The notes beneath the pieces are model-generated. The model was not told the DNA's origin. It worked only from the letters and a program-made list of their open reading frames with translations, and searched no databases. 63,877 nucleotides of DNA. It comes from Malacoraja senta (lineage: Eukaryota). Location of the stretch: positions 2,854,124 through 2,918,000 of the forward strand of contig CM075994.1 in assembly GCA_038087875.1 (NCBI GenBank). Direction: 5' to 3'. Made by a program: the position numbers and the translations under genes. Positions 1-63,877 of the stretch are shown piece after piece; the stretch's first letter is position 1; the number at the start of each line of letters is the position of its first letter.

Positions 1-129
1 AAGGCGGTTCTCCCAGGACTCTCCCATTGGCTCTCCCATTGGTCTTCAGGTGGGCTGACGCCTGCGATGTCCCCCAAATGCGGGATACTCGACTGCAAAA
101 TTTGTGGTAGTGGGGGACTGCGTTCACGC
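1..129 (+). pseudogene. RNU1: U1 snRNA pseudogene/variant, 3' portion (5' end cut by window edge)
   Basis: Recognisable U1 sequence AAGGCGGTTCTCCCAGG...GCTGACGCCTGCGATGTCCCCCAAATGCGGGATACTCGACTGCAAAATTTGTGGTAGTGGGGGACTGCGTTC, including the Sm site AATTTGTGG. Has an internal tandem duplication (ctctcccattgg x2) and lacks the terminal TTTCCCCTG. Confidence 0.85.
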
Positions 130-140
130 AAAAACAATTA

Positions 141-456
141 AGGGCGGCACGGTGGAGCAGCTGTAGAGTTGCTGCCTTACAGCGCTTGCAGCGCCAGAGA
201 CCCGGGTTCGATCCCGACTACGGGTGCTGTCTGGACGAAGTTTGTACGTTTTCCCCGTGACCATGTGGGTTTTCTCCGAGATCTTTGGTTTCCTCCCACA
301 CTCCAAAGTCGTACAGGTTTGTAGGTAAATTGGTTTGGTATAAGTGTAAATTGCCCCTAGTGCGTGTAAGATAGTGTTAAAGTGTGGGGATCGCTGGTCT
401 GCGTGGACTCAGTGGGCCGAAGAGCTTGTTTCCGCGCTGAATCTCTAAACTAAACT
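141..456 (+). mobile_element. tRNA-derived SINE (V-SINE/HE1-like)
   Basis: Pol III A/B-box-like head (ggtggagcagctg...gggttcgatccc), conserved central domain, LINE-like tail ending (taaac)n; many copies in the window. Confidence 0.85.
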
Positions 457-499
457 CAGCAATGACCATAAAATTATTACAAATATATTTTAAAATAAA

Positions 500-742
500 T
501 GGCTTTGTCCTTTCTTCTGCCGATCAAACCCCTACCCACCAGTATCGACCTATCACTTGCCACACTGTTCCATCCCCACCTCTCTTTCAACTTTCTCACT
601 CACTTCTACAATCAGTCTGAAGAAGGGTCCCGACCCGAAACGAGGCCAACTATGTACTCCAGAAATGTTGCCTCACCCACTGAATTATTCCAGCACTTTT
701 GTCTTTTTCTGTAAACCAGCATCTGCAGTTCCTTGTGTCTAC
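500..742 (+). mobile_element. Penelope-like element terminal repeat with hammerhead-like core
   Basis: cagtCTGAAGAagggtcccgacccGAAAC followed by the recurrent terminal motif ...ccagcacttttgtc...aaccagcatctgcagttcc; the same motif ends the GIY-YIG-coding copies. Confidence 0.7.
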
Positions 743-836
743 AAATATATTTTTGCTCCTTGGACTAATGATCTGTTGCTTAATTTTTATATAAGGGTTT
801 TGGAGTTTGTAAAAAGGCAGTATGATTAATGCTTAC

Positions 837-1027
837 CCTAAGGCAATACTGATAGTTTGATGTTTCATTTTCTGAAATTGGAAAGTTGTTAAAGTGTATG
901 GAACTGTTCCACAGAGTTATTTTGTAAATCTGCTTGATGATTGATGTTGTACTCTGCTGTCTGATGGAGTGAAGAATTAAGCCTTCAGGGCAAGACATTT
1001 GAGAGTGTACAGTGAATAGTCTTCTAA
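837..1027 (-). CDS. Candidate coding exon of an unidentified minus-strand gene
   Basis: Open non-repetitive frame (MSCPEGLILHSIRQQ...NETSNYQYCLR) ending exactly at a strong donor AGG|gtaagc (836/837); no homology recognised. Confidence 0.25.
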
Positions 1028-1243
1028 CAACAGTAGTATAAGCGTAGCTACCATGGTATTTTGGGACACTTCTGTGCAGCATTGTCAGTTTAGTATGCAT
1101 GCAATTAAATAACTTCTGAATTCATCAAGATTTGCCTCATCAGGAGTTATCACTTTCTAAATGAATTAATAAAGGACACAAAGGTTGGATCTGCAATGGT
1201 TGTAATGCAAGGCCAGTCACCCTGACAAGAAAGATATTTTAGA

Positions 1244-2441
1244 TTGGACTTTCAGAAGGCTTTCGACAAGGTCCCACATAAGAGATTAGCATACAAACTT
1301 AAAGCACATGGTATTGGGGGTTCAGTATTGATATGGATAGAGAACTGGCTGGCAGACAGGAAGCAAAGAGTAGGAGTAAACGGGTCCTTTTCAGAATGGC
1401 AGGCAGTGACTAGTGGGGTACCGCAAGGCTCAGTTCTGGGACCCCAGCTATTTACAATATATATTAATGATCTGGATGAGGGAATTGAATGCAACATCTC
1501 CAAGTTTGCGGATGACACGAAGCTGGGGGGCAGTGTTAGCTGTGAGGAGGATGCTAGGAGGCTGCAAGGTGACTTGGATAGGTTGGGTGAGTGGGCAAAG
1601 GCATGGCAGATGCAGTATAATGTGGATAAATGTGAGGTTATCCACTTTGGTGGCAAAAACAGGAAAGTAGACTATTATCTGAATGGTGGCCGATTAGAAA
1701 AGGGGAGATGCAACGAGACCTGGGTGTCATGGTACACCAGTCATTGAAAGTAGGAATGCAGGTGCAGCAGGCAGTGAAGAAAGCAAATGGTATGTTAGCA
1801 TTCATAGCAAAAGGATTTGAGTATAAGACAGGGAGGTTCTACTGCAGTTGTACAGGGTCTTGGTGAGACCACACCTGGAGTATTGCGTACAGTTTTGGTC
1901 TCCTAATCTGAGGAAAGACATTCTTGCCATAGAGGGAGTACAGAGAAGGTTCACCAGACTGATTCCTGGGATGGCAGGACTTTCATATGAGGAAAGACTG
2001 GATAGACTCGGCTTGTACACGTTGGAATTCAGAAGACTGAGGGGGGATCTTATAGAAACTTACAAAATTCTTAAGGGGTTGGACAGGCTAGATGCAGGAG
2101 ATTATTCCCGATGTTGGGGAAGTCCAGAACTAGGGGTCACAGTTTAAGGATAAGAGGGAAGACTTTTAGGACCAAGATGAGGAAATCATTTTTTACACAG
2201 AGAGTGGTGAATCTGTGGAATTCTCTGCCACAGAAGGTAGTTGAGGCCAGTTCATTGGCTATATTTAAGAGGGAGTTAGATGTGGCCCTTGTGGCTAAAG
2301 GGGGTCAGGGGGTATGGAGAGAAGGCAGGGATGGGATACTGAGTTGGATGATCAGCCATGATCATATCAAATGGCGGCGCAGGCTCGAAGGGCCGAATGG
2401 CCTACTCTGCACCTATTTTCTAATGTTTCTATGTTTCTATG
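1244..2441 (+). mobile_element. CR1/HER1-like LINE, 5'-truncated (RT C-terminal part + 3' UTR)
   Basis: [43 protein letters not shown]; frameshifted; tail (ctatgttt)n. Confidence 0.95.
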
Positions 2442-2478
2442 ACATCAGAAATTGAATCATTCCACCAGTTTCCTAGAA

Positions 2479-2930
2479 TCAGAAGGTAGTGTAACTCATA
2501 AGGATGTGGAGACATAGTACGAGACGGACATCAAGTGCTGCTGGAAGATCATCAACGGTGAAAGACACTCTTTGGTTGGCCCGAACCTTGTTAACCTCCA
2601 AGCAGAGCGAGATGTCCATCAAGGAATGTGGCTGACTGGCCCACTCCACAGACTGCAGAGTACGTGCTGAGGGACGCACTAAAGCTCGGTGCAGCCAACG
2701 CCAAGACTCTGTGGGGGAGGACCACAATCTTGGTTTCTTCCGCTGCTGCACATTGGGGGGCAGGGTGTGGTGGAGCCACCCCTCAAACAAAGGAAGGAAT
2801 CTCACCCAGGGGGCCACATGAGTGGCAAGGGTATAGTTATGGTTTTTCGGAACACTACAAAATATAACGCTAACGAATGTATGTGTAGCCGCGGAGAATG
2901 TCGGATGAATTTTGCCATGTGAGAACAGTG
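2479..2930 (+). mobile_element. Tx1/L1-clade LINE 3' fragment
   Basis: EYVLRDALKLGAANAKTLWGRTT resembles the C-terminus of vertebrate Tx1-like ORF2. Confidence 0.6.
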
Positions 2931-3334
2931 AGAAATGTAATGTGCTCTTAAATCTTTTATTCTTATAGGATTGGTCAGGTTTAAGGAGTGGTAAGTGGGG
3001 AATGGTTGGAGATGTGACCAGTTGGGGAAGCATGGGGGATGCAAGAGTGAGGCACATCGCTGACGATCTTTAGATCATGGGTTTGTGGCTGCCACCATGT
3101 AATCTTTGAACTCTTTCCCTTACATAATATGGACCAAGCAATGTCTGGGACAGAGACTGGGTCTATTGATGTAATGAGGGAGTGGTTTGTGCCAGAATTT
3201 GGGGGCAAATGCAGGTATTGGTGGGAGTGCCATACAGCATCTGGGAGCAAGAATTGTGTAAAGCCAATAGTAGAGCTCTTGATACCATCTCAATTGTAAT
3301 ACAAACATACAAACAAGATCAATTTCATTATCCC

Positions 3335-4163
3335 GAAAATAGACACAAAATGCTGGAGTAACTCAACAGGTCAGGCTGCATCCCTGGAGAAAAGGAGTAG
3401 GGGTGATGTTTTGGTTTAGAACCTTTCTTCAGACAGAAAGTAGGGGTGGGAAGGGAGGGGAGGGGGGGTGGAATAAGCCGGAGGCGAGAAAAGACCAGAA
3501 CAAAACAGGGCCGGCAACAGATGACCTCAGTAGAGCCCATAATGGCCCATTGTTTGCTGGGAAGGTGTGAAAACAAGATGGATACAAGGATGCGATCAGT
3601 GGGACAGGTAGGACGATTTGGGGCGGGGAGGGGAGGGGGGAGGGGGGAGGGGGAGGGGGGGAGGGGGGAGGGGGGAGAGGGGGTTAGAATGCAGGAGTTA
3701 CTCGAAATAGAGAAGTCAATGTTCATTTCCACTTGGAATTTTAGTTGTCCAAGCAAAATATAGAGGTGCTGTTCCTCCAATTTGCATGTGACCTCACTCT
3801 GACAGTGAAGGAGGTACAGGACAGAAAGGTCAGTATGGGAAATGGGAAGGGGAGTTACAATGTTTGGCACCCGGGAGATCGTGCAGGGCAAGGCGCAAGT
3901 ATTCAGCGAAACGATCGATAAGTCTACACTTGCCGATATATAGGACCCCACACCGGAACACCAGATACAGTAGATGAGGTTGGAGGAGGTGCAAGTAAAC
4001 CTCTGCCTCCCATGCAAGGACTGTTGGGGTCCTGGATGGAGTCAAGGAGGAGGTATAAGAACAGGTGTTGCATCTCCTGCGGTTGCAGGGGGAAGTCCCT
4101 GCGGGTGGGGGGGGGAGGGTGGTTTGGGTGGGAAGGGATGAACCAGGGAGTTGCGTAGGGAAC
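3335..4163 (-). mobile_element. Penelope-like element (GIY-YIG endonuclease region + terminal repeat), decayed
   Basis: PCNRRRCNTC, FTCTSSNLIYCIWCS, CGVLYIG, KLEEQHL motifs; continues at 5735-6100 beyond a nested Rex1 insertion. Confidence 0.85.
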
Positions 4164-5732
4164 TCAAGTTCAAGTGAGTTTATTGTCATGTGTCCCTGAT
4201 AGGACAATGAAATTCTTGCTTTGCTTCAGCACAACAGAACATAGTAGGCATTGACTACAAAACAGATCAGTATGTCCATATACCATTCTATAAATATATA
4301 CACACATGAATAAATAAACTGATAAAGTGCAAATAACAGTTAATGGACTATTAAAGTTCAGAGTTTTGTCCGAGCCGGGTTTAATAGCCTGATGGTGTGG
4401 GAAGTAGCTATTCCTGAACCTGGTTGTTGCAGTCTTCAGGCTCCTGTACCTTCTACCTGAAGGTAGTAGGGGGATGAGTGTTTGGCCCAGGATGGTGGTG
4501 GGTCCTTGATGATACTGCCAGCCATTTTCAGGCAGCGACTGCGATAGATCCCTCGATGGAAGGGAGGTCAGAGCCGATGATGGACTGGGCAGTGTTTACT
4601 ACTTTTTGTAGTCTTTTCCTCTCCAGGGCGCTCAAGTTGCTGAACCAAGCCACGATGCAACTGGTCAGCATGCCTCTACTGTGCACCTGTAGAAGTTAGA
4701 GAGAGTCCTCCTTGACAAACCGACTCTCCGCAATCTTCTCAGGAAGTAGAGGCGCTGATGTGCTTTCTTAATAATGGCATCAGTGTTCTCGGACCAGGAA
4801 AGATCTTCAGAGATGTGCACGCCCAGGAATTTGAGCTCTTGACCCTTTCAACCATCGACCCGTTGATATAAACAGGACTGAGGGTCCCCATCCTACTCCT
4901 TCCAAAGCCCACAATCAGTTCCTTGGTTTTGCTGGTGTTGAGGGCCAGGTTATTGTGCTGGCACCATATGGACAGTTGCTCGATCTCTCTTTTATACTCT
5001 GACTCATCCCCATCAGTGATACGTCCCACAACAGTGGTGTCGTCAGCGAACTTGATGATGGAGTTCGCACTATGACCGGCTACGCAGTCATGAGTATTAG
5101 TGAGTACAGCAGGGGGCTGAGCACGCAGCCTTGAGGTGCTCCCGTGCTGATTGTTATCGAGTCTGAACACATTTCCACCAATACGAACAGACTGTGGTCT
5201 AAGAGTGAGGAAGTCGAGGGTCCAATTGCAAAGGGATGCGCAGAGACCCAGTTCTGCGAGTTTGGTAACCAGCTTGGAGAGGATGATTGTATTAAATGCC
5301 GAGCTGTAATCGATGAATAACAGCCTGACATATGAGTTTTTTGTTGTCCAAGTGGTCCAGAGCGGAGTAGAGGGCCAGCGAGATTGCATCCACCGTTGAT
5401 CTGTTGTGGCGGTAAGCGAACTGCAGTGGGTCCAGGTTTTTGTCGAGGTAGGAGTTGATCTGCGCCATGATCAACCTCTCAAAGCACTTCATCACCACAG
5501 GCGTTAGTGCCACAGGTCGATAGTCATTGAGGCACGTCACCTTACTCTTCTTGGGCACTGGTATAATTGATGCCCTTTTGAAGCAGGTGGGAACCTCAGA
5601 CCTCAGAAGTGAGAGGTTGAAATATCCGTAAAAACTCCAGCCAGTTGGTCCGCACAGGTTTTTAGAACACGACCAGGTATACCATCAGGTCCAGGCGCTT
5701 TTCGAGGGTTCACCCTCTGAAGGATTTCCTGA
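4164..5732 (-). mobile_element. Rex1/Babar-type LINE, 5'-truncated, nested in Penelope
   Basis: [60 protein letters not shown]; tail (cttgaa)n on - strand. Confidence 0.9.
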
Positions 5733-5734
5733 AG

Positions 5735-6100
5735 AACTGTCTCTGTGGAAAGTAGAAAGGGATGAGGATGGGAAGATGTGGCTACTGGTGGGATCTCATT
5801 GGAGGTGACGAAAATGTCGGAGGATGATGTGTTGTATACGACGGCTGAGGGGTGAAAGGTGAGGAGTAGGGGACTGTCCCTGTTGTGACTGTGGGGAGCT
5901 GGAGCAAGAGCGGAACTACAGGGTACAGAAGAAGCAAATGTGAGGACCTAATCTATGATAGAATGGGGGAACCCACGTTCCCTAAAGAATAAGCACATCT
6001 TGGATGTCCTAGTATGGAACACCTCATCTTGGAAACAGATATGGCGGAGATAAAGGAATTAGGAGTAGGGGGTAGAGTCTTTACAAGAGGCAGGGTAAAT
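5735..6100 (-). mobile_element. Penelope-like element, upstream part (split by Rex1)
   Basis: Homologous to the 45740-46090 region of the longer Penelope copy. Confidence 0.75.
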
Positions 6101-8552
6101 TACCCAGCCTATCCTAGAAGGTTATGGCGCTTCACCTATCACATATCTTGGCCTCAACATCACTTTTTGAAATTCTTCCATTACCATTTGGGGTATTCAT
6201 GACTGATAAAATAAATTTACCAAAATCTTCATCTGATATGGGCACCCCTAGTTCTAAATACCCCCGGTTAATACCCTCTCAGTATCAACCCAGTTAATGC
6301 TCCTTAGATTCTTGTCTGATTGCATAAGATCGATTTTTCATTCTTCTATACAGGCCGTCCCTAGGTCACAATGTCTAACTTATGTACACCCCCTACGTAT
6401 GAACAACCTCCATATTATTACATTCAAAATTGTGACAAATATACAAATGATAAGTTCTATGTCCACAAGACTAATTTCCTTCCTTTAATTCTTCATTTTT
6501 AGTAATCGTTCTTTCTTATAGTCATATATGCTTTTGATGTCATTAGTATAAATACTGTAGAGGTATGGTTAACATATTGAAAGATATTTGTGCATTTTAC
6601 GTCTTACAGACAAAATCAACTTATGGAAGTCTGGAAAAATTGAACCCCTTTTTGACCCGGTATGGCCTGTACTTCAATGAGTGCAATGATCTGAAGTAAA
6701 ATACAGTATGTTTCTGTTTCCACTGATGCTGCTTGACCTGCAGTGGTTCCAGCATTTTCTGATTTAAATATTTATTTATGAATGTCTCCTATGTAAAGAT
6801 TGGCAATTCATCAACTATTTTGGTATTTGTTGTAATATTGATATTTATATTTTGCAGAGTGGTAGAGCTATTTTCATTAATGCTTGCAAAATAACTCAGT
6901 GCCTGATCCTGTCTTTTTCTGAAAAGTGTCCTGGGGTACATTGTACACTAAGGCAAATAAATAAACATTTATACCATTGCTAAATTATTTTTCACGAGAT
7001 GGCAACAGATTGCTGGTCGTACTTTCATTGTATATTCAAGGTGTTTGCTGGTGCATTATTTCCCCACAAATCTTGCCTTCTTTTTCCTTCTGTACATATG
7101 AACATTATTGGTCTATGTGTTTCATGATGCGTCACCCTGCAGCAGCTTGCCTGAGTGTCCTATTACGCACGTATTACCTATGTAAGCAGAAAGGACACCA
7201 CAGTGATGGCTAAACCACTCTTTATCTAACATGTAAACAATTTTTCCAATAGATATGGGTGCCTACATTTGACCCAATAAGAATCCACACTTTAGGAAAG
7301 TATCAAAAAAGGAAACTGTAACATAAATGTTGCAGGATCTTGTAGGGTTAGTGCCGGGATGAAGACTAGAGATAAGAAGAAACTACATAATCTTTGATCA
7401 TGAAACATATTCCTTGCCATCAATTAAAATTGGTTGTATGAATGCCCTCATAAAAGGAAAAGTATGGTATTTCTAGTCATACTCGTGTTCTAACTGCGCT
7501 CTTTGGATTAACATGTTGCAGTTGAAAGGTTTCACTTTACATGTTTCCACATGTCAAAATCTTTGAAGTGAGGAACATGAGCTGTGAAGAAATGCATTTG
7601 CCTTACTTTTTTAATTATCTGTAGAACGTAACAATTGGTTAACTCCTCAAATACTGTATCATCTGTACAATATCAAAACATAAAATGTGTGCACAGAAAA
7701 CGATGTGCTGTGGATTATAAAATATTATTAAATTATTGATACAAATTAGATAATATTCATAAATATCGAATGGATTTTTGGCTATATTAGCAGTATCTTA
7801 ATGTTCATAATGATTTAGGATGGTCTTATCCAAGCTAAATTGATGTCCCAGAATTCTTCAGGCAGGGCAGCAATAAATGATTAAATTATTTTTATGTCAC
7901 CCAATCATGTTGTTACCAATGTTTTCTCAAGAGCAAGTAATGTAGGAAAGTGGGAATAAAGAGTACCTTGCTTATGTTCTTAATTTATACCTTTACTCAA
8001 ATAAGGAATGAGCTCTGGAGAACAGACACTTGCCATTTTTAGCCAGTGCATTACTTCATTATTTGTGACCAGATGTTATATTTATCAGATGGAGCAAAAT
8101 AAAGCTCCCTCAGTGACTCAGCCTAAATTTAAAACTGTCGATATGGTTACATTCCAATTAGTTTTTCATTATCGTGATCAAACATATTTCACAAAGAATA
8201 CTTACAGTTATCAAAGAAGGTTTCATCCTTTTGGGTTTTATTTGGCCTTTGTTTGGGAAAGAAACATTGGAGAGATTTGCCTTGGTTTGATCTGTCTGTA
8301 ACCTAGGTAATCAAATGTAACCTAGGTAATCAAATTAATCTACTAGAAATTCAGCTAATAGGAATATTACCTGATGTTGCCATGAAGGGGGTTACATCAG
8401 GGCCTAGCATCTGGAACTATTCATTAGGATAGGGAAGGACTAGCAGATAGTACTGAGGTGAGATTGCACCGAGGAGGGAGTATTGTAGAATGTTCTTAAA
8501 CATCAATGTCTTCCTGATCCACCAGAGGGTTTGATGTCAAATCAACATTTAT

Positions 8553-9020
8553 AACCATATAACCATATAACAATTACAGCACGGAAACAGGCCATCTCGG
8601 CCCTTCTAGTCCATGCCGAACACTTACTCTCACCTAGTCCCATCTACCTGCACTCAGACCATAACCCTCCATTCCTTTCCCGCCCATATACCTATCCAAT
8701 TTATTTTTAAATGATAAAAACGAACCTGCCTTCACCACTTCCACTGGAAGCTCATTCCACACAGCTACCACTCTCTGAGTAAAGAAGTTCTCCCTCATGT
8801 TGCCCCTAAACTTTTGTCCCTTAATTCTCAAATCATGTCCTCTTGTTTGAATCTTCCCTACTCTCAATGGAAAAAGCTTATCCATGTCAACTCTGTCTAT
8901 CCCTCTCAAAATTTTAAAGACCTCTATCAGGTCCCCCCTTAACCTTCTGCGCTCCAAAGAATAAAGACCTATTTTGTTCAACCTTTCTCTGTAACTTAGG
9001 TGCTGAAACCCAGGCATTGG
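8553..9020 (-). mobile_element. CR1-like LINE 3' end
   Basis: [30 protein letters not shown]; (ataaccat)n tail. Confidence 0.9.
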
Positions 9021-9149
9021 ACTATTCATTTCCGAATTTGTATTTACATAAGGTTAAGAAGATTGAGCCTTTAGCAGATTTTTTTTGGATTTGCATTTTA
9101 CTTCCTTAGGTTTATTCCAGATCCAACTTGGACACCATTTTTTGATTGA

Positions 9150-9460
9150 GTATATCTGCTGCCTCAGAGATCCAGCAAACCAGGTTCGATCCAAACCTCC
9201 AGTGCTGTCTGTGAGGAGTTTGCACTTTCTCCCTCCTGTTTCCCCCCACATCCCAAATGATATGCAGATCAATAGGTTAACTGGACTCTGTATATTGTCT
9301 CCAGCGTGTAAATGAGTGTTAGAATGAAGATGGGTTAATGGGACTGTAGGGAGAATAAAATGAAATGACTACAGGACTAATGCAAATGGATGCTTGATGA
9401 TAAATTGGTGTGGTCTTGTTGGGCAGAAGGGCCTGTTTCTGTACTGTGTGACTCTATGAG
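9150..9460 (+). mobile_element. Degenerate V-SINE-like element
   Basis: Similar to 141-456. Confidence 0.6.
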
Positions 9461-9466
9461 TGGTTC

Positions 9467-9722
9467 AATAGACAATAGGCGCAGGAGTAGGCCATTCGGC
9501 CCTTCAAACCAGCACCACCATTCAATGTGATCATGGCTGATCATCCATAATCAGTATCCCGTTCCTGCCTTCTCCCCATATCCCCTGACTCTGCTATCAT
9601 CAAGAGCCCTATCTCTCTTGAAAGTGTCCAGAGAATCGGCTGAGAATTCCACAGACTCACAACTCTCTGTGTGAAAAAGTTTCCTCATCTCCGTTCTAAA
9701 TGGCTTACCCCTTATTCTTAAA
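9467..9722 (-). mobile_element. CR1-like LINE 3' UTR fragment
   Basis: Reverse complement of the tail seen at 21120-21405. Confidence 0.85.
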
Positions 9723-10284
9723 TAATGTCCATGCTTGGTTAATTGCTAACATCAATTATCATCTGGCTTCTAATAGAGATACCAAGTATTTTGCTGGAAT
9801 TGTGAATGAAACTATCAAGGATTTTTAAATTTTGTCACCAATTTCAATCGTCTTTCTTGAATCCACAAACCTCTGACATTGCTTATATGCCCCACTTGCA
9901 TGACCTCAATGACTTTATTTGAAACTGAATTATTTCCAAATGACATTGTAGTGTTATTTTTTACTTGAATATTTCTGTTTAATTCTTGAACCAAATTTAG
10001 TTGAACAAGGCTCAAGTATATTAAAAAATCCCCACCCTGTCAAGATTTTTGTAAGAATTGTTCTGTATTTCTGCAACAAATTGGCCAAACATCATTTAAT
10101 GCTGAGCTTTGAATATTCTTGCTTCTTGACAGCATTACCATTCAAACTGATCTGTTGGCTTCTCCATTTGAAGCCTGATAAGAAGGTATGAGAATATATT
10201 TGATACCACATAGTTTCATAAAGTTTGTGAAAAGAGTAGATTGTCAGAAACAATATCTTCAAGCAAAACCCAACATTCAGATCG

Positions 10285-10690
10285 ACCAATTTTGCTGGTA
10301 TCTTATTTGCCAAAGTTATCTCATGTCCCCTTTTGGTCCTCCTGATTTCCCTCTTAAGTGCACACCTAAACCCTCCATACTCCCCAAGAGATTCACTGGA
10401 TCCCAACTGTGTATACGTGGCATATGCCCTGCTTCTTTTATTTGGCCTGAGCCTCAATATCTTTTGGGATCCCCACTCTTGCCAATCTTGGCCTTCACTC
10501 TAACAGGAACATGCTGGTCCTGAGCTCTCTCTATCTCACATTTAAACACCTCCCACTAACCAGCCATCTTTTTATCTGCAAACAGCATCCCTAATCAACC
10601 TTTGATAATTCATGTTTAATACAGGCAAAATTGGCCTTGCTCCAATGTAGGATTTAAACATTTGGACCAATCTTATCCTTTTCCATAATT
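10285..10690 (-). mobile_element. CR1-like LINE internal fragment, decayed
   Basis: LKREIRRTKRGHEITLANKI matches the CR1 ORF2 linker (cf. 29580-29660). Confidence 0.6.
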
Positions 10691-11558
10691 ATTTTAAGAG
10701 TAATCTTTCAGCTTATTTTTGGATCAAAATCTTCCAGTTACTTTACAACATTTACAATTATATCATTCACTTTGCGTCATAAGAATGATAGCTGCAGTTC
10801 AAGAGATGAAACATGACCACCATCTCAAAGACAGTTAGGGATAGGCAATAAATGAAAATGTAACAAAAGGAAATACACTGTTCCCTTTGTCAATTTATGA
10901 TGTCCTCAGAGAGGCATAGTGTGTCATAATATCCCAAAAGATATTGGGATTTATTGGCTGTCATTTCCATGTAGCGATTTTAATCCGGCAGACCAAATAT
11001 TTGTGATGTAAACAATGAGAACACCATCTCACTTCTTTCTACACTAAGGATTACAATATGTACACACACACATTGAGGAAGAGAAAACAACGTGAAGCAC
11101 TAAGTACCAGAATTGGCTTATGTCTCTCTATATTGAAGAACTTTATGTCATTCAATTTCCAGGCAAACACATGTGACAGGAACAGTAGAAACAGATCAAC
11201 ACATTATTGCTGTCAGCCAGTCTGTGCTAAAAAGGATGACAACAAAAACTGATACAGCGACAGGGTTGAGAAGAACCATCAATGTTCTACCATTCCTGTA
11301 CAGGTTCCAGATTCAAGTGACTGATGCCAATGCATAACATAGCATTACACTGGGGTCTCTACCTTTCCAATCCAGTCAGGCCTTGCATAGAATTGCATGT
11401 CTCTTCAAGGAAAATTCTTGGCTGATCATTTTAAATTATTTTATTTTAATATTTCTGTAAAATGTGTTTTAATATTCTTTCTTTAGTTACTTTAAAACAA
11501 TTCTGTTCATTATTTGTCACTTGCATTTATATTTTTAAATAAAACAATTTATAAAAAG

Positions 11559-12606
11559 TAGCAATGTTACAAAATTTTGAGATTTTAAAAATCAAGTCTG
11601 CAATTTATCCCATCAGATAAAGCATAAAAAGAAGTTTAATTTGACACCTAATTCACTTTCATATCTTCAGTATTAAAAAGGTTATGGCCATTTACATACT
11701 CGGAAATTAGCATCTTGTTCCCTATTGCTTTTCCATTGACTTAACACAAAAGCTGTGATCGAGGACAGTCAAAAGCCCATAACTTTCTTAAAAATTAAGA
11801 GAACTGAAAGAAATTTTCTGTTATTATAGATTGAAGCAATCTGAAACAAATATGAAACAATCTTACTTGGATGACCTGAAATTAAAGCATATAATTAGTT
11901 AGTTACCTAATTGTAGCTAATTACAAAATTCAATTACTAGATCTAAACATCTATCCATTTCTTAAGAAAAGATTAACATTTTTAAATAGCCTAAGTGTCC
12001 AAATAACATTTACACAAGAATTCACAATATAACATGATTTTTAAATCTCATTGGCATGAATTTATAGGCCAAATGGAAGGAATTTAATGTTTAATTCCCG
12101 TAAATTAATGGCCATTTTAATCATCTTGCGAGTGGGCTTTTGTGGAACGAGATAGATTGGAACGTTGCATTTGCGGTGAATTTGAACCCCATATCGGCAG
12201 GAAAAACACTGCCGGTTCGTATTGGGCCATAATCACATTTTCGCCAATGAAATTTGGATTAAAGTCATCCTAAGAAGCAAGTTTATATGTAAAATAAACG
12301 ACTTACCTTATGTTTTGTCCCCTACGTGAGATCCGTCCCGTTGTCGGCGTTGACGGCATTAGAAGTCGCTTTTTTAATTTACTCCAGCGATTAAATTGTC
12401 CCGCGATTTTTTTTTTTTACTTCCGAGAACGCAAGTCGGAACGATTTTTCAACATCAGGTAGCAGCCCGAGAAAATATATCTCGGACAGGCAGGAGAGAA
12501 AACGGCATTTTAATCCCGCCCCCCCCCACCTCAAAGGCCCAAAGTCGCGTACACGGCCAGTGGCAGAACTGCAGCGCCGCTGAAGGTAAGTTTCGTAACA
12601 TACCTA
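11559..12606. mobile_element. Non-autonomous DNA transposon with imperfect TIRs and 7-bp TSD
   Basis: Ends TAGcaATGTTACaAAA ... TTTcGTAACATacCTA; TAAAAAG on both flanks (11552-11558, 12607-12613). Confidence 0.6.
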
Positions 12607-13305
12607 TAAAAAGCCTGAAAAAAGGTTCCAAGCCAAACTGTCATCTACCCATTTCACTCCATGGATCCTCCAGCACTTTGTGTTTTGTTTAAAAAGATTT
12701 ACTGGCTTTAATAAGATACAAAAAGGTGCCTCCTGACAATTTTTATCCAACCTTTTTGAGGGAGGGAGATGTGCAGGGGAAGGGGCAGGATGAGCAGTAC
12801 ACTAATTGAAGACTCATCATCAGAGATCACGCAGTCAAGTATCATTGTATTCCTGATGGGTCAGTTCAGTGGGTCTTAACTTGCACCTACAGGGTGATAT
12901 ATATCCATATACAGTACATGAAATATATATGATTTCATGTATATTGCACTAACAGAAGGCTCAACAAGATGGAAAATCTAGGCCTTAATATTATTTACTC
13001 TTAGATGATAAGTTAAACTTTAAAGAAAATATTTTCCCCATCCTTAGCAAGAATTTATGTGTATTTAATTAATTTAATCACATATTCCATTCCCAAATCA
13101 GTTCTGACCTGGTAAGTTAGGTTTATGTAAAACATTTCTATGTTGGAATAGACCCAGGCTCATAGAAACACAACTCTTTATAACTTTAAAAAGTGTAAGA
13201 TTAATGTTCTTCATCCACAAGGTAAATATTACATTTAGCTACACAAAGATAATTTGCAAAGGTATGCTGTTTTTATTTGAAATGTACGTTGATTTTAGCT
13301 AAATA

Positions 13306-13984
<679 letters not shown>

Positions 13985-16569
13985 TATGTAATTATAGTCA
14001 TGGAAATTACAGCACGGAAACAGACATTTCAGCCCACCAGATCCATGCTGGCCATCAGAAACCCGTTTTTACTCCAATCCTATCCAAACCTATTTTATTC
14101 CTCCACATTGCCATTGACAACTAAATTTTATCACATATCAACACATTTACAGTGGCCAATTAGTCTTGTTAATTAGTGATTTCGAGCTGTTAGGAAATAT
14201 TTTCTGAAAAGAGACCTTAAATTCTTTAATTGAAACGTATTTCCTTTTTATTTTAAATGTTCCACCATCATTGTGTATTTTGCAAAACTTGTTCTGTCCA
14301 TGTATTTGTCTTCTTCCCTGATCCGTATCTTTCTCAGCTTACCTCGCTCCCTAGTTTTGCTTCCTACTATTTTTGTGATGTTGTCATTTCCATGCCAGCC
14401 ACATAATAGAGAAAATAGATATATCCTTGCACAATATATACCAGTATATAATTGCTGAGCTGTTTTGAACCAGTCCTCGTGGAAATTAATCCAAAGTATT
14501 CAACTCTGAACTACTTGACAGTTTATACGCATAATTACACACGAGGAAGCCCTAACAATGGTAAAATGTACACGTGTACATACATTACTCTTCTAGCACT
14601 GGAAGGAGTACTATTTAAGAAAAATTAAAGCAGCTTTAAATGGAGTATAAATGGTGCAATGCTGTGATATAAACAAATTAACTTTTGTGCCTCATGTTCA
14701 AGGAACATTGTTATGCAAAGAGGTTTTAATTCACTGCCCTGAGGTAAAGCACACTGCTGTTAGGCCTAAACCCTCACGTTGGTAGAAGCCAAATATGTTC
14801 ATTGCCTCAGAGCCAGATCATTCTGCTGGTTCGACACTATTAAAATATGCTGTCATTTTTCAGCTGTAAGCTACCTTTATGAACACTTAAAGATGAAAAA
14901 TATGAGTAAGTGTTCCATTCCAAAGCTATTTTCAAAATACTATATAAAATACATTTCAAAATATATAAGAGGGTATTATAGAGAAAGGGCTAGTCATTGC
15001 ACTACTGATACATTATACAGCTTTACAGCCATTAGTAACTCATTACTTAACACACCTTTCAACAGTCTTTACAAAGAATTTGAATTAGGGACACCAACAG
15101 TTCCCTTGAACTCTCTCCAGTAAACTCCAATCCAAGTATTCCCCATGTCGACTATAATTGCAAACAACAGTAGTCCTTTAAAATTCTCCCCTCCATTCAA
15201 ATGTACTGTAATTCTCCCTTTCACAGAGATGGAGAAAATAAAATGAAGATCCTAACCTATCTAGGACTCCTTCATCAATTATTGAGTTTGTAATTCTGCG
15301 AGGATAGAGGCACTGCTTGTTGGACACAACATAAATCTATTTGAGGAATTAAGTGTTGGTAAATTAACTAGGAGTAGTAACCACAGAATATTAATGTTTA
15401 ACCTTAAAATAGAAGATGCAAAATTGTCCAAAGTCATGTGGTAGCAACTGAAAGATATTCAAGACCACAACCCTTGGACTATTGTTGAGAACTTCATATT
15501 GTAAGGCTTAGATGTGCCTATATGAAGGTGGTAAGTATCAACATGATGTTCTCATAAGAACTATCTTTAAAATTAAATCAAATGAATGGCTACTGATCCT
15601 GTGACATCTCAGCTCCACAGGATGGTAAAGAATCTGAATAACAGAAAACTTCTACATGAACCCAGGCTTTCAAATTTTAAACTGTCAAATAATCCTTGTG
15701 GAATTGCTCAATGCCATTAACCCACTAACATTCAACACAGTGGCTTAACACTAGGAGTTCAAGGGCAAAAAAAAATCCTCAAGAAACACCTCATGGTCAA
15801 TTATACGAAAATGCCAGGCTCAGACTGCCACAGAAAGTTCAGGTATTCATCACGATGTGAAAATCGTGAAAATCAACTACATCCTTGACTGCCAGGAGTA
15901 GAAATCCAATCTCACATGCAACTGCAGACAGATAAATCCCGATGGTGCCTAGACTTGAAACCACTGCCAATATGAGGTTTGTTACTAGTTTCCAAAACTT
16001 TAATCAGCCAACACCCACAGCCATAATCTCCCACCAAAACTTGTATGTACCTCTATAGTGTCACAGACCTAATTGTTGTATGATCTAACTGTCTAGAAGA
16101 GGTCAATGTGGGTCTTTCAAACTAATGTTCTCACTTCTGCTGGATCGGAAGAGCAGAGGTGCTCCCTTGTGCCTTAAAAAAATTAACTGACCACTTCCCA
16201 TTCCCATTACAGAATCTTCTAACTGCAAGTCTGTACCACTATGTTCTGGAGACCATTCCTATAGTCCCTGGTTGCAGCTACCTGATATCAAAATCCCACA
16301 GCTTCCTATCAGACTGACAGTGAATTAGCTGAGTATTGAGCAACATATAGTGAGGCAACAACATGAGGATCAAAAGAGACTTCATGTCCCTGCTCTCTCC
16401 CACTATTCTGTCTACTCCTGGGCTAGTGAACTGTTCTTGACCCCTTACAAAACTGGACTCCTGATGATGAATAAGCTTAGAAAAAATATTTTTCTCCTCT
16501 GCACGCCTCACTGGGCCAGCTCTCACTGGTACTGGCCGGCCCACTTCAACCTGCACATATAGTTATCCT

Positions 16570-16811
16570 GTAGAAACAAAGAATTGCAGATGCTGGTTAA
16601 TACACAAAAGGACACAAATGCTAGAGTAACTAAGCAGGTCATGCAGCATCTCTGGAGAACATGGATAGGTGACATTTCGGGTCAAGACTCTTCAGACTGA
16701 CAATCTGACTGATATCAATCTGAAGAAAGAACTCGACCCAAAACATCACCCATTCTTTTTTCTCCAGAGATGCAGCCTGACCCACTGAGTTACTCCAGCA
16801 CTTTGTGTCCC
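16570..16811. mobile_element. Palindromic miniature element built from two inverted Penelope terminal repeats
   Basis: Left and right arms are reverse complements; flanked by 11-bp direct repeat ATAGTTATCCT (16559-16569, 16812-16822). Confidence 0.75.
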
Positions 16812-17320
16812 ATAGTTATCCTATTGACCTTATCATACTAACTTGGTCCAAATGTAGACAGCATTATTTTGCTGACCTCAAAATGTCTGGGTTCAACAGC
16901 AAAGCTCAAATGGCAAATGAATATTCAATGGCATACTGAGGAAACTACACCTTATACTTAATGACTAGCAAAGCTTCACCCTCAGCTTTGCTGGCTGTAA
17001 GGATCGTATATGTCTCTGAAACTAGTCAGAGAGTCATACAGATTGGAAACAGGCCTTTTAGTCCACTGTGTCTATGCTGATCATTAAGTACCCATTTACA
17101 ACAATCCCATTATATTCTCCCCATGTTTACTCCATTCCCTTACCACTCATCTACATACTTGGGGTAATTGGAGTATGCAACTAACCTAGAAAATGGAATG
17201 TCTTTGGGATGTGGAAGGAAAGCAGGAAGGTTGGAAGAAAGCTATATGGTCACTGGGAGAATGTGCACACTCCACATTGGAGATCAGTATTGCATCCAGG
17301 TCGGTGAGGCAGCAGCACTC

Positions 17321-18063
17321 TTAGGTTCGCCGCGCCTTTTCCCCGGTCAAGTTGTCCGCATGCAGACCCCTTCCGGTCACTCCAAGCTCGCTACCATCAT
17401 CGGCTCTGCGGGGTCGCCCAGGTCTTATCTCGTCGACCATGCGGGAACCATTTACCGACGGTCTCGCCAGCACCTTCGGCTCGTCAACGAGCCGCGGCCG
17501 CCTGCCGCGGACCCCTTTGCTCCCCCACTGCAGTTTCCACGTCCGGGCGATGCTCTGCCCGTCCTTCCTAACATGCAACGGTCTACACCACCTCAACTCC
17601 TTCCGTCCCACCCCACTCCGGCTAGACCTCCCTCGCCTGCCCACGCTCTGCCCGCTCCTGATCCCGCATCACCTCCGGTTCTGGTGCCGCGGTCTTCTCC
17701 GTCTCCTCCCGTTTCCCCCTTTCCGGTTTGTCTGTCCCCCGGTCGGGACGTGTTGTCAAACCGCCTGTCCGCTATGGCGATTTTGTGTAACCGTCCTAGC
17801 GCATGAGCCGTGGTCGCCCTGTCACTATTGTATTTGCCTGTCGTTTCCAAGGGGAAGGATGTAGATGATATATGCATGTACCTTTAATATAGTGACCTCA
17901 TCACTACTAACCACTCCCCATATCACAAGTATAACTGCAATCTCCCCACCCACAGATCGCTCTCTAGTTCCTGTGACAGACCACGTACAGCTAGTGCAAT
18001 ATGTAAAGCTCCAGTATGAATAAAGATAGTAAAGTAACGATGTGTCGTTAGAGCCTCTTTACA
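17321..18063 (+). mobile_element. Gypsy/Ty3 LTR retrotransposon 3' fragment (integrase C-terminus, PPT, 3' LTR)
   Basis: PGQVVRMQ...PRSYLVDHAGTIYRRSRQHLR; polypurine tract AAGGGGAAGGA 17849-17859; LTR TGTA...TACA 17860-18063 containing AATAAA; interrupts a minus-strand SINE. Confidence 0.8.
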
Positions 18064-18529
18064 CCACTGTACTAGCCAGGAAATATTAAGTGACTAAGTT
18101 AAAAAAATTAAATTGTTGAACTGTTTTAAAAGATAAAATGAACCAAAACACTAAGAATACACTTTAAGATAACTAAAAGCATTAAATGTAATTGAAATTA
18201 TTAAAAATAAACACATTTTCCTTCTCTATAGCCCCACAATTTCCTCAGTATCCTAAGGAAGTGGAGACTGAGAACATTTGGCATGTCTCCAATACCTCTT
18301 ACAGACTTCTACAGATGCACCTGAGAAAGCACACTGTCATGTTGCATCAACCTGATGGTTTGGCTTGGGAACAGATCTGCTCAGGACTGCAAGAAAGTCC
18401 AGAGAGTTGTGGATGTAGCCCATTCCATCATACAGACCAGACTCCCCACCATTGACTTCACCTACACTTCACAATGCCTCAGAAAAGCAACCAACATAAT
18501 CAAAGTCTTGCCCAACCCAGTCATTCCTT

Positions 18530-18596
18530 GGCCCAATAGCAGAAGCGTCCACGTCGCGGGGCTGGAAACTGGAAGTATCCCAAGCTAATTCTGCTA
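18530..18596 (+). ncRNA. HDV-like (CPEB3-type) self-cleaving ribozyme fold
   Basis: P1 GGCCC/GGGCT (G1-U wobble), P2 TAGCAGAA/TTCTGCTA, P3 GCG/CGC, L3 TCCACGT, P1.1 CC/GG, P4 CTGGAAG-TA-TCCCAAG (imperfect), J4/2 CTAA with catalytic C at 18585. Confidence 0.8.
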
Positions 18597-18722
18597 CCAC
18601 CATCATCTATTGCAAGAAGTGAAGACTCCCACTGATTGTCGCTGACAGCTTGCGTCCTTTTCAGGACGGACGATGACAGCGATGTCAACATTTGAAATAT
18701 AGAAGATGGATACAAAAGAAGA
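18530..18722 (+). mobile_element. Short non-autonomous retroelement with 5' HDV-like ribozyme and (GAA)n tail
   Basis: 11-bp TSD AGTCATTCCTT (18519-18529, 18723-18733); 3' tail aaaagaagaa; ribozyme fold starts at the first base. Confidence 0.8.
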
Positions 18723-20827
18723 AGTCATTCCTTCTTCCCACTCCCATCATGCAGAAGATACGGAAACTTAAAAGTGTGCACCACCAGTCTCAAAACAGCT
18801 TCTTCCCTTCTGTTATCAGGCTTCTGAACAATCCTACCATAAGCTACGGTACTGTCCAATTCACCTCTACCTCATTACGGACATTGAACTTTATCTATGG
18901 AATAGGTGTACTACAATGCTGAAACAATATTCTGTACACTGTATATTCCTCTTAGCTCTACCTAGTGTGTTTGAGCTTGACGATTGTATTTATATATAGT
19001 GTTATCTTATTTTATTGGATAGCAGGCAAAACAAAGCTTGTACAATAAACCTAAACCTAAATATCCATTATATCAATGGAGGTGCAAATCTTAATCCGTC
19101 TAATTTGTAATTTAGAATAAGAACTGGCACATTTTTTTGCTTTGAAGTATGTCTAATCCTGGATCCAAGAGCCAATTCATCACTATAAACGCTGGGGAAT
19201 CTCCATAAAATTGAGCCGTTGCCACTGGATTCTATGGGAAGTCCTGCTGTGGAAGATCTTGAAAGATGTTGCTCAGTAGTTCTGGACTTCTGCATTTGAC
19301 TATAAACACAAGGAAGTCCTGGATTTGCTTCCACTTAACCAGGTAAAACTCGGCAGTCCTGTCCAGACCACTGCTATTCTTTGAAGAGCAGATTATATGA
19401 ATATTGAATCAACTCAAAGCAATGCAAAGGATTTCTCTAGCTATCAATGCTAAATTGATAGTTAATCAAATTTGCCATAACCAGTCAAGCACTAGAGCAT
19501 TTATAAGGCGTGGAATCAAGTTAGATAACTAGGGCTAAAATACAAAACACATCATCTAATTGAATTAACAGGCTTGAGAGTCAAATGGCCTTCTCTCACA
19601 GTAATATTAAAGATTCAAATTTTCTATTATTTTCCAGACAAATAGTGACACAGGGAGAAATGTAATTGAATTGCAGCAAATAGCCATGATAAAACACATG
19701 AACGAAGCACAGGTCAAAGATAACAGAGATATGATTGTAAATAATTGAGATATGGATTCTGTGAGAGTTTCTATGCACAGTTGACAAATACTGGTAAAAT
19801 CCTGTTGAGACAACAAATGCTTGCTCAGCATTCCTGTTCTACAGTAGCTAATAGTTCAAAGGAAAATCACTTCTGACAATTGGCAAGGAAGGAGATAAAG
19901 GTGCAGCATCTTACTGTCATATAAACTTCAGGTGGGTTTTGCGGCTGTGATTACTCTTAGCTCATATTTTCCTTTCTTTGTACCACCGTCTCATTGTCAT
20001 CTATATAAAATTTTAGACGTTTCTGGTGCAGAGATGTATATAGCACAGAATAGGAACATAGCAGAAAGAGAACCATCTTACCCTCAGGCATGTTTATTCA
20101 AATCAAATTTAGCTGTTTTATTTTATCCTAATCCCATTTACCTACCATGACTCAATGCTCCCTGACCATTTTGGCAATTTGATTATCAGTCTAAGAGCAT
20201 GTTAGTTCTCTGTCATAAAGTTGTCTGCTAACTGCACCTGGCTATGTTACACCGATCTCCTGACGAAAGGATTCAGGGCAAAGAAAATTCAGGACAATAT
20301 GACAACATATTTGAAACAAAATAGTGTGTTTACTGGAAATATGAAATACAGGTAGAAGATGCTAGAAATACTCATTGTTAAAACATTATGAGCTCATAGA
20401 GTCATACAGAACAGTCTTTTCAGTCCATTCAGTACCATCTGACCATCTCACATTATATTCCATATCTTTTCTCCACACATTCCCATCAACTCCCATCCCT
20501 AGATTCTACCATTCACCTACATTCTGGGGGCAACTTACAATGGCTAATTAACATACCCGTAAGTTGTGAGAACAAGTCAGAACACACAGAGGAAATCCAT
20601 GTAGTCAAAAGTAGAGTGTAAAAACTGCATAGACAAGATTGAATCCAAGGAACTGTGAGCCAGCAGCTCTACTAGCTGCGCCACCGTGAAACACTGAATA
20701 CTTCTAAAATGTTATTCCTTATAAAGCACTAATATCCAACATCTTTAATCATTGTATCAGTTACAGACAGAACTGTCCTGGGAGTGAAACGAGTCTGCCT
20801 TTTTTCATGTAGAAATTTACACATATA

Positions 20828-21406
20828 TTGTACAGAGCCCTAGTGAGACCACACCTGGAGTATTGTGTGCAGTTTTGGTCCCCTAATTTGAGGAAGGACA
20901 TTCTTGCTATTGAGGGAGTGCAGCGTAGGTTTACAAGGTTAATTCCCGGGATGGCGGGACTGTCATATGCTGAGAGAATGGAGCGGCTGGGCTTGTACAC
21001 TCTGGAGTTTAGAAGGATGAGAGGGTATCTCATTGAAACATATAAGATTGTTAAGGGTTTGGACACGCTAGAGGCAGGAAATATATTCCCGATGTTGGGG
21101 GAGTCCAGAACCAGGGGCCACAGTTTAAGAATAAGGAGTAAGCCATTTAGAACGGAGACGAGGAAACACTTTTTCTCACAGAGAGTTGTGAGTCTGTGGA
21201 ATTCTCTGCCTCAGAGGGCGGTGGAGGCAGGTTCTCTGGATGCTTTCAAGAGAGCTAGATAGGGCTCTTAAAAATAGCGGAGTCAGGGGATATGGGGAGA
21301 AGGCAGGAACGAGGTACTGATTGGGGATGATCAGCCATGATCACATTAAATGGCGGTGCTGGCTCGAAGGGCCGAATGGCCTACTCCTGCACCTATTGTC
21401 TATTGT
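20828..21406 (+). mobile_element. CR1-like LINE 3' end
   Basis: [18 protein letters not shown]...[15 protein letters not shown]; (ctattgt)n tail. Confidence 0.95.
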
Positions 21407-21409
21407 CCA

Positions 21410-22882
21410 CTGATGGTAGGTTACACCTCCATCCCCCATCTAGACGGTCTCATGTGCCTCCAGTTCTGCCATGAACAGAGACACAATCAATTTCCCTCTA
21501 CTAACACTCTCCTCCACCTGATGGAACTTGTTCCCACCCTCAACCACTTCTCTTTTGACTCCTCCAACTTTCTTCAAGTGAATCACCCATGGGCACTCGC
21601 ATGAGACCCAGCCATGCCAGTCTTTTTGTTGGTTACGTCAAATAGTCCTTGTTTCATCGCCAACTCTTTCTCCACTACATAGACGACTGCATTGGGGCTG
21701 TCTCCTGCACCCGATCAGAACTAATTTTATTAACTTTACCACCATCTTTCTCCCTGCTCTCAAATTCACTTTGACTATCTCAGACACCTCTCTCCCCTTT
21801 CTTGATCTTTCTGCCTCCATCACAGGGGACAGACTATCAACTGGCATCAACTACTAACCCACCAATTCCCACAATTATCTGGAATATACGTCTTCCCACC
21901 CTGTATCTTGCAAAGATGCTATCCTTGGTTCTCAATTTTTCCGTCTCCGTTAAATCACCTCCCAAGATGAGGTTTTCCATTATATGACATCTGAGATGTC
22001 CTCTTTCTTTTGTAAATGTGGTTTCTCCCCTGCTATCATAGATGGATTGCAGAGACTATTGCATCCACAACTGCTTGGTTCACTCATTCCTTCCAACCCA
22101 AACCACCCCCTCACCCGGTATTTTCCCCTGCAACTGATGAGATGTAACACCTGTCCCCCTATACCTCCTCCCTCACCTCCATCCAGCAGTCCTTCCAGGT
22201 GAGATTCACATGCACCTCATCTACTTTATCCAGTGTATCCTTATGTACATCGGCGAGACCAAGCGTAGACTCAGCGACAATTTTGCCAAACACTTACGCT
22301 CGGTCTGCCAAGGCCTACTTGATCTCCCGGTGGCAAACCATTTTAACTCCCCTTCCCATTCCCAAACTGACTTTTCTGTCCTGGGCCCCCTCTATTACCA
22401 GAGTGAGACTATATGCAAATTAGAGGAACAGCAACTCATATTCCACTTGAATAGTAGCCAATGGTGAGAACATTGAATTCTTCAATGTTTAGCAACTACA
22501 TACCCTCTCCCGCTACCACCCCGTTCTTTTCTGCCCCTCCCTCCTGTGCCCCACCTGGGCACGTCTATTTCTTCCCTCCCCTTCCACCTACATACCTTCC
22601 TCTAGCTTCACAATTTGCAACACTAATCCTTTTCTCACACTTCTGTCTTTTCATCTCTGGCCTTTGCCTAATAATAACCCCCCTCACCTGTCTGCACCTT
22701 TCATTTGTCAACCCCTGCCCCTTCCAGCTTTCTTTCCCCAGCTCCCCACAATCAGTCTGAAGAAGGGTCCTGACCTGAAAGCTCACTTCTCCATGTTCTT
22801 GAGATGCTGTCTGACCTCCTATGTTACTCCAGACTTTGTGTCTTTTTTTTCACACCAGCATCTGCAGTTCCTTATTTCTACT
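21410..22882 (+). mobile_element. Penelope-like element, decayed (RT + GIY-YIG + terminal repeat)
   Basis: LHYIDDC-like RT motif, [36 protein letters not shown]; terminal CTGAAGA...GAAA motif at 22757-22780. Confidence 0.85.
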
Positions 22883-22971
22883 CTCCAATCATTCCTTAAA
22901 AAAACCGAAGTAAACAATACTATGGTGTGCTATTTTCTTCTGCTAAGCTTCCCTATTCCCCTTGTCCTCAC

Positions 22972-23113
22972 CTGCTGTTGCGTATATTCCACTTTCACAA
23001 GTATGGCAGAAGGAGGTTTGCCACATCCACCGTAAAGATATTTTAGATTTGGAAGTGGGAAACAAAAATGTCAAGATAGGCCAACACTGTTATGATGTTT
23101 AGTTCAGGTGAAA
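22972..23113 (-). other. Candidate (probably non-coding) exon of unidentified minus-strand gene
   Basis: Acceptor tttcaactttcag and donor CAG|gtgagg bracket 142 nt of unique sequence; stops in all three frames from the acceptor. Confidence 0.3.
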
Positions 23114-23235
23114 CTGAAAGTTGAAATGAGCATTTTCACATAATATGGTTTGTAAAAAGAACTACAAACTGAAATCTACAAGAGAAAGTTAGGATACTTG
23201 TAAGGTCTCAAACATGTCAAGTCAAGTTGGATCAA

Positions 23236-23440
23236 GGGCAGTCACGGTGGTGCAGCAGTAGAGTTGCTGCCTTACAGCAAAAAGCAGCGCCAGAGACCTG
23301 GGTTCGATCCCGACAACGGGTGCTGTCTGTATGGAGTTTGTACGTTCTCCCTGTGATCTGCGTGGGTTTTCTCCGAGATGTTTGGGTTTCCTCCCACACT
23401 CCAGGTTTGTAGGCTAATTGGCTTGATAAAAAATGTAAAA
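23236..23440 (+). mobile_element. V-SINE-like element (partial)
   Basis: Similar to 141-456. Confidence 0.8.
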
Positions 23441-24829
23441 GTTGTCCAGTATAAAAAATTGTCCAACTTCCAGTGCTGAGTGATGCTCTACCTAGAGTTT
23501 TTCAGCGTACTACATCCAGATCCAGATCCAGAAGTCAAGTTGTGTCGAGTCAAGTCAAATCAAGTTTGGTCTATTGCCATATGCACACTTCTTCATGATT
23601 ATCGACAATAAAGGCATATCTATTACATCTATGTACTGGGCTTAGGACAGGTCATCTGAGGTGATAGTGGCCAGGAATCCCTCCACCACTGTCCCACTAA
23701 TAAAAACTGCACTAAACACCACTTGTTTAATCAAGCCCATGCCATGATCCTGCAAGAGCACAACTTTCACTCTATTCAATAGCTTTTCTCTGATAGCTTT
23801 GCTATTATTTCTTCCACAAATATCTGTTTAATTTCCTTTTGAAAGTGACAATTAAATCTACTCCCCGCAGGCTGACATACCATTTCCCTTGTGACAGTTT
23901 CTCTGCTCTAAAGTGAATAATCCCAATTGCTCCTGTTTATCCACATGACTGAAGTCCCTTATCCCTTAGTGCAGTCTGCTAAGTCATTCCTGCACCCTCT
24001 TTTTGGCCTTCCTATTGTGCTATAATCAGAAGATAGACACAAAATGCTGGAGTAACTTAGCGGGACAGGCAGCATCTCTGGATAGAAGGAATGGGTGACG
24101 TTTCGGGTCGAGACCTTTGCTATAATCACGTGCTATAATCAGAATTGTTTCGAACAATCTAATTGCAATAAACATTGTGCGTTAGTCCACCCAAAACAGT
24201 TGGCCATGGAAACACCTACATTTGTTTTATCCTGGTGTAAGTCACCGGGAGTTTAAAAGTATGACATTCTTTATCTACCAAGCTGCCTGCACTGGAATAC
24301 AAGTGGAAGTCACTAAATGTAAAAGGACATTTCCATTGGCAGAAAAGTACGATTAATCTCTAACTTATCAGAGCAATATAGTTACAATCGGAAGCGTTCT
24401 GGACAGCAGGGAAATTCTGAACAATTCTTTGCAAGGAAAGATAATGATGAGTATTTTTTAAATGTATGGTCATTTATTTTTTAACTTGGATTCAAGATAA
24501 AGTAAAATATCAAATCAAACACGAATTAATTTTCTGCAATCATTCACCAATACACGACTTGAGCTACCTAATATATTACTGACGTGATGCCCTTGTACAA
24601 ATCAAAACTGATCATATACGATATTCGATTGCTTATATACTTCGGAATCAAAATAACCTCCAATCAATGCTTTGCAAAAGAGAGCAATCGAAATGACAGA
24701 GTTACTGTAAAACCACGCATCAAAACGTGGCTTGAGCGCATTGTCTTGCCTTTATTATTTAAAAAACCCTGAGGAAATAAGGTAAAATCAAACAGACGGA
24801 GCAACTGCTGCAGCACAGGTTTACATTAC

Positions 24830-25050
24830 CTTCAGACAATTGGCCGTCCAGTGGATCAAGGGTCGCCATGCGAGCAATGTCTGGTGAGGCCGGTCGGGAG
24901 AGCCGCTGTAAATGAACTGAAGCGAGAGTGGAGGGTGTGCAGCAGTGCGGACAGTAGCGGGGCTCCACTTCCTGGGAATGGAAGGCGCGGTGCACAATGT
25001 ATTCTTGAGAGGTGGACGCGCGCTCTCTATAGGTATGTCACTCAGCTGGG
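24830..25050 (-). promoter_or_regulatory. GC/CpG-rich candidate promoter and first exon of a minus-strand gene
   Basis: Locally CpG-rich, TATA-like CTATAGA near 25030, ATG at 24869 (MATLDPLDGQLSE), donor AAG|gtaatg at 24829/24830. Confidence 0.45.
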
Positions 25051-25599
25051 GAGAATGAGGCGAGCAAGTTGAAATGCTATTGCATTAAGTAGAAACAAGC
25101 AACCACGTATGCTGGTTTACACAAAAGGACACAAAATGCTGGAGTAACTCCAACACTTTGTGTCCTTTTGTTGTTGCATTAACCTGAATTATGAAACCGC
25201 GCGGAAATAATATCCTCCAGTGATCCAGTACTGCAGTGTGCGAATGACACTATTGTTTTTGCACACTTGGAACTGAACTGGTTCACTAAAGCATCGGAAA
25301 GGATGAATCTTGAAGACAAATGTCCTCTTACAAGCTGCCCACAGATTCACAATGCCCTCCTGTAAAATGCAGAGCCTTTCTAAATCTCAAGATTTGTACA
25401 CAACACACCCAGTAGCTCCCCCTTACTTTGCTAGTCACATCCAAAATAGAATACCAGTGGATTAGTCAAATGTGATATTCCTTTACATGAATCTAGGTGG
25501 ACTCTGCTCAGTCCTGTATTTTCTTCAAGGCAGTCTGTAATTTTATCCTTCTTTTTACAGATTTTATCGGTACCAATGAAAGGCTAACAGGTCAGAAGT

Positions 25600-25870
25600 T
25601 ACCTGCTTTCTCACCTCAGGTTCCTATTAAATCTTTCCCCTCTAGCGATCAACTTATGTCATCTGGTTCTTGATTCCTGTACTCTGGGTAAAAGACTGTG
25701 CATTTACCCTATCTATTCCGCTCATGATCTTGTACACCTCTATAAGATCACCCCTCAACCTCCTGCGCTCCAAGGACCAAAGTCCTACCCTGCCTAATCT
25801 CTCTCTAGAGCTCAGGCCCTCGAGTCCAGGCAACATCTTTGTAAATCTTCTCTACACTCTTTCCAGTGTC
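25600..25870 (-). mobile_element. CR1-like LINE 3' fragment
   Basis: [23 protein letters not shown]. Confidence 0.85.
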
Positions 25871-26075
25871 ATCCTCCAGCACTTTACTCCTTATTTTACT
25901 CCTTATTCCTGAAACATAGCATGTAGTGGTGGAGCTGCTGCCTCACAGTGCCAGAGACCTGGGTACAATCCTGACCTGGGGTGCTCTCTGTGTGCAGTTT
26001 CCACGTTCTCCCTATGACCATGTAGGTTCCTCCTGGAGCTCCGGTTTCCTCCCACATCCCAAAGACGTGCACGTA

Positions 26076-27040
26076 CATGTATATTAATGATTTGCATGAA
26101 GGGATTGAAGGCTTTGTGGCCAAGATTGTGGATGATACGAAAATAGGTGGAAGGGTAGGTAGTGTAGGGAAAGCAGGGACTCTGCAGAAGGACTTAGAAA
26201 AGATTGGAAGAGTGGGCAGAGAAGTGGCAGATGGAATATAGTGCAACAAAGTGTGGAGTCACGCATTTTGGTAGTAGGAATAAAGGCGTAGACTATTTTC
26301 TAAATAGGGAGAGAATCCAGAAATCGGAGGTGCAAAGGGACAGGATTGCTGGTGCAGGATTCCCAAGAAGTTAATCTGCAAGTCAAATCAGTAGTATAGA
26401 AAGCAAACTCAATGGTAGCATTTATTTTACGAGGGCTTGTGTACAAAAACAGAGATGTAATACTGAGGCTCTATAAGGCGCTGGTAAGGCCGCATTTGTG
26501 AGCAATTTTGGGCACTATATCTGAGGAAGGATGTGCTGGCTCTGGAGAGGGTCCAGAGGAGGTTTACAAGAATGATCCCAGGAATGAGTAGGTTAACCTA
26601 CGATGAGTGTTTGTCTGCACTGGGCCTGTACTCGCTAGTGTTTAGAAGAATGAGGGGGGACTCATTGAAACATACAGAATAGTGAAAGGCTTGGATAGAG
26701 TTGATGTGGTGAGGATGTTTCCACTAGTGGGAGAGTCTAGGACTAGAGGTCATTGCCTCAGAATTAAAGGATGTTCTTTTAGGAAGGAGATGAGGAGACA
26801 TTTCTTTGTCAGAGGGTGGTGAATCTGTAGAATTCTTTGCCACAGAAGGCTGTGGTGGCCAAGTCAGTGGATATTTTTGAGGCAGAGATAGATAGATTCT
26901 TGATTAGAACAGGTGTCAGAGATTATGGGGAGAAGGCAGGAGAATGGGGTTAGGAGGGAACGATAGATCAGCCATGATTGAATGGTGGAGTAGGCTTGAT
27001 GGGCTGAATGGCCTAATTCTACTATCATTTATGACCTTAT
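26076..27040 (+). mobile_element. CR1-like LINE 3' part nested in a SINE (SINE halves ~25915-26075 and ~27040-27130)
   Basis: [21 protein letters not shown] through the 3' UTR; SINE sequence resumes after the tail. Confidence 0.85.
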
Positions 27041-27702
27041 GATGTTTGTGGATTAGTTGGCCTCTGTAAATTGCCCCTCGTGTGTAGGGAGTGGAAGTAA
27101 AGGTGATATAACATAGAACTAGTGTGATCAATAGGAACCTGAGGGGTAACTTTTTTACACAAAGGGTGGTAGGTGTATTGAATGAGCTGTATTTACTGGA
27201 CTTTATCTTGCACTAAATGATATTTCATTTATCCTGTATCTGTACACTGTGGACAACTTGATTGTAATCATGTATAGTCCTTCTGCTGACTGGATAGCTC
27301 ACAACAAAAAAGCTTTTCACTGTACCTCGGTAAACGTTACAATAAATTAAACTAAACTAAACAAGTTGATAGACACAAAGTGCTGGAGTAACTCAGCGGG
27401 TCAGGTAGCATCTCTGGAGAAAGGGAATAGATGACTTTTCGGGTTGGAACCCTTATTGAGACTTCTAAACTATGGGAATGCACTCATCATGGGTAATATA
27501 TATTAAACAAATAAAAGTACATTAATAACCATTTACCATGGAATGGATAAGGTAATTGGACAGTGTATTTTACCCAGAGTAGGGGAATCAAGAACCAGAG
27601 GACATAGAGAGGGGAACAATTGAATAGGAACCCAAAGGGCAACTATTTCACACAAAGGGTGGTTGGTATATGGAACGACCTGCCAGAGGAGGTAGTTGAG
27701 GT

Positions 27703-28142
27703 CAAGAGTCAAGAGTGTTTTATTGTCATATGTCCCAGATAGAACAATTAAATTCTTACTTGCAGCAGCATAACAGAATATGCAAACATAGTAAACAATA
27801 TAATAAACGAGAAAAAAAGTTCAGTATATGTATATATCCTACATATGCACACATATACATCCATACACACACATACATATAAAAAAACAAACTAACAATA
27901 ATAATGCAAAAAGACAAAACCAATGCCCCCAAGTCTATGTTGTTCAGAGCTTATTTGGAGGTTGTCGAGTTTAATAGCCTGATGGTTGTAGGGAAGAAGC
28001 TGTTCCTGAACCTGGACGTTAGTTTTCAGGTTATTGTACATTCTTCCCGATGGCAGGGGTGAAATGAGTGTGAGGCCAGGATGGTCTGGGTGTCTGGTGA
28101 TGCTGGCTGCCTTTTTGAGGCAGCGACTCCTGTAAATCCCTT
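27703..28142 (-). mobile_element. Rex1/Babar LINE 3' fragment nested in a CR1 tail
   Basis: YRSRCLKKAASITRHP; (tcaagag)n tail; CR1 tail on both sides (27545-27700, 28150-28270). Confidence 0.75.
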
Positions 28143-28269
28143 GACATTCGGACAAGTACATTGATAGGAAAGGTTTAGAAGTATAGGGCCAAACGCAGGT
28201 AGATGGGGCATATTGGAGGGTGTGGGGAGGTTGGGCTGAGGGGGCGTTTCACTCTGTATGACTCTATGA

Positions 28270-28412
28270 GACTTGCCTAGAGACGGCGACGCGACATCAC
28301 TCGCTGTTTCCGCCCACAGCTGGCGCACGCGCACGCGCAGTAGCGCAGGTTCGGCTCGTTTTAACGGTCGGTGTTTGAATCGTCGGTTCCTTCCCGCGGG
28401 TGGGCCCGCGCT

Positions 28413-28449
<37 letters not shown>

Positions 28450-28585
28450 CGGCTGGTGGGCCAGCCCGCGCGCGGAGAGAGGGCGACGGTGGGCCCGCGC
28501 GCGCAGAGAAGGAGGAGGCCGGCAGCTCTCGGTCGGGGAAAACAAGGACGGCAGGCACCGTGTGTTGCACCGGGCTGGGGCTCGG
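28270..28585 (+). promoter_or_regulatory. HYLS1: CpG-island promoter and probable non-coding first exon of HYLS1
   Basis: Dense CpG; X-box-like CTTGCCTAGAGAC 28272, NRF1-like GCGCACGCGC 28323, Myb-like TAACGG 28362, CHR-like TTTGAA 28374; donor CGG|gtgaga at 28585/28586. Confidence 0.65.
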
Positions 28586-28859
28586 GTGAGATCTTAGCAC
28601 CGTGTGTTTGGTGGTATTAGAAGGTGGTTTTGATGGAGTGCAGGTGTTTGTAGCTGAGTATCGGTAGTCACGGCGGTTGGGGAGAGGTTGCAATGGCGAT
28701 AATTAAAAGGAAAATAAACGTGCTGGAGGAGCTCAGCTGGTCAGGCAGCATCTATGGAGAGAAACACAAACATTTAAAGTCTGTAGAAATGCCCCGACCG
28801 GAATGGTCGCCGATACAAGTACTATGTTTCAGTTGTGCTGCTGCAAGTAAGAATTTCAG

Positions 28860-30945
28860 GTGAGACAGGGGTGAGGGAAAAAGAGGAGGTGGGGGTTGCG
28901 TTGTTGGTGAAGGAGGATGTCACGGCTGTGGTAAGAGGTGACATTATGGATGATTCGTCTAGTGAGGCTTATGGGTGAAGCTGAGGAACAAAAAAAGGGA
29001 TGATCACCTTGTTGCGGGTGTACTACAGACCCCCGAATAGTCAACGGGAATTAGAACAAATGTGACGGGAGATTGCAGACTGCTGCAGGTCAAATAAGGT
29101 TGTAGTAGGGGATTTTAACTTTCCCAATATAGACTGGGAAAATCATAGTGTGAAGGGTTCAGATGGGGTGCAATTCCTCAAAAGTGTTCAGGAGAGTTTT
29201 CTTAAGCAGTATGTGGAGGCCCCCCGCACGTGAGAGTATTGGGAAATTGGGAAGGACAAGTTAATGAAGTGTGTGTGGAGGTGCCTTTTGGGACCAGTGA
29301 CTAGGTTTAAGATAGTTATGGATAGGGACGGAGAGGGACCACGTGTTAAAATGGTCAACTGGGGTAAGGCCAACTTGAGGGTATGAGAGAAGGTCTCGCT
29401 CAAGTTGACTGGATCAAGCTCGGGATGTGTACGTCCCCGTTACAGTGAAGGACAAAGCAGGCACACGTAAGGAAGCTTGGCTGAAGAGGGAGATTAAGAC
29501 GTTAGTCAAAAACAAGAAGGATGCATGGGACAGGTATAGGCAGCAGGGGTCAAGTGCATCCCTGGAGGAGTTTTGGGAACTAAGGAGTAAACTAAAAAAG
29601 GAAATCAGAAGGGAAAAAAGGGGCCAGGAGATAGCCTTGGGGGTAGCATTAAGGACAATATCAAAAGATTTTATAAATACATGTGGGAAAAGGGTAACTA
29701 GAGAGAGAGTGGGACCTCAGGAATCAAAGTGGTCACCTCTGTGTGGAGCCACAAGAGATGGGCAAGATCCTAAATGAGTATTTCTCCTCTGTATTTATTG
29801 AGGAGAAATACAATAGTATGGAGGAAATTGGAGCAATCACTGGAAGTGTTGAGAGCAGTCAGGGTTACTGTCGAAGAAGTACTGAAGGTACTGTCGTGTT
29901 TGAAGGTAGACAAATCTCATGGGCCTGATCTGATATATCCGAGGACATTGTGGGGAAACTAGAAAGGAAATTGCGTGAGCCCTGGTTGAAATCTTTGAGT
30001 CGTCGGAAGACTGGAGGGTGGCAAATGTACCTCTTTTCAAGAAGGGCTGCAGGGAAAATGCTGGGAACTATAGGCTGGTGAGCTTAACATCTGTAGTTGG
30101 TAAGTTACAGGAGAGTATTCTGAGGGATAGGATATACAGGCATTTGGATGGGCAAGGGCTGATTAGGGATAGTCAGCATGGTTTTGTACGTGGGAGGTCG
30201 TGTCTCTCAAATTTGATTAATTTTTTTTAAGACGTGACCAAAAAGGTTGATGAGGGCAGAGCTGTACATGTTGTGTACATGGACTTCAGTAAGGCGTTTG
30301 ACAAGGTTCTGCATGGTAGGCTGCTCTGGAAGGTTAGATCTCATGGGATCCAAGGAGAGAGAGATAGCTGAATGGATAGCAAATTGGATCCATGGACGGA
30401 AGCGGAGGGTAATGGTGGAAGGTTGCTTCTCAGACTGGATGCCTGTGACTAGTGGTGTGCCTCGGGGTTCGGTGCTGTGCCCGTTACTATTTGTCATCTA
30501 CATCAATGATTTGGATGAGAACATACAGGGCAAGATTAGTATGGATCTCTATTCCATGGAGCGCAGGATGTTGAGGGGAGATCTTATAGCGGTATACAAA
30601 ATCATGAGAGGAATAGTTTAGGTAGATGCACAGAGTCTTTTGCCCAGAGTAGGGGAATCGAGGACCAGAGGACATAGGTTCAAGGTGAAGGGGAAAGATT
30701 AATAGGAATCTGAGATGTAACTTTTTCACACAAAGGGCGGTGGGTGTATGGAACAAGCTGCCAGAGGAGGTCGTTGAGGCTGGGACTATCCCATCATTTA
30801 AGAAACAGTTAGACAGGTACTTGGATTGGACAGGTTTGGAGGGATATGGACCAAGTGCAGGCAAGTGGGAGTAGTGTAGCTGGGACATTGTTGGCTGGTG
30901 TGGGCCGAAGGGCCTGTTTCCACACTGTATCACTCTATGGCTCTA
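28860..30945 (+). mobile_element. CR1-like LINE (endonuclease to 3' end, internally deleted, decayed)
   Basis: [52 protein letters not shown]. Confidence 0.9.
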
Positions 30946-31275
30946 ACTACGGATTCTGGTTTATGCCGAAGATAGACACAAAGTGCTGGAGCAACTCGGG
31001 CAGCATCTCTGGAGAGAAGGAATAGGTGACAGTCAGGGGAGAGGGAACCGAGAGATATGAAAAGCTACATAGAATAAATTAATGAAAGATATGCAAAAAG
31101 ACAGAACAGAGGGGGTGCAGTGAGATAGGGCGTTGCAGAACCTTAATACACAAAAGGACACAAAGTGCTGGAGAAGTTCAGCGGGTCAGGCAGCATCTCT
31201 GAAGAACTTGGATAGCACAGCAAATGTTCTCTGCAGGCGTGAGCTACTCGAGCACTTTGTGTCTTTATATTTTAG

Positions 31276-31355
31276 GAGGTGGTTATAGCTGGGTGTCGGT
31301 TGTCATGGCAGTGACAGTGAGGTTGTAATGGCGATAATGTATTAAAAATGTAAAG
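31276..31355 (+). other. HYLS1: Candidate 5' UTR exon of HYLS1
   Basis: Acceptor ttatattttag and donor AAG|gtgagt; lies between promoter and first coding exon; contains short uORFs. Confidence 0.4.
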
Positions 31356-32364
31356 GTGAGTGCTGCAGGAGTCCTTATCTTTCCTTTTTGCTGGAGGATC
31401 TCAGCTGGTCAGGCAGCATCTGTGGAGAGAAGCACAAAATACTAGAGTCTGCAGAAGGGTCCCAACCTGAAAGGTCGCCTATTCATTCCCTCCAGAGACG
31501 CTATCTGGCCCGCTGAGGTACTCCAGCACTTTGTGTTTTGCTCAAGATTCCAGCATCTGTAGTTCCTTGTTTCGCAATGTGTGGAGGAAAAGGATTGACG
31601 ATGTTTTGGGTCGAGATCCTCCTTCGCTGTTTTCACCACAACCCTCCCTCCCCATCTCCAATATTGAACAATCACTTCAGCAGAGGTCTTGCCTTCATAC
31701 ACCTGTGCCACACTTCAACGAGTTCAAGCCAGGCATGATGTCAAGCTTTTTCTGTTGCTTCGGGGCATATTTCTCCGGCAAGGAGCCCCCTTTCTCCCGT
31801 ATCTAACTGTCCTCTTGTACTCCCATTGCCTGCCTTCTACCTTCTCTCGATCTTTTCCTCTCTAACTGCCCCCTTACCCACCCCCAATCTCGCACATTTC
31901 GAACGTGCAGCTCTCTGCTCTTTCAGTGACGATCCCAGTATTGTCATTGAGGGGTGAAAAGGGAGGTGCCATTTATAGTAAGAATATTTCAGACATTAAT
32001 TTGTTTTGGGATATATAAAGGATTCTAAAGATCATAACAATGTACAATATTATTTCCATAAAATGAATAGAGTTAAGTTTTGGGGCAATCAAGGCATTTA
32101 AAAGCATTTAATTTGAAATGAGGGTTTAAATGATTTGCTGCAGCTTCAGTGGCTACTCAAAATGTAATCCGTATTTATACATTATTTTATCAGTATAAAT
32201 AATATAGTGTCCTGATATGTCAGCTGTTTCTTTCTGGAGATGTAACCACTGTTTTGTTTTAAATTTATTTAAAATGTTTTCACAATAATTGACCTTGTTC
32301 TATATTCTCTGAAAATACATCAGTAAAATTCGGCAACAGTCTAAACATTTTTGTTTCTGCAGTA

Positions 32365-32464
32365 ATGGCAGGACTTAATTTCACTGATCAAGATATTCAA
32401 GAGCAATTGAGTTTGTTGGGCTACCACAATGTCCCACAACATCAACTTTGTGAGTTCAGAAAAG
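32365..32464 (+). CDS. HYLS1: HYLS1 coding exon 1
   Basis: ttctgcag|[39 protein letters not shown]|gtaag. Confidence 0.92.
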
Positions 32465-35400
32465 GTAAGAAGTTGCATTACACTGATATGTATTTGTATT
32501 AAATAACTATGTATTCCATGAGCAAACTGTTTTACACCCTTAGAGATTCACCGCTACTGGATGGGTTTTTACTTTTAATTCTTTCCTGAAGAAGGAGATA
32601 ATTAATGGAATATTGCAAATTATATAATCTTGACCAAGTGGACCATTTTGAACTGACCAACCCTGTTTAAACCAGGCTGAAGAAGTTGAAGTAGAAGAAC
32701 ATATGAGTGCCTGTTCCTAAGATTGAGCACTATGTAGTACATCTTCTAAGAAAGTAATGGAACGTAACAGCTATCAGGACATCTTACTTAATGAAGAACT
32801 CCAAGTTCAATATCAACATTCCTAAGTTTTTCTCCTTCAGCAAATTCTCAAACATCTTTATTAGTATTGATTGATTATTGCTTTAAGATAAACTAATGGC
32901 TATGAAGACAACATAGTAATATCTAATGAATAGTTCCGTCGAATAATGACCATGGTTAAATGCATTAATGCTGTTTTGTTTTTCCAGATCTGGAAGAACT
33001 GATCAAGCATGAGAGTTCAAAGAGTCAAGGCTCCAGTAAAGCCAGTTCAGAATCATGTGGTACTGTAAAGCCGTTAAATTATTTTTGCAATATTTTTGAT
33101 AAAACAACTTGTCAATCAAAGTGGGATAAAGCAAGTCAAATGTAAGCAGTGAAACCGTCTCAATCTGCATTTTTAATCTCAACTCTATATGGGAGAATCA
33201 AAAGTTGGGAGGACTTCTTTGAGCCATCAATATTTGTGGCTTTGGGGAGATATGAATGGTGATTCAATCAAGTAGACTTGATGGGCTGAATTCTGCTGAT
33301 ATCACTTGAACATGCTCAATTAAAAAAAAAAAAATCTTAATTTATTATTGCAAACCCCAGTCCCTTGCAGACATTCCTTTCCACAAAATGAATGGGATTG
33401 CACCATGTGCCACAATGCTGAATAACTCTCTTATGTACCGTACATACAAAAACACATTGTTGTTGGTAAAGAAATGTCAGTAGTTCACCAACTTTTTAAA
33501 AATCATTCTTTGGGATATTAATTTGTGACCATTATTTCTTGTCTCAGCCAAATTCACGTCATGTGAATAGCTTAATATCATCAATACTATAGTAATTCAC
33601 ATACATTTTACAAAAAAAGTAAATGTAACTATTGATCCGTTGTACCTACACAGAATACAATTAAACCAATACAAAGCATGTTAATTACAATGATTATTGG
33701 GCCAGAAAAAGCAAGTTTAAAGCAAAGTATCAATTATCGATGAATTTTACCTGTAAAATGTTATATTCCTTACAAGAAATAATTAGTTTTTCTGTTTCCA
33801 TGGCTAAAAATGTTGTATTCTTCTGAAGTTTCCCTCTATTGTGTTTGAAGATTAGAACGTATCAGGATTTACTGTATTTAAATTCACTAAGTGGTAAATG
33901 TTTGTGAAGGATGCTGCTTTTTAAAAAAAATGTGATATGGTATTTTCCTATCAAGATATACAGATGAAAAATAGTTCCACACAACAGCCCATTTTAGCAA
34001 CCCAACCTAATGATCGACGAGAGTTCAACTCTGAAAAAGAGAATCGGGTGAGTAGAATATTGTTTTCTAAATGATGGAGAACTGGAGAGAGGCTATAGCT
34101 AAAGATTTTGTCACGGTCAAAAAAACTGAATATAATATTTTGATGTAATTGGGCCGTTTTTGAAATGGAGACCATTTAAGAGAAATTAGTTAAAACAATT
34201 TCTCTAAAGTGTCACGAGTCATTGGAACTTCATGAAAGAGCAATAGAAGCAGAAATTTTGAATATTTTTGAATAATATTGTTTTTTGATAAATGATTGTT
34301 TAGAGCAGGGTCGTACAGGAGGTTACAGTCGGGTCACCCATGATCGAGGGCTTTAGAACCCAGATGACCTACTACTTAGTCATGGCAATATACAGCACAG
34401 AAACGCCCTTTGGCCCAACTTGGCCTTGCCATCCAAGTTGCTTAACGAAGCTAGTCCCACTTGCTTGAGTCTGGCCCATATTCCTCCAAACCTTTCCTAT
34501 ACATGGACCAGCAATGGCAAGAATTTCTGGGAATAATTTGGAAGATGCAGGGTCTTTTCATTCCAAAGAGGAAGAAAGATTCTAGGGGGAGAATGAGGTG
34601 ACCATGGCTGACGAGATATCAAGTACAGTATAAAACTAAAAGAGAAGGCATATAACATTGCAAAGATTAGTGGGAAGCCAGAGGATTGGGAGGCTTTTAA
34701 AGAACAGAAGGTAACTAAAAAGTCAATATGGGGAGAAAAGATGAAATACGAAGGTAAGCTAGCTTATAATATAGAAGAGGAGAGCAAGAGTTTCTTCAGT
34801 TATATAAAAAGGCAAGAGTGGACGTTGGATCGCTGGAAAATGATGCAGGAGAAGTGATAATGGGGAATAAAGAAATGGCAGAGGAGTTGAATAACTTTTT
34901 TGCATCAGTCTTCACAGTGGAAGACACCAGCAATGTTCCTGAAATTCAAGAGAGTCAGGGTGTGGAAGTTAGTAGAGTGGCTATTACTAAGGAGAAGGTG
35001 CTTGGTAAGCTGAAAGGGCTGAAGGTGGATAAGTCATCTGGATCGGATGGACTGCACCCTAGGGTTCTGAAAGAGGTGGCTTCAGAGATTGTGGCGGCAT
35101 TAATAATGATATTTTAAGAATCACTAGAGTCAGGAGTGGTTCTGGACGATTGGAAAATTGCCATTATTACCCCCGTTGTACAAGAATGGAGCAAAGCAGA
35201 ATAGTGGGAACTATTCGTCTGACTTCAGTGGTTGGTAAGATTTTAGAGTCCACTATAAAGGATGAGGTTACGGAGTACTTAGAAGTACATGATAAAATAG
35301 GCTGACGTCAGCATGATTTTGTGAAGGGAAGATCTTGCTTGACGAATCTGCTGGAATTCTTTGAAGAAGTAAAATAGTAGGTCAGACAAAAGAGTCAGTG

Positions 35401-38400
35401 GACGTGGTTTACCTAGATTTTCAGAATGTCTCTGATAAGGTGCCATACGCGAGACTGCTAAGGAATTTGAGAGCCCATGGTATCAAAGGGTAGATACTAG
35501 CATGGATAGCAGGTTGGCTGGATGGCAGAAAGCAAAGAGTGGCAATAAATTTAGCTTTTTCTGGTTGGTTGCCAGTGACTAGTGGAGTTCTGTAGGGGTC
35601 GGTGCTGGGGCTGCTACTCTTCATGTATATATTAATGATTTGGATGAGGGGATTGAAGGCTTTGTGGCCAAGTTTGTGAATGATACGAAAATAGTCATGC
35701 ATTTTGGTAGTAGGAATAATAGTGTAGACTATTTTCTGAATGGGGAAAGAATCCAGAAATCAGAGGTGCAAAGGGACTTGGAGTGCTGGTGCAGGATTCC
35801 CAAAAAGTTAATCTGCAAGTCAAATCGGTAGTAAAGAAGGCAAACGCAATGCTAGCATTTATTTCAAGAGGGCTAGATACGAAATCAGGGATGTAATGCT
35901 AAGGCTCCATAAGGCGCTGGTCAGGCTGCATTTGGAGTATTGTGAGCAATTTTGGGCACCATATCTGAGGAAGGATGAGCTGGCCCTGGAGAGGTTCCAG
36001 AGGAGGTTAACAAAAATGATCCCAGGAATGAGTGGGTTAACTTATGATGACCGTTGATGACGGCACTGGGCCTGTACTCGCTGGAGTTTAGATGAATGGG
36101 GGTGGACCTCATTTTGAAACGTACTGAATAGTGAAAGGCTTGGTAGATTGGATGTGGAGGGGATGTTTCCACTAGTAGAGTCTAGGATTAGAGGTCATAG
36201 CCTCAGAATTAAAGGATGTTCCTTTAGGAAGATGAGAAGGAATTTCTTTTGTCAGAGGGTGGTGAATCTGTGGAATTATTTGCCACAGAAGGCTGTGGTG
36301 GCCAAGTCAATGGATATTTTAAAAGCAGAGAGAGATAGATTCTTGATTATTACGGGTGTCGGGGGTTATGGGGAGAAGGTTAGGAGGGAGAGTAGATCAA
36401 CCATGGTTGAATGGCGGAGTAGACTTGATAGACCAAATGGCCTAATTCTGCTCTTATTCCTTATGACCTGTCCAAATGCTTTTTAAATGTTGCAATTTAG
36501 TTTAGTTTAGAGATACAGTGCGGAAAGAAAACTGTATGTCTTTGGACTGTGGGAAGATACCGGAGAAAGCCCACGCGGTCACAGGGAGGACATACAACCT
36601 CTGTACAGACATCACCTGTAGTCAGGATCGAACCCCGGTCTCTAGCGCTGTAAGGCAGCAACTCTACTTCTGCGCCACCATGCTGCCCTCCATCGCTCCA
36701 TATTGTACAGCTTCTATCACTTCCTCTGATATTTTCCATATATGCAGCTCACTCTGGAAAAAGTTGCCCCTTGGTCTCTTAAGTCTTTTACCTCTCACCG
36801 ATGCCCTCTTTTACCTCTCACCGATGCCCTCTAGTTTAGCCTTCCCTACCATGGTGGGTGGGTGGGAGCGGCATGGGGGTCTCGCTACTCATTTTCTCTT
36901 TGTCTCTTGTGATTTTATAAAAAATCTATACGGTCACCCCTTGGCTTCTGGGCAGTGGGCAGGTGCTGTAGACCTGCATGGGAAGGTAGACGCTCCCGCC
37001 CCTACGAGTCTCTGGCAGATGGGGCTCGTCAGCCTCCCATCTAGGAGAGGGAAAACTATGATTTAAAACCTCCACTGCCTTGTGGCCATATCCAGTCATG
37101 GAAAAGGCTCTAGGAGTAAACCTCAAGAAAATCCGTAGTCGGAGCCCCTAAGGCAGTTCGTCGTTGTTTACAACCTCGCTCTGGCAGCTTCTGCGACGGC
37201 GCTGGTGCCAAACTGTAACGGCCCTGCTGTTCCCTTGGATCGATCAGTGACGTGGAGAGGGGGGGACGTGCTGCATGGGCAACAGCCTGTCCTCCATATG
37301 ACATCGCCCAGGCTTGCATCCGACCAGTATGCATCACCCATGGTCAGTCATGATTGAGGAGGGCCTACTATACCCCTTGGCCACCTATGCTTCTAGGAAA
37401 AAGGTCCAAGCTTATCGAGCCTCTCTTTATAACTCAAACTCTCCAGACTCGGTAACATCACTGTTACTTGTATCTTAACACGGTCGAAATGAGTCAGCTT
37501 GTTGGGATTATCTCCTGAGATCTAAATTAATCCACGGAACCTGAGTTCAATGACTTGCCTATGAAATGGTTGTGCATAAATTATCATTTAAATTGGTATA
37601 TTCTTTGATGTTTATAGATTTCATATAAGAGGGAGATTTTCCAAGGTTTTCCTACAGAATTTCATCAGTGTGACACATACAGCAGATATACAGTGGCACC
37701 AAACCTGTTCAGAAGCACATCAGCACCGTCAAAGTTAATTCTTCAGAATAGCCCTGATCAAGAGAGTGATATCAGTCAGATGCAATCTGAGAACAGTGGG
37801 ACGAGCAGCCCTGAAAACACCAGGAAACCGATTATTAAGAGAAAAGTGTTAAGGTATGTAAGCTGACAATGATTTTGTATGAAGACTAAATAAGTTAACC
37901 ACATTTTCTAACTAAATTGAAGTGTTGAAATAATCCTTTAATCCTGAATTTCAATAAGTCACAACATATTTTTAAGCATGCTGTTCTGAATAACCTGTAA
38001 TGAAATTGAGGAATCTTAAGTCACTACACTTTTCTTTGTTTCCTGTAAACAAATTAAAAACATGTTGCATATTATATCCTTGGTAAATATTTATTTGAAT
38101 TTTTGAATTTATAATGCATTTTGTAAATGTCAATTTTTTGCTTTTGTAAATTTAGTAAATTTAGACCAACATTAATCCTGTTTAATTATCAGGGATTTTC
38201 TCCTGTTGGGACTGTTTGATTTTTCCTTACCTCTCTTGAAGATAATTAAGCCACAACACAATTCTAGAGAAAAAAAACTGCTGCAGGAACTCAGTCGGAC
38301 AGGATGATGCCTGACCCACTGAGTTTCTCCAGCATTTTGTCTCTTACTCTAGATTCCAGCATTTGCAGTTTCTGGTGTCTCCAACACAATTCTAGACTTT

Positions 38401-41400
38401 TGTAGCTCTGTGGTTTTATTTGTGATTCCAGGTACAGCTACAGAGAGCTCTTAAAATACAGGAGGAACTTACATTTTTTTGCTGTTCCGTGGAAATATTG
38501 CAAAATATGTTAAATGTTTATACACAGAAACAAAAGTTACAAATACCCAATGTTGTATGATTTTAAATGGTTGAGAGATCTGTTTTCTCCATTCTCACAT
38601 TTTTTAGGCTCTGCCCTATTATTACCATTTTAAAAAAATTGCAAAATATGAGATTAAGATGAAGTATTCTGTTCCTATGAAAATGGTATTAGAATTTGGA
38701 AGCTGATTACTTTCTCATATTTTGCATTCAATTTCTAGTTTGTGTTGTGCATGGATTAGATGCAAATATGATTACTTTTGTGATGTATTTTTTAAATGCA
38801 TTGCTCTATATTGCAGGAAGAAGAATGGACAGTTGCATGTTTGTGATGAATCAACCTTCACTGAAACTGATTCTGGTAAATACCACGGTCTGGCTGCCTT
38901 CTCAGTCTTTGGGGCACCCACGTTATTATGAGTTATTGCAGTACAGATTATTCCATTAGGAAGATTGCCTAAAATAAGATTTGCTTGTCTGTTCAAGTAT
39001 TGGTTCTACAGTAATTGAATCCTTCAAATCATCCTCTAAGCCTCTTACTTTGTTATTTTCCTTGTGAAAGAGCTAGTAAGCCTGTCCATCTGCTGAAATG
39101 TGTTGCTTACTGTGAAATAGAAAGATAGACTGGTTGTTAATTAAGAAATCATGTATAAATCAATACAATGGCAGTGATAATTAAAAAAAAAAAACTAACT
39201 TGCTTTCGAATAAACAATTTGTAGTAAATGATAATACTCCCCAGCCTTTGGAGATGTCGAAGGAAGAGGCTTCTTAGACCATCATTGAGTCAAAACAAGA
39301 TAGATTCACAGGCTTAAACCAACTATACTTTAACCAGAGATCCCTACTTGCACTGAATGGAATTGAAAATTTTGTCCTCGAACACAGATTTATTCAGCCA
39401 TCATTGCATTCCCAGTAAACATGAATCTTTTTCCAACTGTATTTTGGGAACATATGATGATAACTTATTTGGGGGGGGGGGGTGGCTTGATAGCCTAATT
39501 ACACATACTTGATTTATTTGGTTCATATGCATGTAAAATGCAATGTTCAGAGCTTCTTGGTAATATTTATGAAAACTATTTATGTTTTTAGTGGTTAAAA
39601 GTGTAAGATGGGAAGGTCAATGCATTGCAATGACAAGTTTGGAACCTTGGTGCCCTGTCTAAGGTCATGTCATATGGATACTAAATATAAAACCATGTAG
39701 CCAGATTTCTTTTCAGTTTTGTATTCCAGATGAGGGAAGGGACTTCAAGTGCAATGGTATCCATTTTGTTTATTGGCATTAGGGACTGCCAGGTCACAAT
39801 GTTTAGATCGAAGTATATCTGCTTCATTTTCCAAAAACTTAGTGACTAATGCTGAAATGTGCTTAATTCTGAAGTGAAAGATACAATAGGCATTACATGT
39901 TAAAACAATCTGATTGAGTTTTTCACTATTCTACAAGCTACAGAACTATTTCACCAACAACTTCTGGGGACCACCCATATTGAAGCAGCGGCCAAGAAAG
40001 CACACCAATGCCTCTACTTCCTCAGAAGGCTTAGGCAGTTTGGCATGAACCCAACAACTCTCACCAACTTCTACAGATGTGCCTTAGAAAGCATTTTATC
40101 GGGATGCATCACAGCATGGCTTGGGAACAGCTCCATCCAAGATGGCAAGAAATTGCAGATAATTTTGGACGCAGCACAAGCCATCACACAAACCAACCTC
40201 CCATCCATTATCCCCATGTATACCTCATGCTGCCTCGGCAAGGCCAGCAGCATAATCAAGGATGAGTCACAACCTGACCACTCCCTCTTCTCCCCTCTAT
40301 CTTCGAGCAACAGGTGAAAAGCACACATCCAGATTCAGGGACAGTTTCTTTCTAGCTGTTATCAGGTGACTGAATTATCCTACCACAATTATAGAGCAGT
40401 CCTGAATTACTATCTACCTCATTGGAGACCCTCAGACTATCTTTGATCTGACTTTACTGGCTTTATCTTGCACTAAACGTTCCTCACGTTATCCCCTTTA
40501 TCATGTATCTGTACACTGTGAATAGCTCCAATGTAATCATATATTGTCTTTCCGCTGACTGGTTAGCATGCATCAAAATTCTTCACTGTACCTCGGTCCA
40601 TGTGACAATAAATAAACTATTTGGTTTCCTATCAAATATGATATGAGGCAAGAAAAACCTGCAAATGTGTAAAGCACCAAGTTGTAGATCAATTCTACTG
40701 CATGGCAGTGTTGTCTGACGCCACCATTGCCCTTAAGTGACTTGCAACAGGTTTTTCACTCTTTCATTGAAATATTTTTACAAATCTAGTTTGAATTTAT
40801 TCAACTTCATTTCCAAACCGGAGGACTGGGAAAGCAAATCGTAGGACTGGGAGAAATTTAGAACTCAATAGAGGAGGACAAAGGGGTTAATTAAGAGGGG
40901 GGGGGAAGAGCATGAAAGAAAGCTTGCGGGAAATATAAAAACACTCTAAAAGCTTCTTTAGATATGTAAAAAGGAAAAGATTAGTGAAGACAAATGGCAA
41001 TCAGAGACAGGTGAATTTATAATGGGAGACAAGGAAATGGCAGAACAGTTAAATGAGTACTTTGTTTGTGTCTTCCTTAGTGAAGACAGAACCAATCTCC
41101 CAGAAATACTAGGGGACCGAGGATCTAGTGGGAGGGAGGAACTGAAGGAAATCTACATTAGTCAGGAAATGGTGTTCGGTAAACTGTTGGGACTGAAGGC
41201 AGATAAATCCCCAGGGCCTGATGGTCTGCATCCCAGAGTACTCAAGGAGTTGGCCCTAGAAATCGTGGATGCGTTGATGATCATTTTCCAATGTTCTCTT
41301 GACTCTGGATCAGTTCCTGTGGACTGGAGAGTAGCCAATGTAACCCCACTTTTTAAGAAAGGAGGAAGAGAGAAAATGGGGAATTATTGACCAGTTAGCC

Positions 41401-44400
41401 TTACTTCGGTAGTGGGGAAGATGCTTGAGTCGATTGTTAAAGATGCTATAGCAGTGCATTTGAAAAGTAGTGACAGGGTCGGTCAAAGTCAGCATGGATT
41501 TATGAAGGGGAAATCATGTTTGACTAATCTTCTGGAATTTTTTGAGGAAGTAACAAGTAGAATATGTCCATTCACCGGGAGAGCCAGTGGATGTGGTGCA
41601 TCTGGACTTTCAAAAAGCCGTTGACAAGGTCCCACACAAGAGATTAGTGTGCAACATTAGAGCACATGGTAGTGGAGGTCAGGGATTGACATGGATTGAG
41701 AACTGGTTGGCAGACAGGAAACAAAGAGTAGGAATTAATTGGTCCTTTTCAGAATGGCAGGCAGTGACTAGTGGGGTGCCGCAAGGCTCGGTGCTGGGGC
41801 CCGTTATTTACAATACATATTAATGATTTAGATGAGGGAATTAAATGTGACATCTCTAAGTTTGCAGATGACACAAAGCTGGGTGACAGTGTGAGCTGCG
41901 ATGAGGATGCTATGAGGTTGCAGGGTGACTTGGATAGGTTGGGTGAGTGGGCAGATGCATGGCAGATGCAGTATAATGTGGATAAATGTGAGATCCACTT
42001 TGGTGGCAAGAACAAGAAGGCAAATTATTATCTGAATGGTGTCAGTTTAGGAAAAGGGGACGTGCAACAAGACCTGCATGTGCTTATACATCAGTCACTG
42101 AAAGTAAGCATACAGGTACAGCAGGCAGTGAAGAAAGCTAATGGCATGTTGGCCTTCATTGCGAGAGGATTTGAGTTTAGGAACAAGGAGGTCCTACTGC
42201 AGTTGTACAAGGCCCTGGTGAGACCGCACCTGGAGTATTGTGTGCAATTTTGGTCTCCTAATTTGAGGAAGGACATTGCTATTGAGGGAGTGCAGTGTAG
42301 GTTCACCAGGTTAATTCCCGGATTGGCGGGACTGACATGAAAGAATGGGTCGACTGGGCTTGTATTCACTGGAATTTAGAACGATGAGAGGGGATCATAT
42401 CGAAACATATAAAATTCTTAAAGGATTGGACAGGCTAGATGCCGGAAATATGTTCCCGATGTTGGGGGAGTCCAGAACCAGGGGTCACAGTAGGCCATTT
42501 AGGACTGAGATGAGGAAAAACTTCTTCACCCAGAGAGTTGTATGAGCGGCGGAGGAGAATTCAATGGATGTTTTCAAGAGAGGGTTAGATTTAGCTCTTG
42601 GGGCTAATGGAATCAAGGGATATGGGGGAGAAAGCAGGAACGGGGTACTGATTTTAGACGATCAGCCATGATCATATTGAATGGCGGCGCTGGCTTGAAG
42701 GGCCGAATGGCCTACTTCTGCACCTATTTTTCTATGTTTCTATTCTAAGTATTAAGTAAGCAAGCTCTATCTTAACATGTATAATTGAGTCACCAAGTTG
42801 TAGACTGATAGCACTATAATGATGATCCTTCATGAAAGTTCTACAGCTGGTTAAAATTGTAAAGAATTTCTTAACCTTCTCACTTCAGAGGGAGTAGGCA
42901 AAATTTAGGAGGAAGATTGTTAGTCTATCTACTGCTTATTCATGCACTTGGAGAAATGAGTTCTTCCCTATTGCTTAAAGTCAATTATACTTGTACAAGA
43001 AATGCTGGAGACCTTTTGTAAATATAACTATCTTTTGATTGGCAACTTTAAAAGATGCAGGCAGTGAATTGGGACAGAAGATCAGCAAATTTGATGTCCT
43101 TCGCAATAAAGCAGAATCTGACACAGAAAATGAAGAATTCGTCAGTCTACCTGGAAGGCGACCAAATTCCACCCAAACTTTCTTTGCCAAAAATCTGGTA
43201 AATATTCTTAACACTGTCTTATTGTTGCTATTCGGGACAAGGATATTAAACCTTCATTTTGTTGGTATGCAAGATCAAATTCTTATTGTAATTTAAAAAT
43301 GTGGAATTAATCTTTATTTTTTAGATAGAACTAAACACAATTGATTTTTGGTTAATCACATTATGAGATGAGAGAGACCTTATGGAGTGCATTGACTAAT
43401 CACAATTAATCTTGTGTGCATTCAGCACTAATATGCATGGTAAAGGGATCTTGTACTGATGAAACCAGGTGATTATTCCCTGGTTTGTCGAGAACATATG
43501 AATAAGACAGTATGATAATCTAGAAATATTTCCCCCTCCACTGCAGTGGAACGAAAATCTTTTGGGAGGTGAAGGGTACAGTTGTCCCTCAAATGCTCCA
43601 AAGTCATGTAAGTGATTAATTTTTTTTTAACATGTATTAGCTTCTAATTTACCACATAATTTTTGTACAAAGATAATAATATCCAAAAGATGTATTCTAA
43701 TTAAGTATTATTAGAAATCAAAGACCAAAAATTAAACCAGTTTCATATGTTTGTTTTTAATTTTGCTTACAGAAGGATGGTGTTTTTGTTTGCACTCTGG
43801 AACTGGTTATTGATTGTGTAGTGTATTTATTGACCCATGGAAATAGTATAGAAACTATAACGGTGGTTTGTATAAAAAGCTCCGATAAAAAGCTTTCGCA
43901 CTTCAACCATACTCCAAAACATAGCAGGTACTCTATTCAGAAATTGAACTGAGACAAATGCCTGACAAATTGGGCATAAAATCCTGTAACACCATGGATT
44001 TCTTGGAAATTTCGCTGATTCCTCAAAGACGGCTTAACTGGGCATTCATCCTGGTCGTTTATAAAACTAAGCTGTATTCTTTAAATTAACTATGCTTTAA
44101 GATATTTTAATGTGATGGAAGTTTACTTTTGAACCAAATTTGCTCACGGTTATTAACTTTTTCAAATATGTGTGGCAGTTATTAGACCGGTAATGGATCA
44201 TCCTCATACAAGAAACTTAAAGAAAACTGATCCTGTGGCAAAGTGAGTGCTGGATTCATAATTATTTCAATTTCATATACAAATTGTAAATTTGCCTTTC
44301 TTCAACCATGCTACCTTTGAACTGATCTGATCCTCCCATGCAATTCACTCTGCAACTTGTTCATTTACATTTTCATGAATCAATTTAGGTATATTCAGTG

Positions 44401-47400
44401 CTCAATTGAGGGCTACACAGTGGCGCAGCGGTAGAGTTGCTGCCTTACAGCGCCAGAGACTAGGGTTCAATCCTGACCTCGGGTGCTGTCTGTACAAAGT
44501 TTGTACGTTCTCCCTGTGACCGCATGAGTTTTTTCCGGGTGCTCCAGTTTCTTCCTGTGTTTCAAAGACGTGCAGCAACGTAGGTGACTTGGCTTCTGTA
44601 AATTGTCCCTGGTGTGTAGGATAGAACTAGTGTAGGCAGATTGCTGGTCGCCATGGACTCGGTGGACGGAAGAGCCTGTTCCATGATGTATCTCTAAAAC
44701 TACAATCCAAATGCAACAATCAGGAACTTTCTGATTCTGTATTGCCTTGCATCAATGGAAGTCACATGCTCGACTGAATCTCTTCAACCTGTTTTTCCTA
44801 CCATACACCCAAATAGGGATAACAGTGTAGTATGTTTGCCTACTTACTCGCTTTTAGGACATGAGAAAATTGGAGCTCCCAGGGAAATGCACCATCACAA
44901 GGAAAATGTGTATACTCCAGAATGGCAGCCAAGATCAGCATTGAGCAGCAGCACAGCCTCCCACAACACCATCACCCTTTCTTTCAAACAACTTTGGCCC
45001 TGACCCGAAATCCTGCACAGTTGAAAGCACAACTTGAGTTGCATTTATTGATTCAGATTGATAATTGGTGCTGTAGGAAAAATCTGCAGATGCTGGTTTA
45101 AATCGAAAGTAGACACAAAATGCTGGAGTAACTCAGAGGGACAGGCAGCATCTTTAGAGAGAAGGAATGGGTGACGTTTTGGGTCGAGTCCCATCTTCAA
45201 ACTATGTCAGGGGAGTGGACGGTAGAGATAAAATGTAGTTGGAGACAGCAAGACTGGTGGGAGAACTGGGAAGTGAGAGGAGATGGAAAGCAAGGGCTAC
45301 TTGAAGTTAGAGAAGTCAATGTTCAAACCGCTGGGGTGTCAGCTAACCAAGGAAATATGAGGTGCTGTTCCTCCAATTTGCACTGGGCCTCACTGACAAT
45401 GGAGGAGGCCCAGGAAGCAAGGTCAGATTGGGAATTAAAATGCTGAGCAACCGGGAGATCAGGAACGTTTAGGTGGACTGAGCAGAGGTGTTCAACCACC
45501 GAGCCTGCGTTTGGTCTCGCCGATATACAGGAGTTGACACCTGGAACAGTGGATACAGCAGATGAGGTGCAAGTGAACATCTGCCTCGCCTGAAAAGACT
45601 GTCGGGGTCCTTGGACGGAATCGAGGGGGGAGGTAAAGGGACAGGTATTGCATCTCCTGCAGTTGCTGGGGAAAGTACCCGGGGAGGGGGTGTTTTCGGT
45701 GGGAAGGGAAGTTGACCGGGGAGTTGCAGAGGGAACGGTATCTGCAGAGAGGGGTGGAGATGGGAAGATGTGGCCAGTAGTGGGGATTCTGTTGGCTGTG
45801 GCAAAAATGTTGGAGTATTATATGCTATGCGATGGCTGATGGGGTGGAAGGTGAGGACAAGGGGGACTCTGTCCTTGTTACGAATGGGGGGAGGGGAAGC
45901 AACAGCGGAGCTGCTGGATATCGAGGAGACCCTGGTGAGAGCCTCATCTATAATGGAAGAGGTGGAACCCCCGTTCCCTAAAGAATTAGGACATCTCTGA
46001 TGACCTGGTATGGAAAACCTCATCTTGGGCGCAGTTGCGCGTAGATGGAGGAATTGGGAGTAGGGGATAGTCTTAATAGGAAGCAGGGTGGGGGAAAGAG
46101 TAGTCGAGATAGCTATGGGAGTCGGTAGGTTTGTAGTAGATGTCGGTCAATAGTCTGTCTCCTGTGATGGAGACGGTGAGATCCTGAAATGGTAGGGAGA
46201 TGTCGTAATGGTCCAAATGAATTTGATTGCAGGATGTAAATTAGTCGTGAAGTTGATGAAGTCAGTGGGTGCAGGAGGTAGCACCGAAGCAGTCGTCAAT
46301 GTAATGGAGGTAGAGTTCAGGGATAGTGCCAGTGTACACCTGGAACAGTGATTGTTTGATGTACCCTACAAAGAGGTAGGCATAGTTGGGGCCCATGCGA
46401 GTGCCCATAGCTACGCCTTGGATTTGGAGGAAGTGGGAGTAGTCGAAGGAAATGTTGTTAAGGGTGATGGCCACTCTGCTAGGCGGAGGAGTGTTAGAAT
46501 CAGCTGGTACTGGTCGAGGAAGAAACTGAGGGCCTTAAGACCTTTCTGTAGAGTGACTGGACATCCATATTAAAGATGAGGGAGTGGGGGCCTGGAAAAC
46601 GGAAGTCATTGAAGAGACGAAGGGTGTGTGCGGTGTCTTGGACATAGGTAGGGAGGGATTGGACGCAGTCGAGGTATTTGGAAATTAATTCTTTGGGACA
46701 TGAACAAGCAGAAGCAATGGGTCTGCCAGGGCAGTTCTGTTTGTGGATTTTGGGGAGAATATAAAATCGGGCCGTGCGGGGCTGGGGAACGATAAGGTTG
46801 GAGGGCAGACAGCCAGAAGTAATTAAATCAGAAATGGTGTGATATTAAGGTCTGGTCCTCGTTTGTGAGATTACAGTCCAAGGATAAGGTGTCTGAGAGT
46901 TGTCACCTGTCCTCATCCCGGTAGAGGTCAGTGTGCCAGACTACCACGGCACCTCTCTTGTCAGTGGGTTTGATTATCTATTGGTGCAAGCAGCATCTGG
47001 CATTTTCTTGGGCAAGGAGGAGACAGATCTTTGTCACTAGCAGTTTGATGAGTGAGAAGGAAAATAGATCTGTTTTCTTTCCATTTGTTAACTGCAGCCA
47101 TTCTTTTTTCCACCCCATAGTATTTATACTTTAAATTTAAAGTTAGTTTTTGTACCTCATCTTGAATCAATGTATGCAACAAAAGAACTAGCATTTACTG
47201 GAGATATTTAAATTCTTTCATCCTGTTCATTTTTACCAATACAGATTCAAGCTTTAAATTCTTTTTTTTCTGCATCTCGTGCTGCAGTTAAGTTAAGGCC
47301 TGTCACACTGTCACCTAGCGGCTCGTACGAGTAAAGGCATGTCACCTAGCGGCTCGTACGAGTAACGGTAGGTACTCGGGTAATCCGGTAAACTCGTGGT

Positions 47401-48243
47401 GGACACTGAAAAATGTCCACGAGTAAAAAAAATACTCGTGATGAAATTTTTAAAAACTTTTTACTCGCACGAGCCGCTTACGAGACATCCACGATCTCGA
47501 ATCAGGGGAGAACTCTTGAATTACTTCGTACAGGCCCTTAAATAAATTTAGCGGCGCAAATGTTAATGTTCATAGTATTCCGGGCATAGATTTTATTTGT
47601 ATTTTCAGATATTTTGAATACAAACGAAACTGGGAAACTTTCAAAACACCTGGAGAAAAAGATAGGAAAGAATTACGATGGGGGATAAGGGTATGTATGC
47701 AACTATTTCATAAGGAAAGCTACAATTTCTAAAAAATTTAAATTCTTGGACTAACCTCTCAATCATCACTGTTTTATCAGGAACAAATGCTTTATAAAAG
47801 TCTACCTCTGGTAAGTAATCTTTGTTTTCCTGCAATCTTTTCTGCAGCACAAGCACTGCAGAACAGTGTTTGTCGCCTTAATTAGATTTACAAAATTTAA
47901 GAACTTTCCAAAAAAGTAATGGATTTCTAATCCATATTGTTTTAATATCTACAGTATTTCTAAATGCAAACTTTGCCAAGAGCAATGAGTTAATTAATTG
48001 AAATCACTTACTGAAATATGATTTCCATTTAGAATTGACAATCTGGGTATTAAATATGTTTCTAGATAAGTACTTTATCAACAATAACTTCTCTTGAATT
48101 TTTCCGTTCAGAAACCTCAACATATTTATGTTCCAAATAATTATGTTGTACCAACGGAGAAGAAAAGATCTGCTTTACGATGGCAAATAAGACACGAGTT
48201 AGCACATGGAACTGTTCCACAGAAGTTTTTCTGCTCATTGTAG
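32365..48243 (+). CDS. HYLS1: HYLS1 centriolar/ciliogenesis protein (spliced gene, 11 coding exons)
   Basis: N-terminus [15 protein letters not shown]...[32 protein letters not shown]-terminal HYLS1 box PKSFIRP...[16 protein letters not shown]...[18 protein letters not shown]...[26 protein letters not shown]. Phases consistent except at the exon 2/3 junction. Confidence 0.95.
32988..33141 (+). CDS. HYLS1: HYLS1 coding exon 2 (3' boundary uncertain)
   Basis: ttttccag|[19 protein letters not shown]...; donor gtaagc at 33142 or an alternative. Confidence 0.8.
33964..34047 (+). CDS. HYLS1: HYLS1 coding exon 3 (5' boundary 33956 or 33964)
   Basis: [31 protein letters not shown]|gtgagt, phase 0 matches the next exon. 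Confidence 0.65.
34505..36470 (+). mobile_element. CR1-like LINE, decayed
   Basis: [24 protein letters not shown] motifs with stops, 3' UTR. Confidence 0.9.
36495..36686 (-). mobile_element. V-SINE-like element
   Basis: Reverse complement of SINE head and (tttag)n tail. Confidence 0.75.
36946..37371 (+). mobile_element. Short non-coding retroelement, probably RTE-derived
   Basis: 10-bp TSD ACCCCTTGGC (36936-36945, 37372-37381); contains ctaggagagggaaaact, reminiscent of RTE 5' UTRs; tacta tail; inserted in a CR1 fragment. Confidence 0.55.
37618..37853 (+). CDS. HYLS1: HYLS1 coding exon 4
   Basis: tttatag|ATT...[10 protein letters not shown]...[12 protein letters not shown]|gtatgt. Confidence 0.9.
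38269..38381. mobile_element. Miniature Penelope-terminus-derived insertion
   Basis: 15-bp TSD CAACACAATTCTAGA (38254-38268, 38382-38396); partly inverted arms. Confidence 0.7.
38817..38875 (+). CDS. HYLS1: HYLS1 coding exon 5
   Basis: ttgcag|[21 protein letters not shown]|gtaaat. Confidence 0.9.
39960..40620 (+). mobile_element. Rex1/Babar LINE 3' fragment
   Basis: [31 protein letters not shown] plus tail. Confidence 0.85.
40820..42745 (+). mobile_element. CR1-like LINE, 5'-truncated
   Basis: [53 protein letters not shown]; full 3' UTR. Confidence 0.95.
43055..43197 (+). CDS. HYLS1: HYLS1 coding exon 6
   Basis: [28 protein letters not shown]...AKNL|gtaaat; phase-compatible on both sides (alternative acceptor 43061 possible). 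Confidence 0.8.
43547..43607 (+). CDS. HYLS1: HYLS1 coding exon 7
   Basis: ctgcag|[21 protein letters not shown]|gtaagt. Confidence 0.85.
44179..44242 (+). CDS. HYLS1: HYLS1 coding exon 8
   Basis: ggcag|[23 protein letters not shown]|gtgagt. Confidence 0.93.
44409..44700 (+). mobile_element. V-SINE-like element
   Basis: Full-length similarity to 141-456. Confidence 0.85.
45070..46965 (-). mobile_element. Penelope-like element, decayed (RT + GIY-YIG + terminal repeat)
   Basis: [55 protein letters not shown]. Confidence 0.9.
47296..47538. mobile_element. Harbinger-like MITE
   Basis: Ends (a)GGCCTGT ... ACAGGCC(c) flanked by TTA/TAA; internal direct repeat tgtcacctagcggctcgtacgagtaa x2 and partial palindromy. 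Confidence 0.55.
47609..47690 (+). CDS. HYLS1: HYLS1 coding exon 9
   Basis: ttttcag|[28 protein letters not shown]|gtatgt. Confidence 0.95.
47781..47810 (+). CDS. HYLS1: HYLS1 coding exon 10 (30 nt)
   Basis: ttatcag|[10 protein letters not shown]|gtaagt. Confidence 0.9.
48112..48243 (+). CDS. HYLS1: HYLS1 last coding exon
   Basis: ttcag|[49 protein letters not shown] 48285-48290. Confidence 0.95.
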
Positions 48244-48320
48244 CTGTACAAACTATATGCCTATGATTTTTATTGAAATAAGAAAATAAAGGGTCTTTTT
48301 CATAACACTTTTATTTATTC

Positions 48321-48466
48321 TTAAGGAAAGTCTCTATAAGGTAGTTTGAATGGATAAAGGGGGGAGAATCTGGTATCATGCCACAAGAGTTTTTTCTCTA
48401 GAAGATTGACTGCATCCAACGTAAGAACCAGGGTCTCATGTTTCAGCATGCTATGCACATTCAGCC
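48321..48466 (-). CDS. MRPL4: MRPL4 last coding exon
   Basis: [48 protein letters not shown]. Confidence 0.95.
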
Positions 48467-51400
48467 CTGAAAGAGAATACAGCAACATTTCAGAAAACTT
48501 GGGCAGCAAAAAATAATTTAACTTGTAGTTATATCAAGTTAGCATAAAGTACAAGTCCACACTACTACTATAATTTAAGCTTCAGATAAAAGGTTGAGGG
48601 ATGTGGGCCAAATGCAGGCAATGGGACAAAGTATAGATGGGGCATCTTGGTTGGCATGGAAACACACCCCTGGCCCAACTTGCCCATGTTGCATTACTCT
48701 GAATTAATGGTATTATTTTTGAATCAAATAGGGAATTCTGACCTTTTACAGACAGGAATTTATATACACAGGTTCTGCATCTTATTTCCCATGTAACACG
48801 TTGTCCTGGAATAGAAATAAAGCTAATCTATGAATGATGAGTCTATTAAATTGAGATAAACTGCTTTCGCACATCTTAAATCGAAATCAATTGTGAGAAA
48901 ACGTATGGCAAATTGCAATCTACTGTTCTCCTTTAAGAGTGTTTTGATGTGGAGAGAAGGTGGTAGTTGCTATTTGCTTTTCTTCTCTCTTCACTGAACA
49001 TTGACAACTCTGAATTTTAAAACTACTCTGACCAATCAATATTAATTCAAAATAAATACTTACCTAAAACAGGAATCACTGTTATTGTTTTGGAATTTTT
49101 TGTTGCCTCCAATATATTTTCTGGCATGTCTTCATTACTAAAGGAATAAAAAAGTATTATTCCATTTCATGATCTAGAAGCCATTTAATTGTTTCCTCTA
49201 GTTTTAAAAGATTTTTTGGTTGATATGTATAGAGGTAAGAGTTAATTTTAAATTCTGATGGGATTAAAAGACTTTTACTAATTCCAATAACTACAGGTTG
49301 TAAATGATTCACACTTTGTAGCAAGAACAACAAAAGAAAAGTACTCACGCATCAACAATAAGAACAGAGTCTCCCCAGTGCCTATGTAATGCCAGGTCAC
49401 GAAGATATTCAGGGTCTGGACTGGGCATCTCCAAGGAATCAATAATATGAAGGTAATCCTGAGAAGCAAGCCATCACATTAATGGAAATTGCACAGTACA
49501 TGGTGTTTTAAAAGTCAAAAGGCAGTGATGGAACATCCTTACAATATGTTGCATAAGTCCAATAGTTACACTGGCAAAAAACTTAAATATTTATAACTAC
49601 CTTACATACCATTTATTCAACATGTGCCACCAATATAAATCAGTCAATGTAACAGTTTAAGCAGATTATTAGATTAGAGCTACAGCATGTAAACAGGCCC
49701 CTTGGCCCACCGAGTCTGCGCCGACCAATGATCTCGCAGCCACTAGATCTATGTTATCCTAGTTTTGCACTCCATACACTAGGGGCAAGTTACAGAAGCC
49801 AATTAATTAACACATCTTTGAAATGGGAGGAAACCAAAGCACCCAGAGAAAACCCACATGGTCAGAGAGAACGTACCACTCTGTATTGACAACACCCGTA
49901 GTCAGGATTTAAACCAGGTCTGGTGCTGCAAGGCAGCAACTTAGCCATTGTGCCACCCTGAACCCATCAACCCATCACAACTGAAGGACATTACACCAAG
50001 CAGATGCCATGTGGTTATTAAATAAATAAAATTCTGTATGCAATTATAATATAGATGATTCACAGCATAAAACAGAACTATTTTGTATATAACAGTAATA
50101 TGCAGAATCTGATTACATATATTTTAAAAAGTTTGATTAAAAGAATGCATACTACTTGCACCAAAGATATTTATCTCAAACTACACTTTGCTCTTTACTA
50201 AAAAATTCAATCACATATCAAGTAAATTTGGATCAAGCTTTCTTGATGAATTTGTACAATATGCTTAAGAAGCTGGTGGACAGGATACAAGAAGAGGTGC
50301 AATGAAGAATATAATTCCTAGTCACAACTAAGAAAAGCATACCAGGCATGCAGACACAAGTGAAGAAGCAGATGTTAAATTTGTAAATCAAGATAAATGC
50401 ACTTACCTGAGCAAACTTCATGGTGAGAGCTACTTTCAGGCCCATTACACGAACTTTCATGGGCAACATATAATAGTAGCTTGTTGGTCCTCGAGGACCA
50501 TGGGAAACACCGCCTATGAAACACAATATATTTTATGCTTGGAACAGATCTTTGCCCAGCATATCAACTGGCTGAATTCTTCCTCTACCCTGTGCTCTAA
50601 AAATGCCTTGCAACAATTGTTTCAATAGCAAAAATTACTTAACATTTTAAGACAAAGGAATTTACATGAAAATGGTAAAAGCACTGCTACTTTAAAAAAA
50701 TATCAAATCTGCATTCATCCCAAAATGGTGCATTAATCTAAATAATAACATTATTCACATTTTGAAAGCCCGGTTTTCTCCAATCATTAAAAAATCTTCT
50801 GTTAATGTAATCAGTATTTTTTAAGGAATGCTATTCAATTAAAAGAAAGCATATTAGAATGCCACAAAGGAATTTAATAATTGCAAAGAATTGAATGAAT
50901 GTCATTAGCTTGCGCACTCTTCTAGGGATAAGAGGGAATAAAGATGGGCTTCTTTGAAAACAATGGTTAAAAGAAACCGTTTTTAAAGCAGTTAAAAAAA
51001 TTGCCTGTTATTTATTTAATAGACAATAGGTGCAGGAGTAGGCCATTCGGCCCTTTGAGCCAGCACCGCCATTCAATGTGATCTTCTTTTTGCTTATGGC
51101 GTGCACAGCCTAAAGTTGTAGGACAACTTGTTCTATTTGATCTTATTTGATTGTGCACGCCATAAGCAAGTTGATTGCATTCGTCGAAACAGGGTGGACC
51201 AAGTGAAGGTTGCAATCTTCCACCCTTCAATGTGATCATGACTGATCGTACCCAGTCAGTACCCCGTTCCTGCCTTCTCCCCATATCCCCTGACTCCGCT
51301 ATCTTTAAGAGCCCTATCTAGCTCTCTCTTGAAAGTATCCAGAGAACCGGCCTCCACCGCCCTCCGAGGCAGAGAATTCCACAGACTTACAACTCTGTGT

Positions 51401-54400
51401 GAAAAAGTGTTTCCTCATCTCCGTTCTAAATGGCTTACCCCTTATTCTTAAACAGTGGCCCCTGGTTCTGGACTTCCCCAACATCAGGAACATGCCTCTA
51501 GCATGTCCAAGCCCTTAATAATCTTATATGTTTCAATAAGATCCCCTCTCATCCTTCTAAACTCCAGAGTATACAAGCCCAGCTGCTCCATTCTCTCAGC
51601 AGATGACAGTCCCGCCATCCCGGGAATTAATAAAGATGGGCAATGCCAGCTTTTATGTCCATTCCTCACTTAGCACTCAAAATATGTTCCCAAGAACACT
51701 AGCTTGAAAGCAATCAGTGCTGAAAAGGTCATAATCCCATTATAAATTGCCAGCCTCATCCCTGTATCTCAGTTTAGACAAGTCCTTATGACAGACTTTG
51801 CAAGATCAATTGGATTGAGTGACTCTTCTAGGGGAGGTGTCCCATCTGATTTGGTAATGGTGCTGAAGGTGATCAGAGCGGTAAAGAAGGATAATATTTT
51901 GAGTAAAATTACATGTTCATTTTATAACTACTTATATTTTCAGTACAAAATAGTAAATCATTGGAATCTAAGATCCCAAAATGAACACAAGGTAAAGTTT
52001 ATGCAATTCAGCAGAACTACAAATATGAATATGGATTATTTAAACAATAGATGGTTACCTCCTCTCCATACTGGTGATCGGATACTTCCTTGCCGAGCCC
52101 TACCACTTCCTTTCTGTTTCCAGGGCTTTCTGCCTCCTCCTCTTACTTCAGCTCGAGTCTTCACTCTGGCATGACTCTACAAATATTAAAACATGCCAGT
52201 ACCTTATTTCTTCTCCCTTTGAAATTTTGTCTACTCCTCATTTACTTTAACGTTAAATTTTGATGGCATCTTGCAATCCCTTGAATTTAAAATTACAATT
52301 GGAGCAGATTAGATGCAGATAAATTATTTCCTCAAAATGTAGTAAATATTAGGAGTTCAAGGATGTGGATTTAGATCGACTGAATCTCTAAAGACTGAGT
52401 TGGTTACATTTTGTATAGAGCAAAGGAGATAAAGTAACATTAAGGCAAAAATTACAAAACAGATTCAAGCAGCCATGTTGCCTAACATTGACACAAAGTG
52501 CTGGAGTATCTCAGCGGGTATGGCAGCACCACTGGAGACATCACCCATCCTTTTTTTCCCCAGAGATGCTGCCTGACCGGTTGAGTTATTCCAGCACTTA
52601 GCATCTATCTTTGGTATAAACCAGCATCCGCAGTTTTGTTTCTATACTTTAGCTATTTTGCTTTCCTGTATTTCTAGAACTCAGACTCAAGACCAAATCT
52701 AGTTCTGAGCACAACAGCCTGCATCCTGGACAAATAATTAAAGACTACTTACTATTCTTTTAAAGTTTTTCTGCCAAATTGCAACTTCGTGTAGAATATC
52801 AATTCTGTTTAAAAGCAAATAAAAAATCATTGGTAGCCTCTTTTAAAAAGCATGTCAATAAAAATGTTGCCCAACATAATTTCACATAATAACAATAGCA
52901 TTGCGCTGGACAAAAAATATAAGATATTTTCCAAGAATTGCATTCTAGCATATTACTTTTTATAGAATTGCCTTGGCCAATTTCGGCATCATCCCCCTTC
53001 TCCTCAAACTCCAAAGATTGATCAGCGCCTCATCCATGAGTCCAAGCATCTACATTCCTCTGCCATCAGTAAATCACCTCTACAGTATAAGCAAATTCCA
53101 AGATCTACTGCAGCAACTCATTAAGCCACTTTTGGCATCGTGCCCCAACACGCAACCTCATCGTTGAAGGGAAATAAAGGAGACTGTCAAAACAAACCAA
53201 ATGCAAGCCTTGGATTTTCCAAGACTGGATGTAATCATTACTTCTCTTTCACCCCTCTGTAATGAGCCAAAGAGTAAATATAGACTCTGGTCATTGACAG
53301 GAGAAATTTCCTCACAGTGCTCACCGTATCAAGCTCCAAGAATCTTCTATTTCAATGAGATCAGATCTTACCGGGATTACCTACACCCGAATATGAACTC
53401 TTACACATTTACAAGTGTTTGGGAAATCAGCTGTTTGCTGGGGGTGGGGTGGAGGAAAAACGGCATTTCCATGAGTTTTCTCTCCTGCTAGCTCCAACAA
53501 TCAGGGGCTGGGTCAAGCTGAGCAGACCTGTGAGACCTGACTTTACGGCACTCCTAATAAATTATGAAGCATCATTTTCCTTTCAGAAATCCACATTGAC
53601 TCGGCATAAATCATGCTATGATTTTGTATGTGCTCAGCTATTCCTTGATAACCTTGATATCCTTGATTTCAGCATTTCTCAATAACTGACTTCAAGCTTT
53701 CCTCATCTGTTACTCTCAGATTTCTTACTCACTTTTTAAAAATAGCAAAAATAATATTCCTAAGGTAGACACAAAAAGCTGGAGTAACAAGGCAGCTGTG
53801 GAGAGATGAAATGGGTGACGTTTCAGGTTGATTCTTCAGACTGATGTCGGGGAAGGGGTGGGACAAAGATAGAAAGTAGGCTGAGACAGTAGGACTAGTA
53901 GGGGAACTGGGAAGGGAATATTCTGAAATGTTGGGCAAGGAAAATTACTGAAGTGTTGTTTAGAGACTACAGTGCGTTGTGACAGCATATGTAAGAAAGG
54001 CCTATGACAGCAGGGCTGCCAACATTGGGTGAGAGTTGGGAGTGAGAAATTGCGAGAGACCAAGTCCGAGGGAGCGTAGCGACCGGGGAGGGGGGGGGGG
54101 GAGGAGGGTGTCCCCCCTCCCATTGGTATGGAACTTTTGCATTTTTCAGCTTGAAATTGTGCAATATGGTGCATACTGTAGCGAGTCTTTTAACTCACAC
54201 TTGAATGCAATATATATGCTTTAAATTGGATTAGCTATGAATAAGGTTAGATTAAATTACATTCCACAGTAGAGCCCAGGCTCTGATCAACACATGCAGC
54301 ACATGAATGATCTTAGTGTATTCATGTATGGAAATCAGGTTATAATCAAACACTTGGCCCATGTTGACCAACCTGGGTCTCACTGCACACCTGGTACTAC

Positions 54401-57400
54401 TCTGGGCCCTGACTCCAGTTGCATACCTTCTCTTATTCCTGTCCCCGAGTCCAGCCTTACACCTGCCTCCCTATTCTACCTTGATCATAGCTGCTTACCT
54501 GCTTAGGTTCCCAGTGCTGAACACTCCCCTGGTCCCAGCTTTGACTGCACACCTAGTACTATTCCAGACCTTGACTCTGGATGCACACTTGGCCTTGCTC
54601 CTAGCCCCTTTGCACTGACAATATATCTGGCCCACACATAAAGCCCCATATCTGACTCCCTGGACTTAACCTATTACATTCAAGTCCACAGGTGCTTATC
54701 TAATGTGGTAATCTTTTATGGGGCACTACAGACCAAATTTTGTATAACAAATTTGCTACATCCATTGGCTTCCTTGTTATCTAACATGCTAGTTACTTTG
54801 TCAAAGAAGTCAATTGGTTGAACACAATTTCTCATCCATAAAATTATACTCACTCAGCTGTATAAGTATTCTGTCACAATGTCTTTCATTTTCCTAACAA
54901 ACTGTCCTGAAGTCATTTTCACCCTCAATATTTTCAGTATTTTGCTGTCTTCCTCTCAGCTGGGACTTTTCCAAAATGCAAAGTCCAATAACTATATATT
55001 TAAGCAATATTATTCTATTAAATGTGATCTTGAGAGTACATAATATTTTCTGTGGTATTCATAACACAACAATGATAAAAAGATCTTTGTTTTGATTGTA
55101 CCTATCAACATGTATACATTATTACATTACAGTTAATATGTACCAAGGGCAAATTTTAGTTCCAATGCTCCCCATTCCCAATTACTTTTACATTTCAGTG
55201 ATTGAAATCCAAGTGAAGTTTAAATGGCATCATAAAAGTAAAACGTCCGGAATGGATGATATTCATTACGTGGTTGGTTGGGGTCAGTATCAGCACAATT
55301 ACTATATTAAACTTTGAATCTTCAGATGTCCTGGTTCAAGCTAAAACTAAAGACAAATAATAATCTCCTCACACATTCCCCTGCAAGTATCTCTATCACT
55401 CCTTTCAAATATGCCCCTTCTTTGAACAAGCTCTTAAATATCACATCTGAATCAGTTTCCATCTGATTACACTCCTTGAGGATGTTCATCTATGTGTTCA
55501 ATTAATAAAACAACGAGATTGGGGACATTCCTATTCAACCTGACAAAGGAATTGGGGGGGGGGGGGTTTAGAAATAGTCAATGAGGTAAACAAACATAAT
55601 AATTGAGTGGCAAATGACAATAGTGCTACCTTCCCAATATTTAACTGAAGAAAATAATGGGTTATCGGGGCTGTATGTTGTGACAGACAGCCTGACACTT
55701 GCATGTCATTTTAATATTACATTTATCTCATCCCACTGGATATTCCGGATTAATAAATTAAGGTTTTGTCAACTAATTACAAATCAGGCTAATTACAAAT
55801 CAATAACATTAGCCAACATGAAGCGCTGAGCATTGGGATCCAGGCATCACGGACAACTGGCCTCAGTTCCCCGCTCACATCTGGCAGTGTCCTCTGTCTG
55901 GACCAGGGGCCGCGGAGCGTTTTTGAAAGTGGGGAGGCTGAAAGTGCCGGTCACCTGGGCGAATTTGGCACAGACTCTCACGGCAGCGGCGCAACGCTTC
56001 CGACGCCTCCGATGACCCGGGACTCTAGCACTGAGGCTGCTCCATGGCCAGAGTTGCAGTGAGCTACTCGCCATCCGGCAAACACTCGCCAGCCCGGCAA
56101 ACACTCGCCAGCCTCGCTCCCCGTCCGCATCTGTCCCCGCCGCTGCTTCTGCTTCCAACACCCATGGCCCATGCAGTTGATATGTTTTGAAATTTTCGTT
56201 GATCACAGAATTTCTCACAAGAGCGTGAGAAATTTGTGATCAGCGTGAGAATTTGGCGAAATGCGTGATTCTCACCCTCAATGCATGGGAGTTGGCAGCC
56301 CTGCCTCTCTATCCCCCTCTCCCCCCTCTCTCTCCCCCTTTCTTTCTCTCTCCCCCTCTCTCTCCTCTCTCTCCCCTTCTTTCTCTCTCCCTCTCTCTCC
56401 CTCCCACCCCTCTCTCTCTCCCCCCTCTCTATCTCTCCCCTCCCCCTCTCTCCCTGTCTCCTCTCTCTCCCTCTCTCCTCTTCCCCCTCTCTCCCTTCTC
56501 TCCTCTCTTCCCCCTCTCCCTCCCCTCTCTCCCTCCCACCTCTCTCATCCCCTCTCCTCTCTCCCCCCTCCCCCTCTCACCCCTCTTTCCCCTAACTCTC
56601 TCCCCCTCCCTCTCCCCCCTCTCCCTCTTTCTCTTTCTCCCTCCCTCTCTCTTCACTCTCTCCCTCGTCCTCTTTCTCCCTCCCACCTCACTCCCCCCTT
56701 GCTCTCTCCCCTCTCTCCTCTGTCTCTATCTCCTCTTTCTCTTTGCCCCCCTTCTCTCTCTCTTTCCCCATTTCTCTTTCCCCCTCTCCCCCTCTCCCCC
56801 TCTTCCCCCTCTTTTACCACCCCTCTCTCCCATTCTCTCCTACCCTCTCTCCTCCCTCTCCACCACCTCTCTTCCCTTTCTCTCTCTCCTCTCTCTTCCT
56901 CCCCTATCTCTCTTCCCCCCTCTCCCCTCACTCTCCCATCTCCTTCCCCTCTCTCTCTCTGCCTCCCTTTGAGAGTCTCTGTCCCTTCGGCACAGAGACT
57001 CTCACGGCAGCAGCGCAACGCTTCCGAAGGCCCGGGACTCTTGCACTGCTCCATGGCCGGAGCTGCAGCGAGAGACTCGCCAGCCCGCAAACACTAGCCA
57101 GCCCGCAAACACTCGCCAGCCCGGCAAACACTCACCAGCCCCGGTTTCCCGCATCTGTCCCCGCTGCTGGTTCTGCTTCCATCCCTCCCTCAGCCCCGGC
57201 TCTTCAACACCCGTGGCCCATGCAGTTTATATGAGTTTTGAAATTTTTGCAGATCACAGAATTTCTCACGACAGAGCGTGAGAAATTTGTGATCAGCGTG
57301 AGAATTTGTTCAAATGCGTGATTCTCATGCTCAAAGCTTGAGAGTTGGCAGCACTGTGACAGTCAAAAATATTATACACCAGGCCCGTATGAAGCTTTTC

Positions 57401-60400
57401 AAAAAGGGGGGTGGCATGGCAGGATTACAAAAAATGTATGTGAAATAAGTGCACGCAGCGCATATCACAAGCACGAAGCTGAAAGACCCTTGTGGCCGGG
57501 GTCCAGGGCCCGCTTAAGGGCCCTGGAAGCTCTGGGGTTTTAGATGCTCTCTGGTGCATTCTGAACCTTATTTTGGAGCATTTTTGCACCAAATGTATGA
57601 CAAATATTTCAGAAATAATTTTGGTTGAGTCAAGATGATTGGGGTCATTGTTGTATACATTTAAAAAAATCAAGAATTGAAGCTGTCCTTGTTTTAATAA
57701 TCAAGTTGTACTGTAAAATGTTATGTAAAATGTTATAAAGGAGCATGCAAACACTGCAAATAAAATACTGTACGTTTTTTTAGAAAATGTTTTGTGTGTT
57801 GATTTGATTGCGTTACTGTTCGACTGTGTTAGTGTGTGCACATTAAAAATATGATGCAAAATGAAAGTCGCAAACTATGGAATTCATATTTTTCAGTATT
57901 GTTATCAAGGAAAAGAAAGCAGTTCCAATTGTTTGATATTATTCATATGGAGAAAAAATAATTGCTTTAAAACCTACCTTAATTTTGCAATCTCACTAAA
58001 GATAATCCCCCTTTCCCCTCCTCCTTCCCCCTCCACCTCTCTCCCTCCCCATCTCTCTCTCTCTCTCTCTCCCTCCCCCCTCTGTCTCAACCCCCCCTTT
58101 CCCCTCTCACATCCCCCCTCTCCCACGCACCGAGGCTCCGACTCCGCGCCGCAGACACCGCAGCCCCCCCCCCCCCCCTCGGCCCGGAGAAACGGGCACT
58201 CCCGCAACACAATATTCCACTACTTACCTGGAGTAGACACGAGGCATCGAGGTGATTGTGTGGAGTGCAAATGGAGATCTGAACCCACCCGGGCCCACAG
58301 CGCAGGCGCGGAGAGACAGCATCATTTTGCTTAGCTATTGCGTCACCGGCTTCCCCCAACTACGCAGATGGTCGCAATTTATTTCCCCAAAAGTTCCGGA
58401 GGCCCCATAGATTTTGAGGCCCGAGGCTTCAACCTATGAGGCCTGTAGGTAAATCCGGCCCTGGCTGGGCCTCACAGGACAGAAAGGTCAGATTGGGAAT
58501 GGGAGGGGGGAGTTAAAGTGCTGAGCAACCGGGAGATCAGTCAAGTCAAGCCACTTTTATTTTTATAGCACATTTAAAAAACAACTCTCGTTGACCAAAG
58601 TGCTTTACATTGGTGGAGGTACTAACGTTATACAACAGTGGTTCATAGATTACGTACATACATAAATACATACATATAGCCCTCCCTCAGAGGACGTCAA
58701 GAAAGGCTTGAGAGTAAAGATGAGTTTTAAGTCTCGATTTAAATGAGTCGATGGAGGGGGCAGTTCTGATGGGAAGAGGGATGCTGTTCCACAATCTAGG
58801 AGCTGCAACCGCAAAGGCGCGGTCGCCCTGAGCTTATGCCTAGACCGCGGGATGTTCAGTAACCCCAATCTGGCCGATCTGAGGGACCTGGAGGTGGTGT
58901 GGTGGGTAAGCAGACTTTTGATGTAGATGGGGGCAAGCCCGTTAAGGGCTTTGTAAACATAAAGAAGGATCTTGAAATTTATTCGGAACCGCACAAGGAG
59001 CCAGCGGAGAGAGGCCAGAATCGGGGTGATGTGGTCCCTTTTTCAGGTGCCCGTCAGGAGTCTCGCTGTGGCGTTTTGGACCAGTTGCAGGCGGGACAGG
59101 GAAGATTGGCTGATGCCAGTGTAAAAGGAGTTGCAGTAATCGAGGTGGGAGGAGATAAATGTGTGGATGATCGTTTCGAGGTCATCAAACTGGAGGAATT
59201 GTTTTATTTTAACTATCGTCCGAAGCTGGCTTTTACCACGGCATTGACCTGTTTGTCAAATTTCAATGCTGAGTCAAATAACACGCCAAGGTTTTTGACG
59301 TGAGGTTTGAGTAATGGGGTAAGGCTTCCAAGGCTGCCTGCTATCGTTTTGATTGAGTTCGAGGGGCCGAGAAGGATGACCTTCTCGGTAGGTTACGATG
59401 GACTGAGCAGAGGTGTTCAGCGAAACAATCACCGAGCCTGCGCTTGGTCAGCTAATCTGCTCAGACATGACCAGAAGATGAATTCTGGAAAATCACAACT
59501 AATGTAGCCACTTCTCTTCAGAAGATACAAGTTGAGGGGATTTTTTATGGCCTACTTTATCTTGTACCCTCGAATACCATTCAACCATATCACTGCAGAG
59601 GGTACTAGATAATTTAGCTGTGTTTGTATCAATGACCAATTTATTTAACATTGCTTCAAACATTCAGATACAGAGCCTTAAATTCCCCCACTTTGTTTAG
59701 TTTAGATGAACGACATGGAAACAGGACCTTCGGACCACGCCCACCATTGACCACCCATTCACATTAGTTCTATGTTATCCCACTTTCCCTATATATTTGG
59801 GGCTATTTACAGAAACCAATTCAATTACAATCCCAAACATCTTTGGGATGTGGGAGGAAACCTGAACACCTGGTGCAAACTCCACATAGCACCTGAGGTC
59901 GGGATCGAACCTGGATCTCTAGTGCTGTGAAGCAACGGCCATACCAGCAGTGCCACTGTGCTGCCCTGAATGCTATGTGCCGCTGTACTTTTAAAAAATC
60001 TTCCCATACCCCAGGCCCTTTCAATTATTAAGTTTAAAGCCTTTTTACAGCTTGTGTGCTAAATTTATTAGTACTCCAGACAGGGACTAATTTATGAACT
60101 CAACGTGTTACAGGGTGGTACAGTGGCTCAGCTGGTAGAGCTGCTGCCTCACAGAGCCAGAAGCCAGAGTTCCATCTTGACCTCGGGTGCTGTCTGTGTG
60201 GAGTTTGCACTTTCTCCCTGTGATGGAATGGGTTTCCTCCCACATCGAAAAGACAAGCAAATTTGTAGGTTAATTGGCCTCTAAATTTCTGCTAGTGTGT
60301 AGGGAGTGCGTGCAAAAGTGGAATAACATAGAACTAGTGTGAAGGGGGGGGGGGGGGGGGGGATCTATGATCAGTGTGGACTCAGTGGGCCGAAGTGACT

Positions 60401-61822
60401 GTTTCCATGCTGTATGCTGTATTTAAAGAAATGTTCTAATTGCTTTAGAGTGGTCGTATTCATCAAACATTGTCTTCATTTGCTTTCACATTTATTTGTG
60501 TAACCAACATAAACCTGATTTTGTGGGGTAACAAACTTGTCATATTGTGTCCAACTTTAAAATCACGGCAATAACCCAGTATTGCCAAACCAATAAAAAG
60601 ATGAAGGAAAGTCACAAAGATAATCTTAAACAATTTAGTTTGTATTTCAATTTTAATCTTAAAATGTAATAAATAATTACCTTGGAGGGACTGCAAAGAC
60701 ATCAGGATGTAATTCAACGACACCCAATTTCTCATCAAACCCCTGCAGAGACTCCAGCCAAGCTTGTCTGGGCTTGAGATGTGAAGGAATAGCAATCTCA
60801 CACTTTCTCAAGACAGGCTGTCCAGCATCAATTGGGGTGGGTCCTAAAATATATTGAACAGATAGGATAAATGCACAGAATTATTAAATCAAGAACCAGA
60901 CAACATAGGTTTAGTATGAGAGGGGCACGATTTAATAGGAACCTGAGCGGCAACATTTCCACTCAGAGGGTGAATGGATATATGGACCAAGCTGCCAGAG
61001 GAGATAGATGAGGCAGGTCCAATAACAGCATTTAAAAGGCACGTTAACAGGTACATGGATGGGAAGGGTTCAGAGGACTGTTGGCCAAATACAGGAGAGA
61101 TCTTGGGGCACACAATGGGGCATCCCCACACAATGGGGCATCTTGGTCAGCATGGATAAGGTGAGCTGAAGGTAGACACAAATATTGGAGTAACTCAGCA
61201 GGACAGGCAATATCTCTGGAGAGAAGGAAAGGGTGATGTTTCGGGTCAAGACCCTTTGCCTGTTTCTATGCTGTATGACTCGCTCTCTATAACAGCTGTT
61301 CTTGAAAGCAATACCACCTATGTACTTTGTAAGATTTTTTTAAAGAACATAACAATACACATTACTTCATGCTGAATGGGTATCCTAGTAAGTAAGCTTC
61401 AGCCTTTTGAACCTTTAGCAATGACCAAGAACCAAGTTACTGAAATCAGAATCCTTTGGACAAAAGATTGTTTTGTTTTTTAAGCCCCCTTCAAGAAGCC
61501 AATTTTATTTGTCACTTTGTCCATTCCCTCCACACAGATGCTGCCTGACCCACTGAGTTCCTCCACCACTTTGTGAATTGCTCAAGGTTACAACGTTTTG
61601 CAATTTCCTGTGTCTTCAGATGATACCTACAAACTCAGAAACACAAAGGCAGAGATTCTTCCAGTGGTATTTTACTTTTTATATTGATCCAAACATACAC
61701 TTAAGAGTTTTATTAGCTTAAACAATACTGAATAGCATACCTTTCCTTTCTTTCTTAATTATGTTTGTTTGGAGCCGGAGATTTGTTGGCAACTCATTTC
61801 CTCCTGATAGAACTGACACCAA
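48321..61822 (-). CDS. MRPL4: Mitochondrial ribosomal protein L4 (uL4m), spliced; first exon not found in window
   Basis: Eight phase-consistent GT-AG exons encoding L4 signatures [83 protein letters not shown]. Confidence 0.97.
49064..49137 (-). CDS. MRPL4: MRPL4 exon
   Basis: [24 protein letters not shown]; ag/gtaagt. Confidence 0.92.
49349..49458 (-). CDS. MRPL4: MRPL4 exon
   Basis: [36 protein letters not shown]; ag/gtgagt. Confidence 0.95.
49670..49960 (-). mobile_element. V-SINE-like element
   Basis: Reverse-complement similarity to 141-456. Confidence 0.8.
50407..50513 (-). CDS. MRPL4: MRPL4 exon
   Basis: [35 protein letters not shown]; ag/gtaagt. Confidence 0.95.
51084..51225 (-). 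mobile_element. Short retroelement with 5' HDV-like ribozyme and GAA tail
   Basis: 12-bp TSD TTCAATGTGATC (51072-51083, 51226-51237); 3' tail aaaaagaa; internal 18-bp inverted repeat. Confidence 0.8.
51173..51226 (-). ncRNA. Minimal HDV-like ribozyme fold
   Basis: AGGGTGG AA GATTGCA ACC TTCACTT GGT CCACCCT GT TTCGA CGAA TGCAATC: P1 7 bp, P2 7 bp, P3 3 bp, 7-nt L3, vestigial P4, J4/2 CGAA. Confidence 0.8.
52059..52176 (-). CDS. MRPL4: MRPL4 exon
   Basis: [39 protein letters not shown]. Confidence 0.97.
52753..52804 (-). CDS. MRPL4: MRPL4 exon (52 nt)
   Basis: [17 protein letters not shown]; acag/gtaagt. Confidence 0.95.
54011..57356. mobile_element. Large non-autonomous hAT-like DNA transposon with duplicated right end
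   Basis: TIR CAGGGCTGCCAAC at 54011; inverted copies at ~56291-56303 (perfect) and ~57344-57356; TGACAG on both outer flanks. Confidence 0.65.
56304..56970. repeat. Polypyrimidine (CT-rich) low-complexity tract
   Basis: Almost exclusively C/T. Confidence 0.95.
58541..59385 (-). mobile_element. L2-clade LINE 3' fragment nested in a Penelope fragment
   Basis: [24 protein letters not shown]...SRSLRS; (cttga)n tail; Penelope sequence on both sides. Confidence 0.85.
59695..59967 (-). mobile_element. V-SINE-like element
   Basis: Reverse-complement similarity to 141-456. Confidence 0.8.
60112..60415 (+). mobile_element. V-SINE-like element
   Basis: Similar to 141-456. Confidence 0.8.
60681..60843 (-). 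CDS. MRPL4: MRPL4 exon
   Basis: [55 protein letters not shown]|gtaatt. Confidence 0.95.
61741..61822 (-). CDS. MRPL4: MRPL4 exon (probable exon 2)
   Basis: aatag|[28 protein letters not shown]|gtatgc; phase 1 matches the next exon. Confidence 0.75.
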
Positions 61823-62339
61823 CTATTTCAAGAGCACAAAAGAACATGTTCAATTAATGCAACAGTAAAATGTGCAGTCCCACTATCTTCAGACACACAT
61901 TCTCTATTTAACTGAATAACTAGTCTGAAGAAGGGTCCCAACCTGAAACATTACCTATCCATGTTCTCCAGAGATGCTGCCTGACCCACTGAGTAGCTCC
62001 AGCACTGGATTCTTTTATCACTAACTATTTGATTAGTGACGGAGGTAGAGCTGCAGCCTTACAGCGCCAGAGGCCCGGATTCCATCCTGTCTATGGGTGC
62101 TGCCTGTACGTTCTCTGTGACCATGTAGGTTTCCTCAAGGTGCTTTGGTTTCCTCCCACATTACAAAGACATGCAGGTTTGTACGTTAATTGGCTTCTAT
62201 AAATTGTCCCCAGTGTATAGGATAGAACCAGTGTATGGGTGATTGCTGGTCGGCACAGACTCGGTGGGTCGAAGGACCCGTCTCCATGCTGTACCTCTAA
62301 AGGATGTTTTGCAGGACAGTGAGAGTAGGCAGGGAAAGG

Positions 62340-62539
62340 NNNNNNNNNNNNNNNNNNNNNNNNNNNNNNNNNNNNNNNNNNNNNNNNNNNNNNNNNNNNN
62401 NNNNNNNNNNNNNNNNNNNNNNNNNNNNNNNNNNNNNNNNNNNNNNNNNNNNNNNNNNNNNNNNNNNNNNNNNNNNNNNNNNNNNNNNNNNNNNNNNNNN
62501 NNNNNNNNNNNNNNNNNNNNNNNNNNNNNNNNNNNNNNN
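62340..62539. other. Assembly gap (200 N)
   Basis: Run of n. Confidence 1.
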
Positions 62540-63090
62540 AAAAAAGCAACAAGACACACATCTACATAAAAGTTAACATAAACCTCCACCACAGCGGATT
62601 CCCCACATTCCTCACTATGGTGGAAGGCAATAAAGTCTAATCATCTTCTTCCCTCATTTTTCTCCTGTGGTCGGGGCAGTCGAACCATCCACAGTCGGGG
62701 TGATCGAAGCTCCTGCGTCGGGGTGATCGAAGCTCCCATATCAGGGTGATCGAAGCCCCGCATTGGGACGGTTGAAGCTCCTGCGGCTTGGAGTTCCCGA
62801 AGTCTGTCGAGAGACTGTAAGCTCCACGATGTTAAAGTCCGCAGGCTCCCGTGGTAGAGCTCAGAGGTCGATCCCTGGCAAAGGTATCGCAAGCTCCGCG
62901 ATGTTAAAGTCCGCAGGCATCCATGGTGGAGCTCTCGGTCGGTCTCCAGCAAAGGCCGGCAACTCCTCGATGTTAGGCCGCAGTGCGGACGGAGATACGA
63001 TACCGAAAATAAATCACATCTCCGTCGAGGTAAGAGATTAGAAAAAGTTTCCCTCAACCCCCTCCCCCAACCCCCACATAAAACAAGCTA
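62540..63090. repeat. Unclassified CpG-rich interspersed repeat with short internal tandem units
   Basis: Repeated gtcggggtgatcgaagctcc and cgatgttaaagtccgcaggc units; appears to interrupt SINE sequence. Confidence 0.55.
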
Positions 63091-63877
63091 ATATTCCTAT
63101 ATTCCAAAGACATGTGGGTTTGTAGATTAATTGGCCTCTGTAAATTGCCCCTAGTGTGTAGGATACGAAAGTGGGATAACATAGAGCTAGTGTACGAGTG
63201 ATCGATGTTTGGCAAGGACCCAGTGGGCCGAAGGGCCTGTTTCCACTCTGTATCTCTAAAGTAAGTAATAGAAGATTTAATGGTGCCATTGTACCTCTAA
63301 TAATTGTCCATCAGCCCTGCACATGAACATCCGTGTGACTTGAATCCACAATCCAATAATAGGAACTAGGTGTTTGTACCCAAGGATATTCAGCTCCAAT
63401 GTTTTTTGTGTAATTATGTTATCTGTTGGCAAAATAATGAAGCAGGCCAGGCTCTTGGTCACAAAGTTAGTGTTTATTAACAATGGGAATGTTAATAGTT
63501 TTTATTTTAGCCCCAACCCTCGCCTCTACACCTATCCACGAATGTTACCACACTAACTCCATTCCTATCCCTAGTTCCTCATTCTAGAGATACTGGACAC
63601 TGGAGGAATGGCACACATCATATTCCGCTTGGGTACCTTCCAACCTAATGGTATGAACATTGAATTCTCCAAGTTTAGGTTATCATCAACCTCCCCTCCC
63701 ACACCACACACACACACACACACACTTCTTCCTCCAGGAATGCTGGAGTAACTCATTGGGTCAGGCAGCAACTGTGGAGAACGTGGATAGGTGACGATTC
63801 AGATCAATGGGCTCCACTTTTACCTTTTGCAGTTATCAGCACCATGATAATGGAGACAAATACTTAGGAAATGCATA

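Follow-up and report, generated by a model that had tools for sequence, protein, structure and literature searches.

Short, internally deleted LINEs that are headed by an HDV-like ribozyme have been described as NARTc and RIME, which derive from L1Tc and ingi, and as the SIDEs of R2 (PMC4035085, PMC6765202, PMC5786205). These elements retain the 5′ and 3′ ends of the LINE and have lost its ORF, the cut site lies at their first base and they are flanked by duplications of about 12 bp. For L1Tc/NARTc and R2/SIDE, the 5′ ribozyme is described as separating the RNA of the element from the longer transcript that contains it, and the short derivatives as using the protein of the parent. Six ribozyme-bearing LINE clades are listed in PMC5786205, Vingi not being one of them, and CPEB3 is mentioned neither in its text nor in its supplement. 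LINEs of the Vingi clade (Vingi-1_EE, Vingi-1_Acar and Vingi-2_Gav; PMC5786205, PMC13708176) are about 3.1 kb long, have a single ORF with APE and RT domains but no RNase H, and have deletion derivatives. The CPEB3 ribozyme (RF00622; PMC8233481) is a single-copy sequence in the second intron of mammalian CPEB3 and, according to a 2021 paper, unknown outside mammals. Its domestication was floated in a 2020 review, which names no donor.

Here, a 193-nt element in a stretch of 63,877 nt from Malacoraja senta (the window) was compared with these systems. With a probability of roughly 0.88, it is a shortened Vingi-type LINE that has lost its interior, is non-autonomous and is freed by a predicted 5′ ribozyme. 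It resembles NARTc, RIME and the R2 SIDEs in the structural features named above and differs from them by its vertebrate-type genome, a Vingi-like parent without RNase H, a composition of three pieces, a GAA tail and a ribozyme of the CPEB3 type. Ribozyme-headed deleted LINEs are already known; what may be new is the Vingi-like parent with a CPEB3-type ribozyme, together with a candidate origin of the CPEB3 ribozyme.

The insertion and its copies

The element lies between two exact 11-nt direct repeats (18519-18529 and 18723-18733) and ends in a short GAA-type tail, which bears out the 193-nt insertion with an 11-bp target-site duplication proposed in a sequence-only reading of the window. The features are as follows.

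18277..18842, + strand: host repeat, a degenerate 3′ fragment of another LINE (putatively Rex1-like), interrupted by the element
18519..18529, + strand: 5′ target-site duplication, 11 bp, exact repeat; copies of the host repeat exist without the insertion
18530..18596, + strand: HDV-like ribozyme fold, with which the parent LINE also begins; cut predicted directly before G18530, C18585 as putative catalytic residue, P1 mismatch at 18535 confined to the window copy
18530-18534 with 18559-18563: P1
18537-18544 with 18589-18596: P2
18545-18547 with 18555-18557: P3
18548-18554: L3
18549-18550 with 18564-18565: P1.1
from C18585: J4/2
18597..18621, + strand: remnant of the parent 5′ UTR, from which about 50 nt are missing
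18622..18686, + strand: beginning of the parent ORF (~21 codons), with a start codon that the family retains and the window copy has lost by mutation
18687..18722, + strand: last two codons of the parent ORF, stop, 3′ UTR and GAA tail, joined to the 5′ part across a deletion of ~2.87 kb
18723..18733, + strand: 3′ target-site duplication, 11 bp, exact repeat

Three related copies of the host repeat continue across the insertion position and represent the empty site. The host had been called a Rex1 fragment. Its flank gave no Pfam match, and a copy at 39904-40293 that is 70% alike matches PF09004, a domain of Rex1-type LINEs; the label is putative and comes from this copy, not from the flank.

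The search of the 1.94-Gb genome yielded 2018 candidates, and all 40 that were scored matched at 92-100% over at least 190 nt. The head of the element was matched at 1401 places and the internal deletion junction at 687, with no match for the reversed controls; the genome was searched in stretches, and these copy numbers are lower bounds. The difference between heads and junctions indicates that other deletion subfamilies carry the same head. The deletion subfamily of the window element has 687 copies or more. All 30 fetched copies, which are the best-scoring ones, share the start position, and the first base is G in 29 of them. After removal of two duplicate loci, a flanking duplication (9 bp or longer, no more than one mismatch) was present at 21 of 28 distinct loci, as against 1 of 756 mismatched flank pairs. 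The proposed mobile, multi-copy family was thus recovered in place of a single-copy sequence, and it was amplified as a unit with target-site duplications, which is one of the marks of a SIDE, or bipartite LINE.

Divergence from the majority sequence ranged from 1.0 to 6.2%, mostly at CpG (29 copies; one with an indel was left out), and the window copy is the most diverged of the 29, with 12 differences, one of which abolishes the sixth pair of P1. All 28 distinct copies have the putative catalytic C, and 24 have the G of the L3 U/G pair; all core pairs and residues are intact in 15 of the 28, the window copy not being among these. At least half of the sampled words of the element were contained in 20 of 24 listed public sequencing runs (14 studies, nine coded organisms; four rows are possibly the source species). 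No RNA run was among the listed public runs containing the element, which has no bearing on expression.

Predicted ribozyme fold and likeness to CPEB3

The first 67 nt of the element have the layout of a nested double pseudoknot with a wobble pair at G1. Every helix named earlier (P1 to P4) and J4/2 were located at their places, and the predicted cut 5′ of G18530 coincides with the junction between duplication and element, i.e. with the first base of the latter. When 651 nt around the element were scanned, RF00622 (CPEB3) was the sole ribozyme family among seven Rfam matches at E ≤ 10 (E 6.2e-6); its score of 30.0 bits is below the cut-off of 35, and no family reached its cut-off in the whole window. 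In the covariance-model check suggested earlier, the window copy stays under the threshold, which a family copy (L002) passes with 39.3 bits. Minimum-energy folding gave a z of -2.3; the method is blind to pseudoknots, hence no support was drawn from it.

A search of the genome with RF00622 gave 51 matches among the 59 scored of ~102,000 candidates, 39 of them above the cut-off and the best at 64.2 bits, and none of 14 control genomes matched. The 30 loci fetched belong to five families (A, C, D, E and F) other than the window family and score 37-64 bits; with 30-39 bits against up to 64, the window family is among the least CPEB3-like in the genome. The 12 loci of family A represent an element of 3.14 kb, with copies 96-98% alike, duplications of at least 11 bp in 6 of 9 extended copies and one ORF with APE and RT but no RNase H, for which homologues are found in anole, sea urchin, lancelet, fishes and insects. 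In families C, D and E, nine of 12 loci adjoin a Vingi-like ORF and two more match a family 3′ end; no protein link was found for locus L045. These three families had been considered as short elements, which was rejected: most are inverted 5′ ends of long elements. Family F (6 loci) is an element of ~140-180 nt with duplications at 5 of 6 loci, without P4 and with no protein link found, for which a link to Vingi is suggested from a 3′ motif only. Altogether, a link to a Vingi-like ORF or to the 3′ end of one exists for 23 of the 30 fetched loci.

An unusual arrangement was observed at 8 of the 30 loci found with the CPEB3 model. A 5′ piece of 92-117 nt and a 3′ part truncated to varying extent adjoin back to back on opposite strands, and a single duplication encloses both pieces; four more loci are so arranged without a clear duplication. 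The outer end lies ~20-45 nt past the ribozyme and the inner breakpoints differ, from which separate events are concluded. The arrangement presumably resembles twin priming, at a preferred site. As the loci were sampled by ribozyme score, their frequency is no genome-wide estimate of the inversion rate.

Covariation was counted in 22 distinct sequences, with P4 and P1.1 outside the counts. Here, 90% of cells were paired and 52 changed on both sides; none of 500 shuffles reached either value, and slid controls had at most 53% paired. Two of five measures fail against the shuffles (50 and 487 of 500), and kinship among the sequences inflates the values. The covariation that had been looked to as a check is therefore present between families, as compensatory changes in P1 and P2, and absent within the young window family, in which the changes resemble neutral CpG decay.

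A metagenome scan with a protein alignment yielded 80 loci, 20 of which were scanned against Rfam. One of these (L084) is a full-length element flanked by a 14-bp duplication, and its 5′ junction scored 55.6 bits; its sister L085 is 5′-truncated. L082, a full-length Vingi-like element of another subclade, gave no RF00622 match, so the ribozyme may not be a feature of the whole clade. Fifteen metagenome loci comprised an ORF start together with DNA upstream of it, and just 3 of these matched the model at E ≤ 0.001, one of them by construction. More distant LINEs (~30-38% protein identity; L138, L142) carry a related fold upstream of the ORF that scores 22-25 bits or nothing on RF00622. The CPEB3-type ribozyme is also seen in two sequences printed in the PMC5786205 supplement, at the 5′ end of the gharial Vingi-2 (nt 2-74) and in the middle of the alligator SINE2-1_AMi. 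SINE2-1_AMi, which combines a tRNA head with a Vingi 5′ part (PMC5786205), also has a 3′ motif similar to that of the window family; its ribozyme sits behind the tRNA head, whereas in the window family it is the element's own 5′ end, and its changes in L3 and P1 look inactivating by eye. A search for the core motif in viral contigs found no match. A structure descriptor recovered one of four positive controls, and its blanks mean little.

The comparisons with CPEB3 are by-eye counts against the opossum/wallaby and elephant rows in the supplement of PMC8233481. Against opossum/wallaby, 47 of 48 visible non-P4 positions match in Vingi-2_Gav, 46 of 49 positions in L084 and 59 of 63 non-loop positions in the family C majority, including 14 of 14 in the P4 stem. 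The P4 stem of SINE2-1_AMi likewise matches at 14 of 14, its 7-bp stem letter for letter. Family A differs from elephant at 9 of 49 positions, eight of them forming four compensated pairs. For the window family, the earlier claim of a core nearly identical to that of CPEB3 survives in P2, P3, L3 and J4/2, where 29 of 31 positions match the elephant row, and fails in P1, P1.1 and P4. Topology, P2, P3 and nearly all of L3 and J4/2 are thus common to CPEB3 and the window family, while the CPEB3 P1, its weak P1.1 of one G-C pair and its P4 stem are also common to the sister families (RF00622; PMC8233481). The window family has a 6-bp P1 that is one pair shorter and contains inverted pairs, a P1.1 of two G-C pairs and an unrelated P4. 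The strong link to CPEB3 comes from the sister families and not from the window family. Through these sisters (37-64 bits, against 22-25 bits or nothing in the distant LINEs), a relation to CPEB3 closer than that of sister-clade ribozymes is supported. Being dispersed and mobile in many copies, the element carries a homologue or analogue and not the single-copy, intronic CPEB3 ribozyme itself. Its ribozyme appears to belong to the same sequence lineage as the mammalian one.

It is unlikely that the likeness is convergence on a compact HDV-like solution and that the mammalian ribozyme has another origin. Cores of such ribozymes can look alike, as in R2 and HDV with 21 of 27 core nucleotides in common (PMC8256844), the L3 loop is also common to the distant LINE relatives, and the window family departs from CPEB3 in three of its helices. 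However, just six positions are invariant in the class (PMC8256844), and the relatives match CPEB3 in stems that vary freely. P1 and P2 change with compensation between families while L084 and Vingi-2_Gav retain the CPEB3 letters, two lineages have an identical 7-bp P4 stem, and the scores drop with LINE distance. Descent is therefore favoured over convergence, as stems that vary between families appear to match CPEB3 in several lineages.

With regard to activity, R2 ribozymes typically have P1 stems of 6 or 7 bp, and mismatches in P1 were tied to loss of activity (PMC3774820). The family P1 of 6 bp is within this range, and self-cleavage of the family is predicted as very probable. In the window copy, a private C-to-A change at 18535 leaves 5 of 6 pairs; the suspicion that a P1 of only 5 bp impairs the ribozyme thus applies to this copy and not to the family. 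The copy may cut poorly, and its self-cleavage is doubtful, at about even odds. That the 5′ structure no longer cuts in the window family, being a relic or serving as promoter, protein-binding site or 5′ protection, is improbable. In L1Tc, Pr77 doubles as promoter and ribozyme, and the trypanosomatid examples that fold well include some that are inactive (PMC4035085); the P1 one pair shorter than that of CPEB3 and, in the window copy, the P1 mismatch would fit such a role. Against it stand the putative catalytic C conserved in every distinct copy, the two G-C pairs of P1.1, the R2-like length of P1 and the start of the copies exactly at G1.

Parent LINE and direction of transfer

Translated, the middle of the family sequence gives a short peptide that nearly matches the N-terminus of the sea-urchin RT protein P0068. 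The parent was located by protein search with P0022 combined with a sequence pattern. This parent (L076), a degraded LINE of ~3.1 kb with a 12-bp duplication (1 mismatch) in the same genome, is the LINE sharing both ends that had been sought. Nucleotides 2-83, 85-157 and 158-193 of the element align to nt 29-103, 156-228 and 3096-3132 of L076. The whole element is therefore accounted for in three pieces by a Vingi-like parent, which upholds the suggested tie to Vingi/Ingi-type LINEs; RTE as partner LINE was dropped once this parent was found. Both ends thus come from one autonomous LINE with the ORF deleted, which is another mark of a SIDE. The same ribozyme heads six of six parent 5′ ends, the 3′ strand of P2 being lost in L076 itself. 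The six parent copies are degraded and 84-90% alike, so an active partner for the window family is not among the parents found. APE and RT domains, but no RNase H, are present in the proteins of the parent clade, to which the degraded parent can be aligned over its full length; its protein identity to a sea-urchin protein is 73-79%.

The combination of APE and RT without RNase H characterises Vingi proteins (PMC13708176), and the parent clade, judged by the family A proteins and their homologues, shows it in a single ORF. In a quick RT tree, which contained no Vingi-labelled reference, the clade grouped with Anolis, sea-urchin, lancelet and insect proteins (SH-aLRT 84). By eye, the parent 5′ end is homologous to the printed nt 2-74 of Vingi-2_Gav (PMC5786205 supplement). 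The name Vingi would accordingly be based on domain content, host range and this published 5′ end, with no direct protein match to a named reference; the published 5′ end appears to be the firmest ground, and the quick tree is compatible with it.

Judged from these sequence comparisons, the mammalian CPEB3 ribozyme is probably the exapted, i.e. domesticated, 5′ end of an old Vingi insertion. The step from element to host would be the simpler one, because the element version occurs in several RT subclades and hosts and the host version only in mammals, and because the human genome contains an ancient Vingi trace (PMC5753468). The opposite course, in which Vingi captured the ribozyme from the host CPEB3 locus and then spread it, is very unlikely. 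The 73-79% protein identity between the parent and sea urchin implies that Vingi-like elements may cross species and could have spread a captured piece. Yet the host ribozyme is reported only from mammals, that of the elements is found precisely at the 5′ junction in three or more RT subclades of the quick tree and also in the gharial, and graded relatives exist in more distant LINEs. The four contigs on which CPEB-type exons were located contain none of the 51 matches listed, a weak point with 59 of ~102,000 candidates scored.

The element had also been called a SINE, and size, copy number, duplications and tail are all SINE-like, but a true SINE with an independent RNA-gene head and a LINE tail can hardly be upheld when no tRNA, 5S or 7SL match was found in the element, when a single LINE accounts for head, middle and tail alike, and when the parents L076-L081 would have to be chimeric, an unlikely assumption given that six 5′ ends agree. 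The reading that follows is that of a non-autonomous LINE with an internal deletion.

For such a Vingi-type derivative, a mechanism can be proposed on the precedent of L1Tc/NARTc and R2/SIDE. A host or element-driven transcript would read through a copy, and the HDV-like ribozyme would cut directly 5′ of G1 and thereby set the exact RNA 5′ end. The endonuclease/RT protein of the parent would bind the retained 3′ end in trans, and insertion by target-primed reverse transcription would produce the duplication of 10-13 bp.

Significance of the Vingi ribozymes

Literature searches returned no paper that links Vingi with a ribozyme or with CPEB3; some of this may be covered by Kojima 2011, Webb 2009, Ruminski 2011 and Webb and Luptak 2011, which reportedly include sea-urchin, lancelet, lamprey and 'Ingi' ribozymes and among these perhaps Vingi 5′ ends. 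UTRs of Vingi-1 are used in RNA gene-writing platforms, and a review of these mentions ribozymes for R2 only. A predicted self-cleaving 5′ end in the Vingi clade would be of practical interest for RNA gene writing.

The Vingi families name a candidate donor clade for the CPEB3 ribozyme and supply natural variants for reconstruction and activity work. As a widespread mobile reservoir, they would also bear on the proposal that the HDV ribozyme came from CPEB3. Insertions with an inverted 5′ end, frequent among the loci sampled, strand a ribozyme piece of ~95-117 nt beside a 3′ part and show how a lone ribozyme could remain in an intron. If the proposed origin is true, any Vingi remnant is predicted to lie on the opposite strand, upstream of the mammalian ribozyme, and the living Vingi families would be the missing outgroups of the mammalian CPEB3 ribozyme.

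The L076-type parent and family A

Two segments of L076, the degraded Vingi-like parent copy of the 193-nt ribozyme-headed element (L076:164-1276 and 1726-2295), were found to share 73% and 79% protein identity, respectively, with a sea-urchin element, and the two elements were grouped together in a quick tree. Horizontal transfer is possible. Other sequencing runs also contain a further deletion junction whose 3′ end is shorter (loose ends at L076:219 and 228), so this one parent has given rise to several short derivatives independently.

Family A, a sister ribozyme family of full Vingi-like elements, is young, with copies (L061-L069; G000:C4:35486639-35489578) that are 96-98% alike; stop-free open frames of approximately 1000 codons are present in some of them. 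At the 5′ ends of L041 and L069 the ribozyme's initial ~30 nt occur as short tandem repeats upstream of the element, as if the 5′ end had been copied multiple times.

Inverted insertions, family F and fragments of other LINEs

Eight same-genome loci (L035, L038, L042, L043, L046, L049, L052 and L055) contain 5′-inverted Vingi-like insertions at approximately positions 1500-1630 of each locus, in which a ribozyme piece of 92-117 nt and a truncated 3′ part lie back to back and a single 9-13-bp duplication surrounds both pieces. Within one family, the outer breakpoint is almost constant. A similar-looking inverted arrangement was observed at L039, L048, L054 and L056, and one resembling these insertions at the metagenome loci L139 and L101, in both cases without a clear duplication.

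The head of the family F elements is a minimal HDV-like fold of ~54 nt in which P4 is absent; the flanking DNA apparently provides the first base of P1. No parent element was found for this family.

Family F elements (loci of the source genome) and fragments of other LINEs in the window
L051, L053, L057-L060: family F elements, ~140-180 nt, 11-12-bp duplications
1226-1744, + strand: LINE fragment, CR1-like by eye
4742-5470, - strand: LINE fragment, RT match
39904-40293, + strand: LINE fragment, PF09004 match
41768-42337, + strand: LINE fragment, CR1-like by eye

CPEB-type exons and the mammalian ribozyme

Two CPEB-type ZZ exons with equal scores were located in opposite orientation on a small contig of the source genome (G000:C2259) at 87041 (+) and 155979 (-); the pair is explained by an inverted duplication or by an error in the assembly. 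In the PMC8233481 supplement, the platypus row of the CPEB3 ribozyme set retains a P4-like stretch alone; if this entry is orthologous, the insertion would be older than the monotreme split and would have subsequently decayed in platypus.

What the first reader, a model, noticed from the sequence alone, without database searches (positions are those of the whole stretch)
51072..51237. Second, unrelated ribozyme-headed SINE: minimal HDV-like fold, sense strand in an MRPL4 intron
Seen: a 142-nt insertion with 12-bp TSD and GAA tail whose 5' end (minus strand) reads AGGGTGG-AA-GATTGCA-ACC-TTCACTT-GGT-CCACCCT-GT-TTCGA-CGAA-TGCAATC. This gives perfect P1, P2 and P3, a CPEB3-like L3, an almost absent P4 and a J4/2 catalytic C, in only 54 nt. 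Stem sequences differ entirely from the 18530 element while the topology is the same. It is transcribed as part of MRPL4 pre-mRNA (intron 50514-52058). Inference: it could cleave the pre-mRNA of an essential gene, like the intronic CPEB3 case. The first base (A, from the TSD) and L3 TTCACTT rather than TTCACGT may be attenuating changes.
Basis: partly seen in the sequence, partly recalled or inferred. Interest (0 to 1): 0.8.

Follow-up and report, generated by a model that had tools for sequence, protein, structure and literature searches.

The report
Ribozyme-headed mini-LINE, one damaged intronic copy
This is one of thousands of copies of a 135-base jumping element, the fused two ends of a longer Vingi-like retrotransposon, whose head is predicted to be a very small self-cutting RNA; this particular copy in an MRPL4 intron has lost two key bases and likely does not regulate the gene.

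Summary
In detail: a 142-nt insertion with a 12-bp TSD and a perfect 54-nt HDV-like fold, sense in an MRPL4 intron; a fold descriptor finds it once in the window versus 0.01 per shuffle. It is not a SINE proper. It belongs to a family of at least 6,375 copies made of the 5' ~87 nt and 3' ~36 nt of a 2.8-kb single-ORF Vingi-like LINE found in the same genome. The LINE carries the same ribozyme head. 85 of 96 sampled loci reach the head and the target duplication ends at or beside G1, the predicted cut site. Family-level changes fall only at tolerated positions; other Vingi-like elements show the fold with different stems. Cleavage itself is untested. This copy has lost G1 and G25, the two positions ranked most important in CPEB3, through integration and ordinary decay, and lies 712 nt from the 3' splice site, so a CPEB3-like regulatory role is unlikely. 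Of interest: a P4-less HDV-like ribozyme heading a vertebrate retroelement, with about 2,770 better-preserved copies.

The parts
51084..51225 (-). Inserted element, 142 nt: non-autonomous, internally deleted derivative of a Vingi-like LINE
51226..51237 (-). Upstream copy of the 12-bp target-site duplication; its last A (51226) stands in for the lost G1
   Evidence: family G1 in 73 of 85
51072..51083 (-). Downstream copy of the target-site duplication
51173..51226 (-). Predicted 54-nt HDV-like ribozyme without P4 (P1 51226-51220/51197-51191; P2 51217-51211/51179-51173; P3 51210-51208/51200-51198; L3 51207-51201)
   Evidence: fold predicted, cleavage untested
51202..51202 (-). Position 25 of the ribozyme: T here, G in the family and in the Rfam CPEB3 consensus; partner of U20 at the metal site
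   Evidence: role from PMC13635239 and 10.1101/2022.05.31.494017 (passages)
51183..51183 (-). Predicted catalytic cytosine (C44, first base of J4/2), intact
   Evidence: (C in 78 of 85)
51140..51225 (-). Part homologous to the 5' end of the partner LINE (ribozyme plus start of the ORF frame)
   Evidence: alignment to L311
51086..51121 (-). Part homologous to the 3' end of the partner LINE: last codons, stop codon (51112-51110), short 3' UTR, tail
   Evidence: 34 of 36 identical to L240
51152..51169 (-). 5' arm of the 18-bp body stem; 51169-51163 is a 7-nt addition that is the reverse complement of this copy's own 3' end
51090..51107 (-). 3' arm of the body stem
51113..51129 (-). Small inner hairpin (7 bp); its 5' arm is specific to the short family
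51019..51650 (-). Older high-copy LINE 3' fragment (CR1 type, label recalled) into which the element inserted; ends approximate
   Evidence: depth profile; same target sequence at the 3' end of L101 and L109
50514..52058 (-). MRPL4 intron, 1,545 nt; predicted cut site 832 nt after the 5' and 712 nt before the 3' splice site
52059..52176 (-). Upstream MRPL4 exon
   Evidence: PF00573 E 7e-15
50407..50513 (-). Downstream MRPL4 exon
   Evidence: PF00573 E 1.6e-5

Best explanation
The element is a short, internally deleted derivative of a Vingi-like LINE that shares the LINE's 5' and 3' ends, whose 54-nt head is predicted to be a self-cleaving HDV-like ribozyme that likely cut the RNA out of host read-through transcripts for copying by the LINE protein, and this intronic copy is likely a damaged, neutral passenger. 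Shown: bipartite homology to the LINE, copy number, 5' junctions at G1, target duplications, conserved pairings. Inferred: a source copy is transcribed passively; the ribozyme cleaves 5' of G1; the LINE's APE-RT protein recognises the 3' ~36 nt (and perhaps the 5'/3' stem) and performs target-primed reverse transcription to the cleaved end; this copy lost G1 at integration and G25 by later mutation, so it cleaves too slowly to compete with splicing of a short intron.
For: Partner LINE: 3 of 96 loci sampled by a 3' motif are LINE tails; L301 is a colinear 2.8-kb copy with TSD, ribozyme head, APE, RT, CxC...H...C end and the same 3' end; an intermediate (L210) has LINE nt 1-90 joined to the last 44 nt. 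85 of 96 loci reach the head; the upstream TSD ends at 0 or +1 relative to G1 in 54 of 80 and within 3 nt in 79 of 80. No excess G at -1 (14 of 85, background 22%), as a capped start might give. Family-level variants in the 54-nt head occur at 3 positions, all tolerated (J1/2; T-A/T.G pair; second base of J4/2), against about ten in the next 56 nt. A Vingi-like ORF from an unrelated contig is preceded by the same fold with changed stems (L348), and a third family shows it in decayed pieces. R2 SIDE ribozymes of the same design self-cleave in vitro (PMC3414825, passages). G1 and G25 were the two most important features of CPEB3 activity (10.1101/2022.05.31.494017, passage); G25A gave no cleavage in 60 s and a 6-thio change cost 1000-fold in a C. 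briggsae HDV ribozyme (PMC13635239, passages). 712 nt is 10-12 s of transcription at the 3.5-4.1 kb/min quoted for mammals, against 9,931 nt and a 2-3 min half-life for Cpeb3 (PMC10919898, passages).
Against: No cleavage assay or RNA end data. Precise 5' ends would also result from an internal promoter starting at G1, as L1Tc has both (PMC3383444, abstract in search listing). A 5-nt link in place of P4 is at the small end and could fold poorly. My descriptor found a complete fold upstream of only 1 of 25 Vingi-like ORFs from metagenome contigs; many of these are truncated, decayed or more distant relatives. G25U and A1-U were not themselves measured in the papers I saw. No named Vingi sequence was available for a tree. 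No intact ORF among the 18 LINE loci examined (longest open stretch 436 aa), so mobilisation cannot be shown to be current.
Confidence: 0.8

Rival explanations
1. The copy was kept or tuned as a CPEB3-like regulator: it cleaves MRPL4 pre-mRNA at a moderate rate and lowers or gates MRPL4 output.
For: Sense orientation in the intron; all helices and C44 intact, P1 fully Watson-Crick; the best natural HDV ribozymes reach 4.6-9 per min (PMC13635239 table passage), fast enough for a short intron.
Against: G1 and G25 lost; both kinds of change recur at random in the family; young insertion inside another repeat; only 712 nt to the 3' splice site; a nested-fold model pairs the upstream flank with the ribozyme's 3' half (-38.2 kcal/mol versus -28.6 plus a P2 duplex of -7.4 before any pseudoknot penalty; weak, since the program cannot fold pseudoknots). 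With thousands of copies, many sense intronic ones are expected by chance.
Confidence: 0.04
2. The head defines the 5' end as an internal Pol II promoter (and possibly a translation start signal); the HDV-like fold is real but slow or vestigial in the short family.
For: L1Tc's first 77 nt are both promoter and ribozyme (PMC3383444 abstract). The LINE's first ATG lies at nt 47 inside J4/2-P2, in frame with the ORF, so the head is under more than one constraint. Cleavage untested.
Against: The short family has no ORF to keep, yet its family-level changes spare pairings and core; no extra-G signature at -1; stems covary across families.
Confidence: 0.12
3. It is a conventional Pol III SINE with an RNA-gene-derived head, and the pseudoknot is a chance fold.
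For: Size, tail and TSD are SINE-like; Rfam gives no ribozyme match at this place.
Against: Head aligns to the LINE's 5' end; no tRNA, no A or B box within one mismatch (motifs recalled), no 5S/7SL/tRNA Rfam hit here; descriptor chance rate 0.01 per window.
Confidence: 0.01

Closest known systems
R2 SIDEs (short internally deleted elements) of Drosophila (PMC3414825, passages seen)
   Same: 5' HDV-like ribozyme plus LINE 3' end, no ORF, precise 5' junctions, reliance on co-transcription and on the partner's protein
   Different: Here dispersed over the genome with 8-14 bp TSDs, APE-type partner, thousands of copies, 135 nt instead of about 500, ribozyme without P4 and with a 2-nt J1/2
Non-autonomous Vingi derivatives such as those of Vingi-1_EE in hedgehog (via PMC5786205 section 23 and passages; the original paper PMC3002237 was not held)
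   Same: Bipartite 5'+3' derivative of a compact single-ORF APE-RT LINE without RNase H
   Different: [quoted passage not shown]
NARTc / RIME / SIDER of trypanosomatids with L1TcRz (PMC4035085 passages; PMC3383444 and PMC3185411 abstracts in listings)
   Same: Ingi-group LINE, short derivative sharing a 5' HDV-like ribozyme hallmark
   Different: 77-nt hallmark with P4 and proven promoter activity; partner has RNase H (recalled); protist host
Minimal HDV-like ribozymes (drz-Mtgn-1, theta ribozymes; PMC10879173 passages)
   Same: No P4 domain; catalytic C first in J4/2
   Different: Those are reported almost only from gut phages, beside tRNAs; the eukaryote search there covered human, mouse and protists. 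Here the host is a vertebrate retroelement
Mammalian CPEB3 ribozyme (Rfam RF00622 consensus; PMC10919898 passages)
   Same: Same helix lengths to position 38, identical family L3, intronic sense position
   Different: CPEB3 is single-copy, conserved, has P4, keeps G1 and G25 and lies 9.9 kb from the next exon; this is a young, damaged repeat copy 0.7 kb from it

Membership tests
HDV-like ribozyme | Nested double pseudoknot P1, P2, P3 with correct strand order | tested here: met
   all 17 pairs in window copy, family copy and LINE head
HDV-like ribozyme | P1.1 (C22-G37, with U21/U38 as in CPEB3) | tested here: met
   C22 82 of 85, G37 85 of 85; present in window copy
HDV-like ribozyme | Catalytic C at start of J4/2 | tested here: met
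   78 of 85; intact in window copy and in both J4/2 variants
HDV-like ribozyme | G1 and U20/G25 in the family | tested here: met
   G1 73, U20 83, G25 77 of 85; 2,772 copies unchanged over nt 1-35
HDV-like ribozyme | G1 and G25 in this copy | tested here: not met
   A1 and T25
HDV-like ribozyme | Covariation of helices among relatives | tested here: met
   L348 differs on both sides in pairs of P1, P2 and P3 and keeps all pairs; within the family only one single-sided change (T-A/T.G); 1 complete example of 25 examined
HDV-like ribozyme | Self-cleavage 5' of G1 | not testable with these tools
   indirect only: 5' junctions at G1
Rfam HDV/CPEB3 families | Match to a covariance model | tested here: not met
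   no match at this place at E<=1
Bipartite non-autonomous LINE (SIDE) | 5' and 3' ends homologous to one autonomous LINE, middle deleted, no ORF | tested here: met
Bipartite non-autonomous LINE (SIDE) | Retrotransposition hallmarks shared with partner (TSD, variable tail) | tested here: met
   TSD in 80 of 85, mostly 10-13 bp; L301 has TSD and the same tail
Vingi clade (partner LINE) | Compact single ORF, APE + RT, no RNase H | tested here: met
   RVT_1 and Exo_endo_phos_2, no RNase H in the C-terminal pieces; none of the 120 listed homologues (mostly about 1,000 aa) carries an RNase H Pfam entry; definition from PMC13708176 passage
Vingi clade (partner LINE) | RT phylogeny with named Vingi elements | not testable with these tools
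   no sequence named Vingi was returned; RT region 50-77% identical to the RNase H-less homologues, 26-33% to this genome's I-like and CR1-like elements
SINE (Pol III, RNA-gene head) | Head derived from tRNA, 5S or 7SL with A/B boxes | tested here: not met
Domesticated intronic ribozyme (CPEB3 type) | Intact core, conserved at the orthologous site, effect on host mRNA | tested here: inconclusive
   core damaged; contigs of related species do not bridge the site; effect not testable

The most novel reading that the evidence does not exclude
A vertebrate genome holds about 2,700 intact, P4-less 54-nt HDV-like ribozymes spread by a Vingi-derived mini-element, the smallest retroelement ribozyme of this class I could find described; the ribozyme sets the 5' end, overlaps the LINE's start codon, and, with a 5'/3' stem that closes the RNA into a loop, explains both the precise full-length insertions and the many LINE copies with an inverted extreme 5' end. 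The intact copies that fell into introns in sense are a natural experiment on how CPEB3-like intronic ribozymes arise and are purged, and a few may cut host pre-mRNAs.
Probability: 0.3. Interest if true: 0.65.

Novelty: new variant of a known kind. Interest (0 to 1): 0.4.

Why it matters
Ribozyme-headed, internally deleted LINEs are known (R2 SIDE, NARTc), so the principle is not new. What is added: (1) the link between bipartite Vingi derivatives and a 5' ribozyme, which PMC5786205 left open (Vingi makes bipartite elements but is not in its list of ribozyme clades); (2) a P4-less ribozyme in a vertebrate, a form reported almost only from phages (PMC10879173); (3) a 135-nt natural minimal template for a LINE clade now used for gene insertion (PMC13708176); (4) thousands of intact copies that make the question 'are sense intronic ribozymes selected against or co-opted?' testable in one genome. 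The MRPL4 copy itself matters little.

Tried and rejected
Rfam: no match at the element. Partner search by PF14529 returned two-ORF I/Nimb-like, CR1-like and other LINEs; none of 30 + 20 loci shared the element's ends, so these were rejected although the I-like one also ends in (GAA)n. A pattern meant to exclude short copies gave 9 hits, none a LINE, because the shared 3' part is shorter than I guessed. The idea that the L3 T variant is a propagated, tuned subfamily was rejected. Substitution rates of copies do not differ usefully between paired (61 of 2,768), core (5 of 419) and other (7 of 506) non-CpG sites: no sign of selection on inserted copies either way. Flank base skew as a proxy for orientation bias in transcribed DNA was null (TA skew -0.006 +/- 0.007, 85 loci) and has little power. 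Sequencing runs: no RNA holder listed; DNA contigs of two related organisms hold the family and the intron flanks (about 4% different) but do not bridge the site, so presence at the orthologous position is unknown; a second laying on possible RNA runs did not complete. Nested-fold energies for flank interference are inconclusive. In one search the L210 row was given wrong coordinates and was ignored; the P2 row of L396 was out of register and was ignored. Earlier findings of the scan: nothing returned. Papers not held: Ruminski et al. 2011 (PMC3308841) and Kojima et al. 2011 (PMC3002237); the first may already describe ribozymes in elements later renamed Vingi (my recall, unchecked).

Full report
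1. Observation. On the minus strand a 12-bp duplication at 51237-51226 and 51083-51072 encloses 142 nt ending in an A/GAA tail. The first 54 nt, counting the last A of the duplication, form P1 (7 bp), P2 (7 bp), P3 (3 bp), a 7-nt L3, G37-U38, a 5-nt link instead of P4, and J4/2 starting with C. Helix lengths to position 38 equal those of the Rfam CPEB3 consensus printed, so CPEB3/HDV numbering applies. My descriptor finds this one site in the window and 1 hit in 100 shuffles. Rfam itself misses it. The intron 52058-50514 lies between two Ribosomal_L4 exons on the same strand. The target site is the 3' end of an older high-copy LINE. The host is a vertebrate with a 1.94-Gb assembly; its repeats look like those of a cartilaginous fish (recalled, not tested).

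2. The family. Exact short patterns give 2,709 matches for a 21-mer of the head, 2,772 for nt 1-35 with two variable places and 6,375 for a 14-mer of the 3' stem; reversed controls give 0. I examined the first 100 hits of the 3' pattern, a sample independent of the head. After dropping 4 duplicated loci, 85 of 96 reach the head; of the other 11, 3 are clear LINE tails, 1 is a very short LINE-type tail, 1 has an internal deletion that broke the alignment and 6 are 5'-truncated. G1 is present in 73 of 85. A duplication was found in 80 of 85, mostly 10-13 bp, and its upstream copy ends at 0 or +1 relative to G1 in 54 of 80 and within 3 nt in 79 of 80. So insertions begin where an HDV-like ribozyme would cut. 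The base before G1 is T in 44 of 85 (background 28%, p = 5e-6) and G in only 14. All pairs and core bases are intact in 33 of 85. Divergence in the head is 2.0% at non-CpG and 9.9% at CpG sites. Changes shared by many copies fall at three head positions only (8 in J1/2; 32, T-A or T.G; 45, second base of J4/2), against about ten in the following 56 nt, as expected if source elements needed the fold.

3. The partner. Three sampled loci continue upstream not into the head but into the end of an ORF with a CxC...H...C motif whose stop codon lies inside the short element's 3' part. Searching with it gave 387 candidates; 6 of 30 loci showed the same ribozyme head, inverted, running on into an APE endonuclease frame. 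Searching with that 5' part (28 candidates) gave L301, a colinear 2.8-kb copy with its own duplication, head, APE, RT and the same 3' end. Pfam finds Exo_endo_phos_2 and RVT_1 and no RNase H. The 120 listed homologues are mostly about 1,000 aa on contigs of 3.0-3.8 kb and none lists RNase H. This fits the definition of Vingi as a compact single-ORF APE element without RNase H (PMC13708176, passage); no named Vingi was available for a tree. The window element aligns to the LINE's nt 2-81 and to its last 36 nt (34 identical); an intermediate form keeps nt 1-90 and the last 44 nt. It is therefore an internally deleted LINE, not a SINE in the Pol III sense (distinction as in PMC4494074, passage). 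All 18 LINE loci read are broken.

4. Is the fold general for such LINEs? Of 25 homologous ORFs from metagenome contigs scanned for an upstream fold, 1 (L348) has a complete HDV-like fold 174 nt before the match, with different but fully paired P1, P2 and P3; 0 of 127 internal control windows and no antisense window scored. Copies of a further family (L334, L372, L390) each keep parts of the fold with the same L3 and a P4. The rest are truncated, decayed or more distant. This is modest but independent support.

5. This copy. Against its subfamily it differs by A for G1, T for G25, A for G32, two changes near the tail, and 7 added bases. A1 is target DNA; 12 of 85 sampled copies likewise lack G1. 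Position 25 is the G of a CpG: 638 copies have another base there, A 81, C 10, T 9 among the first 100 listed; the 46 T copies sit on several subfamily backgrounds (30 read). These are accidents, not a tuned lineage. G1 and G25 were the two top-ranked features for CPEB3 activity (10.1101/2022.05.31.494017, passage); G25A abolished visible cleavage in 60 s and a 6-thio G25 cost 1000-fold in another HDV ribozyme (PMC13635239, passages). G25U and A1-U were not measured there. The base at -1 is A, a poorer one in genomic HDV (PMC1874588, abstract). The added 7 nt are the reverse complement of this copy's own 3' end and lengthen the body stem from 10 to 18 bp, likely a template-switch event.

6. 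Could it regulate MRPL4? Cpeb3's ribozyme has a 2-3 min half-life and 9,931 nt to the next exon; slow intronic ribozymes had no effect on splicing (PMC10919898, passages). Here the distance is 712 nt, 10-12 s at the mammalian rate quoted there. A doubly damaged core is unlikely to compete. No RNA data were available. I give this reading 4%.

7. Mechanism, best reading (80%). Read-through transcription of a source copy; self-cleavage before G1 (inferred); recognition of the 3' end by the LINE protein and target-primed reverse transcription to the cleaved end (inferred from duplications, tail and shared ends); joining to the target with small microhomologies, which explains G1 loss and the T bias at -1 (inferred). 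The main rival is an internal promoter starting at G1 (12%).

8. What is known. R2 SIDEs have this design and self-cleave (PMC3414825, passages); so do trypanosome derivatives of L1Tc/ingi (PMC4035085, passages). [quoted passage not shown] P4-less HDV-like ribozymes are described as almost confined to phages (PMC10879173, passages). A review ties retroelement ribozymes to 5' processing and translation initiation (PMC7761336, passage). Searches for Vingi with ribozyme, Vingi with cartilaginous-fish terms, Ingi with HDV-like, Vingi with internal deletion and HDV-like ribozyme with SINE and vertebrate terms listed no paper on this family or on a Vingi ribozyme; but Ruminski 2011 and Kojima 2011 were not held, Repbase and patents were not searchable, and no supplements were read, so prior description is quite possible.

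9. Verdict. Real feature; a new variant of a known kind (ribozyme-headed internally deleted LINE), notable for the P4-less head, the Vingi-like partner and thousands of intact copies in a vertebrate. The headline of the finding, cleavage of an essential gene's pre-mRNA, is not supported for this copy. Interest 0.4.

Noticed in passing
L241, L242, L244, L246, L265, L267, L268: 7 of 30 partner-LINE loci selected by their 3' part carry an inverted 5' piece; in 6 it reaches nt 5-19 of the element while the forward part starts only at nt 1418-2311, a gap of over 1 kb, unlike the adjacent pieces of L1 twin priming (recalled). Suggests the RNA's 5' end is held at the target site.
   Followed up: partly
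L299, L240, L301; window 51152-51161 and 51098-51107: The LINE has a 10-nt segment just after the ribozyme complementary (9 of 10) to its 3' UTR; the main short subfamilies perfect it. Possible RNA closure signal.
   Followed up: partly
L301:966-1150, L311:937-1050: The LINE's reading frame is open through the ribozyme and the first ATG is at nt 47, spanning J4/2 and P2; a cleaved RNA would have no cap.
   Followed up: no
window 18530-18725 (+): Separate ~195-nt element family (2,020 candidates) with a CPEB3-like head including P4 (Rfam RF00622 30 bits, below the cut-off of 35), precise G1 starts, TSDs and (GAA)n tail; no similarity to this element or its LINE. Its P2, P3 and L3 nearly equal the CPEB3 consensus; partner not sought.
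   Followed up: partly
P0001: An intact 1,019-aa relative, 72-77% identical to the partner LINE, on an unnamed 3.3-kb contig; the next relatives are 40-50% identical and, where named, from arthropods and a tunicate. Horizontal transfer is possible but untested.
   Followed up: no
L074, L078, L079, L100: Young two-ORF I/Nimb-like LINE (label recalled) with many near-identical copies holding a 1,277-aa open frame and a (GAA)n tail.
   Followed up: no
window 1-138 (+): U1 snRNA-like sequence cut by the window start, 43.5 bits, below the gathering score; likely a pseudogene or variant.
   Followed up: no
85 sampled loci: T precedes G1 in 52% of insertions (background 28%); U at -1 is the best base for genomic HDV cleavage, so the integration step may favour daughter copies that can cleave again.
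   Followed up: partly
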